Below the pieces are notes generated by a model, which saw only the letters and a program-made list of their open reading frames with translations, searched no databases and was not told where the DNA came from. A DNA stretch of 32,448 nucleotides from an uncultured Methanosarcinales archaeon. Lineage in GTDB: Archaea > Nanobdellota > Nanobdellia > Woesearchaeales > GW2011-AR9. The stretch's first letter is position 1. The number at the start of each line of letters is the position of its first letter. Location: positions 1 to 32,448 of the forward strand of contig CAZOPZ010000004.1 in NCBI GenBank assembly GCA_964582035.1. Reading direction: 5' to 3'. A program made the translations under genes and the position numbers. This document shows positions 1 to 32,448 of the stretch, piece after piece.

Positions 1-64
1 TATATTCGCGCAAATCGGGAATCTGGACGGCGGTTGGAATTGCGATTGGTAACTTTATTCACAT

Positions 65-328
65 TTGACAAACATTCTTAGTCCAAAGGCCTCATTATTT
101 TTCGCAAGTATTTTCGCAACAGTAATGTCAGCTGGTGCTCCATTTTGGGTTGTTGTATTCCTATGGATTGCAATGCCACTTAATTCATTTATTATGGCTG
201 CAATTCTTTCGATGTTTTTCACTCAGAAAAAGATCAGAACTGCTTATGGAAAACACCAGCATATCGTAAACAAAGTTCTGGGAGTAGCATTGCTTGTACT
301 TGCAGTGATTATAGCGATTTACAAATAA
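65..328 (+). CDS. LysE/RhtB-family amino-acid exporter, C-terminal part. The gene runs off the 5' window edge and shows a frame break near 63-67.
   Basis: The ORF reads TNILSPKASLFFASIF (an NPK-type LysE motif) followed by hydrophobic helices. Bases 3-65 in a different frame read SGIWTAVGIAIGNFIHI, which continues the same family directly upstream. Confidence 0.5.
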   Translation: MTNILSPKASLFFASIFATVMSAGAPFWVVVFLWIAMPLNSFIMAAILSMFFTQKKIRTAYGKHQHIVNKVLGVALLVLAVIIAIYK

Positions 329-567
329 AGATTACTGGGATATTGTTTTCTGATTTGTAGAAGCGAAACGCCTCCCCCTCCGTTTTTAATAGGAAAACCC
401 CCACTTATAGTGTAACAGTTCTGTGTTTCATCCTTGCTGGTTTCGAGTAATAATTCAACTTAACTCCTATTAACCTCATTTTGCCTAGTTCTTGGAAAAA
501 TTGAGGGTATGAGGGCTGTAAACGAACCCATACCTACGAAAAGCGTTCTTCCTGAAAAGAAAGAAAA

Positions 568-771
568 TCAGGGCTTTTCACCCCAATAACTAATAATGCA
601 GTTGTTGTTTATCTGCATCATGTACTTTGCCCAGTATTCTGCAGCATACAGCCGCTTCTTCAAGGCTGGAGAGATGTTCGCATAGGCTGCGATAATCCGC
701 ATCTCCCGGCACAAGCTGTCCAGGATTTCCTGGTTGGTCTGCATGACCTGTTCGTATGGTTTTTCTTGCAT
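568..771 (-). CDS. Hypothetical small helical protein (67 aa)
   Basis: ATG start preceded by AAAGGTGATGAACC, which resembles a Shine-Dalgarno site. The composition looks helical. It overlaps an alternative-frame ORF (590..1045) that looks less protein-like. Confidence 0.3.
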   Translation of the reverse strand: MQEKPYEQVMQTNQEILDSLCREMRIIAAYANISPALKKRLYAAEYWAKYMMQINNNCIISYWGEKP

Positions 772-940
772 GGTTCATCACCTTTTTGGTTTTTTCTCTC
801 ATTTTGGCGCAGACGGGCTGAGGTGGGTTCTCGCTTCCCAGCGAAAGCAACCATCTGTCCCTCGAGTCCCCGTACGAAAACAAAAAAGGGAAGAGATGAA
901 CGTGCAGAAAACATCGATAGAATAGGGAAAATATGGCAAC

Positions 941-965
941 CACTGGACATGATGCTTGTCCAGTG
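941..965. repeat. Perfect inverted repeat CACTGGACA-N7-TGTCCAGTG; candidate recombinase core or operator site
   Basis: Read directly: cactggaca (941-949), tgatgct spacer (950-956), tgtccagtg (957-965). It lies about 120 nt upstream of the tyrosine recombinase ATG. Confidence 0.9.
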
Positions 966-1016
966 CTAGAGGACGTATATTCTGAATATCTTTGACTTTT
1001 AGCCTGTGAAAAGAGC

Positions 1017-1034
1017 CACTGGACACACTGGACA
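1017..1034 (+). repeat. Tandem direct copies of the same 9-mer CACTGGACA (x2)
   Basis: cactggaca occurs at 1017-1025 and again at 1026-1034, 50 nt upstream of ATG 1084. Confidence 0.9.
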
Positions 1035-1083
1035 GCTGCGGGCAAAGCTCATAAACAACATCTTTCATTGTAGCAGTAAGAAG

Positions 1084-1962
1084 ATGGACATTTCACATAT
1101 GATTGTAAAAGAGGGCTTGCGCAGAGGATTAAGCCCCCGGACGATAAAGACGTACTGCTCGTGTGTTGAGCGCTTTTTCCGGCGGACACACAAAGATCCG
1201 TATTCGATGAAAAAAGAAGATATCTTGGCATTTTTGGATGGCCTTATTGAAAAGAATGCTCCTGGCAATACAACAAATGTATATGTGCACGCACTGAAAT
1301 TCTTCTACGAGCGAGTCTTGCATCGTCGGCTTACTCTCAATATTCCTCTCCAGAAAAAGCCGCGGCGATTGCCGGAGTTTCTGAATAAGGAGGAAGTCGC
1401 TCACGTATTACGCACGATAGAGAATGCGAAGCACCGGCTCCTTGTTTCTTTGCTCTATGGTGCGGGCTTGCGGGTGAGTGAAGTTGTGCATCTGAGAATA
1501 AGGGACTTTGACTTTACCGGCAATTATGGTTGGGTACGTCAGGGAAAAGGAAGAAAAGACCGCTTGTTTATTCTTCCCCAAGCATTGAAAGAAGAGCTGC
1601 TTGCCCATATTGCCAAAGAAAGTCTTGCTCCCGACGACTGGCTTTTCCAAGGCTGGCATGGCCATTTTTCGACGCAAAGCGTTCGGCAGATCCTCAAAAA
1701 AGCGTGGCAGAAAGCCCAATTGCAGAAGAGAGTCCATCCGCACATGTTCCGGCATTCGTTCGCGACGCATCTCATTCAGAACGGCTATTCCGTGCTTGAA
1801 GTGCAGCCGTTGCTCGGGCATAGCAAGATAGAGACGACGATGATTTACCTGCATCTCGCAGCCCCACAATTGTTAAAAGTGCAGAGCCCGTATGATGCGT
1901 TAGCTCAAAAATCGCTTGCGGTGCCGGATGAAAATACAACGAGTAAAGTATCGGGACATTGA
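1084..1962 (+). CDS. xerA: Tyrosine recombinase, XerA/XerC/XerD-like
   Basis: Catalytic signature present: GAGLRVSEV (Arg), HMFRHSFATHL (H-x-x-R), LLGHSKIETTMIYLH (His/Tyr). There is an N-terminal SAM-like core-binding domain. The start was moved from the track's GTG 1006 to ATG 1084, giving 292 aa, the typical size. Confidence 0.9.
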   Translation: MDISHMIVKEGLRRGLSPRTIKTYCSCVERFFRRTHKDPYSMKKEDILAFLDGLIEKNAPGNTTNVYVHALKFFYERVLHRRLTLNIPLQKKPRRLPEFLNKEEVAHVLRTIENAKHRLLVSLLYGAGLRVSEVVHLRIRDFDFTGNYGWVRQGKGRKDRLFILPQALKEELLAHIAKESLAPDDWLFQGWHGHFSTQSVRQILKKAWQKAQLQKRVHPHMFRHSFATHLIQNGYSVLEVQPLLGHSKIETTMIYLHLAAPQLLKVQSPYDALAQKSLAVPDENTTSKVSGH

Positions 1963-3124
1963 ACAGGTTCCCCATCTTCAAGTACAGCAGCAGTTCAAGC
2001 AGGATTTTCAGGGTTCTGCTCCTACGCCATTTATCGGTCGGTTTGGCTATCCGAAAGTCAACATCGGCATTCTCAGCCCGCAGTTTCTGGGAGACGTCAG
2101 CAGCTACGATTCGCCGCGGCAGTGGAGCGCTCAGAATACGTCCATCGGTGATGTCGCCAGCCGGCGGTATAGCTTGGTCAATTCCCGGACCAGCTGGAAT
2201 GTTAAGCAGGTTCAGCAATCGCATCGTTTCCTCGATATTGTCAAAGAGGTCGGCATGGCGAAACGCAGTGTTGATGTGGAGGTCAGCCTGCAAAAGCAGC
2301 CCAAACTCAATGTAAAATCCGAACGAGAGATTATCCCCTTCGGGCCCGCTTCCGAGATAAAAAGCGCCCAGCTGACGGGAAATCCTGCTGTTGATTCCCG
2401 TGCTGAGCGGGTGGTTGCGGATACGGGCTTAAAAGCTGCTCCAGCGCTCCTGCAGCTCTATCGGAAAGGCTTTGAAGAAAATTTTCTGACAAAACTGATA
2501 TCGACAGCTAATGTGGGCTTGCAGCAGAGCCGCAAGCTCGTTCCGACGAGATGGAGCATCACTGCTGTCGACGATACTTTAGGAAAACAGCTCATTGTGG
2601 AAGTGAAAGATTTTCCTATTGGGGAATATCAAGCCTATTTCGGCGGCGGCTGGGGGAATTACTATTTGGTTTTATTCTTCCCGGCGGTCTGGAGCTATGA
2701 GCTTTTTGAGACATATCTCAATAAAGTGGCCAATCCTTGGTCAAAGAACGGCTATCAGTATTCGACGGATTTTGAAGGGTTTGAAGGCCGGAAAACGTAT
2801 GCGGAAGAATGTGCTGGTGGTTATTATGCCGCCCGGCTTCCCGTCTTGGAAAAGATGAAAGAGCTCAAGCGGCAGCAGGCCTGTTTAGCATTGCGCTTTA
2901 TAACGCCAGAGTACAACGTGCCGCTAGGCGTCTGGGTGTGCCGGGAAGCGGCGCGGAAGAGCCTAGCTGGGCAGGCATTATGTTTTTCATCGGAAGAATT
3001 ACTGCTGGCCTATGCCCGCGCCTTGGCAAAGAAGAAATTTTCTTTTGATCTGAATCTGCTCTTATCGACGAGCAAATTGCTCAAAGAGAAGAAAGAACAG
3101 AAACGGTTAGGGGAGTTTGGCTAA
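1928..3124 (+). CDS. nreA: Archaeal NreA-type (DUF650/DUF651) DNA-repair protein with a C-terminal PIP box
   Basis: GSAPTPFIGRFGYPKVNIG and the overall layout are typical of the Nre family. The C-terminus QKRLGEFG fits the PCNA-interacting motif Q-x-x-L-x-x-F. The gene overlaps the xerA 3' end by 35 nt. Confidence 0.75.
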   Translation: MKIQRVKYRDIEQVPHLQVQQQFKQDFQGSAPTPFIGRFGYPKVNIGILSPQFLGDVSSYDSPRQWSAQNTSIGDVASRRYSLVNSRTSWNVKQVQQSHRFLDIVKEVGMAKRSVDVEVSLQKQPKLNVKSEREIIPFGPASEIKSAQLTGNPAVDSRAERVVADTGLKAAPALLQLYRKGFEENFLTKLISTANVGLQQSRKLVPTRWSITAVDDTLGKQLIVEVKDFPIGEYQAYFGGGWGNYYLVLFFPAVWSYELFETYLNKVANPWSKNGYQYSTDFEGFEGRKTYAEECAGGYYAARLPVLEKMKELKRQQACLALRFITPEYNVPLGVWVCREAARKSLAGQALCFSSEELLLAYARALAKKKFSFDLNLLLSTSKLLKEKKEQKRLGEFG

Positions 3125-3804
3125 CTTTCCTCTTTCGGCTCTTCAGGTTTTTCATACGGCTCTCTCTGGGGCTGTGCCAGCTGAAACGCTTCTTCATTCA
3201 GCACGCCCAGATGCCGCAAGCCCCGGTAATGGCCATTGTAATCTAAGCCGTAGCCGACGACAAATTCGTCGGGGATGAGAAAGCCGAGATAGAGGGGATG
3301 AGCAGCAAGCTGTTCTTGCAAGCCGGGCTGGTGCCGTTCCGGCTTGGCCAGCAGTGCGGCAATGCTGGTGCTCTTTGCGCCATGCGCTGCCAGTTTTTCC
3401 AGGGTGGCCAGCATCGTTGTTCCCGTATCGATGATATCTTCGACGATGAGAACATCCCGGCCCCGGGCTTTTGAAAAATCAAAACCGGAGAAAGTGACCT
3501 TGCCGGTCGAGGCATCTCCTGCATAACTTTTGGCTTTCAGGGTTTCCACTTCAAAGCGGACTTTCATCGGCTCGCTGTACAGCAATTCCACAAAGAAGCG
3601 CATCGCGCCGTCCAGCATGCAGAGCGCAATGATGTCTTTTCCATTATAATCCGCCGAGATCTCTTCTGCCAGCCGGGCAACGCGTGACGTCATTTGGCCT
3701 TCCGGGAGAAGAATGCCGGATAAATGGCTGCGATACGCCTCATCTACCGCAAACTGGTCGACAGAGTAAGGAATTTTTCTTTGCAGGCCGATAGGCGATG
3801 ACAT
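3121..3804 (-). CDS. hpt: Hypoxanthine/guanine phosphoribosyltransferase
   Basis: PRPP-binding loop VLIVEDIIDTGTT and the flanking HPRT-like sequence. The start was trimmed to ATG 3804, which lies 25 nt downstream of a minus-strand ATTTATAAAA box. Confidence 0.9.
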   Translation of the reverse strand: MSSPIGLQRKIPYSVDQFAVDEAYRSHLSGILLPEGQMTSRVARLAEEISADYNGKDIIALCMLDGAMRFFVELLYSEPMKVRFEVETLKAKSYAGDASTGKVTFSGFDFSKARGRDVLIVEDIIDTGTTMLATLEKLAAHGAKSTSIAALLAKPERHQPGLQEQLAAHPLYLGFLIPDEFVVGYGLDYNGHYRGLRHLGVLNEEAFQLAQPQREPYEKPEEPKEES

Positions 3805-3824
3805 GAAAAATGGAGAAAGTTTGC

Positions 3825-3834
3825 TTTTATAAAT
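3825..3834 (-). promoter_or_regulatory. TATA box for hpt
   Basis: The minus strand reads ATTTATAAAA, centred about 25 nt upstream of ATG 3804. Confidence 0.6.
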
Positions 3835-4125
3835 GGTTTTTGGTTTTTGGGCATTATTGAAAAGTTCCTGCTTTGCAGGGGTGCTGCCGAACTCCGCATT
3901 CGCTATTCCGTCTGAGGAGCGCCGTTCCCCGTAGAGGGCGTCCCCCTTGGCGCTTTTCTGGGAGAAGCAATGGTGCTCCGTAAATGGCAGCACCCCACTT
4001 TTCAATAACGCTGGTTGTCGCGGACATGCTTCTGTTTTGGCTTTTTTCTGGTAAAAGTTTTTATATGCTCTTTCCTTTCTTTCCTTGAATCAGAAAAGCA
4101 GCCAAAGAGAGGTCCAGCGCAGAAC

Positions 4126-5262
4126 ATGGCAAGCCGCATCGATGCTGATAACCAACGCTACAAAAAGAAAGTCAAGCAATTGCTCCACAAGAAGCTGGGG
4201 AAGTACATTGGCTCAGAGAAGATGCGGGTTTCTCAGAACGGGAAGCGTGTTTCTATAAATATACCCATCATCCCTATACCCCATTTTGAGTATGACCGCG
4301 GCAGCGTCGGCGGCGTGAGTGCTGGCGACGGAGAAGAAGGCGATCTGCTTTTTGGCGATCAGCCCGGGGATGGCAGTGGTGCCGGCGACAGTGGTTTTGA
4401 GGAAGGTGACCGTGTCGATTTTTCCTGTGAAGAGTTGACGGATTTGCTTATTGAAGACTTACGGCTGCCGAAGCTGAAGCCGACGGATTCCGGCGATATT
4501 ACGGAGAAAAGAGTCCGGTATGATTCCATCTCGCGGACTGGGCCGCAATCTTTACGCCATCCTCGCCGAACCTTAAAGCAAGCGCTCAAGCGGTCCATCG
4601 CCACCGGCACGTACCAGCCCGGCGATCCCTTCATGCCCTCTCGGGAAGACTTTCGATATCGCGCCCCGGCCATCGAAGATATTCCTCTGGCGAGTGCGCT
4701 CATCATTGATCTGATGGATGTTTCTGGCTCGATGGATGATGAGAAGAAAACCATTGTCAAGACAGAAGTATTCTGGCGCGACCGCATTCTGGAACGCTTA
4801 TATCAGCAGGCTTTGGGGCAGAACTATCAGGGGATTAAACGCCGGTATGTGGTGCATACTGCGGATGCCAAAGAAGTTTCCGAATACGATTTTTTTCACT
4901 TGCAGATCAGTGGCGGCACGAAGATTTCTGCGGGCTATGAGAAAGTCAATAGTATTATTGACGAAGAGAAAAAAGCGGGCATGCAGAACATCTATGTGTT
5001 TCATTATACGGACGGGGAGAATTTCGACTCTGACCAGATGGCGAGCATCAAAGCGCTGCAGGAGATCATTGCCGAGACGAATCTCGTCGGTTATACCCAG
5101 ATTGGCAGTGATCACCAGTTTCTGAATGTGCTGCGTTTCAATTTCCGGGAAGCTTTTGATTGCGGGGACTTAGTGGCTTCCCTTATTCAGCCGGACAAGG
5201 ATCCCGCGATTGGTGAGCAGATCCTGAATTCTATTAAGGAGAAACTGCAGCAGGGGAGATGA
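4126..5262 (+). CDS. DUF444 (YeaH/YhbH-like) protein with a vWA/MIDAS domain
   Basis: N-terminus RIDADNQRYKKKVKQLL and MIDAS-like DLMDVSGSMDD are typical of the YeaH/YhbH family. The start was moved to ATG 4126. A TATA-like GTTTTTATATG lies at 4057-4067, followed by a GAGAGG Shine-Dalgarno-like leader. Confidence 0.7.
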   Translation: MASRIDADNQRYKKKVKQLLHKKLGKYIGSEKMRVSQNGKRVSINIPIIPIPHFEYDRGSVGGVSAGDGEEGDLLFGDQPGDGSGAGDSGFEEGDRVDFSCEELTDLLIEDLRLPKLKPTDSGDITEKRVRYDSISRTGPQSLRHPRRTLKQALKRSIATGTYQPGDPFMPSREDFRYRAPAIEDIPLASALIIDLMDVSGSMDDEKKTIVKTEVFWRDRILERLYQQALGQNYQGIKRRYVVHTADAKEVSEYDFFHLQISGGTKISAGYEKVNSIIDEEKKAGMQNIYVFHYTDGENFDSDQMASIKALQEIIAETNLVGYTQIGSDHQFLNVLRFNFREAFDCGDLVASLIQPDKDPAIGEQILNSIKEKLQQGR

Positions 5263-5303
5263 GGGATTCTTGAACCTGAGAAAAGCTGCGCCGGCCGGGA
5301 TTT

Positions 5304-5495
5304 TCAATTGCCTTTTTTCTTTCTCGTGGGTGAGGCTGAGCGGAGCGAATGCCGCACGTTTTTCCCCAGGCTTTTTACGAAGTAAAAAGGCTGCTTTCGA
5401 ACCCGGATGGCCGGCTCCCTTCGTCGAAGGGTTCCAGAAGAGGAACTCTTCTCGTATGGAAGGCCGGTATACTGGCCATTATACGACCGGCGCAT
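5304..5495 (-). CDS. Possible very basic small protein (63 aa); alternatively a structured ncRNA locus
   Basis: ATG 5495 lies about 25 nt downstream of a minus-strand TTTTATAAAC box (5517-5527). The product is Arg/Lys-rich. The stretch contains three perfect hairpins with 3-nt loops, which is unusual for coding sequence. Confidence 0.3.
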   Translation of the reverse strand: MRRSYNGQYTGLPYEKSSSSGTLRRREPAIRVRKQPFYFVKSLGKNVRHSLRSASPTRKKKGN

Positions 5496-5585
5496 GGCTT
5501 TCAAAGAAGGCGTATTGTTTATAAAATTATCTTCGTTTTATTGTCTATCAAAATTTGGTTTTGGAAGTTGGTTAAAGCCGAACTT

Positions 5586-5605
5586 CTTTTAATGGTGTTA
5601 TGTTT
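5586..5605. repeat. Left arm of the inverted repeat bracketing the small-gene cassette
   Basis: CTTTTAATGGTGTTATGTTT matches the reverse complement of 5942-5962 (CTTTTAATCGGTGTTATGTTT): all 20 bases match, with one 1-nt indel. Confidence 0.85.
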
Positions 5606-5656
5606 CCTTCGTAAGAGGGGCTGAGTCGAAGACGAGAATTTTTGTTGTCTAAACTA

Positions 5657-5893
5657 TTATTTTTTCCAATATTCTCTTATTTTTTTAACTAAAGAATTGT
5701 CTACATTATAGCCCGGACATAATGCGGCAAGATGAGGGTGGTATTCAGCGAATTCACAAGATGCCGGATGGCCAGGGTCTGGGTTATCGAATGTGCTCGC
5801 CACACAAAGCTTTTCAGTAATATCGCAAGTGTAATGATCTCCTTGATTAGCGTGACCGGTTTCAACAAGATGAGAACATTTTTTCCCTGCCAT
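5657..5893 (-). CDS. Small Cys/His-rich protein (78 aa), function unknown
   Basis: ATG lies about 27 nt downstream of a minus-strand TTTATATA box. The product has 5 Cys and 7 His. The gene is AT-rich relative to its flanks. Confidence 0.55.
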   Translation of the reverse strand: MAGKKCSHLVETGHANQGDHYTCDITEKLCVASTFDNPDPGHPASCEFAEYHPHLAALCPGYNVDNSLVKKIREYWKK

Positions 5894-5941
5894 TTCAATG
5901 TTGAGGGGGTTATTTGTATATAAATTTTAGCCAACAAAATT

Positions 5942-5962
5942 AAACATAACACCGATTAAAAG
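5942..5962. repeat. Right arm of the inverted repeat bracketing the small-gene cassette
   Basis: AAACATAACACCGATTAAAAG is the reverse complement of the left arm, with a 1-nt indel. Confidence 0.85.
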
Positions 5963-5983
5963 ATTACGAATGTGAACACCTTT

Positions 5984-7147
5984 TCAATGCACCCTTCGCT
6001 TCCGTCGTAATCGTTTAACAACTTTCATTACTCTCCCCTGCGCCCCAAACCGGCTTTCCCAGAGCAGGCGCCGTATAATGGCCTCTTTGGCCAGAAATCC
6101 TTTTATCTGTTTTCCTCTCTTTATCGGCAGGACGTCCAGGCGGAGCTGCTGCATCTGTTGCAGAGCCTGGTATGCATTGTCGTTTTCCGCAAAGCTGCGC
6201 ATATGGTGCAGGGGCCTGGCCAGGTCTTTTACTGATAGTTTTTCCTGCTCTTCTTGGCTTATACGGAGGTCGTGGACATCCAGAAGGCCCACAAAGCTTT
6301 TTCCCCGAATGAGAAAAACATCCTCGTTCAATGGTGCGTACCGTCGGGCGAATTGAGAGAATTTCAAATCTGCGGGGGCAGTCGGAAGATTTTTCTTTGG
6401 CAAAGAGCTCAGGGGTATCTTGCTTAAGATCTGCTTGACAATAACCTGCTCATAGCTCATGCCCGCCAGGAAATACAGGAATCCGCCGAGCAAAATAAAC
6501 CATAAGCCGCCGGGAACGAGCAGGACAATGCCAAAGAAGTTCATGATTCCTTCGATAACCAAATAGCCAGCAAAAACTCTGCCAGCAGTGGCAGCGATGC
6601 GCGTGGCTTTTCTCAGGTCTTTGTAGTGTGCATGCAGCAAGGCGCGGAAGGCCCTTCCCCCATCCAAGGGAAATGCGGGCACTACGTTGAAAAGCGCCAG
6701 GACCAGGTTAATGAACGCGAGATAATAGACGATAGGATGCCACAGGCCATCGACGGTGAGCTTAAAGATGGCATAAAATACTCCTGCTAATCCTAAAGAG
6801 AACAGTGGCCCGGCGATAGCCATCAGAAACTCTGATTTTGGCTCCATATCTTCACGGGTAATGCCAGCTACGCCCCCGAAGAAGAAGAGGGTAATGCTTT
6901 CGACTTTGATTTTTCTGGTTTTGGCGACGAGGGAATGGCTGAGCTCGTGCAGCAGGACGGAGGTAAAGAGCAGGAGGGCTGCCACAATGCCCATGAACCA
7001 GTACTGCTGGCTGGAAAAGCCTGGGAATTGCTGCGGGAAAAAGCCTTCCCGAAGGCCCCAGGCCAGGAGAACGAAAATGAACCACCACGTAAAATGGATT
7101 TTTACATCGATGCCAAAGATGCGGAACAACCGCAAGCCACCGTCCAT
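5984..7147 (-). CDS. M50 site-2 protease (RseP/SpoIVFB-like) with a C-terminal CBS pair
   Basis: HELSHSLVA (HExxH), NVVPAFPLDGGR (NxxPxxxLDG), multiple transmembrane helices and a CBS-like C-terminus. The start was trimmed to ATG 7147 (MDGGLRLFRIFGIDV). Confidence 0.85.
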   Translation of the reverse strand: MDGGLRLFRIFGIDVKIHFTWWFIFVLLAWGLREGFFPQQFPGFSSQQYWFMGIVAALLLFTSVLLHELSHSLVAKTRKIKVESITLFFFGGVAGITREDMEPKSEFLMAIAGPLFSLGLAGVFYAIFKLTVDGLWHPIVYYLAFINLVLALFNVVPAFPLDGGRAFRALLHAHYKDLRKATRIAATAGRVFAGYLVIEGIMNFFGIVLLVPGGLWFILLGGFLYFLAGMSYEQVIVKQILSKIPLSSLPKKNLPTAPADLKFSQFARRYAPLNEDVFLIRGKSFVGLLDVHDLRISQEEQEKLSVKDLARPLHHMRSFAENDNAYQALQQMQQLRLDVLPIKRGKQIKGFLAKEAIIRRLLWESRFGAQGRVMKVVKRLRRKRRVH

Positions 7148-7236
7148 GACGTAAGGAGAGAGCTTTAAACTATAAAATAGTTTGTTTTCATTCCTGAATC
7201 GCAAAAATTATAAAGGACGGTAGTAAAAATGAGTTT

Positions 7237-7377
7237 ATGGTGTATTACGACTGTAAATCCTGCTACGAAACGAAGTCTCAGACAACGTACATGAAAGATG
7301 ATATCCCGGGAAGGCCGCCCGGCTGCTGCTTAAAAGGGTGCTGCGCCTTTGGCAGGAAGTTTCGGGGGATGGAGTAA
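7237..7377 (+). CDS. Possible 46-aa Cys-rich mini-protein, below the ORF-track length cut-off
   Basis: Own translation: MVYYDCKSCYETKSQTTYMKDDIPGRPPGCCLKGCCAFGRKFRGME. ATG lies about 25 nt downstream of AAAATTATAAAGG (7204-7216). Confidence 0.35.
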   Translation: MVYYDCKSCYETKSQTTYMKDDIPGRPPGCCLKGCCAFGRKFRGME

Positions 7378-7490
7378 ATTTCTTTAGAAAAATCCGTAAA
7401 GCATCCAAAAACTTAAATACTTTTTAAGCATTCATTCTTTTAGGATTTTTCGTAACTACGATTCATAACCAAAAACGAGGTGAGATTAGC

Positions 7491-7700
7491 ATGGCAAAAA
7501 AGATGGCGAGAAAGGCTGCCTGTTCTCCGGGAATGACCAAGACGACCGAAGACAGCATCCGGGACATTATTAACTGGATTCATGTGATGAAAGAGGAAGA
7601 AGTTCAGGACGTTACGACCAGAATTGAGCCCAAAACAGCCAAAGAGCTGGTGAAGAGGCTGGAAGGGCTGGCCCGGCGCGTGGGCGGTATTTGTGAGTGA
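7491..7700 (+). CDS. Hypothetical protein (69 aa)
   Basis: A strong GAGGTGA Shine-Dalgarno site sits 7 nt upstream of the ATG. No family was recognised. Confidence 0.5.
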   Translation: MAKKMARKAACSPGMTKTTEDSIRDIINWIHVMKEEEVQDVTTRIEPKTAKELVKRLEGLARRVGGICE

Positions 7701-7772
7701 ATGGATTTAAAATACCATCAATTGTAAGCGGCGTGAGGATGTTAGCGCACTTCTTCGAGTAAGAACTCCCCC

Positions 7773-8933
7773 TCATCCTCTGGGGTCTTCGATCCGGTTC
7801 ATAAAGAGAAGCGCGCCCGTGCTATAATCGATAACGGCTTCTAAGAAAGGCCTATCAACGACAAATTCAATGGGGTTTCGGGGGAGAGAAACACTCCTAA
7901 GACTCACTGCAAAGCCGGTCGCCGCTGCCCCTTCTGAGCCCTCTTCATCTGTTTTAAAATAGGTCTGATGAACCCCGCTACTCACAAACAAAGGCCCCGG
8001 CCCCATGTTTTGGAATTCTGCTCGAGAATCGTCAAACATGCGCTCGATTCCCAGGGCCCGGAGGGGTGCTTGGAGATCAAACTTTCCTTTGACTTCATGC
8101 TTGGGTATTTCCAGCCGGGCAAATTTTTCCGAGCTAAGCTCTGTTATGATATCCCACAGGCTCGTGTGGCTTTCAGAGAAATCAGTTTCTAAGCCCCTTA
8201 TACTAGATCCTTTAGGCGGTAAGAAGATCAGGGTTGCCAAGTGCTTCCCTTGGTACGGGAGCAGTACTGCTTGCACCCCATCAAATTCTTTATAGCAAAA
8301 CGTAGGGAGGCCCCGGGGAGAATCAATACTGCCCTTCCTCATCATATCGACGTGCACCTTTTCTCCGCTCGAGAGCGTGAAGTCCTGTTTTTGCGTATAT
8401 TTGGGGTCGAATCTGTTATCCCACTGCGCTTTGAAATACAAAGCGTTGGCAAGAACGAGTCGGGTTAAAGATTCAATAGAACCTGCAGGGAACAATTCAG
8501 GGATTTTCCCCTCAGTTTTTCTTCCGATCCAAGCGTTTATGCCGGCTCTCTCTTTTTCAGGATTTCCGGTAAAATCGGCAGCGGCGACCTCGGCTCGGTA
8601 ATTGTCTTGTACCGTCTGTTTGAACTTTGGGTGTATCGGATATTGTTCAGCGATCCAGAGGCCGTTCGCACACCGTATCGTATGGGGAACATGTGTGGCA
8701 TTTAAGGCATCGGTGAGTTCTCGGATGCCTTTTTCTCGTATGGAAAAATCATTAGGGAGATGAGCTACTCCAGAAAGTTGTCGGGCAGTTTCTCCCTTTG
8801 CTCCCTCATAGAGCATGCCTAAAGCAACCCGGATGCTGGTTGGCGAGATAGAAAGGTTCCCTTCTCCGAGCTGGGACAGTAAAGAAAGTCCAAATGGAAT
8901 ATCCCCATATGTAACGGTGTTATCGTGCAGCAT
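7773..8933 (-). CDS. Serpin (inhibitory type); no N-terminal signal peptide evident
   Basis: The hinge and reactive-centre loop read EEGSEGAAATGFAVSLRSVSLP, followed by FVVDRPFL. The 386-aa length is typical for a serpin. A TTTATAAA box lies about 30 nt upstream. Confidence 0.9.
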   Translation of the reverse strand: MLHDNTVTYGDIPFGLSLLSQLGEGNLSISPTSIRVALGMLYEGAKGETARQLSGVAHLPNDFSIREKGIRELTDALNATHVPHTIRCANGLWIAEQYPIHPKFKQTVQDNYRAEVAAADFTGNPEKERAGINAWIGRKTEGKIPELFPAGSIESLTRLVLANALYFKAQWDNRFDPKYTQKQDFTLSSGEKVHVDMMRKGSIDSPRGLPTFCYKEFDGVQAVLLPYQGKHLATLIFLPPKGSSIRGLETDFSESHTSLWDIITELSSEKFARLEIPKHEVKGKFDLQAPLRALGIERMFDDSRAEFQNMGPGPLFVSSGVHQTYFKTDEEGSEGAAATGFAVSLRSVSLPRNPIEFVVDRPFLEAVIDYSTGALLFMNRIEDPRG

Positions 8934-9051
8934 GTTGCTCTTTTTTTCTCACCCCTTTATAAACATTTCTTACCGGTAGTCCTGTTTCACCTTTTTTCAC
9001 TTCCCAGTTAAAGCTAACATTTAAAAGAAAGTGAGGCTATTATCCTCAATC

Positions 9052-9465
9052 ATGGCTGTCTTAACTGCGGATTGGGCGCCTTTGGCGCTTCGCCTGGCGC
9101 TGGGGGTCATCTTCATCGCCCATGGCTATCCGAAGCTGAAGAATGTTAAAAGCACTGCCCAATGGCTGGCTTCATCCGGCTTTAAACCCGGCAAATTTTG
9201 GGCTTTAGTGCTAGGCTTTTCCGAATTCTTCGGCGGGTTTGCATTGCTTATCGGCTTCTTTTCCCGGCTCGCGGCAGTTGCGCTGATCATCAGCATGTCC
9301 GTCGCCACGTTTCTAAAAATTTTCAAATGGAAAACTCCGTTTACGGCGATGGACAAGATGGGCTGGGAATTTGATGTGCTCCTCTTGGCAGCTTTAGTGG
9401 CTCTATTCTTGCTCGGTTCTGGAGCACTGTCGATTGATCAGTTGTTGGGATGGAAATGGGGGTAA
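9052..9465 (+). CDS. DoxX-family membrane protein
   Basis: IAHGYPKL motif and four hydrophobic helices. ATG 9052 lies 29 nt downstream of CATTTAAAAG. Confidence 0.8.
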   Translation: MAVLTADWAPLALRLALGVIFIAHGYPKLKNVKSTAQWLASSGFKPGKFWALVLGFSEFFGGFALLIGFFSRLAAVALIISMSVATFLKIFKWKTPFTAMDKMGWEFDVLLLAALVALFLLGSGALSIDQLLGWKWG

Positions 9466-9583
9466 GCAATTAGGTTTTTTATTTCACGCTACCCATTGAA
9501 GAAATTCTTTTCCAATCGTATTCCGGGGGAATGAAACAAATCGGGTATACGATGAAGTAAACTTTTTTCTTGAGAAAGCGAGT

Positions 9584-9670
9584 AGCGGAGGGTGGATTTG
9601 AACCACCGACCTCTGGGTTTCTAACCATTGTTATGAGCCCAGCGGGCACTCCTAGCTGCCCTACTCCGCT
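9584..9670 (-). tRNA. tRNA-Met(CAU), initiator-type, with a 13-nt intron at position 37/38 (intron 9619-9631)
   Basis: Hand-folded cloverleaf: AGCGGAG/CTCCGCT acceptor (A1:U72), GGGC/GCCC D stem, CTGGG-CTCATA[ACAATGGTTAGAA]A-CCCAG anticodon arm with three G:C pairs next to the loop, GGTGG-TTCAAAT-CCACC T arm, discriminator A. A TTTTTAAA box lies 28 nt upstream. CCA is not encoded. Confidence 0.85.
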
Positions 9671-9694
9671 GTACTCTTCAAGAAAAGAAGGTGA

Positions 9695-9702
9695 TTTAAA
9701 AA
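9695..9702 (-). promoter_or_regulatory. TATA box for tRNA-iMet
   Basis: The minus strand reads TTTTTAAA, centred 28 nt upstream of the tRNA 5' end (9670). Confidence 0.6.
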
Positions 9703-9721
9703 GGTTTAGGAGAAGAACCGA

Positions 9722-10126
9722 TTAGAACTCGCTGCGGCTTCGCATTTCATATTCTCCTGCATAACGCCATACTTCTTCTGCCAAAGGCTTAATAGTATCC
9801 AGTATACTATCGCCATACTCTTTTTGCAAATGCTGTTTTATGAGAGCGCTTCCAGAAGAAGTGATTTTCAGATGCTGATAATCACTGGTGTATACCACAA
9901 GGTGCCCGAGGAGAAAATACAGCGTCGCGTCGAAATCGTTGGTCTTTCCGCCCATTTCAGTTCCTCTAGGCCGAAAGAGATTCTGAAACCGTTTCTGGGT
10001 CTTTGAAAGTTCTCGAAAACCGTGCTCTAATGCCTCTTCTTTAAAACAGGGATCTCCAAGCTTTAGGAGTATAACTGCTCGAACAATCTCCCCCAGAGTC
10101 ATTCTATTTTCTAGTGAGCCGTCCAT
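9722..10126 (-). CDS. Hypothetical protein (134 aa)
   Basis: ORF with an ATG 29 nt from the shared TATA element. No family was recognised. Confidence 0.55.
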   Translation of the reverse strand: MDGSLENRMTLGEIVRAVILLKLGDPCFKEEALEHGFRELSKTQKRFQNLFRPRGTEMGGKTNDFDATLYFLLGHLVVYTSDYQHLKITSSGSALIKQHLQKEYGDSILDTIKPLAEEVWRYAGEYEMRSRSEF

Positions 10127-10150
10127 GGATCAGAAAGTTAGAGCTAAACC

Positions 10151-10160
10151 TTTATATATT
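10151..10160. promoter_or_regulatory. Single AT-palindromic TATA element shared by two divergent genes
   Basis: TTTATATATT is centred at about 10155. The minus-strand ATG at 10126 is 29 nt away and the plus-strand ATG at 10182 is 27 nt away. Confidence 0.5.
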
Positions 10161-10181
10161 TTTCTTAATCTCTTCCTCACC

Positions 10182-11102
10182 ATGAAAAAGAGGGAAGTTC
10201 GCCGCAGTAAAGCTATTCCTATCATTCTTACCGTTGTTGCCGGTTTCATTGTCCTGTTTATTCTCCTTCCGCTCAGCTTCAGCCTCTTCGATGGCTCGAA
10301 GTTTGGCAATGTGGCGCTCATCCCTCTGGAAGGCGTCATTACGTCCAATGGCGGGAAGATGCTGGGTGAAGTGACCGTTTCCTCTGCAGATATCATCCAA
10401 TTTGTAGAGGATGCAGATGAAAATCCGCAGATTAAAGCCATCGTTCTGGAAATAAACTCGCCGGGCGGCTCTGCCGTTGCTTCCGATGAAATTGCTACGG
10501 CAGTGAAGAAAGCAGAAAAGCCCGTTATCGCCCTGATTCGCGAAGTGGGCGCTTCCGGCGGCTATTGGGTAGCATCTGCTGCAGATTATGTCGTTGCCAA
10601 TAGAATGTCTATTACCGGGAGTATTGGAGTTATTTCATCCTATCTGGAGTTCAGCGGCCTGATGGAAGACTATGGCGTGGGCTATGAGCAGCTGACCGCA
10701 GGCAAGTACAAAGACATGGGCGTGCCGTACCGCAAGCTGCAGGACGAAGAGAAAAGCATTTTCCAAAGCAAGCTCAATACTATCCATCGCTTTTTCAAAG
10801 AAGAGATTGCTGAAAACAGAAAACTGAGCGACGACGCCGTCGAACAGCTCGCTACCGGAGAATTTTTTTTTTTTTTTTAAGCGCTTTCTTTTGGCTTGGT
10901 CGACGAGCTGGGCGATAAAACTGCAGTTGAAGAATATCTGAAAAACGTGCATGGGCTGGAGAGCGTGGATTATGTGGAATATCGCCGGGAAGTGGGCTTT
11001 TTTGAGCTGTTCTCTGGCGTTTTTTCCGACTTTTCATTCAGCATAGGAGAGGGCTTTGCATCCCTGCTGTTGCGTTCGCCAAAGGGCATACTGCTGACCT
11101 GA
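10182..11102 (+). pseudogene. sppA: Signal peptide peptidase SppA (36K type), interrupted by an in-frame TAA after a T16 tract
   Basis: N-terminal transmembrane helix, Ser nucleophile in GASGGYW, GSIGV, Lys in AGKYKD. The codons GAA TTT x5 TAA at 10860-10880 are followed, in the same frame, by ALSFGLVDELGDK, the conserved SppA C-terminal motif. Confidence 0.8.
10863..10878 (+). repeat. T16 homopolymer inside sppA
   Basis: Counted directly from the sequence. It is followed by AA, which creates a TAA stop in the sppA frame. Confidence 0.95.
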
Positions 11103-11121
11103 AATAAGCATCCCTCAAGCT

Positions 11122-14100
11122 ATGTATCCTCTGACCTACGAAAAAAGAGAAGTGGCGTTTTTTGTAGCAGTGCTGCTCTTCGTGCTCGGCCTCAGCAGCA
11201 TCATATTTCTTACTGGTGGCAGCATTACCGGAGCAGTCGTGGGCGCTTCTGCAACAGGCCCGGCAGCAGGACTCTCTGCGGCCGATAGTGATCGCATTGC
11301 CGAAGATGTCCTTGACGAGCGTGTTCTGGAAACTGTTGCAGACGAAGAGGAAGCGTCTGTCATCGTCGTCCTGAAAAGCAGTGCTTCTTCCGATTCGGAA
11401 GCGGTACGAGAACAGCAAGCGGCAGTGTTGGAAACCTTAAGCCCGGAAGAGAAAACGCTGTTCGGCTTTACTATTCAGGAAAAAGAGTTTACCGTCGAGC
11501 AGCAATATGCCACCCTGCCCGCCTTTGCCGGAATGGTTACGGAAGCCGGCTTGGAGGAATTGGCTAAGAATCCCGCAGTTGAGAAAGTGGTTCTGAATGA
11601 GATACAGCATATTTTTTTGGATACTTCCGTGCCGCTCATTGAAGCACCGAAAGTGTGGAATATAACGGTCAATGGCACCGCTATCACTGGTGATGGGGAA
11701 ACGGTTTGTGTTATAGATACGGGTGTTGATTACACGCACCCTGCAATGGGTGGCTCTCTGGGCGTAAAAGTTCTGGGCGGCTATGATTTTGTGAATGATG
11801 ATGCCGACCCGATGGACGATCACGGGCATGGGACGCATGTCGCGGGCATTGCGGCTTCCACAGATGCGACGTACAAAGGCGTCGCTCCCGAAGCAAAGAT
11901 TGCTGCGGTAAAAGTCTGTAATTCTCAGGGTGCTTGTGCCGATGCGGATGTTCTGGCCGGGATGGACTGGTGTATTTACAATGCGACTCTCTACAACATT
12001 TCCGCAATCAGCATAAGCCTGGGCGGCGGGCAATATAGCTCATCCTGTGATGCAGATGATAGTTTTATCTCTTATGCTCAAGTTATCAATGCCGCAGTAG
12101 GAAAGAATATCAGTGTTGTTGCGGCCACGGGAAATAGTGGTGCAGGCGGTATAGCCGGCCCGGCCTGTGTTAAAAATGCTACGAAAGTAACAGCTTCGAC
12201 AGATGGTGATACCATTGCTTCATTTGCCTCTCGCCATCAGAACTTTCCGGAGATCCTCGCTGCGCCGGGGTCGTCCATCATCTCTTTAAAAAAAGGGGGT
12301 GGGGTGACAATACCCCCCTGGTCCGGTACTTCTATGTCTACTCCTCACGTTTCCGGCGCCATTGCCTTGCTCCGGCAGTACTGGCGCCTGGCGTACGGAA
12401 TAGTGCCGACACCGGAGCAACTGGCCACGAAGCTTCGCCTTACCGGCGTTCCCATTGCTGATGGCAGTACTGGCGCAACGTTCTCTCGCATTGCCATTTT
12501 GGAAGCTGTTCAGCCGTACCTTAATTTCACCGCAGAAACGCCGCAGAACGGCACAGTGCTGAATAGCACTCCTGCACCGAATAGTACTGCTGTGTCGAGT
12601 ACACCTGCACTGATTATAGTCGCAGTGACTGCTGATGTTCCTTTAAGCTCTGCACTCTTAGAGTGGCAGTATCCCAATGGGACCGTGCAGAATCAGACCA
12701 TGGCTGCTCTTGACGAGGAACAGAAATGGTTCTCGCTCAATCTCTCGCTGCTTGAGGAAGGGCTACATGCATATCGCGTGTATGGCAGCGATGCTGTCGG
12801 GACTACGGGAAAGACCAGCTTACGGATGCTCCAACTGGCAGGAAATAGTTCCGGGAATAGCTCGGAGAATAGCTCTTCACCGCTCCCCACGTCATTATCT
12901 CTGCAACTGACATCACCGCTCAACAATTCCCGGTTTGGCAGAGCAGTAATATCTTTCAATGCCACGGTGAATGCTTCTCAGCCCGTTTCCAGCGTAAAAT
13001 TTGTGGTTACAAACGTGTCTTTGAATGAGACAATGAACATAACACTCTTTGCCTCTTCGTTCGATAATATCAGCTGGAATGCCTCTCTGGACGTGCTGCT
13101 GTTGAGCGATGGTGATCATTCGGTTATGGCGTTCGTCAACGATACAACGGGGCGAGAGAATCAGAGCACTGCCAGCAATTTTACCATTGATAGAACCAGC
13201 CCGATATTCAGTGATGTACAGGCCGATGCTACGGAGAATGCCAGCATCATCACTTTTTCTCTCGATGAAGCGGCGAATGCGAGTATCGTGTACTGGCCGG
13301 CATTGGCTGAGAGCCTTTTCGTCGGAAATGCCTCTTTTTCAACGGTGCACACTTTTTTCCTGACGGCCCTAAACTCTTCAACACTCTATTCTTACAATCT
13401 CACGGCCTGCGACGGCTTTAGCAATTGCCGGACGGCTGGTGTATATACTTTTACGACTCTAGCCCTGAACGTGAGCAACCAAACGGGGCTGCCGGGAAAC
13501 GAGAGCGGACTGCCGGAGAATAATTCGTCAAATTCCTCACCAGACAACTCTTCGGGGAACAACAACTCTTCAAATGACTCGTCAAATAATTCTTCCAACA
13601 GTGATGGAAGCAGCGATGAGAACAATAGCGATGATAGCTCCGCCAATAACTCTTCTAGCTCGTCAGGAAGCTCTGGCTCTTCGGGCAGCAGTGCTGGTGG
13701 TGGCGGCAGCAGTTCTTCTGGTTCAGAAACGGAGAGTGCTTCTGAGCCCGTTCCTGAAGAAAGCTCAAATTCTTTAACGACGGCCGCAGTTGCTGACGAG
13801 AGCCCCGAGCCGTCGGTTGAAGAAGTTCCCGAGCCCGTCGAAGAGCTTCCGGAAGTGGCAACGGGATCTGCTGAACAGGTCATACAGCTGAACGTCGGCG
13901 AAATAACGGAAGTTGCTTTTACTGATGCGCTGATCCCGATTAGAAAGCTGATTGTAGAAGGGAGAACTGCGAAAGACGTGACGATTTCCGTCGAGAATCT
14001 GAATGCGCTGCCGGAAGGTGTTCTGGCTCTTGAAAATGCGTATCAATATCTGGAGATGAAAGGCTTGGCCAGCAGCGATTTTAGCGGTGCCCAGGCGCAA

Positions 14101-14469
14101 TTTGTGGTGCAGAAATCCTGGCAGGAAGAGCAGGCTGCAGCTGGCCGCGTGGTAGTCCTCTTGGTGCATGAAGACGATGGCTGGCAGCCTTTGTCGACGA
14201 AGCGGATAGGAACGCAGGATGATGCCGTGCTGTATGAAGCTGAAGTGCCGCATTTCTCGCTCTTTGCCATTGGTGTAAAAGAAAAAGGAGGTTTCTTAGT
14301 GGGTGGAGCGATTGCGAATCTCTTTTCCGGAGCATCATCAGGCAGCGCCGTCATTGTCGGGTTTTTCCTCCTGGTACTGCTGGGCAGCGGCATTCTTTTG
14401 GTGATTCTCAGAAAGCGCTCTAAAACGGCTGAAAGCAATGAAGATGAGCGGCTGCTCCGATTTGAATAG
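11122..14469 (+). CDS. Membrane-anchored S8 subtilisin-like serine protease. Domains: N-terminal signal or anchor, I9-like propeptide, catalytic domain, sequon-rich repeats, Ser/Asn/Gly linker, PGF-pre-PGF-like domain and a C-terminal transmembrane helix.
   Basis: Catalytic triad motifs VIDTGVD, HGHGTHVAG and SGTSMSTPHVSG. Dozens of N-x-S/T sequons. The segment LYEAEVPHFSLFAIGVKE precedes a C-terminal transmembrane helix and an RKRSK stop-transfer sequence. The gene starts 20 nt after the sppA stop with no promoter of its own. Confidence 0.9.
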   Translation: MYPLTYEKREVAFFVAVLLFVLGLSSIIFLTGGSITGAVVGASATGPAAGLSAADSDRIAEDVLDERVLETVADEEEASVIVVLKSSASSDSEAVREQQAAVLETLSPEEKTLFGFTIQEKEFTVEQQYATLPAFAGMVTEAGLEELAKNPAVEKVVLNEIQHIFLDTSVPLIEAPKVWNITVNGTAITGDGETVCVIDTGVDYTHPAMGGSLGVKVLGGYDFVNDDADPMDDHGHGTHVAGIAASTDATYKGVAPEAKIAAVKVCNSQGACADADVLAGMDWCIYNATLYNISAISISLGGGQYSSSCDADDSFISYAQVINAAVGKNISVVAATGNSGAGGIAGPACVKNATKVTASTDGDTIASFASRHQNFPEILAAPGSSIISLKKGGGVTIPPWSGTSMSTPHVSGAIALLRQYWRLAYGIVPTPEQLATKLRLTGVPIADGSTGATFSRIAILEAVQPYLNFTAETPQNGTVLNSTPAPNSTAVSSTPALIIVAVTADVPLSSALLEWQYPNGTVQNQTMAALDEEQKWFSLNLSLLEEGLHAYRVYGSDAVGTTGKTSLRMLQLAGNSSGNSSENSSSPLPTSLSLQLTSPLNNSRFGRAVISFNATVNASQPVSSVKFVVTNVSLNETMNITLFASSFDNISWNASLDVLLLSDGDHSVMAFVNDTTGRENQSTASNFTIDRTSPIFSDVQADATENASIITFSLDEAANASIVYWPALAESLFVGNASFSTVHTFFLTALNSSTLYSYNLTACDGFSNCRTAGVYTFTTLALNVSNQTGLPGNESGLPENNSSNSSPDNSSGNNNSSNDSSNNSSNSDGSSDENNSDDSSANNSSSSSGSSGSSGSSAGGGGSSSSGSETESASEPVPEESSNSLTTAAVADESPEPSVEEVPEPVEELPEVATGSAEQVIQLNVGEITEVAFTDALIPIRKLIVEGRTAKDVTISVENLNALPEGVLALENAYQYLEMKGLASSDFSGAQAQFVVQKSWQEEQAAAGRVVVLLVHEDDGWQPLSTKRIGTQDDAVLYEAEVPHFSLFAIGVKEKGGFLVGGAIANLFSGASSGSAVIVGFFLLVLLGSGILLVILRKRSKTAESNEDERLLRFE
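13510..13725 (+). repeat. Low-complexity Ser/Asn/Gly/Asp-coding tract within the S8 protease
   Basis: It encodes NNSSNSSPDNSSGNNNSSNDSSNNSSNSDGSSDENNSDDSSANNSSSSSGSSGSSGSSAGGGGSSSSGS. Confidence 0.8.
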
Positions 14470-14514
14470 CTGGCCTTAAAGTGTTAAGCGTTATTAAAAT
14501 TTTGTTCACTCTCT

Positions 14515-15135
14515 TCAGAATTTGACCAGAGGCAGCGGATCAAGGATGTGCACAAGCAATGGATCACTTCTTTGCATGTAGCCGTCAATCATATCAAGAT
14601 TCTGCGCATAATGCCTGATGAACATTTCATCCATGCGCTGCAGATGCAAGTGCGGAGCCCAGCCGCCATTCACCTGCGTTTCTCCCACGGTGCCCAGGAT
14701 CGTTCCTGCTGCATAGGTTTCTCCGACGTTCAGAGGGATATCATGCCGCAAGTGGCCGTAAATGAAATACTGTTGTGATTCCAAAGATCGAATTAAAACC
14801 CGCCCGCCCCAGCCGCCATAATTCTCCTGGTCGAGCATGATGTGCTCTACACGAGAGCGCTCGAGCAAAGCGGTTTCCGTTGCCACGGGAACCGCGAAGT
14901 CGATGCCGAGATGAATGAACAATTGCTGCTCTTTTTGGTAGTGATTTTTCCAGAGATAGGAGCGGTCTTCGAGGAAGCCGCCGAAACTATAATCCGCTCC
15001 CCGCTGGTGATGCAGCGACTCAATCCACGCGAGCTTTGCCGCCGCATCAGTGAAATCAAGGCTGGCGCTCTTGGATTCCTCGTTAAGATTGAGGCATATC
15101 CATCTTCCGGGTAGAAGGTGAGGGAATAGGTTCAT
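14515..15135 (-). CDS. M23-family metallopeptidase (LytM/lysostaphin-like)
   Basis: IHLGIDFAV (HxxxD), YGHL and PHLHLQ (HxH). The start is uncertain. ATG 15135 is preferred because the minus-strand ATTTATAA box (15168-15177) lies too close to ATG 15156 and to the track's TTG 15267. Confidence 0.75.
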   Translation of the reverse strand: MNLFPHLLPGRWICLNLNEESKSASLDFTDAAAKLAWIESLHHQRGADYSFGGFLEDRSYLWKNHYQKEQQLFIHLGIDFAVPVATETALLERSRVEHIMLDQENYGGWGGRVLIRSLESQQYFIYGHLRHDIPLNVGETYAAGTILGTVGETQVNGGWAPHLHLQRMDEMFIRHYAQNLDMIDGYMQRSDPLLVHILDPLPLVKF

Positions 15136-15358
15136 CTTTGGGACAAGAACTTCCATTTTTATCGGGGTTATAAATATTTCTTGACCAGAGGTGATCTTGG
15201 GGAATGGTAGTGGAGGTTTGCTGTCAGAAGCTGCCACTGGTTTGGGGAGCAGTAGTGCGGTTTTCAAGATATCTTCCTTTTTTTTGGGCTTTGCATTTAT
15301 TACTTATTTTATATCTATTTAAGTAAGATTTATAAATAGTTTATACTTTTAGTAACAA

Positions 15359-16018
15359 ATGATAATGTACAACCCTTCTGACCAAGAACTCAGTAACGAA
15401 CGCCTGAAAGAAGCAGAAAAGCTTTTAGCCCAGATTCCCGCCAAATACTGCTTTATTAGCGGCTCTTTCCTCTACAAAGAAAAATATAAAGACATTGATC
15501 TTTTTATTATCACGAGATCAAAAAAAGAAATATCTGTCAAAAATCCCCAAGCAAAAATAACGCGTATCGACTTCAATGATTTATATTCCCTTTTTTATCA
15601 TTCCATCTCTAAAAGCTGTGTTGCCAAGACTTTTCTTCCCCAGAAACCGCTCAAAGTTACTCTTGCCGACTATTGGCAGGTTATTAACGAGGCTGTTCCG
15701 ATGTTGCTCAACCAAAAAAGCCGCTTTCATAAAGATGTTCGATCTCTTATTTTGTATACTGAATATTTCAAAACCGGCGAAATACTGGACACTTTTCAGT
15801 TAAGCGCAAAAATCAATTCTTTTAAAGGGTACCAAGAAGTGCTTCAGTACGTTAAACAAGAGCTACCGGCGATAGTAGCAGGAGAGGCCAAGCCATCCTA
15901 TATCAAACGTTTTTTTTATACGCAGGCCGGTTCCTACAAGAAACTCCGCGACTATGCTGCACAAAACTTTTTATATGGATTAACGCATGCCGTTGCAAAA
16001 GGCATAGCGCATGGCTAA
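15359..16018 (+). CDS. Minimal nucleotidyltransferase (Pol-beta superfamily) with a helical C-terminal domain
   Basis: The ISGSFLYKEKYKDIDLFII motif fits G-S...D-x-D. The gene is AT-rich. A TTTATAAATA box lies 25 nt upstream. The stop overlaps the next ATG (ATGGCTAA). Confidence 0.6.
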   Translation: MIMYNPSDQELSNERLKEAEKLLAQIPAKYCFISGSFLYKEKYKDIDLFIITRSKKEISVKNPQAKITRIDFNDLYSLFYHSISKSCVAKTFLPQKPLKVTLADYWQVINEAVPMLLNQKSRFHKDVRSLILYTEYFKTGEILDTFQLSAKINSFKGYQEVLQYVKQELPAIVAGEAKPSYIKRFFYTQAGSYKKLRDYAAQNFLYGLTHAVAKGIAHG

Positions 16019-16391
16019 ACCGAAAGAATTCAAACAGAGAATAGAAGCGCTTCTTTCCCAAGAATATGCAGTCGAATTTTTGGGAAAAAATTTTGCTCCT
16101 GTTGTCAAGCTTCTTACGGAGAATAAAGCAGAAAAGATCTATTGGTGGGTTACGGATGTTGTCGACAAAAAGATTCAACCCATTGCCATTAGCTCGAAAA
16201 AGATGTACAAACATTGGATTGTAAACGAGCTGCTGACTTTTCGCTATCCATTCAGCATCGGAAACACGGAATATCGGATTCTGTTGGTGAAAGTCAAGAA
16301 TTCAATTTATATTGAATTTCATCTTGGAGATCATAAGTATTATGACAAAGTGCGCAAAGACCTTGACTTGAAGAAGAGCAACTATGATTAG
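16011..16391 (+). CDS. Possible archaeal RelE/ParE-superfamily toxin-like protein with a ~60-aa N-terminal extension
   Basis: The C-terminal NTEYRILLVKVKNSIYIEFHLGDHKYYDK resembles the archaeal RelE pattern GDYRVIY...I.IL...RG.AYK. The gene is translationally coupled to the upstream nucleotidyltransferase by an 8-nt overlap. Confidence 0.4.
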   Translation: MAKPKEFKQRIEALLSQEYAVEFLGKNFAPVVKLLTENKAEKIYWWVTDVVDKKIQPIAISSKKMYKHWIVNELLTFRYPFSIGNTEYRILLVKVKNSIYIEFHLGDHKYYDKVRKDLDLKKSNYD

Positions 16392-16397
16392 GAGTGT

Positions 16398-16766
16398 TTA
16401 CTTTTTCTCTTTCAAATATCCGACAATCCTCGTCGCCAATTCGCCCAGTTCGTCGTCGGTGACGACGCCTTCCTGAGTCATAGTTACCCCTGTAGTTCGG
16501 GTAAGGGCTAATGAAACATGGGGCACTACTGCTCCCACTCCCGATGGATCTGGGTCAGCATAGAGGTCTGCCCAGCCGATATTAGGGAACGTTGCTAATT
16601 CTCTCGCGAGCGCATCAATGCTGGGGCGTCTTGCTGTTGTACCTCGCTCTGCATTATCGCTTGCTTGATAGTCAGGGGATTCTGAAACTGCTTCATACTC
16701 CCAAGGACTCCACGACCCGTCTCTGCCCAAGCGCAGTTTTTTAACAATATAGTTTGAACGTGCCAT
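16398..16766 (-). CDS. Hypothetical protein (122 aa)
   Basis: ATG lies about 27 nt downstream of a minus-strand CTTTTTAAAG box. The gene is GC-richer than its neighbours. No family was recognised. Confidence 0.55.
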   Translation of the reverse strand: MARSNYIVKKLRLGRDGSWSPWEYEAVSESPDYQASDNAERGTTARRPSIDALARELATFPNIGWADLYADPDPSGVGAVVPHVSLALTRTTGVTMTQEGVVTDDELGELATRIVGYLKEKK

Positions 16767-16824
16767 TGCTCTTCAATTTAGGACCTTCTTTAAAAAGCTT
16801 CTTCCTTTTTTCCAGCATTCCTTT

Positions 16825-17099
16825 TAGGGGCACGCCCGCAGTCGAATCAGCCAAGCCTTGCTGGCTGCTCCTCACCGCTTCTCGAACCTGCACCCCCAGG
16901 AACATGAACCGTACACGTTAAGGCTGCTTCCTTCCGGATCTGACCTGATTCCCCGCACGACCATCCCCTGGGACAGATCGTCAGCAAAGACAGTAAGGAC
17001 CAGCAAAACAAAACTGACCCTTCCTTGGGCTTCGGCTCTGTGTGAAGCCCGTTCACAGTAACAGCGCAGGGCTAGCGCGCCAGCCTAGCTCTCCCTAGG
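16825..17099 (-). ncRNA. Signal recognition particle RNA (archaeal 7S type); ends accurate to about +/-10 nt
   Basis: The minus strand contains AGGUCAGAUCCGGAAGGAAGCAGCC (16923-16947), the universally conserved helix-8 SRP54-binding motif. There are Alu-domain-like hairpins at the 5' end (GCUAG/CUAGC, GGGCUUC/GAAGCCC). A TTTTAAA box lies about 27 nt upstream of the predicted 5' end. Confidence 0.85.
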
Positions 17100-17125
17100 T
17101 TTTAACAGGTTGAAAGGGAATGCTG

Positions 17126-17132
17126 TTTAAAA
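17126..17132 (-). promoter_or_regulatory. TATA box for SRP RNA
   Basis: The minus strand reads CCTTTTAAACAG, centred about 27-30 nt upstream of 17099. Confidence 0.55.
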
Positions 17133-17269
17133 GGTTTGCTTTTGTTTGTCTGTACTTAGCCAGTTCGAAGATAATTTTCTCTTTGTATTCCAGTTCCTGT
17201 GGGATTTTGTAAGTCATTGAATATCAAAATTTAAGCTAAAGATTTAAAAATAGAACGGTTTAAAAGATA

Positions 17270-18151
17270 ATGGAAAAGCTGGAGGCACTTCTCATGACAT
17301 CACACACAACAGACAACAACTCCCCACACGATATAAATTGGTTATATGCAGCAAAAAACTTTGTTCATTACATTACTCTAAAAAAACTTGAACAACCTAA
17401 AAGGGCAAAAGCAATAAGGGAATTATCTGAACTTCTAGAATCTACAGCAAAAGAAACTGCTTTAAGACTTTCAAGTTTAGGCGACTCTTTAGAGGATGAA
17501 GAAACTGATACTATGCCACCTGAAATAGATACTATTATTTCTGAAGCGTATGATAAAATTATGTCCGAGGCATCAAGAAAATATGATGAATATCAATCTA
17601 TGAAAGCTCTTACAAAAGATGAAGAAGCTGATTTTAATGAATTCATAAGAAAATTTGTAAAAGAAGATCTTTATGCGTGGATCTATGACGTTGGGGAAGA
17701 ATTGGTCGCAGAATCAAATCTTCAGTTACATGTTGCAGCGGATGAAGATAAACGAAAACATGCGGAATATTTAGCTTCTGCAGGGATAAATACTCCCGAA
17801 GGACAGGCTGCTTGGTACGTTGCACATTTTGCGGGCACATCACTCTCTAGACTTTTTCGCGGTTATACAGGTAGTGGTATAACGTTTACAAATGAAGTAA
17901 AAGCAACTAAAGATCAGTTTAATCTGTATTTACACATTGCCCTGGCGGAAGGGTTTGCATGCGCAAAGGAAACAGCTATTATTGCAGACCCAGATAATTC
18001 CAGAGAGGCTGTAAAACAATGGTTACGTTCGGAGATTGAATATAGATTATCAAAAGGACTTGAATTTAATCTACTTGAGAACGTAAGCATCAAACAAGAT
18101 CAAGATGGATCTATTCACTTAAGACCAGAAAGAAGACCAGATCCATATTAG
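17270..18151 (+). CDS. Hypothetical protein (293 aa) in an AT-rich islet
   Basis: ATG lies 24 nt downstream of ATTTAAAAAT. The ORF is long with no competing frames. No family was recognised. Confidence 0.65.
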   Translation: MEKLEALLMTSHTTDNNSPHDINWLYAAKNFVHYITLKKLEQPKRAKAIRELSELLESTAKETALRLSSLGDSLEDEETDTMPPEIDTIISEAYDKIMSEASRKYDEYQSMKALTKDEEADFNEFIRKFVKEDLYAWIYDVGEELVAESNLQLHVAADEDKRKHAEYLASAGINTPEGQAAWYVAHFAGTSLSRLFRGYTGSGITFTNEVKATKDQFNLYLHIALAEGFACAKETAIIADPDNSREAVKQWLRSEIEYRLSKGLEFNLLENVSIKQDQDGSIHLRPERRPDPY

Positions 18152-18298
18152 GATTCTAATTTCCGTCTCCTTCCTACATCCGTCCACTTTTATGGTCATA
18201 CGAGTGGAAGTTTGCCGAAAAAAGATGGTTTTGCAAAGTTCCTTTTTGTGTTTTCTTCCAGCGCCAGTTTTTTAAATACGAGGCATTTTTCTCATTTC

Positions 18299-19432
18299 AT
18301 GGACGTCGTTGACCTGACAAAAAAATTGATTGCCCTGCCGGCCATCTCTGGCAAGCTTCTCCATTGGAATGATAAAGAGGCTTTACATGCCCTTTTTGAA
18401 CAGGGCGGTTACGATGTGCAGCCTCTGGAAATAGCCGGCGATGCAGCCCATCATGATTCCTATCATTTTCTCGCCACGAAAGGCGATGCGCCAATACATC
18501 TTGCCTTCCTGAGCCATTATGACGTTCTTCCTGCCGGCGAAGGCTGGGTTTCCGATCCATATCTCCCACGGGAAGAAAACGGCAATCTCTTTGGCCGTGG
18601 TGTTGGCGTGAAAGCCGGATTGGCTGCCCAACTCTTGGCAGCAGATGAGCTGGCAGAAAAAGGCCTGCGCGTTTCTTTGTTTATTTCCGGAGATGCGCTC
18701 ACCACCTCTTTAGGCATGGCCGAACTGCTGCAAAAGAATGCTGTCTCCATTGACTATGCACTGGGTGGAGAACCGACCAGCCGGGAGAAAAGCGGCGATA
18801 CCATTATCGTCGGCAGGCGGGGCGTCATTCAGGGTGATATTACTCTCCTCGGCAAAGAGGGCCATGTCGCCTCTGCTCCAGGTGAAGACAATGTGAACCA
18901 TCAGCTTTGGAAAGTCTTGCGCATATTAAGCCCGACGTTTTACGGTGAAACGGAAGACTTTGCGGCTTCTGAATTTCACTTGACGGGCATCGCTTCTGGA
19001 GGAAAAGCCTATGATCGGGTTCCGGCATCTGCTACGGCTCGTTTTGATGTCCGCCTTTCTCCCTGCATGGCAAATACAGAATTTATCTCCTTACTGGAGA
19101 AAAAAGTACAGCATGCTACGAAGAACGGATTCCCCGCGCAGGTAACCTTCAAAAAAAATATTCCGTATTATCATACCACTGATCAGCCATACTGCACTCT
19201 TGTTGCTGAAGCGGTTACCGAAATCCTTGGCGAAGCGCCTGCGTTCAGTACTGCAGGCGATATGTCTGAAGCCCGTCATTTTGCAGCCCAGCATATTCCC
19301 GTAGTAGAGCTAGGGGTTCCCGCAAGAAATCTTTATGGTGCAGATGAGCATGTAGCCCTTGCTGAGATACGGCGGTTACAAGAATGCTATGTCCATATTG
19401 GCGAAAAATTGCTCGAAGGAAAACAGAAATAA
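18299..19432 (+). CDS. M20-family peptidase homologue (DapE/ArgE-like) with apparently degenerate metal and catalytic motifs
   Basis: LSHYDVLPAGEGW (HxD), GGEPTS and the C-terminal GADEHV are retained. The GRGxxDxKG motif reads GRGVGVKAG and the DEE motif reads SGDA. ATG 18299 lies 25 nt downstream of TTTTTTAAATAC. Confidence 0.8.
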   Translation: MDVVDLTKKLIALPAISGKLLHWNDKEALHALFEQGGYDVQPLEIAGDAAHHDSYHFLATKGDAPIHLAFLSHYDVLPAGEGWVSDPYLPREENGNLFGRGVGVKAGLAAQLLAADELAEKGLRVSLFISGDALTTSLGMAELLQKNAVSIDYALGGEPTSREKSGDTIIVGRRGVIQGDITLLGKEGHVASAPGEDNVNHQLWKVLRILSPTFYGETEDFAASEFHLTGIASGGKAYDRVPASATARFDVRLSPCMANTEFISLLEKKVQHATKNGFPAQVTFKKNIPYYHTTDQPYCTLVAEAVTEILGEAPAFSTAGDMSEARHFAAQHIPVVELGVPARNLYGADEHVALAEIRRLQECYVHIGEKLLEGKQK

Positions 19433-19444
19433 ATTCTTCAGCTT

Positions 19445-19614
19445 AGAGCCTATCTCACTAGGTAAAGCGGGAGGGCGTTTAGCAGCTTCGAACACATAGC
19501 TGCCGACATCGAGAGGGCTGCGTTCCCGTAGGGAGCAACCCCTCGCAACGCCCTCACTGTCAAAGTCGAAGGTGTTCGACCTTAGGCTGCTAAACGCCTA
19601 CTGAGATAGGCTCT
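19445..19614. other. Unassigned ~170-nt nested-hairpin (rod-like) element with 17/18-nt terminal inverted repeats; either a structured RNA or a MITE-like element
   Basis: Hand pairing: 19445-19457 with 19602-19614 (13 bp); 19474-19486 with 19586-19598 (13 bp); 19488-19495 with 19572-19579 (8 bp); CGAGAGGG with CCCCUCG; apical hairpin GUUCCC-GUA-GGGAGC (19522-19536). Confidence 0.45.
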
Positions 19615-19856
19615 TACTCTTTAAGAAACATTTTAGCCTTTTCCAATAGCGGCCAGACGGCATTAACTTCTTCTTTAGAAAGCCTTCCTAAGCGGGTAAA
19701 AGTAAACTCCCCGTCAGCGGTTTTATTCTGCCGGGTAATCTGGATTTTCGGCTGGCCTTTATTATAGGCATACACTGCAACGGACAGCTTGGATCTTTCC
19801 AACAGCACTTCCTGAGAAAATAATTCTTCATCAAGGCTTTTGTCAAATCGCGGCAT
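19614..19856 (-). CDS. Small protein, possibly PC4/YdbC-like ssDNA-binding fold
   Basis: The pattern KLSVAVYAYNKGQPKIQITRQ...GEFTFTRLGRLSKEE resembles YdbC/PC4-like proteins. An ATTTATATAA box lies about 27 nt upstream. The assignment is weak. Confidence 0.4.
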   Translation of the reverse strand: MPRFDKSLDEELFSQEVLLERSKLSVAVYAYNKGQPKIQITRQNKTADGEFTFTRLGRLSKEEVNAVWPLLEKAKMFLKE

Positions 19857-19918
19857 ATTCTCTTAATAATAACGTTAAATTATATAAATGTTATGAAGAA
19901 TGAGGCTTCTAAGGCTAT

Positions 19919-21967
<2,049 letters not shown>

Positions 21968-22133
21968 TTATCGTCGAGAAAAGATATTTTTCTTGAGAAT
22001 TTTTGGGATTATAAAGGTTTCGGTGAAGTTCTAGGATTACTAATATAAAGTAGCAAAAATAGTGGAAACGTTTATAAATAGCTCTTCTTTTGAAGGGGTA
22101 TCACTTTTAACGCTGATATCTGGAGGTTCAAAA

Positions 22134-22478
22134 ATGAAACAAAACAATAATAATTATCCGGCTCCGAGTGAGAATTATCTCCTTTTGCGAGAGCTATATA
22201 TCAATTTAGGTTCCCAGTATGTGAGAAACAGAGTTGACTTTCCCGACTCTTTCTTAGATGTGGGGGGCAAATTGCTGTCTCCTCCCCTTACCGTAGAAAC
22301 TCTTGATACTTTGCTCAGCTTGCTTGCTCAGGCAGAGAAAGAATTGGAAACGAAGATTGAGGATCGAAACGCCAAACAACGGGATGATGCTGATTTCGGT
22401 GATACTTCTGTTGTTGGGAGTGGTGATCCTATGGGGGACTATATGCAGAGTTTAGGTTCGGACGTAGCTGTGGCATAG
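22134..22478 (+). CDS. Hypothetical small protein (114 aa) with an acidic C-terminus
   Basis: A GGAGGT Shine-Dalgarno site sits 7 nt upstream of ATG 22134, and a TATA (GTTTATAAATAG) lies at about 22071-22082. The gene is AT-rich. The track start at 22062 is rejected because it lies in the promoter. Confidence 0.55.
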   Translation: MKQNNNNYPAPSENYLLLRELYINLGSQYVRNRVDFPDSFLDVGGKLLSPPLTVETLDTLLSLLAQAEKELETKIEDRNAKQRDDADFGDTSVVGSGDPMGDYMQSLGSDVAVA

Positions 22479-22492
22479 GGAGTTTTAGGAAA

Positions 22493-23377
22493 ATGACACT
22501 AACAAAGATAGTTCATCTAGACACTCTTAATCAGGAGAAGTTTAAACCGTTTGAATTTCTTTATCCCCCTGAAAATCTGTATATTTTTAACCCCCTGTTA
22601 CCATTGCCTCAAAAATCATTTTGGCCATCCGGTTACTTCGCAGAATCAACTTACAAATTCAAAACTTTCATTCAAGAATTCGGAGAAATACCAGTTGATG
22701 GACTCTCGAAATTCACTACCCCCCGAAAACATGCTCCTGAATACTTTGCAGAACAAGCCATGCGAATGACCAGAAAGCCAAATCCCGAATTAGCCGATGC
22801 TTTAGCTGAATTTCAAGATGGAAAGATTGATGGGCAATTTGGAATAGATCACTTAAGAAATTTCGTGAAGCAAGATGCTGCTCTCTCTGATGCAGAACTC
22901 CGCAGATATGCTTTGCAGTGTGACATGCCATTAGAGGGCGGCCATTATGGACTTCACTTTATAAACAGATATTTTGATGCCCCGTTTAACTTCTGCCTAA
23001 CGTATGATTGCCACATCATTGCTTGCGTTGGCTTTGAGGCCGTTGAAAAGCGGATGTTCATTCGGCAAATTCAGGGCGAATTTGGGAAAAAGAACCAGTT
23101 AAAAACCCTAAAGTGGGAACGAGCTCTCGTTCAGTATGCAGTAAAATGGGCTGAAAGACATTGGGTTCCTGAAGTGGCAATTCTTTCCGTCGATAATAAC
23201 AAATGGGCAGCTACATATAGCCTTAATCCAACACAAGGAAAAATGCTCTATGATGTCACAGCCCGAAGATGTGGGTTTAGCGAAAGAGATCCTGACGGAA
23301 ATTATGTGAGACGATTAAGAGTTCAAGAACCTACTGATGGAGGAGAAAGGGATTCAGCTAGCTCCATTGCGGCGTAG
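22493..23377 (+). CDS. Hypothetical protein (294 aa) whose C-terminal half resembles a GNAT acyltransferase fold
   Basis: HIIACVGFEAVEKRMFIRQIQGEFGKKNQLKTLKWERALVQYAVKWAERHWVPEVAIL has the beta4-(Q/R-x-x-G-x-G/A)-alpha3-beta5 appearance of GNATs, and ...YDVTARRCGF follows. The N-terminal ~150 aa is unrecognised. Confidence 0.4.
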   Translation: MTLTKIVHLDTLNQEKFKPFEFLYPPENLYIFNPLLPLPQKSFWPSGYFAESTYKFKTFIQEFGEIPVDGLSKFTTPRKHAPEYFAEQAMRMTRKPNPELADALAEFQDGKIDGQFGIDHLRNFVKQDAALSDAELRRYALQCDMPLEGGHYGLHFINRYFDAPFNFCLTYDCHIIACVGFEAVEKRMFIRQIQGEFGKKNQLKTLKWERALVQYAVKWAERHWVPEVAILSVDNNKWAATYSLNPTQGKMLYDVTARRCGFSERDPDGNYVRRLRVQEPTDGGERDSASSIAA

Positions 23378-23386
23378 GATTTTTTG

Positions 23387-23902
23387 TTATCTCACCAGAA
23401 TCTCTTTTGTCTGATCGAGAATCCTTTTTGCCAACTGCAATAATTCTTGATATTCTTTGTTTTCTAGCGATACTTTGGTACTGTATTGATACTCTTCTCT
23501 CAAGCTTATGGCAGTGTCTGGCGCTTCTCGTGCCTCCTTGAGATCCAATGTGCTTACTTTCTCAAGAGCATTCCGTTCTAGAGTAATTCTCTGGTCATCT
23601 ATTAAACTGGCAATAACGGCAAAAGTGCATTCCTGATTCCTGCTTTCGTACCCAAACATAGCCAAAATGGCCAGAAAGCAGTGGTATATCGTATAAAAGA
23701 GACTACTGGAGCACCAGTCGGTAAATCCTCCTTTTTGCAGATAGAGTGTTACTTTGAGATTATGTTCCGCTTTGGCTATATGTTCTTGGGCTCTCTCCGA
23801 ATCTGGCCTTACTTCAATAAGCCCACGGTGCTTTCTTCCCTCTTGCAATTCTTTCTTGGCTTTCTGCAAACACCAGCTGAGCTTATTCTTTGCGTGACTC
23901 AT
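23387..23902 (-). CDS. HEPN-domain protein (PF05168-like), partner of the upstream MNT
   Basis: All-helical protein. The pattern AQEHIAKAEHNL...FYTIYHCFLAILAMFGYESRN...SLREEYQY fits HEPN with an R-x4-Y type motif. ATG 23902 overlaps the MNT 3' end by 20 nt. Confidence 0.6.
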   Translation of the reverse strand: MSHAKNKLSWCLQKAKKELQEGRKHRGLIEVRPDSERAQEHIAKAEHNLKVTLYLQKGGFTDWCSSSLFYTIYHCFLAILAMFGYESRNQECTFAVIASLIDDQRITLERNALEKVSTLDLKEAREAPDTAISLREEYQYSTKVSLENKEYQELLQLAKRILDQTKEILVR

Positions 23903-24476
23903 TATAACTATCCAGGAACTTTTCTTCTCCTTTAACAATGATGCCTTTTATGGCGTTTAGGAGCGGTTTGTCTCTCTTTTTAATGTTTTTGATCATGTCT
24001 TCCTCTGTTTGATAGAGGGGATGGATTTTTTTAATATTGAGTTCGTTAAGTGCCTCTATCTCTTTTTGCAGTTGAGAAAATCTCTGTTTATCCGTTATCA
24101 GAAGAAGGTCAATATCGTTAGGATTTTGCTTCTTTAAAATTGAACCGAAAAGGACAATAATTTCTGCATTCTTAATTTTCTTCACTTCGGTAATCCACCT
24201 TTTAATCGGGGGGCTTGCAGAGTTTGCTTCCCGCGCTAAGATGAAAGAGATGTATTTACGGGCGTACAGTTCTTCACTAGCAATACGATAAGTAATGGCA
24301 TTGCCGATTCTTTTCGATTTGACAATCGCGTCTTGTTCGAGCTTTTTGAGTATTTTCAGGGTTCCCATCGGTGTAAGCCCTACAACTTTGGAAAGATTGT
24401 TTGCATTGTAGATTACTTCTGGGCTTTTAACTAAGAGAATTACAATGTACATTTCGGCTTTGGTGATCCCTTCCAT
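23883..24476 (-). CDS. wHTH-fused minimal nucleotidyltransferase (MNT)
   Basis: The N-terminal MarR-like wHTH reads LSKVVGLTPMGTLKILKKLEQDAIV, followed by LFGSILKKQNPNDIDLLLI (G-S...D-x-D). Confidence 0.75.
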   Translation of the reverse strand: MEGITKAEMYIVILLVKSPEVIYNANNLSKVVGLTPMGTLKILKKLEQDAIVKSKRIGNAITYRIASEELYARKYISFILAREANSASPPIKRWITEVKKIKNAEIIVLFGSILKKQNPNDIDLLLITDKQRFSQLQKEIEALNELNIKKIHPLYQTEEDMIKNIKKRDKPLLNAIKGIIVKGEEKFLDSYNESRKE

Positions 24477-24494
24477 ATAAACTCCCAGTTTAAC

Positions 24495-24518
24495 TATATA
24501 AACCTGTAGTATATAAAC
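24495..24518 (-). promoter_or_regulatory. Two direct copies of GTTTATATA (minus strand) upstream of the MNT-HEPN operon
   Basis: The plus strand reads TATATAAAC at 24495-24503 and 24510-24518. The proximal copy lies about 23 nt from ATG 24476. Confidence 0.5.
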
Positions 24519-24565
24519 TTTCCGCCCCTAATCCCCGGAATACTCCTCATTGCTTGGTGAGATAT

Positions 24566-25729
24566 TTACACCATCGAGGCTTTCGTGTTCCCCCCATAAA
24601 ACGCCATCTCTTCCGTCTTCTCGTCGACAAAGATGTGCGTTCGTTTCCGGAAGCGCTCTTTCACCTCTTGTTGATGTTCGGCCGTCTTCTTGCCGCTCAA
24701 CCCCACCTGCGGCGTTTTCGTGCAGTAGTCCAGAGCCGTGAAATCCTTGCCGCCGAGCGCCAGTTCCTGAAATCGCGGAAAGTCGATCCAGGTCTTCCAT
24801 ATGCCGTCGATCTTGAACCTCCTCTTGGCAAACATGACGACGCGCGAGGGCACATGGTCAGAGACGATCTCATATTCCGGCAGGTGCTTCGCCAGTTCCT
24901 GGGAAAATGCTACCACTTCCTCATGCAGGGGCATGTTCTCCATGCTGAGCCGCTGCTGCGACGGCCCGACGAACATATAGGCCTTGGCTTCGATGAAATC
25001 CGGGCTGCCCCGCCGGATAAGCTCCGCATATTTCTCCAGCAGCAGGTCGTTGATCCCTTTGATGATCGTCAAGCGCACACAGGTCCGCTGCTTTTTCTGT
25101 GCCAAGTAATCAAGAGATTGATTCAGCCGTTCCCAGTAATCCTTGAACAGCGGCAGATCGACATCTTTCAGCAGCTCTTTTGTCGGCGCATCCATGCTCA
25201 CGTACAGCTGGGTTATCGGATGTAAATCGCGGATCTGTTCCGGATATTGGGCATTCGTGACGAGAAAAGTGGAAATACCCTGCATATGAAATTGGTCAAT
25301 AAGCTCGTTTATGCGTGGATAGAAAATAGGCTCTCCGGTGAGCGAAAGCGCTACATGTTTCACCGTTCGCGAAAGCGCATACGCCCGCTTGCTGGCTTTT
25401 TCATTGCCTTTGAAGCCGATCAAGAGCTTATGATGAGCTTCCAGGCTTCCGGTGAGGATAGCGTCCGGCTCATCCACGCCCCATTTCCAGTCAGTGCTTA
25501 CGGGCGCTTTATACCCCCGCCAGCAGAAGGTGCAGCGATTTGCACAGCTGATTGACGTGGTCATCTGCATGCACTGGTTGCTCATGATGCCATAGAACTT
25601 CAGCTTATAGCAACCGCCTTCACCCTTGATCATGTTCTTGGTCCAGCCGCAGGTCTTGACGGCGGAATGGCTGCCGATGATGCGGTATTGCTGCTTTTCT
25701 AGTTCGGCACGGGCTTCAGGGGTTAACAT
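24566..25729 (-). CDS. taw1: tRNA 4-demethylwyosine synthase (radical SAM, Taw1/TYW1)
   Basis: The N-terminal Cys cluster VKTCGWTKN...GGCYK...NQC is followed by the radical-SAM motif CANRCTFCWR. The sequence is collinear with TYW1. Confidence 0.9.
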   Translation of the reverse strand: MLTPEARAELEKQQYRIIGSHSAVKTCGWTKNMIKGEGGCYKLKFYGIMSNQCMQMTTSISCANRCTFCWRGYKAPVSTDWKWGVDEPDAILTGSLEAHHKLLIGFKGNEKASKRAYALSRTVKHVALSLTGEPIFYPRINELIDQFHMQGISTFLVTNAQYPEQIRDLHPITQLYVSMDAPTKELLKDVDLPLFKDYWERLNQSLDYLAQKKQRTCVRLTIIKGINDLLLEKYAELIRRGSPDFIEAKAYMFVGPSQQRLSMENMPLHEEVVAFSQELAKHLPEYEIVSDHVPSRVVMFAKRRFKIDGIWKTWIDFPRFQELALGGKDFTALDYCTKTPQVGLSGKKTAEHQQEVKERFRKRTHIFVDEKTEEMAFYGGNTKASMV

Positions 25730-25805
25730 CCGAAAAGCTGAAAGAGCTTGGTTTAAAAAGGTTCTGACGTGAACATTTAAAAACCTCTCTCTGTTCCCTA
25801 TTTCT

Positions 25806-26834
25806 ATGTTAACGCCAAAACAAGTCGCCCTGCTCCAGAAAGAGCTGGAAACCGCCCAGCGCCCTTTGTTTTTTTACGATGATGATCCGGACGGCCTGAC
25901 GTCTTTCCTGCTGCTTTACAAAGTATATCGCGAAGGCCGGGGAGTGATTGTGAAGTCCTCTTCCAAGCTGGAAAAGCCCATGCTGGGAAAAGTCGAAGAG
26001 CAGAAGCCGGATAAGATTTTTGTGCTCGATGTGCCGGTCATTGAACAGGAATTTGCTGACGGTGCGCACGTGCCTATTTTTTGGATTGACCATCATCAGC
26101 CTTTACAGGTGAAGAACGTCCAGTACTTCAATCCCCGCTTGAAAGACCCGGGCATCTATATCCCCACTTCCCGCATGGCTTACCAGATCAGCAATCGTCC
26201 TGAAGACCTGTGGATCGCCGCCGTGGGCTGTTTCGGGGATTACCACCTGCCGGACTTCCTTCCGGAATTCTTGCAGCGGTATCCGCAGCTGCTGCCGAAA
26301 GAGATGCCTTTGCCAGAAATTTTATACCAGACGCCGGTCGGCAAGCTGGTGCGCATTTTCTCTTTCCTGCTCAAAGGGAAAACCACGGAGGTGCATAAGT
26401 GTATCAAGATCCTGACGCGGATCGCTTCTCCTGATGAGATCCTGCAGCAGAGCACTCCTGCGGGCAAATACCTCTTCCAGCGTTTTGAGCAGATCAACCA
26501 GCGCTACGAGCCCTTGATTGAAAGAGCCCGGCAGCAGGCCGCAAAAAGCAAAGTGCTGCTCTTCCACTATCAGGAGGACGAATGGTCTTTTACGGCAGAT
26601 TTGGCGAACGAATTGGCTTCTGCCTATCCCAAGAAAGTTATTATTATCGCCCGTGAGAAAGGCGGCGAGATGAAATGCAGCTTGCGGGCCCAGTTCCCCA
26701 TCCTGCCTGCTTTGGAGAAAGCCTTAGTCGGCATCGACGGCTTTGGCGGCGGGCATCCCAATGCCTGCGGGGCGGTCATCAAAAAGCCGGACTGGGAACG
26801 GTTCCTGCAGATTTTCAAAGACGAGGTGGCATGA
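25806..26834 (+). CDS. DHH/DHHA1-family phosphoesterase (RecJ/GAN-like)
   Basis: Motifs DDDPDGLTS, WIDHHQP (DHH) and GGGHPNACG (DHHA1). ATG lies 25 nt downstream of CATTTAAAAACC. Confidence 0.85.
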   Translation: MLTPKQVALLQKELETAQRPLFFYDDDPDGLTSFLLLYKVYREGRGVIVKSSSKLEKPMLGKVEEQKPDKIFVLDVPVIEQEFADGAHVPIFWIDHHQPLQVKNVQYFNPRLKDPGIYIPTSRMAYQISNRPEDLWIAAVGCFGDYHLPDFLPEFLQRYPQLLPKEMPLPEILYQTPVGKLVRIFSFLLKGKTTEVHKCIKILTRIASPDEILQQSTPAGKYLFQRFEQINQRYEPLIERARQQAAKSKVLLFHYQEDEWSFTADLANELASAYPKKVIIIAREKGGEMKCSLRAQFPILPALEKALVGIDGFGGGHPNACGAVIKKPDWERFLQIFKDEVA

Positions 26835-26840
26835 AGGAGG

Positions 26841-27248
26841 ATGAGCTTCTTTACTTCGGTTATTCTGGCTTTGCTGGCGAGTTCTGGCCTGCTCTGGGGC
26901 GTTCTGCTCTCGTTCCTGGCTCCGGATGAGCGGCTGAAAGGAGGGAAGTACTTTTCTTTGCTTACCGGAGCTCTCCTCATTGCCACCCTTGTTTTGTGTG
27001 GCATAGCTTCGTTTCAGCAGCAAGGAGCTGTCTTCATTTCTTTTGCTCTGGTTCCTCTTGCTTTTTTCTTGCTGGGGCAGGTAAAAAAAGAAACACTTTG
27101 GAAAGTCATGTTTACGAGTGCCACCGTGCTTTCGATAGGAGCAGTTCTTTTTTTTCTTGATGGCCAGTTGCAGCTTTTTGTTGCCAGCATGCTCTTCCTG
27201 TACGGCCTGCCTGCGGGAACGCTGTTGCGCCACATCCCGCAGCCCTAG
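26841..27248 (+). CDS. Small integral membrane protein (4 predicted transmembrane helices)
   Basis: Hydrophobic profile. The gene starts 7 nt after the DHH stop, suggesting an operon. Confidence 0.6.
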   Translation: MSFFTSVILALLASSGLLWGVLLSFLAPDERLKGGKYFSLLTGALLIATLVLCGIASFQQQGAVFISFALVPLAFFLLGQVKKETLWKVMFTSATVLSIGAVLFFLDGQLQLFVASMLFLYGLPAGTLLRHIPQP

Positions 27249-27268
27249 AAACTATAAAAAAGAACACC

Positions 27269-27937
27269 ATGAGCGCAGAGAAAGGATCCGACGAAAAAAA
27301 GAATTTAGAAGCGACATTGAAAGAGAAAGTGCTCCCCCTTGTTGAGGAGCAGCTGGAAAAGCACTGGGGTGTCACTATTCCGAAACTGGAAGCGGATATC
27401 ACCGACCAGCTGAAGCAAGGGGATACCCTTTTTTACATCTCTCCGCATACGACCTTTCGGGAAGCCCGCAAGCAGTTCAAAGCGGCTTTTCTGCGCCGCG
27501 AGCTGCGTTCGCATCAGGGCAACATTTCGCAGCTGGCCCGCGCCTTAGAGATTGATCGGAGAAGCCTGCACCGGGTCATAAAAGAGTTGGAGCTGGATAT
27601 CGATGAGCTTCGGCAGAATGACGCAGGCGAAGATGAGCAGCAGGTACGCATCGACCAGCGCTTGCGCACGGCTTTTGACCAATACAAAGAGCTCATCCAG
27701 CCACAGAAGCTGGAAAAGATGTATGAAGAGATTCCAGCTCTTTCCCGGAACATCGCCAAAATGCTGCCTCCGTCGCATCTGACCTGGGACGAGGCGGAGC
27801 AGGAATTTGAACGGCAATTTTTCACGCAAGCTTTGAAAGAGCATCGGGGAAGCATTGCGCAGGCAGCCCGCTGCACCAAGCTACGCGCTGAGACGGTGCA
27901 TCGGAAAGTAAGAAGATTGCAGATTGCAAGAACTTAA
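27269..27937 (+). CDS. Protein with two tandem Fis-type (HTH_8-like) DNA-binding modules
   Basis: Internal duplication: FREARKQFKAAFLRRELRSHQGNISQLARALEIDRRSLHRVIKEL and WDEAEQEFERQFFTQALKEHRGSIAQAARCTKLRAETVHRKVRRL. Confidence 0.6.
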   Translation: MSAEKGSDEKKNLEATLKEKVLPLVEEQLEKHWGVTIPKLEADITDQLKQGDTLFYISPHTTFREARKQFKAAFLRRELRSHQGNISQLARALEIDRRSLHRVIKELELDIDELRQNDAGEDEQQVRIDQRLRTAFDQYKELIQPQKLEKMYEEIPALSRNIAKMLPPSHLTWDEAEQEFERQFFTQALKEHRGSIAQAARCTKLRAETVHRKVRRLQIART

Positions 27938-27950
27938 AAAAAGATACTTT

Positions 27951-28133
27951 TCAGCAACAGCTTTTTCTTTGCTTTTTTTCTCCTTGGTACTTCATCTTTT
28001 CGGAATACTCCTCTTCATGCCCGCAGTCTAAGCAAGAGATGTATTTCTTCTTTTCATACTTATAAACATCCATGTGGCAGCTCCGGCACTTCGTGCAGCA
28101 GAATTTGTCTTCCGGGCCGGCGAGATGGACCAT
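27951..28133 (-). CDS. Zinc-ribbon mini-protein (60 aa)
   Basis: CCTKCRSC...CLDCGH (paired CxxC). ATG 28133 lies about 25 nt downstream of a minus-strand TTTTTATATA box. The track's GTG 28187 start would read through the tRNA 3' exon. Confidence 0.55.
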   Translation of the reverse strand: MVHLAGPEDKFCCTKCRSCHMDVYKYEKKKYISCLDCGHEEEYSEKMKYQGEKKQRKSCC

Positions 28134-28166
28134 AGCCGGAAAAGAGGAAGAAGAAGTATATAAAAA

Positions 28167-28381
28167 TGGCGGCACCGTGACTTTCACACAGCAAGCTACG
28201 CTGTTCTGCTCGTGGTGGGCTAAGCGAACGAAGTGAGCTTATGCCCGCCTAACTTGCATAGATTGCTTGCTTTGAACACGGGATCTCCACGTCACCCAGT
28301 CACAGAGTTTTTCATCGGCCGAAGCCTCATTGCTCAACTCCTATGAGCGTGGCGCTATGAGCCAGGCTGAGCTATGCCGCC
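28167..28381 (-). tRNA. tRNA(CAU) (elongator Met or Ile2) with two introns: 49 nt at 37/38 (28293-28341) and 90 nt at T-loop 59/60 (28181-28270)
   Basis: Hand fold of the minus strand: GGCGGCA/TGCCGCC acceptor, TA, GCTC-AGCCTGG... D arm, CCACG-CTCATA[intron]A-CGTGG anticodon arm, AGATC variable loop, CCGTG-TTCAAA[intron]T-CACGG T arm, discriminator A. The spliced length is 76 nt. An ATTTTTATAA box lies 29 nt upstream. Confidence 0.8.
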
Positions 28382-28405
28382 AATATGGCGAAAAGAAGGC
28401 GGCGG

Positions 28406-28415
28406 TTATAAAAAT
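28406..28415 (-). promoter_or_regulatory. TATA box for the two-intron tRNA
   Basis: The minus strand reads ATTTTTATAA, centred 29 nt upstream of the tRNA 5' end (28381). Confidence 0.6.
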
Positions 28416-28456
28416 CTTTTGTGAGAAAAGGCTGTCCTGCTTGCTCAACTGCAGCT

Positions 28457-28987
28457 CTAAGAAGGAGAGGTTGTCGAGCTGGCAAAGCCACTCACTTGTC
28501 TTTCTTGGACCAGCTCTTCCAGTCGGGGAGAAAACCGGGGCTTCCAGGACTCGCATGGTGTTGCATAATGTCTTCTTACTTTTGGAGAAAATCCACTATA
28601 ACGAACTCCACTCCCCTTATCATAATCCGGATCAGCTACCCGACAATACCAACCCGATGTCGCATCTTGAGCATCAATTGTTTCTCTTCCAAGATTCACG
28701 CAAGATTGGCAGCCACCTTCAGAATACTCCCTATATGCTTCAATGGCGCTTTTCGCGGATGATAAGTCAATGCGGATTCCGATGCTTCCCTCCACTCGGT
28801 ATTCACCAGCTTCACCTGCTTCCAGAACTCTGGTTAAACTTGCATTTCCAAAAGAAGGCTCTACTTTTCCTATGCTACTTCTGACATCCTGCAATAAAGA
28901 GAGAACCTCTCCCGGAACTGATTCCGAAGGGATATTTCCCAAAGGTTTCATTGTTCGTTCATAGACAATTGTTTGGGATAATGGCAT
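28457..28987 (-). CDS. Hypothetical protein (176 aa) with a CxxC...C...C arrangement
   Basis: Longest coherent ORF here. A TATTTATAG box lies about 35 nt upstream. No family was recognised. Confidence 0.55.
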   Translation of the reverse strand: MPLSQTIVYERTMKPLGNIPSESVPGEVLSLLQDVRSSIGKVEPSFGNASLTRVLEAGEAGEYRVEGSIGIRIDLSSAKSAIEAYREYSEGGCQSCVNLGRETIDAQDATSGWYCRVADPDYDKGSGVRYSGFSPKVRRHYATPCESWKPRFSPRLEELVQERQVSGFASSTTSPS

Positions 28988-29071
28988 GGGTGTTGATAAT
29001 TCAGAATAGGTAATCAGACTATAAATATTATTATACGCCGTTCTCTATATTAAACTGGAGAGATGAAACGG

Positions 29072-29347
29072 TTATTTGAATGCGATAATCTGGAAGCCGT
29101 ATTTTTCAACGTCCTCTTGTGGCCAGAACATTTGCCCTTTCGTTTTGACGACGGACGTTACCTTTTTTTCAAGGGATCTCCTGGTGTACTCTTTTGTTTT
29201 TGGATCCCACTCTTTCAGCAGCAAAATGTCACCAGGCTTGCAGGCAAAGTCCGCCAGGCGTAATTCATACGTCTTAACGCCATTCACTATCTTCTGGAAG
29301 TATTCCGGCCAGACTTTCTTTTCGATTCTCATCTTCGTAACCCTCAA
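29072..29347 (-). CDS. ASCH/DUF3850-like small RNA-binding-fold protein
   Basis: KVWPEYFQKIVNGVKTYELRLADF...GDILLLKEWD...EYTRRSL matches the DUF3850/ASCH pattern. It lies 18 nt downstream of the HIT gene. Confidence 0.65.
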   Translation of the reverse strand: MRVTKMRIEKKVWPEYFQKIVNGVKTYELRLADFACKPGDILLLKEWDPKTKEYTRRSLEKKVTSVVKTKGQMFWPQEDVEKYGFQIIAFK

Positions 29348-29365
29348 TTTTTGTCTCTGTACCTC

Positions 29366-29773
29366 TTATCTGAACAAGGCAGCCACTTCTTCCACTCCCA
29401 TCGTTCCTGGATTAGAAATAATGCTGTGCATGCTGCCACCTCCATCTCCGCGATATCGGGGAAAAATATGCACGTGCAAGTGGGGCACGACTTGCCCGGC
29501 TGCCGCATTCTGGTTCCAGCCGACATTAAAGCCGTCCGGCTGCAACACGTTTTGGATGCGTTCCATTGTCCTCTTCACGCCCAGAAAGAAAGCGTTTATC
29601 TTTCCATCCGGCAGGTCAAAGAGCGTTTCTGCATGGACTTTGGGGATAACAACCGTATGCCCTTTGGCATGAGGCTTGATGTCCAGAAAAGCCAGCGTCT
29701 CTTTATCTTCCAATACTTTCTCGCAGGGGATTTCGCCTCTGCTGATCTTGCAGAAGATGCAGGTGGTACTCAT
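29366..29773 (-). CDS. HIT-family (histidine triad) nucleotide hydrolase
   Basis: CIFCKI N-terminal motif and the HLHVHIFPR histidine triad. Confidence 0.9.
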   Translation of the reverse strand: MSTTCIFCKISRGEIPCEKVLEDKETLAFLDIKPHAKGHTVVIPKVHAETLFDLPDGKINAFFLGVKRTMERIQNVLQPDGFNVGWNQNAAAGQVVPHLHVHIFPRYRGDGGGSMHSIISNPGTMGVEEVAALFR

Positions 29774-29834
29774 GGTCCAAGGGAAGTATGCTCCATTTAT
29801 GTAGTTTATTCTTCTCTACCAGCAGAAAGCTTAA

Positions 29835-29852
29835 ATATCATAAATATGATAT
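29835..29852. promoter_or_regulatory. 18-bp perfect palindrome ATATCATA-AA-TATGATAT overlapping the TATA region of the histone-fold gene
   Basis: Read directly. It lies 8-25 nt upstream of ATG 29860, in the divergent intergenic region shared with the HIT operon. Confidence 0.6.
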
Positions 29853-29859
29853 TAAAAGT

Positions 29860-30036
29860 ATGGTCACCGTCAGAACGCAGGTCAAAGAGCTTTTGACGCA
29901 GAGCGGCTTGGGTGTCGATAATGTTGCCGGGGACTTCATGGACAAGCTCGATGAAAAAGTGCGGCAACTCGTTCTTGATGCTGCCAAGCGGGCGAAAGAG
30001 AATAGCCGCAGGACGGTCATGGGAAGGGATTTGTGA
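29860..30036 (+). CDS. Small histone-fold-like protein (DUF1931-like, 58 aa)
   Basis: VRTQVKELL...VAGDFMDKLDEKVRQLVLDAAKRAKENSRRTVMGRDL resembles the DUF1931/histone-fold pattern. The start was trimmed to ATG 29860, 25 nt downstream of CTTAAATATC. Confidence 0.5.
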   Translation: MVTVRTQVKELLTQSGLGVDNVAGDFMDKLDEKVRQLVLDAAKRAKENSRRTVMGRDL

Positions 30037-30040
30037 GCTC

Positions 30041-30382
30041 TTATTTCAGGGCTTTCCAAAATAGCAGTTGTTCTCGAAACAGAAAAGTCAACATTATAAA
30101 CAGCCCCAACAGAAGCAATGATGCTTTCGAGTAATTTTCTTCATGAGTTTTTCCACCAATTATCAGATATCCGAGTTCATCGATAAAGAGCCCGACGCCC
30201 ATAGCATACAGAGCGATGCTCCCCGCCAAGGCGCCAATCGGTGCTAAGACTAACCCAAACATATAATGATGGATTCTAAACCCGTTAATGGTTGGTCCAG
30301 GCGTTGGATGAACGTAGAGAAAAGTCCTGATTATCAAAATGGTAATAAAGAAAATAGCAAAAAAATACAATTTGCGTTCCAT
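30041..30382 (-). CDS. Small membrane protein (3-4 transmembrane helices)
   Basis: Hydrophobic profile. It is the last gene of the minus-strand operon 31663->30041. Confidence 0.6.
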   Translation of the reverse strand: MERKLYFFAIFFITILIIRTFLYVHPTPGPTINGFRIHHYMFGLVLAPIGALAGSIALYAMGVGLFIDELGYLIIGGKTHEENYSKASLLLLGLFIMLTFLFREQLLFWKALK

Positions 30383-30391
30383 TCTTTAGCC

Positions 30392-31144
30392 CTATTCTTC
30401 TTCAGAATCTGTTTCCTTCGGTGCAGGCGGCAACGGAAAATCTATTTCAGAATTGTCTGTGTGGCTTTCACTACCCTCTCGCTCTCCTTTCTCCACATGA
30501 GGGCTAAAAAGCAGCGTATGCTTCGCTTTTTTTACCGGCGTTTCCGGCAAGCCGTACTGTCTTCGAAGAGCTTGCACTTTCCTTTCGATAACCGCAAAGA
30601 GCTTTCTTACTGCTGCAGCCTGTTCGCCGTCTGCTCCTGAGAATTGTAGTTTTTTCTGAAAGCTTTGCAGGCGCCCTTCAAGCTGCTGCAGCTGTTTTCG
30701 GCGCTGCTCATCTTTTTGTTCTTCGGGCTTTTCCTCTGCGGCTCGGGAAACTTCAGCTGCTACTTCTTCTGCAACATCCTGCCGCAGTAAAGACTCGCCG
30801 AGCAGATGCGTCATTTTGTCGATTTTCTTGTGCACGTCTTTATCTTCGCTGGCAGCTAGCCGTCTCCGAAGGATGGACATCTGCTCTTTCACGGCTTCTA
30901 CCCGGATACTCTCTTGCTGTTTTTCCCGGCGAACCCGCTGTTCGACCGAGAGCAGCAGATGCAATTTCTTTTCCAGCTCCAGGATCTCCCGGCGGAGCGT
31001 CAGCTTCGGCACGTGTTTCTGCGCCGATAAATCTTTGAGCTCCTGCACCTGTTGCATAATTTCCGGAGGAGAAATAGTCAGTTCTAGCTCTTCTGCATGA
31101 TGAGAGGCGCTGAGCAGCAGTTGATAGGCAGTAAGGGAAGCCAT
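30392..31144 (-). CDS. Coiled-coil protein with an acidic C-terminal tail (250 aa)
   Basis: Long heptad-like, Glu/Lys/Arg/Gln-rich sequence. No family was recognised. It starts 13 nt after the upstream gene's stop. Confidence 0.6.
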   Translation of the reverse strand: MASLTAYQLLLSASHHAEELELTISPPEIMQQVQELKDLSAQKHVPKLTLRREILELEKKLHLLLSVEQRVRREKQQESIRVEAVKEQMSILRRRLAASEDKDVHKKIDKMTHLLGESLLRQDVAEEVAAEVSRAAEEKPEEQKDEQRRKQLQQLEGRLQSFQKKLQFSGADGEQAAAVRKLFAVIERKVQALRRQYGLPETPVKKAKHTLLFSPHVEKGEREGSESHTDNSEIDFPLPPAPKETDSEEE

Positions 31145-31156
31145 CGCGATAATTGA

Positions 31157-31663
31157 TTATAGGAGTTTCCGTTCTTTGCGGGCAGAAAGGGGAGGGGGGG
31201 GAGGTGGCAGGGGAGCCGACCCTCTTGCCATACTGGGTGCACCCATTTCCTGCTGCAAAAGTGGCGGTGCCATGCGCAGACCGGGCAACGGAGGAATGCC
31301 CATGCGGTGCTGGAGCATGCTGGTGGGAGTGGGCGGAGCACCGACAGACGGCGTAGAACGCGGCCGGGAAGGCAGCGCTGCCCGCTGTTCAGAGAGCGCC
31401 AGAAGCCCTTGTGCTAACGTTTCCGTGCGCCGAAGCACCGTTTTCATATCTTCTTTCAACGACAGCAAACTGCCGCCGACCTCTTCTTCTTTGGCTTCTT
31501 TCAACGCTCGCTTAAAAATGGCATTCAGCTCATGGATGGAATCTTTCAGCGTTTCCATCTCCAGAAAGAGCTCTTTCGTCTGGGCAACGGGATGCTCTAG
31601 GCGCTTCTTCAGGTCTTCCACTTCCTGCCGCAGATGCAGTAAAAGGTCTTTTTCAGATACCAT
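31157..31663 (-). CDS. Coiled-coil protein with a proline-rich C-terminus including PPPPPP (168 aa)
   Basis: The N-terminal ~95 aa are helical or coiled-coil. The C-terminus reads PSRPRSTPSVGAPPTPT...PPLPGLRMAPP...PLPPPPPPLS and is encoded partly by a G8 run (31194-31201). Confidence 0.6.
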   Translation of the reverse strand: MVSEKDLLLHLRQEVEDLKKRLEHPVAQTKELFLEMETLKDSIHELNAIFKRALKEAKEEEVGGSLLSLKEDMKTVLRRTETLAQGLLALSEQRAALPSRPRSTPSVGAPPTPTSMLQHRMGIPPLPGLRMAPPLLQQEMGAPSMARGSAPLPPPPPPLSARKERKLL

Positions 31664-31806
31664 GGATCACCGCTTTTTACCAAAATTTTACTTAAAGATG
31701 AACGCCCTAAACTTTATAAATGTTTTCCCGAGCCTTCCGTACATTTTCATCACTCTCCCACGAACACAATCATTTATATATCTCTCTTTCCATTCTGAAA
31801 CCGATC

Positions 31807-32448
31807 ATGGAAATCGGCCCCATTATCCAAAAGCAGTTCCTGCGTATCGATGCGGAAGCGCCCGTATCCCAGCATCGGCAAGCTGAAGCAAAACCACGAG
31901 CAGGCAGTTTTAGTCTTCAAGAAAGACAAGTATATCGGTGTTTTAGAAAAAAGAGGGCTGCTCCGCTCGAAGATGAACCTGCAGGAAGCCAAAGTGCGGA
32001 ATTACCTGAAGAAAGTGCCGCTGCTGGGAGAGTATGAAGACCTTATTTCTACGGCTTATCTGTTGTATGAAAGCAATGCTGATTTCCTTCCTGTCCAGCG
32101 GCGCGGGGAAATTATTGGCGTTGTTCACGCTTTGGACATCGTCGCTTTTGCGACGGTGCTGCCAGAAGCCAAGTCTTTCCGGGTGCAAGATGTTCGTCTG
32201 GTGCGCTCGGCAAAAGTAACGGATAGTGATCCTATTGCCACGGCTATCGAGTACATGCAGAATGAGCGCATTGATCGCGTTCCCGTATTCAAAGCCGGAA
32301 GCCTCTATGGCATCATCAGCTATCAAGACCTGCTGCAGAAATACCTGCAATGGGTCCCCACCAAAACGTCTTCCGCCCGCCTGCAGAAAGAGGCCGGCAG
32401 GAGCAGGGGCGCGCAGGACGATCGCTTACGCTGGGCCGGGCTGCCGGT
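31807..32448 (+). pseudogene. CBS-domain protein with an apparent 1-nt frame break at about 31868-31873; open at the 3' window edge
   Basis: ATG 31807 lies 30 nt downstream of CATTTATATATC and reads MEIGPIIQKQFLRIDAEAPVSQ. The CBS-like sequence then continues in the +1 frame (IGKLKQNHEQAVLVFKKDKYIGVLEKRGLL...GIISYQDLL) to the window end. An alternative in-frame ATG at 31850 would truncate the first CBS motif. Confidence 0.6.

Follow-up and report, generated by a model that had tools for sequence, protein, structure and literature searches.

A near-invariant promoter box and a phased distal palindrome upstream of an Xer-like recombinase operon: probable parts of a regulatory module of Woesearchaeales

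What is a perfect palindrome doing directly upstream of the gene for an Xer-like tyrosine recombinase: is it the core site of the enzyme, an operator, or the junction of an integrated element? The question is raised by a stretch of 32,448 nucleotides from an uncultured Methanosarcinales archaeon (GTDB Woesearchaeales; assembly GCA_964582035.1, contig CAZOPZ010000004.1, hereafter C4, positions 1-32,448), to which we refer as the window. The genome is a 1.15-Mb bin of 80 contigs in which the window begins at an end of its contig, the start of C4, and the genomes analysed here are metagenome bins throughout. An earlier note on this DNA had reported four copies of the 9-mer CACTGGACA, including a perfect palindrome and a tandem, and had offered all three readings. 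The copies lie exactly where the note had placed them, at 941-949 (+), 957-965 (-), 1017-1025 (+) and 1026-1034 (+), and form a perfect 9-7-9 palindrome followed, 51 nt on, by a perfect 18-nt tandem. About 0.25 exact copies would be expected by chance in 32 kb on both strands; beyond these four, the 32-kb window contains no further exact copy. A search of Rfam with positions 1-3300 of the window gave zero matches. The features of the locus are as follows.

568..771, minus strand: orf67, a conserved helical-hairpin protein of 67 aa, outside the operator; the divergent partner of the recombinase gene
941..965, plus strand: putative distal operator, the palindrome CACTGGACA-TGATGCT-TGTCCAGTG
966..1016, plus strand: 51-nt spacer of the long-form module, composed of GCTAGAGG, an A/T-rich centre and TTTTAGCC
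1017..1025, plus strand: upstream half of the proximal box, here a second CACTGGACA; order-wide CMC-N4-C-N
1026..1034, plus strand: TATA-proximal core box, CACTGGACA, the order-wide invariant element
1035..1047, plus strand: 13-nt linker, GCTGCGGGCAAAG, with conserved positions A, S, T, n, C, G, G ... A, in the place of the BRE
1048..1055, plus strand: TATA box, CTCATAAA, 36 nt before ATG 1084
1084..1962, plus strand: type-1 XerA-like tyrosine recombinase of 292 aa (PF00589 at 3e-38, PF13495)
1928..3124, plus strand: nre, archaeal NreA-type DNA-repair protein (Pfam Nre_N 3e-68 and Nre_C 9e-27; NCBIfam NreA 2.8e-77)

The start of the recombinase gene at ATG 1084 rather than at GTG 1006, already preferred in the earlier note, is borne out by orthologues, which align from MDIS..., and by the TATA box (1048-1055), which lies inside the GTG-1006 frame. 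The protein carries the complete catalytic set R-K-H-R-H-Y (invariant R130, K155/K158, H220, R223, H246 and Y255). With 216.5 bits it falls just short of the cut-off of the NCBIfam XerA model (NF040815), 220 bits, as does a second paralogue (C27:181-909) with 214.6; the integron-integrase-like profile TIGR02249 matches the recombinase of the window at 210 bits. The nre gene overlaps the recombinase gene by 35 nt and we read the two as one operon; in one other genome (G011) nre carries its own box.

The repeats are not confined to this locus: a genome-wide search for the 9-mer finds it again elsewhere. The 1.15 Mb contain 17 exact copies of CACTGGACA against 0 of a reversed-word control, and 16 of the 17 are grouped in six clusters. 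Each cluster has the exact 18-mer tandem (chance expectation ~3e-5), followed by G-NN-GCGGRYAGAG and then by a TATA box, with a start codon some 30-100 nt further on. The TATA boxes of these six modules are TTTATATA, TTTAAATA or, at the recombinase, CTCATAAA; looser matches (up to two mismatches) elsewhere in the genome are noise inside ORFs. The modules of this genome precede the following operons.

Operon 1: tyrosine recombinase and nre
Operon 2: a small KKFRAG-motif protein and radA
Operon 3: a 40-aa peptide, a 46-aa peptide and a YrdC-like protein
Operons 4-6: three Bro-N-domain paralogues, with radC after one of them

The segment that the loci have in common is only about 30-105 nt long and its flanks are unrelated. 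Contigs of the source metagenomes stack on 1015-1045 and diverge into unrelated sequence to either side, the pattern that a short repeated core leaves. Another sequence common to the radA leader and window position 840, GCGAAAGCAA, shows no enrichment in the genome.

How firmly is the tandem tied to the promoter? A search for the tandem only, without a TATA constraint, returned 31 instances in 10 genomes of 8 genera, and a TATA-like A/T-rich octamer lies exactly 13 nt 3' of the tandem in 31/31 of them; these 31 matches are the only independent test of the register, the large censuses described below having used a pattern that contains the TATA-like octamer. In a position table of 158 modules the conserved stretch runs from -9 to +21, counted from the proximal 9-mer, and its consensus is CMC-N4-C-N, CACTGGACA, A-S-T-n-C-G-G-n-t-A; the perfect tandem is thus this genus's local version of a bipartite box. 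The upstream half-box differs between genomes (variants CACTGGACA-, CCACTCCCG-, CACACCCCA- and CACAAACC-) and is uniform within one genome, so that it changes in concert at all its sites. Its spacing is variable (7-9 nt), which is hard to fit to a rigid dimer and counts against the explanation that we favour below.

The palindrome, in turn, belongs regularly to the module in its long form. Among 156 distinct modules, 28 of the 31 inverted distal half-sites begin between -71 and -69, counted from the TATA-proximal box, the left arms of the palindromes being found at -84 to -88; in 22 of these 28 long forms, the operon that follows is that of the recombinase, radA or peptide-YrdC. At this locus the right arm of the palindrome (957-965) is better conserved than the left; in other modules the left arm is often degenerate and the palindrome spacer varies in both sequence and length (7-8 nt). 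Measured from centre to centre, palindrome and tandem are 73 bp apart, which amounts to 7.0 helical turns; the gap between distal site and tandem is 51 nt here and 53 nt at radA and peptide-YrdC. The blocks GCyAGAgg ... AAAATTT ... TTTCAGCC recur in the spacers of the radA, peptide-YrdC and recombinase modules (G000, G001, G002 and G012).

The proximal box is found far beyond this genus. A census of the family for box-N13-TATA with at most one mismatch found the box in 81/81 genomes (58/58 genera), with 929 matches against 182 in a reversed control, and a census of the order for exact CACTGGACA-N13-TATA in 151 genomes from 136 families was positive in 118 genomes, with 564 exact matches against 8 in the reversed control. 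Orthologous promoters keep the box across species while their flanks drift. The fixed promoter register, the copies at related genes and the conservation across species are what would be looked for in an operator or upstream activating site.

To see which genes are preceded by the box, we turned to 100 further sites in nine genomes, 96 of which have the module at the expected place. Gene families were assigned partly by N-terminal sequence and partly with Pfam or NCBIfam support, and the first ORF was counted, which gives the following numbers.

LAGLIDADG nucleases: about 16 of 96
Bro-N proteins: about 9 of 96
42-aa peptide operon (peptide-YrdC), one per genome: 8 of 96
Hef: 6 of 96
KKFRAG-radA operon: 6 of 96
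Recombinases: 5 of 96
RadC: 4 of 96
Lhr-like helicases: 4 of 96
ORF6N / KilA-N-like: 3 of 96
Hjc: 3 of 96
UvrA: 2 of 96
Nre, a PolB-like gene and a DNA methyltransferase: 1 each of 96
Unknowns: the remainder of the 96

Such a composition is that of a repair and recombination regulon joined by selfish genes. The core replication genes cdc6, mcm and pcna were not seen at the 96 modules.

The recombinase belongs to this set with some regularity. Type-1 enzymes (at least 47% identity) are present in 18 of 24 family genomes, mostly as a single copy, and are nearly absent outside the family, whereas type 2 is more widespread and found across the order; a forward module lies upstream in 31 of 39 type-1 loci (from different species) as against 0 of 13 type-2 loci. 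About 20 of these 31 modules are direct, 51-65 nt from the ATG, 5 have an intervening tRNA gene and 6 another intervening gene. Sister species carry a further gene, for tRNA-Leu(UAA) and interrupted by a 31-nt intron, after the TATA box and before the recombinase gene; the present genome has lost it by a clean deletion, on which contigs of three runs agree.

The module promoters also differ from their ordinary neighbours. In this genome an ordinary promoter has its TATA box 29-31 nt before the ATG and, at -7 to -3, an A-rich BRE (MRAAA); most of them are leaderless. Ranked among 211 such promoters by BRE score, the module promoters fall at the 4th-5th percentile, which is the level of random sequence, and the recombinase promoter at the 22nd.

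We consider it likely that the 9-mers at this locus belong to a promoter-linked regulatory module of the order Woesearchaeales, whose long form they make up as its two halves, and that the module is read by a putative factor, probably an activator. The conserved 13-nt linker would join the core promoter to the TATA-proximal box (1026-1034; upstream half, 1017-1025), and the palindrome (941-965) would be a distal auxiliary site. One putative sequence-specific DNA-binding factor would read the box at about 6-20 promoters per genome, its targets being mainly DNA-repair and recombination genes together with selfish nuclease genes, and in this case the module would drive the operon of the Xer-like recombinase and the repair protein Nre. 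The absence of a normal BRE from the module promoters is the reason for regarding the factor as probably an activator: once bound, it may help to bring TFB/TBP to these promoters. A second copy at the palindrome might stabilise the first by cooperative contact over the bent, A/T-rich spacer; cooperative binding of two units would fit the integral number of helical turns and the bendable intervening DNA. We give positive control of the module promoters a little better than an even chance; for a repressor, a site beside the BRE would be just as suitable. Only the gene content points to DNA damage as the trigger, and the trigger could be a different one, because many members are selfish nucleases or Bro-N genes.

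Which protein might read the box? An alternative TFB that recognises an extended BRE is ruled out, since each genome has a single TFB gene. LexA is a poor candidate too: the S24 peptidase domain PF00717 was found in 0/13 genomes by a search that detects it in 9 control genomes. A WYL factor of the PafBC/DriD kind can be set aside as well, the WYL domain being absent from this genome and from 10/12 relatives. For Orc1/Cdc6, the genome has a single Cdc6_C match, and the origin recognition box (ORB, TTCCATAGGAAATAGGGGGG) is unlike CACTGGACA. The divergently encoded orf67 occurs in only 19/81 family genomes, and the recombinase itself has too narrow a distribution for an order-wide box. No recurrent divergent genes were found near the modules except orf67. 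The genome also contains two free-standing LAGLIDADG genes (C6:17910 and C50:4397), both without a box.

Could the palindrome still be what its geometry first suggests, a dif- or att-like core site of the adjacent type-1 recombinase, with its likeness to the promoter box secondary? The 9-7-9 arrangement (perfect 9-bp arms, or 11-bp arms with one mismatch, around a 7-bp spacer) would suit such a site, the recombinase retains its full catalytic set, 10 of the 32 modules in orthologous recombinase loci keep the inverted site in the same place, and there is a precedent in difSL, which adjoins xerS. Moreover, no canonical dif was recognised elsewhere; an 11-6-11 inverted-repeat scan gave one dif-like candidate (C1:15184, CAAAAACATAATGCGGGTTATATCTTTG), whose core pattern is too common in these AT-rich genomes for its conservation to serve as a test. 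We nevertheless hold a core site to be very unlikely. The palindrome recurs at the same register upstream of radA (there degenerate) and peptide-YrdC, with three palindrome-type sites in this genome (C4, C21 and C44), where a dif site would be single, and 28 in the 156 modules; it does not travel with its would-be recombinase, being missing from about two thirds of the orthologous loci, including both of those in G014, a genome with two type-1 recombinase genes and no palindrome; its spacer is variable; the box is abundant in genomes without a type-1 recombinase (G026, G029 and G039 carry 6-11 exact boxes); and contigs of four metagenome runs contain no joints at 941-965. Among the findings that the earlier note had itself named as refuting are a 9-mer common across the genome and a palindrome absent from orthologous loci, and both apply: the 9-mer recurs elsewhere in the genome and the palindrome is absent from most of those loci. 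Its integrated-element junction finds no support in the surroundings: window positions 451-3200 are syntenic, at 86-89% identity, with two sister species (G001 and G002), the recombinase is a mostly single-copy gene present in most of the family, a search for flanking direct repeats found none, and no step in GC content or composition was found at the palindrome, so that neither a variable island edge, nor bounding repeats, nor absence from relatives marks the locus. Synteny with the sister species breaks left of ~451, beside the LysE fragment. From the third proposal the operator survives, as a putative one, while autoregulation private to the recombinase does not: the element is regulon-wide and locked 13 nt 5' of the TATA box. 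A related idea, that the recombinase is a domesticated enzyme which binds the box, autoregulates and controls the regulon, has some appeal, since a monomer of a tyrosine recombinase binds a 9-11-bp arm whichever way it points, which would tolerate inverted and direct arrangements and variable spacing, and since its own promoter has four half-sites. It is nonetheless improbable in the extreme, given that the box is order-wide and the type-1 recombinase confined nearly to one family, that a genome estimated to be 98% complete (G007) has about 20 box matches and only broken or distant recombinase genes, and that the intact catalytic residues would argue for an active enzyme. The module might also be a promoter cassette that moves or is copied, with duplication or gene conversion as its means of spread and no factor dedicated to it, as the short common segment with its unrelated flanks, the breaking of contigs at the copies and the frequency of the module at selfish nuclease genes could suggest. 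This we consider very improbable: in more than 100 families the radA, recombinase, peptide-YrdC and hef promoters have retained the box in the midst of drifting sequence, neither the 9-mer nor its TATA register changes, and the upstream half co-varies at all sites of a genome, as expected under co-evolution with a trans-acting factor.

Two further readings accept the element and the putative factor and differ from ours in how they would be used. In one, control is negative: a LexA-like repressor beside the BRE would block TFB, aided by a loop to the palindrome, and damage would release it. The gene content resembles that of a bacterial SOS regulon, down to a tyrosine recombinase and the Bro-N genes, which we take to be comparable to E. 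coli DinD; a pair of phased operators separated by 7 helical turns is what repression loops typically have; and the TATA boxes of the modules are near consensus. Set against this are the position of the box, wholly upstream of BRE/TATA and never over the TATA box or start site, the lack of any LexA-type S24 peptidase in the 13 genomes searched, and a BRE region as poor as random sequence, from which it follows that a derepressed promoter would be weak. We regard repression as possible, if doubtful. In the other reading, the trigger is the cell cycle or replication, as in an MCB/E2F-like S/G2 programme, rather than DNA damage. Xer-like dimer resolution, Hjc, the PolB-like protein, RadA and Hef are needed in every round of replication too, but UvrA, RadC, Nre and Bro-N suit damage repair better and cdc6, mcm and pcna are missing from the module set, which makes such a trigger unlikely.

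Where does a module of this kind stand among known systems? Its closest functional analogue appears to be the bacterial SOS regulon, in which LexA also controls integron integrase genes (PMC3108266). As there, one short operator marks recA/radA, uvrA and other repair and mobile-element genes, and an integron-integrase-like tyrosine recombinase seems to be wired in; the differences are an archaeal BRE/TATA promoter with the site 13 nt 5' of the TATA box instead of overlapping the promoter, the absence of a LexA/S24 peptidase (13 genomes) and a sign of control that is probably positive. Among archaea, the closest analogue would be the Orc1-2/DDRE network of Sulfolobales, the only archaeal DNA-damage network described, whose DDRE motif, a hexanucleotide, is recognised by an additional Orc1/Cdc6 paralogue (PMC6061795). 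Both systems would use a short promoter motif common to damage-response genes and one dedicated factor (putative in our case), but the present genome has a single Orc1/Cdc6, with origin boxes unlike the 9-mer, and radA is a core member here.

With regard to promoter architecture, upstream activating sites next to BRE/TATA are familiar in archaea from Ptr2, GvpE and TFB-RF1. Those sites, like the box, lie directly upstream of a weak BRE in a fixed register and consist of repeated half-sites; the box differs in being order-wide, in putatively governing repair genes and in having a phased distal site 7 helical turns off. Mycobacterial PafBC, which acts through a RecA-independent promoter motif (tTGTCRgtg), and Caulobacter DriD are WYL-domain activators. 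They offer a parallel for LexA-independent activation of repair genes, and the PafBC motif loosely resembles TGTCCAGTG, a resemblance to be taken as a lead only; the parallel ends at the WYL domain itself, which this genome and 10 of 12 relatives lack. To Xer/dif, finally, the palindrome has only a superficial likeness of geometry, in its inverted arms around a short spacer beside an Xer-family gene. A dif site has 11-bp arms and a 6-bp spacer and occurs once per chromosome in the termination region, and archaeal dif does not adjoin xerA and matches the bacterial dif consensus at 14-18 of 28 bases (PMC2958812). Over the wider family of such sites the spacer ranges from 6 to 8 bp. The palindrome has 9-bp arms and a 7-8-bp spacer, occurs in several copies per genome and holds fixed positions in the promoters of unrelated operons.

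String and keyword searches of the literature found no description of the box. It has long been asked whether archaea possess an SOS-like response, and the Sulfolobales Orc1-2 circuit has so far been the only described answer; what is new is an invariant promoter box at radA, hef, uvrA, hjc, nre and the Xer-like recombinase in more than 100 families of uncultivated DPANN. We see an even chance that Woesearchaeales (DPANN) possess an order-wide SOS-like regulon of their own, defined by the near-invariant CACTGGACA on the core promoter and served by a factor unrelated to LexA, Orc1-2 or WYL proteins, in which the ancestral radA, Xer-like recombinase-nre and 42-aa peptide-YrdC operons would use the phased inverted site for looping and the short form would have been captured by selfish nucleases and Bro-N genes. 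If so, it would be a second, independent archaeal solution to SOS-like control and the first regulatory network described for genome-reduced DPANN, and an Xer-like recombinase wired to radA would couple dimer resolution to recombinational repair. What the present locus contributes to this picture is fourfold: a phased distal palindrome that belongs to the module, core membership for the type-1 Xer-like recombinase and nre, a count of the box across the order, and negative tests for known regulators. It also sets right a reading that a palindrome next to an integrase gene readily invites. Because the cis element is defined to the base, the putative factor could be fished with a 105-bp DNA bait or with proteins expressed in vitro, without culture. 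The box is of use in annotation as well, where it predicts start codons.

The box also flags several small proteins, the 42-aa peptide, the KKFRAG protein and orf67, as candidates for a function in repair. The AF2 model of the KKFRAG protein reaches only pLDDT 63 and has a beta4-alpha topology; searches by fold and by sequence gave no clear link to a PC4 fold. The third of these proteins bears on a remaining statement of the earlier note, that region 329-1005 has no convincing gene: orf67 lies there on the minus strand (771 to 568), with a Shine-Dalgarno sequence, a terminator-like hairpin at 587-567 and 18 clusters of homologues, all from Woesearchaeota. Its AF2 model (pLDDT 92) predicts two long helices, for which a fold search gave no significant match. 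The gene adjoins recombinase genes in at least 10 species, and in each family genome that has it, it is divergently paired with a tyrosine recombinase gene. It is more likely to be an accessory of the recombinase than the factor of the regulon.

The upstream half of the proximal box takes a single form within each genome and different forms among genomes (loci L009-L033 and L119-L218), reading for example CACTGGACG- in G011, CCACTCCCG- in G041, CACACCCCA- in both G058 and G087, and CACAAACC-CACTGGTCA in G057. Because this half-box is uniform inside each genome and changes between genomes, its sequence pattern suggests co-evolution with the putative factor that would read the box.

The box-bearing operon encoding the KKFRAG protein and RadA has a 5' leader, roughly 100 nt long and conserved (G000:C21 about 7000-7130, minus strand), which is also present at loci L021, L032, L010, L017, L124, L138, L185, L204, L217 and L159. 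Within it lie a hairpin that shows compensatory changes, a box of sequence CCTC(A/G)C whose complement is the Shine-Dalgarno sequence, and the invariant stretch TTGAAATAAAA-GCGAAAGCAA; the leader may constitute a second, translational layer of control. In a further box-controlled operon, which also encodes a second peptide of 46 aa and a YrdC-only protein, the first gene specifies a small peptide in all genomes examined:

G000:C44 7709-7825, minus strand: peptide of 40-52 aa, MVDLTxRTIKRLFEKQVRDLT...FDFQLSGGW

The 40-52-aa peptide is likewise found at L030, L033, L009, L122, L155, L172, L186, L194, L210 and L214, and its C-terminus may represent a PCNA-interaction motif lacking one residue.

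In the sister species the TATA box of the module and the recombinase gene are separated by a gene for tRNA-Leu(UAA) whose intron is 31 nt long, and in G001 this stretch holds a further insertion. Compared with the sister loci (L036:2426-2555 and L034:554-761), G000 shows a clean deletion of the tRNA gene at about 1056-1083 of the window; no tRNA-Leu(UAA) gene was found elsewhere in its 91%-complete assembly. A small conserved protein is encoded on the other side of the module:

568-771 of the window, minus strand: orf67, conserved protein of 65-71 aa

Present in 19 of the 81 family genomes, orf67 has tyrosine recombinase genes as its divergent neighbors (type 1 and, in some genomes, more distant types) and may be an accessory factor of the recombinase. 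It is predicted to form a two-helix hairpin (pLDDT 92), and searches of Pfam and of known folds returned no family and no fold match.

The type-1 recombinase gene of the sister species G002 is split between two frames (G002:C120:2846-3722; L031/L036); either the gene is a pseudogene or the assembly is in error there. The second XerA-like paralogue is more widely distributed than type 1:

G000:C27:181-909: type-2 XerA-like recombinase, without a box

The best dif-like 11-6-11 inverted repeat of G000, a candidate site, is CAAAAACATAATGCGGGTTATATCTTTG (C1:15184-15211).

At the left end of the window (1-451; 38% GC) the LysE-like gene is broken: a stop at 66-68 ends frame 3, and from position 65 the match to Pfam LysE carries on in frame 2. 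Metagenome contigs show many strain variants across this segment, and synteny with the sister species stops at about 451. Elsewhere in the genome, the region upstream of the only orc1/cdc6 gene (region at G000:C12 about 17560-18460) is AT-rich and origin-like and contains the inverted ORB-type boxes TTCCATAGGAAATAGGGGGG and GTTCATTTCCTATGGAAAA together with short tandem repeats.

Follow-up and report, generated by a model that had tools for sequence, protein, structure and literature searches.

Prokaryotic MITEs are non-coding elements of 100-400 bp, with terminal repeats that match a resident IS family and a short flanking target duplication; they have a high potential to form hairpins and are found preferentially between genes, at the ends of these genes. 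Described examples include the Correia elements of Neisseria, RUP of Streptococcus pneumoniae and Nezha of cyanobacteria and, among the archaea, the SM and MJRE elements of Sulfolobus and Methanocaldococcus. The Tourist MITEs and PIF/Harbinger elements of eukaryotic hosts duplicate a 3-bp TTA/TAA target, rely on a DDE transposase that is akin to IS5-family enzymes and need a second, Myb-like protein. The ends of IS427-group insertion sequences begin with GAG or GA (ISfinder tables). This group of the IS5 family comprises frameshift-dependent elements of 830-865 bp with two ORFs, repeats of 13-21 bp and duplications of 2-4 bp (PMC3281130).

Here, we analyzed an inverted-repeat-rich element in a stretch of DNA of 32,448 nt, the whole of which is referred to as the window. 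The window carries an archaeal SRP RNA at 16827-17095 on the minus strand (118 bits, Rfam), and is therefore archaeal. We find that the element, which had been predicted to be a structured RNA or switch, is an ordinary MITE of an IS5-family clade and not a new structured RNA. We put at about 0.93 the probability that this 168-bp element is a MITE, a non-autonomous DNA transposon mobilized by an IS5-family transposase; its repeats, its TTA duplication, the ends that it has in common with transposase-encoding elements and an empty site were all observed directly. By description, the element is like the prokaryotic MITEs in the traits given above, whereas its end sequence and partner transposase differ from theirs. 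The TTA/TAA duplication is also like that of Tourist and PIF/Harbinger elements; however, the ends differ, and the likeness is a mechanistic analogy only.

Borders of the element and its flanking genes

The element lies between two convergent genes, and the features of this region of the window are as follows.

18212-19432, plus strand: gene for an M20-family peptidase (Pfam Peptidase_M20 and M20_dimer)
19443-19445, no strand: target-site duplication TTA, left copy, by direct reading (agcTTA, then GAGCC...)
19446-19462, plus strand: left terminal inverted repeat GAGCCTATCTCACTAGG, from the repeat search; the 17-mer is common to other elements
19446-19613, no strand: MITE body, 168 bp, non-coding; fold z of about -6 on both strands; absent in the related locus L121
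19597-19613, minus strand: right terminal inverted repeat, reading GAGCCTATCTCAGTAGG on the minus strand
19614-19616, no strand: target-site duplication TTA, right copy, identical to 19443-19445; on the minus strand, it reads TAA and stops the 80-aa gene
19614-19856, minus strand: gene for a small 80-aa protein, family unassigned (ORF list); its stop is the right TTA

An 18-nt terminal inverted repeat, AGAGCCTATCTCA[C/G]TAGG, is present at 19445-19462 on the plus strand and at 19597-19614 on the minus strand, and these are 2 matches in the 32-kb window compared with 0.04 expected when up to 3 mismatches are allowed. The left and right repeats are complementary at 17 of 18 nt, the single mismatch being C/G at position 13. 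Read directly, the borders are agcTTA/GAGCC...GGCTC/TTActc. Since a TTA triplet stands on both flanks of the repeat, the true ends of the element are GAGCC...GGCTC, at 19446-19613. The original prediction had remarked in passing that the termini resemble the terminal inverted repeats of a MITE and had overlooked the TTA on both flanks; this pair of triplets is a 3-bp target-site duplication, and the remark is borne out by it, by the ends of IS5-family insertion sequences and by the empty site described below.

The interior of the element was examined for coding capacity. The ORF list holds no ORF of 40 aa or more inside the 168 bp, each of the six frames translated across the region is interrupted by stops, and an ORF for a DDE transposase (DUF4096 plus DDE_Tnp_1_2) was not found in the element. 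The longest open frame that crosses the element was used to search a protein database, which returned no candidates. The element shows several of the properties by which MITEs are recognized: it is shorter than about 500 bp and has no transposase gene, it has terminal inverted repeats and a flanking target-site duplication, its ends are common to a transposase-encoding element, and a related genome has the empty site. Its start with GAGCC and its 3-bp TTA duplication are like those of the IS427 group. Counted against the MITE reading were the absence from the 32-kb window of a transposase gene and the absence from it of a second copy of the element at up to 3 mismatches.

Neither flanking gene is damaged. 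The M20 gene is undisrupted and has its stop 10 nt upstream of the left TTA, and the 80-aa gene is intact because the duplicated TTA keeps its TAA stop. The label "PC4-like" that had been given to the latter gene has no basis in Pfam, where a search at E up to 10 gave no match to the 80-aa protein. Among 5.8 billion clusters, no more than 5 homologues of this protein were found; these few homologues, and a position beside gyrB that is kept in L121, make it a narrowly distributed orphan. When the element and one TTA are taken away, the convergent genes are only about 10-13 nt apart.

An empty site in a related genome

The nearest relative available is represented by a 3.5-kb Logan contig (L121), which has about 78% nucleotide identity to the window and in which the orthologue of the 80-aa protein is 83% identical. 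The gene order is as in the window, with gyrB, the small gene and a convergent M20-like gene, and the two convergent genes of L121 overlap by 23 nt. Blastn gave two blocks of similarity between L121 and the window, which are bordered by window positions 19612 and 19429 and separated by 12 nt in L121 versus 182 nt in the window. In a pairwise alignment, the element plus one TAA (about 171 bp) forms a single gap in L121, with conserved coding sequence on both sides. This gap corresponds to the element and one copy of the duplication and bears the mark of an insertion in the lineage of the window. The gap of 180 nt between the convergent genes, for which the relative has no counterpart, is thus due to the inserted element. 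The filled site was also found, at 100% identity, in a 1015-bp Logan contig from SRR4343428.

Folding potential and the structured-RNA hypothesis

The element was read as RNA and its fold energies were compared with those of 200 shuffles per strand. The plus strand folded at -83.4 kcal/mol (z = -6.2) and the minus strand at -91.6 kcal/mol (z = -6.4), and 0 of 200 shuffles were as good in either case. The repeats and inner helices of the original prediction were all recovered in the repeat search, including the 13-bp second stem GGCGTTTAGCAGC/GCTGCTAAACGCC at 19474-86/19586-98, the 8-bp stem TCGAACAC/GTGTTCGA at 19488-95/19572-79 and the competing 9-bp pairing GAGGGCGTT/AACGCCCTC at 19471-79/19547-55. 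The two mutually exclusive folds that had been proposed are indeed near-isoenergetic, at -83.4 kcal/mol for the branched fold with the alternative pairing and -81.6 kcal/mol for the rod fold, in which the 13-bp second stem was forced. In contrast, the description of the element as a nearly fully self-complementary rod was overstated: the nested helices are real, but in each fold only about 69% of the bases take part in pairs, and a comparison of the element with its own reverse complement gives 112 identities in 180 positions. Both strands fold strongly, and alternative pairings are available, because the element is made of inverted repeats. The rod and its alternative pairings came about as side effects of a transposon rich in inverted repeats, with no sign of selection on an RNA structure.

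The headline of the original prediction was a rod-like structured RNA within a 3' UTR, perhaps a switch between two folds. A rival to the MITE reading is accordingly a novel structured ncRNA or riboswitch-like 3' UTR element, rod-like or branched, that would regulate one or both convergent genes. The very stable predicted fold on both strands, the existence of two near-isoenergetic exclusive folds and the location of the element in the 3' region of two genes are in keeping with such an RNA. However, both strands fold equally well, as would be expected of inverted repeats at the DNA level and not of a strand-specific RNA, and the ends and the TTA duplication are fully accounted for by transposition. 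The element is also absent from the syntenic locus of L121, where the genes even overlap. At gathering thresholds, a search of the whole window against Rfam, the check that had been proposed, assigned the element to no family; with the limit relaxed to E = 10, region 19300-19750 gave only chance-level matches (E of at least 1), the best of them on the element being CRISPR-DR36 with 14.6 bits versus a threshold of 38 (E = 1.3). Furthermore, the interior has no homologue anywhere searched, and hence there is no covariation to assess. On these data, a new structured RNA is highly improbable, and the appropriate annotation of the element is a relic of a mobile element and not an ncRNA candidate.

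A MITE may also be put to use by its host. We considered that the element was co-opted after insertion, either as a stabilizer of RNA 3' ends or as a barrier between converging transcription units. Bacterial MITEs are known to be exapted this way, and the element occupies the very spot between two convergent genes whose ends would lie about 10 nt apart in its absence. In addition, one terminator-like hairpin with a T-rich tail lies over the right repeat (19596-19611, plus strand). However, this site is weak and at chance level, with 1 found versus 0.6 expected from shuffles, and no intrinsic terminator above chance was found in the element by the scan, which models bacterial intrinsic terminators and not archaeal oligo-T termination. 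Moreover, the relative L121 manages without the element. We give co-option a very slim chance, and a slim one to the combined possibility that a passenger structured RNA lies between IS5-type ends or that the element is already domesticated as a 3'-end or insulator module.

The same ends in other genomes

The end pattern GAGCCTATCTCANTAGG was scanned across one genome per GTDB species and was found at at least 119 loci, where 16 fixed bases in 596 Gb are expected to give about 280 matches by chance. Among the matches listed, TTA or TAA stands directly outside 94 of 123 exact ends (76%), compared with a chance level of about 3%, and 43 loci have an inward-facing second end within 3 kb; the window's own locus was left out of these 43 paired elements. 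The TWA flank at 76% of the exact ends and the frequent inward-facing partners show that most matches are real transposon ends, and on the same grounds the idea that single matches in unrelated phyla are due to chance was ruled out. Among the matches listed, the 17-nt end GAGCCTATCTCAnTAGG bounds these 43 elements in bacteria and archaea alike; their sizes are 68-405 bp (38 elements), 874-939 bp (4 elements) and 1994 bp (1 element), and the same TTA or TAA is found on both flanks of 30 of the 43, TWA on both flanks of 35. The many dispersed copies with target-site duplications that had been named as the mark of an ordinary MITE therefore exist for the family of terminal repeats, in the form of these 43 bounded elements with TWA flanks among the matches listed; the interior of the window element is a separate matter, which is taken up below.

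The recurrence of the ends also bears on whether the element is a palindrome that formed by chance and did not originate as a biological unit. A single copy in the window, and nothing more, would fit with this. In contrast, no fold as stable was obtained from 200 shuffles, only 0.04 occurrences of the 18-nt repeat are expected in the window, and dozens of genomes contain the same ends with TWA flanks, which makes a fortuitous origin vanishingly improbable.

The bacterial hosts among the matches listed belong to the Enterobacterales (Providencia, Photorhabdus, Xenorhabdus, Serratia, Klebsiella and Citrobacter), Burkholderiales, Deltaproteobacteria, Planctomycetota and Chloroflexia, and the archaeal hosts among them are Altiarchaeales, Methanoperedens and an unclassified archaeon. 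Elements of MITE size (68-405 bp) occur in many lineages (loci L002-L120), with the same ends and unrelated interiors; those of about 69-90 bp were seen in Isosphaeraceae and Singulisphaera and those of about 145 bp in Enterobacterales. Examples with paired ends are the following.

L021, 2648-2737: MITE-sized element
L084, 4359-4426: MITE-sized element
L066, 239-307: MITE-sized element
L019, 266-410: MITE-sized element
L094, 941-1085: MITE-sized element

It would seem that MITEs arose repeatedly around one transposase clade.

A separate observation concerns the draft genome of Erwinia mallotivora ICMP 5705, which was assembled with k = 105. About 25 of its contigs, among the matches listed, stop 80-100 nt inside the same IS end (loci L003, L005, L010, L016, L020, L023, L025, L027, L031, L034 and L036 are included here), which indicates a large expansion of the IS in this strain that fragmented its assembly. 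One of these contigs (L034, 996 bp) was considered as a full-length IS and rejected, as it is actually a short contig with two flanking IS ends. As a text string in the literature, the end sequence was found only in unrelated PCR primers.

Transposase-encoding elements with related ends

Related ends were found on elements of 874-939 bp (at loci L037, L053, L098, L113 and L073). ORFs were read in L037, L053, L073 and L113, and family searches were carried out on L037 and L053. The full-length copies are located as follows.

L037, 1805-2708: full-length copy of 904 bp in an Altiarchaeales MAG, with two overlapping ORFs in different frames
L053, 1156-2065: full-length copy of 910 bp in Methanoperedens, with two overlapping ORFs in different frames
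L113, 1283-2221: full-length copy, the planctomycete member of the clade
L073, 5709-6582: full-length copy in Providencia

In these searches, the ORFs of the two archaeal copies matched the NCBIfam model NF033580 (transpos_IS5_3, "IS5 family transposase") with E values of 1e-30 to 1e-43, and in Pfam they matched DUF4096 together with DDE_Tnp_1 and DDE_Tnp_1_2. The Providencia copy is 91-94% identical to plasmid elements annotated as "IS5-like element ISPrst3 family transposase", one of which is bounded by GAACCTATCCCAAAAGG and flanked by a TTA duplication. Comparison of the first-ORF proteins of Methanoperedens, Altiarchaeales, Providencia and a planctomycete gave identities of 59-70%; in the DDE part, Methanoperedens and the planctomycete have 65% identity. 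The full-length copies agree with the IS427 group in size, in the two-ORF frameshift layout and in duplications of 2-4 bp (PMC3281130).

The ends of the window element are identical to those of the archaeal IS5 copies in the first 12 nt and agree with them at 14-16 of 17 nt overall, and an ISPrst3-family copy in Proteus has 13 of 17 end nucleotides in common with it. Two-ORF IS5-family elements (NF033580) begin with GAG and have a 3-bp TTA/TAA duplication, as does the window element. The window element differs from IS5-family insertion sequences in that it measures 168 bp, has no transposase and has a dissimilar interior, and, unlike the full-length IS5-family copies, it can move only with a transposase supplied in trans.

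One IS5-family clade combines near-identical 17-nt ends, GAGCCTATC[T/C]CAnTAGG, with a TWA duplication and transposases that are 59-70% identical, and these ends together with the TWA duplication are the signature of the clade and its MITEs in many bacterial and archaeal phyla. The sequence comparisons suggest a strong constraint on the ends in this clade. That this clade occurs in Altiarchaeales, Methanoperedens, Planctomycetota and Enterobacterales would indicate that the IS has recently crossed between domains and that MITEs were born many times independently.

Origin of the interior

The interior of the element gave no match to any of the other loci retrieved, and the element had no blastn match among the PLSDB plasmids. 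In JGI metagenomes, a 21-base pattern that joins the end to the interior, ATCTCANTAN{0,13}GGCGTTTAGCAGC, gave only 3 matches; these are without the rest of the end and are therefore chance matches. In comparisons with the copies L037, L053, L098, L113 and L073, only the 17-18-nt ends matched, a result that was counted against the MITE reading. A simple internal deletion of any one of these copies was accordingly rejected as the origin of the element, since only the ends are alike. The interior may be the product of an internal deletion of an unseen IS, or else unrelated DNA that was captured between two ends.

Proposed mechanism of insertion

We propose that the element was inserted by an IS5-family DDE transposase, for which the 17-18-nt terminal repeats are the predicted binding and cleavage sites. 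This enzyme would be of the two-frame type (DUF4096 plus DDE_Tnp_1_2, NF033580, IS427-group-like), with ISPrst3 as a named bacterial relative. We infer that this genome encodes or once encoded the partner transposase; the enzyme would be the frameshift product of a full-length copy at another locus of the genome and would be supplied in trans. The transposase would have bound both ends and then cut the element out or copied it. For the step that followed, we infer cut-and-paste or copy-in insertion at a TTA/TAA target in the spacer of about 13 nt between the convergent genes, the target triplet probably being the stop codon of the small 80-aa gene. A staggered 3-nt cut and its repair would have duplicated the triplet. 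As the triplet is present in duplicate, one copy still terminates the small gene, and both coding sequences are undamaged. A TWA-targeting transposon can in this way enter a TAA stop codon harmlessly, with the duplication restoring the stop.

Other features of the window

The ORF of the M20-family peptidase, taken from a TTG start (406 aa), has no exact protein on record, and the real start may be a downstream ATG (MDVVDLTKK...). Rfam reports a tRNA of 88 nt at 9583-9670 on the minus strand (52 bits), and ARAGORN, when run on the window, reports neither a tRNA nor a tmRNA; the sequence at 9583-9670 probably represents an archaeal tRNA that contains an intron or is atypical in another way.

Follow-up and report, generated by a model that had tools for sequence, protein, structure and literature searches.

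The closest described counterparts of the gene reported here are the disrupted tRNA genes of ARMAN-2 (Ca. Micrarchaeum), in which pre-tRNACys(GCA) carries an intron at position 59/60 and pre-tRNAPro(GGG) carries introns at 53/54 and 59/60 (Fujishima et al. 2011, PMC3239211). The 59/60 intron of the ARMAN-2 pre-tRNACys lies in a relaxed hBH motif and is cleaved in vitro by the organism's own endonuclease (PMC3239211), and among DPANN archaea alpha4 endonucleases with an L3 loop accompany more disrupted tRNA genes (PMC5829648). Multi-intron tRNA genes and intron transposition have been described for the Thermoproteales (Sugahara 2008, Fujishima 2010, as related in PMC4033280). Further parallels concern what the intron itself may do. 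In Nanoarchaeum equitans, elongator tRNAMet has a 66-nt intron that is a stable RNA and shows C/D-box features (Randau 2012, PMC3491384), and in Haloferax and other Euryarchaeota a box C/D guide is described inside the intron of pre-tRNATrp (D'Orval 2001, Singh 2004, as cited in PMC11408192 and PMC7994747). Similarly, sR-tMet of Haloferax volcanii and a C/D sRNA of Pyrococcus are aimed at C34 of tRNAMet (Joardar 2011, as summarised in PMC7994747).

The locus considered here occupies the minus strand (28381-28167) of a 32,448-nt stretch of archaeal DNA, referred to throughout as the window. We are confident that it is a functional, disrupted tRNA(CAU) gene, most likely encoding elongator tRNAMet, in a DPANN host. 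The tRNA is divided into three exons of 40, 22 and 14 nt by two introns, one of 49 nt at 37/38 and one of 90 nt at 59/60; all coordinates proposed in the initial annotation of the DNA proved exact.

28406-28420, minus strand: promoter, with a purine-rich BRE-like AAAAGA (28420-28415) and the TATA box TTTTTATAA (28414-28406)
28342-28381, minus strand: exon 1, GGCGGCATAGCTCAGCCTGGCTCATAGCGCCACGCTCATA, 40 nt, tRNA positions 1-37 including 17a, 20a and 20b (acceptor 5' strand, D arm, anticodon 5' strand and the loop bases CUCAUA)
28293-28341, minus strand: intron 1, 49 nt, canonical position 37/38; the cloverleaf forms only after its removal
28295-28298, minus strand: UGGG, the intron-1 strand of the 4-bp central bulge-helix-bulge (BHB) helix, pairing with C32-A35 in the local minimum-free-energy (MFE) fold
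28271-28292, minus strand: exon 2, tRNA positions 38-59 (A38, anticodon 3' strand, variable loop AGAUC, T-stem 5' strand and TTCAAA)
28181-28270, minus strand: intron 2, 90 nt, non-canonical T-loop position 59/60, folding as a long imperfect hairpin
28167-28180, minus strand: exon 3, tRNA positions 60-73 (U60, T-stem 3' strand, acceptor 3' strand and discriminator A73)
28157-28166, minus strand: T5 run and putative TATA box of the next gene, TTTTTATATA; the sequence is retained in orthologs and both roles are inferred

The initial annotation had read a tRNA(CAU) gene with introns at 37/38 and 59/60 at this site and had proposed a tRNA finder as the check. ARAGORN is blank on the unspliced locus, as is an Rfam scan, whereas the 76-mer joined in silico is called by ARAGORN as tRNA-Met(cat) with a full cloverleaf. 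The acceptor (GGCGGCA/TGCCGCC), anticodon (CCACG/CGTGG) and T (CCGTG/CACGG) stems pair throughout, and removal of the 59/60 intron restores both the canonical tRNA sequence, with the T loop TTCAAAT (UUCAAAU), and the cloverleaf. U8, A14, G15:C48, G18G19, A21, G26 and U33 are all in place, as are G53:C61, T54-T55-C56 and A58. In the D arm, C13 and U22 are mismatched and the loop has 11 nt, just as had been noted from the sequence; CCA is not encoded after discriminator A73. With the Rfam tRNA covariance model, the ortholog on contig L040, whose exons are identical and which has intron 1 only, reaches 45.3 bits (E = 6e-9). The suggestion that spurious open reading frames mask the gene also holds: a MAG gene caller has placed a spurious 54-aa ORF over the locus. 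Elsewhere in the window, the GC-rich islands at 31160-31400 and 32340-32448 show nothing tRNA-like by inspection.

Comparison with other assemblies supports the reality of the locus. An independent NCBI MAG contig (L003) matches it at 100% identity, and two Logan assemblies (L001, L002), which take in exon 3 and intron 2 and both stop at 28270, agree with it there throughout; an assembly artefact is thereby excluded. Five syntenic contigs (L024, L035, L040, L057, L058) from two related lineages carry exons identical at 76 of 76 positions, so that exon 1 is the same in all five as well as in L003. They have a homologous intron 1, but in them TTCAAA runs directly into TCACGG, with precisely the 90 nt missing. 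Over the 2.2 kb downstream, which L024, L040 and L057 cover, identity to the window is only about 84%. Orthologs with the same exons thus differ in the presence of the 59/60 intron or in intron sequence, where the intron-1 hairpin has been replaced. The gene arrangement around the upstream 176-aa protein is kept only in close relatives; its homologs at 54-62% identity stand in other gene neighbourhoods with no adjoining CAU tRNA. The homolog in L005 is followed by a Zn_ribbon_2 protein, to which the small CxxC protein encoded downstream in the window shows no similarity.

The host belongs to the DPANN, with relatives among MAGs that carry the label Nanoarchaeia or Nanoarchaeota; it is not a Thermoproteales-type crenarchaeon. 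The initial annotation had considered multi-intron tRNAs with T-loop introns to be known mainly from such crenarchaea; in DPANN, 59/60 introns had already been documented (ARMAN-2; PMC3239211). Like the Thermoproteales genes, this gene combines two introns, a non-canonical position and relaxed BHB motifs with a recent gain inferred by genome comparison. It differs in its superphylum, in its G+C content of about 48%, in its groundwater setting and in that no similar intron copy, such as would point to transposition, was found in another tRNA gene.

Expression and processing can be outlined as follows, with each step predicted from sequence. The BRE/TATA promoter, about 29 nt upstream, would direct a precursor of about 218 nt that ends in the T5 run after A73. 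A TATA promoter had been proposed at this place, and the block containing the TATA box is invariant in an alignment of the window with four ortholog contigs; the 24-nt spacer between the promoter and tRNA position 1 is variable. The T5 run directly after A73, likewise invariant in the orthologs, is likely the tRNA terminator, and the bases of TTTTTATATA may also serve the next gene, whose ATG is at 28133, as its TATA box. The precursor ends would be trimmed and CCA added; an archaeal splicing endonuclease would cut the two BHB-like motifs, and ligation by RtcB would yield a standard 76-nt tRNA with the T loop UUCAAAU. We infer that the introns are released as circles.

By folding, both splice motifs are built to one plan. 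The anticodon or T stem leads into a 4-bp helix in which the first four loop bases pair with the intron's 3' end. A 3-nt bulge would hold the 3' cut, and a small internal loop the 5' cut, which follows the sixth base of the anticodon or T loop. In local MFE folds, both 3' splice sites show the canonical geometry of stem, 3-nt bulge and 4-bp helix. For intron 1 this comprises the anticodon stem, the CUCA:UGGG helix and the bulge UG|A; for intron 2 it comprises the T stem, UUCA:UGAA, in which UGAA (28186-28183) of the intron pairs with U54-A57, and the bulge AG|U. Both 5' splice sites lie within small internal loops in these folds and not in clean 3-nt bulges. The loop measures about 3 x 6 nt at intron 1, and from 2x1 to 3x2 at the AA|G site of intron 2, which is of the relaxed hBH type. 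As modelled, the BHB motifs of both introns are relaxed, in agreement with how the junctions had first been drawn. Cleavage of such 5' sites would therefore need a broad-specificity endonuclease, for which we take the (alpha-beta)2, epsilon2 and alpha4 with L3 loop types as the relevant kinds. None of the 20 window ORFs scanned matches a splicing endonuclease (tRNA_int_endo), nor do these ORFs include genes for L7Ae, Nop5 or fibrillarin.

The arrangement resembles that of ARMAN-2 in its DPANN host, in its 59/60 intron, in a relaxed hBH-type BHB that uses the T stem as outer helix and in having more than one intron per gene. It is unlike ARMAN-2 in that the tRNA reads CAU, that the intron is of 90 nt rather than 13 nt and that it is combined with an intron at 37/38. 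The ARMAN-2 endonuclease is of the epsilon2 type. A further difference is that presence and absence among close relatives are documented for intron 2. Multi-intron tRNAs and introns at 59/60 have been described from DPANN before, and the gene adds to a known kind.

Judged from its homologs, intron 1 is old. The orthologs have homologous 51-nt introns at 37/38, and introns like it were seen at 37/38 in a Methanosarcinales MAG and in MAGs of Woesearchaeota, Nanoarchaeia, Micrarchaeota and Nanohaloarchaea type. A pattern scan of genome contigs gave 46 loci. Two elements within the intron bear on what it may do.

28332-28337, minus strand: anticodon-loop complement UUGAGC, complementary to tRNA positions 31-35
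28312-28330, minus strand: K-turn candidate of the C'/D' type, composed of AUGA (28330-28327), the hairpin GGCUUCGGCC (28326-28317) and GAUGA (28316-28312)

The closest relatives carry CUGA-GAGCAUUUGCUC-GAUGA in the corresponding place. The K-turn (A/C)UGA-hairpin-(G/A)AUGA is kept in 13 distinct introns from five lineages with compensatory changes in the hairpin, whose sequence differs in nearly every lineage and which always pairs (3-6 bp). The bare box-hairpin-box motif itself is found in the window at chance level (two matches against 1.3 expected). Upstream of the D'-like box, the fifth nucleotide is the G at 28335, which pairs with C34. This register is constant in the same 13 introns, and the C or U next to the box covaries with G31 or A31. 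These observations suggest that the stretch could direct 2'-O-methylation of C34, a self-guided Cm34, as a candidate function.

This candidate function has several partial precedents. As in N. equitans, the intron lies at 37/38 of the same tRNA in a related phylum and holds box C/D-like motifs, a likeness drawn from the published description. The N. equitans RNA is, however, drawn as a C/D sRNA with a variant box C and a consensus box D, whereas here only one D'-hairpin-C' K-turn is evident. With the tRNATrp intron, intron 1 shares the 37/38 position, K-turn boxes and a stretch complementary to the anticodon loop of its own tRNA, for which the fifth-nucleotide rule gives C34 as the target. The tRNATrp intron is there presented as a complete C/D RNA with boxes C, D', C' and D and two guides (C34, U39); intron 1 has one K-turn and one short guide of 5-7 bp, in a different tRNA. 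The predicted target, the 2'-O of the wobble C34 in elongator (pre-)tRNAMet, is that given for sR-tMet and the Pyrococcus sRNA (PMC7994747), which are separate genes acting in trans; the candidate guide here would lie within the intron of its own target.

A quite different account of the same elements is also plausible, though we would stop short of calling it probable: the K-turn may be only a protein-binding or folding element, for instance one through which L7Ae aids BHB formation, with the complementarity incidental and no methylation taking place. The guide duplex is short. In this gene it amounts to 5 bp (-7.7 kcal/mol), which 19% of shuffled guides equal, and elsewhere it reaches 7 bp at most, compared with the roughly 8-12 nt by which a C/D guide is recognised. 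Intron 1 does have a K-turn such as a C-type box (RUGAUGA) and a D-type box (CUGA) form in C/D guides, as a single motif of C'/D' type. A terminal second C/D motif is absent from the intron, with no RUGAUGA near the 5' end and no conserved CUGA near the 3' end; where CUGA does occur near the 3' end in some lineages, it represents the BHB helix strand UGAG. This UGAG is needed for the BHB helix in any case, and a second copy could arise by duplication. Spacers in introns of this class are about 8 nt long, where archaeal C/D RNAs typically have 12 nt. Against a purely structural role, the distance from complement to box is fixed, with C34 at the fifth position in 13 of 13 distinct introns; the base beside the box covaries with nucleotide 31; and in other lineages the complement stretch is inconsistently paired within the intron. 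Furthermore, an RNA guide directs Cm34 formation in the elongator tRNAMet of Haloferax and humans and is predicted to do so in Pyrococcus (PMC7994747, PMC6601510).

Two other motifs fared less well. The CTGTGA-like element to which the initial annotation drew attention in both introns is the same in close relatives, is absent from the homologous introns of other lineages and lacks a GA partner in intron 2; we find no support for a function. A second K-turn at the 5' splice site of intron 1 (bulge UAG, GA opposite GUGA) was rejected, as an extra C breaks its geometry and it is not conserved. Returning to the self-guided reading, we tentatively place intron 1 in an old and widespread class of elongator tRNAMet 37/38 introns that may serve as a minimal, single-K-turn guide for their own C34, to which this gene would have added a freshly gained 90-nt intron at 59/60; as a whole, this proposal has in our judgement somewhat less than an even chance of being right. 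If true, it would represent a second kind of intron-embedded guide after tRNATrp, operating with a 5-7-bp duplex and no terminal C/D motif, and the relatives at about 84% identity, with and without the 59/60 intron, would form a natural before-and-after pair for intron acquisition.

The identity of the tRNA had been left undecided between elongator Met and Ile2 in the initial annotation, where it could not be settled by eye; the D loop, A44 and intron homology now narrow it to probable elongator Met. An initiator is not in question, with G1:C72 and the anticodon stem CCACG/CGUGG in place of the initiator marks (A1:U72; three G:C pairs at 29-31/39-41), and an initiator-type CAU gene is located elsewhere in the window (9583-9670). 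The alternative with the same gene structure is an AUA-decoding tRNAIle2 in which C34 is converted to agmatidine. The CAU anticodon and A73 suit both identities, and overall identity to the two groups of CAU tRNAs is similar (51-57 of 76 positions). The call is thus based on features shared with one of these groups and on intron homology rather than on an isotype-specific model. The D loop AGCCUGG, A44 and the K-turn intron are common to this gene and the CAU tRNAs of GCCG/GGCG type, whereas those of GGGCCCG type have AGUCYGG and U/C44; moreover, the K-turn introns homologous to intron 1 are found only in the former group. The acceptor points the same way: among archaeal tRNAs, GGGCC acceptors are typical of tRNAIle and GCC...GGCA of elongator Met, and it is on this pattern and on PMC3491384 that the assignment of the GCCG/GGCG group to Met is based. 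A guide for the 2'-O of C34 would suit the Cm34 of elongator Met and not agmatidine, and it is for the elongator tRNAMet of N. equitans that a C/D-like intron has been reported (PMC3491384). We thus regard Ile2 as unlikely and the gene as probably that of elongator tRNAMet.

In contrast to intron 1, intron 2 looks like a recent, lineage-specific gain, which is the most parsimonious interpretation of the sequences. It is a clean 90-nt indel with respect to the five syntenic contigs, and its boundaries cannot be shifted. The insertion can be dated as recent, and its boundaries fixed to the base, because near relatives have identical exons and no 59/60 intron. In Micrarchaeota and Nanohaloarchaea-type MAGs, tRNA(CAU) genes are interrupted at the same two positions by introns of unrelated sequence; in the Nanohaloarchaea-type MAGs the 59/60 motif is a strict 3-4-3 BHB. 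It had been suggested that 90 nt is long enough to carry a function. No function of its own is evident: the closest relatives lack the intron, and a search of it for motifs that might carry a function found none. Rfam gives no match at E <= 10, and the z-score of its fold is only -1.86. Neither the window nor the 58 loci contain a second copy, and two scans of viral contigs gave no match. A hairpin of intron 2 that ends in ACCA resembles a minihelix, which we treat as coincidence.

Exon conservation would be expected shortly after an insertion too, so that exon identity alone is compatible with a very recent inactivation; the insert is missing from all relatives, carries near-terminal inverted repeats (GCAAGC...GCUUGC) and has a 5' site without a clean bulge. 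Single tRNA gene copies are, however, usual in DPANN genomes, which speaks against loss of this one. That the 90-nt insertion has left a young tRNA pseudogene, or is a small mobile element never spliced out, is very improbable, given that it sits exactly where introns are spliced from other DPANN tRNAs (PMC3239211), that the same tRNA in two other lineages also has a 59/60 intron, that the insert brings a UGAA placed to pair with U54-A57 and a 3-nt bulge beside the T stem, that there is neither a target-site duplication nor a second copy (window, loci, viral contigs) and that samples from three assemblies show no difference in the allele.

Taken together, our findings describe a functional, disrupted gene whose product is very likely essential for decoding and which is nevertheless missed by ARAGORN, Rfam and a MAG gene caller alike. 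Indeed, DPANN tRNA sets are reported as incomplete because such disrupted genes are missed (PMC5829648). Relatives that have identical exons and lack the 59/60 intron are useful for the question of how non-canonical archaeal tRNA introns arise. Finally, the K-turn and the anticodon-loop complement of intron 1 offer a testable link between tRNAMet introns and Cm34, a modification that is RNA-guided in archaea and humans alike.

The locus at 28381-28167 on the minus strand is well supported as a genuine tRNA gene interrupted by two introns:

28381-28342, minus strand: exon 1, 40 nt
28341-28293, minus strand: intron 1, 49 nt, at position 37/38
28292-28271, minus strand: exon 2, 22 nt
28270-28181, minus strand: intron 2, 90 nt, at position 59/60
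28180-28167, minus strand: exon 3, 14 nt, its last base the discriminator A73; CCA is not encoded

These boundaries, proposed in the initial annotation, match the minus-strand sequence exactly. ARAGORN returned no tRNA from the whole window, Rfam at gathering thresholds reported only an SRP RNA and a tRNA at 9583-9670 in the window, and a permissive Rfam scan of 28100-28460 found no tRNA. Excision of both segments yields, as had been predicted, a full tRNA, which ARAGORN calls tRNA-Met(cat), 76 nt long, its acceptor, anticodon and T stems all perfectly paired; excision of only one segment did not recover the correct call. The spliced 76-mer carries the universal bases U8, A14, G15:C48, G18G19, A21, G26, U33, G53:C61, T54-T55-C56 and A58, and the D-arm oddities noticed earlier, a C13-U22 mismatch and an 11-nt D loop, are present in it. 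The suspicion that spurious ORFs hide the gene is borne out by L003, an NCBI MAG contig, in which a 54-aa ORF was called at 777-941 on the minus strand (window 28072-28236, plus strand), overlapping exon 3, intron 2 and the 5' end of the adjacent gene; both the tRNA and that gene, encoding a small CxxC...CxxC protein, went uncalled.

Each arm was folded together with its intron. At intron 1, the anticodon stem continues into a 4-bp CUCA:UGGG helix with a 3-nt bulge UG|A on the 3' side, and the 5' cleavage point, UA|G, is part of an internal loop facing GUGAC, followed by a GGAGUU/AACUCU helix. At intron 2, the T stem continues into a 4-bp UUCA:UGAA helix with a 3-nt bulge AG|U, and the 5' cleavage point, AA|G, is within a loop of 2x1 to 3x2, beyond which stands a long imperfect hairpin (z = -1.86). 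These predicted folds give each intron a canonical 3' site and a relaxed 5' site of the hBH type, so that the bulge-helix-bulge (BHB) motifs drawn in the initial annotation were right in substance. Its TATA box corresponds to a promoter block, AAAAGA-TTTTTATAA (28420-28406, minus strand), 24 nt upstream of position 1, which is invariant in orthologs despite a varying spacer to the tRNA. A conserved TTTTT directly follows A73; we infer that it is a terminator and that TTTTTATATA is the TATA box of the small CxxC gene, whose ATG is at 28133.

A search for the D-arm and anticodon-arm pattern in one genome per archaeal or bacterial species gave 46 loci. Three had exons identical to the window's: L024 and L035 (Ca. 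Nanoarchaeia archaeon SMAG_U8103) and L040 (Nanoarchaeota archaeon C4_metabat.bin.89). Their tRNA genes measure 127 nt, intron 1 is kept (51 nt) and GTTCAAATCACGG is unbroken; an exon-2 scan of metagenomes added L057 and L058, with the same structure and downstream gene. Alignment A1 shows a single clean 90-nt gap, TTCAAA / TCACGG, whose flanking bases forbid shifting. Three lineages stand about equally far apart (the window; L024 = L057 = L058; L040): across them the 2.2 kb downstream are ~84% identical and the exon bases 76/76 identical. The L040 ortholog (95-221), standing in for the spliced gene in a covariance-model check, scored 45.3 bits (E = 6e-9) with the Rfam tRNA model. An assembly artefact is excluded because the window allele, 90 nt included, recurs unchanged across the locus in L003 (JACOVO010000099.1; GCA_016177285.1) and, over exon 3 and intron 2, in two Logan contigs, L001 (SRR12113384) and L002 (SRR12113383). 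Both Logan contigs end exactly at 28270, the border of exon 2 and intron 2, while their far ends differ (25625 vs 25629). The shared stop suggests an assembly-graph branch at the tRNA, possibly caused by co-occurring strains with the same exons, some of which lack the intron.

Parsing every 37/38 intron that is 40 nt or longer gave one architecture in 13 distinct sequences from five lineages. Their 5' half comprises a short spacer, [A/U]UGAG[C/U]N, (A/C)UGA and a 3-6 bp hairpin; the 3' half comprises (G/A)AUGA, 11-17 nt, the BHB helix strand and 2 nt. The boxes are fixed; the hairpin sequence changes in nearly every lineage yet still pairs (GGCUUCGGCC in the window, GAGCAUUUGCUC in its closest relatives). 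With xUGA immediately 5' of the helix and GAU-GA immediately 3', the geometry, judged by K-turn rules, likely corresponds to an internal (C'/D'-type) K-turn. The nucleotides preceding the box are complementary to tRNA positions 31-35, with complementarity extending to 37 in some lineages, and in all 13 introns it is the fifth nucleotide 5' of the box that faces C34, in line with the target rule of box D/D' guides. The neighbouring base covaries without exception, C with G31 and U with A31. The guide duplex in the window gene has 5 bp (-7.7 kcal/mol), and 19% of shuffled guides do as well; spacers are ~8 nt, no terminal C/D motif was found in intron 1, and the bare box-hairpin-box motif is about as frequent in the window as expected by chance (1.3 NUGA-hairpin-RAUGA motifs expected per shuffled window). 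The only other such motif in the window lies at 17619 (plus strand), within a 293-aa ORF without a family match. Intron 1 is a candidate guide for 2'-O-methylation of C34 (Cm34), a role to which we would give roughly an even chance. Precedents include the 66-nt intron of the N. equitans elongator tRNAMet, a stable RNA with C/D features (PMC3491384), and the tRNATrp intron, which directs Cm34 and Um39 (PMC11408192, PMC7994747). C34 of tRNAMet is targeted by separate C/D RNAs in Haloferax and, by prediction, in Pyrococcus (PMC7994747), and likewise in human (PMC6601510).

The recovered CAU tRNAs fall into a GGGCCCG group (D loop AGUCYGG, U/C44) and a GCCG/GGCG group (D loop AGCCUGG, A44, in part with K-turn introns). 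Because the window gene shows GCCG/GGCG-group features, and in view of the N. equitans intron and of a register directed at C34, it is probably an elongator tRNAMet. Initiator identity is ruled out by G1:C72 and the CCACG stem. An initiator-type CAU tRNA, with A1:U72 and a GGG/CCC anticodon stem, lies at window 9583-9670 (minus strand); it has a 13-nt insert, ACAATGGTTAGAA, 3' of A37 and a TTTTTAAAT box ~25 nt upstream, and scores 52 bits in Rfam while being missed by ARAGORN. Altiarchaeota and related MAGs (L013, L016, L031, L044 and L055; L043 and L051) contain other CAU introns: AU-rich 37/38 introns of 24 to >100 nt in GGGCCCG-type tRNAs, and introns of 118 nt and 151 nt in GCCGATG-type genes. 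None of these introns has the K-turn motif.

The host is a mesophilic-looking DPANN archaeon (~48% G+C), as indicated by the archaeal markers encoded in the window (SRP RNA, Nre and a Taw1-like radical-SAM protein), the labels of the nearest contigs (Nanoarchaeia / Nanoarchaeota, kingdom Nanobdellati, i.e. DPANN) and the Nanoarchaeota MAG name carried by one homolog of the adjacent 176-aa protein. Other genes of the window include:

27951-28133, minus strand: CxxC...CxxC protein, conserved in syntenic relatives
28457-28987, minus strand: 176-aa protein directly upstream of the tRNA, no Pfam match
1006-1962, plus strand: tyrosine recombinase (phage-integrase family)
7773-8933, minus strand: serpin
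11122-14469, plus strand: subtilase, 1115 aa
19919-21934, minus strand: gyrase B subunit

The 176-aa protein has 56 homologs (P0002-P0057; E down to 1e-64), and its gene neighbourhood is kept only in close relatives. On L004, a related DPANN contig, a LAGLIDADG_2 homing-endonuclease-family gene (4349-5023, plus strand) lies near a homolog.

The initial annotation had looked to Thermoproteales-type crenarchaea for multi-intron tRNAs. Such genes, and intron transposition, are classic there (PMC4033280); the host here, however, is not of that type, and 59/60 introns are known in ARMAN-2. Its pre-tRNACys has a 13-nt 59/60 intron of relaxed hBH form, cut in vitro by the epsilon2 endonuclease, and its pre-tRNAPro has introns at 53/54 and 59/60 (PMC3239211). 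DPANN with alpha4 enzymes bearing an L3 loop have more disrupted tRNA genes, and their incomplete tRNA sets have been ascribed to undetected disrupted genes (PMC5829648). Thus, the kind of locus is already known, and for DPANN a two-intron tRNA gene is ordinary.

A two-intron tRNA(CAU) also occurs in seven of the MAGs behind the 46 loci (L014, L021, L037, L041, L045, L047, L053; labels Nanohaloarchaea, Aenigmatarchaeota, Nanobdellati or just 'archaeon'), with a K-turn-type intron of 52-54 nt at 37/38 and one of 33 nt at 59/60 that folds as a strict 3-4-3 BHB (hBHBh'). Their spliced T loop would be UCCGAAU, with C at position 55, where U is near-universal. In a Micrarchaeota MAG (L022, 6323-6523, plus strand), tRNA(CAU) has a 65-nt K-turn-type intron at 37/38 and a strongly structured 60-nt intron at 59/60, unrelated in sequence to intron 2. 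Across the three lineages compared, T-loop introns have no sequence in common beyond the helix requirement, so position 59/60 of tRNA(CAU) has probably been hit independently.

No 59/60 intron was found in the outgroups L028 (Woesearchaeota) and L019 (Methanosarcinales), so a gain of intron 2 in the window lineage is more parsimonious than repeated loss. Intron 2 gave no family match, repeat, second copy or box motif (Rfam; window and loci; viral contigs), and the CTGTGA-like element proposed for both introns found no support beyond close relatives. On the simplest reading, intron 2 is a recent insertion, neutral or selfish, tolerated by the endonuclease. The gene is useful as a dated case of intron gain, and would represent one instance of a conserved, likely K-turn intron in elongator tRNAMet.
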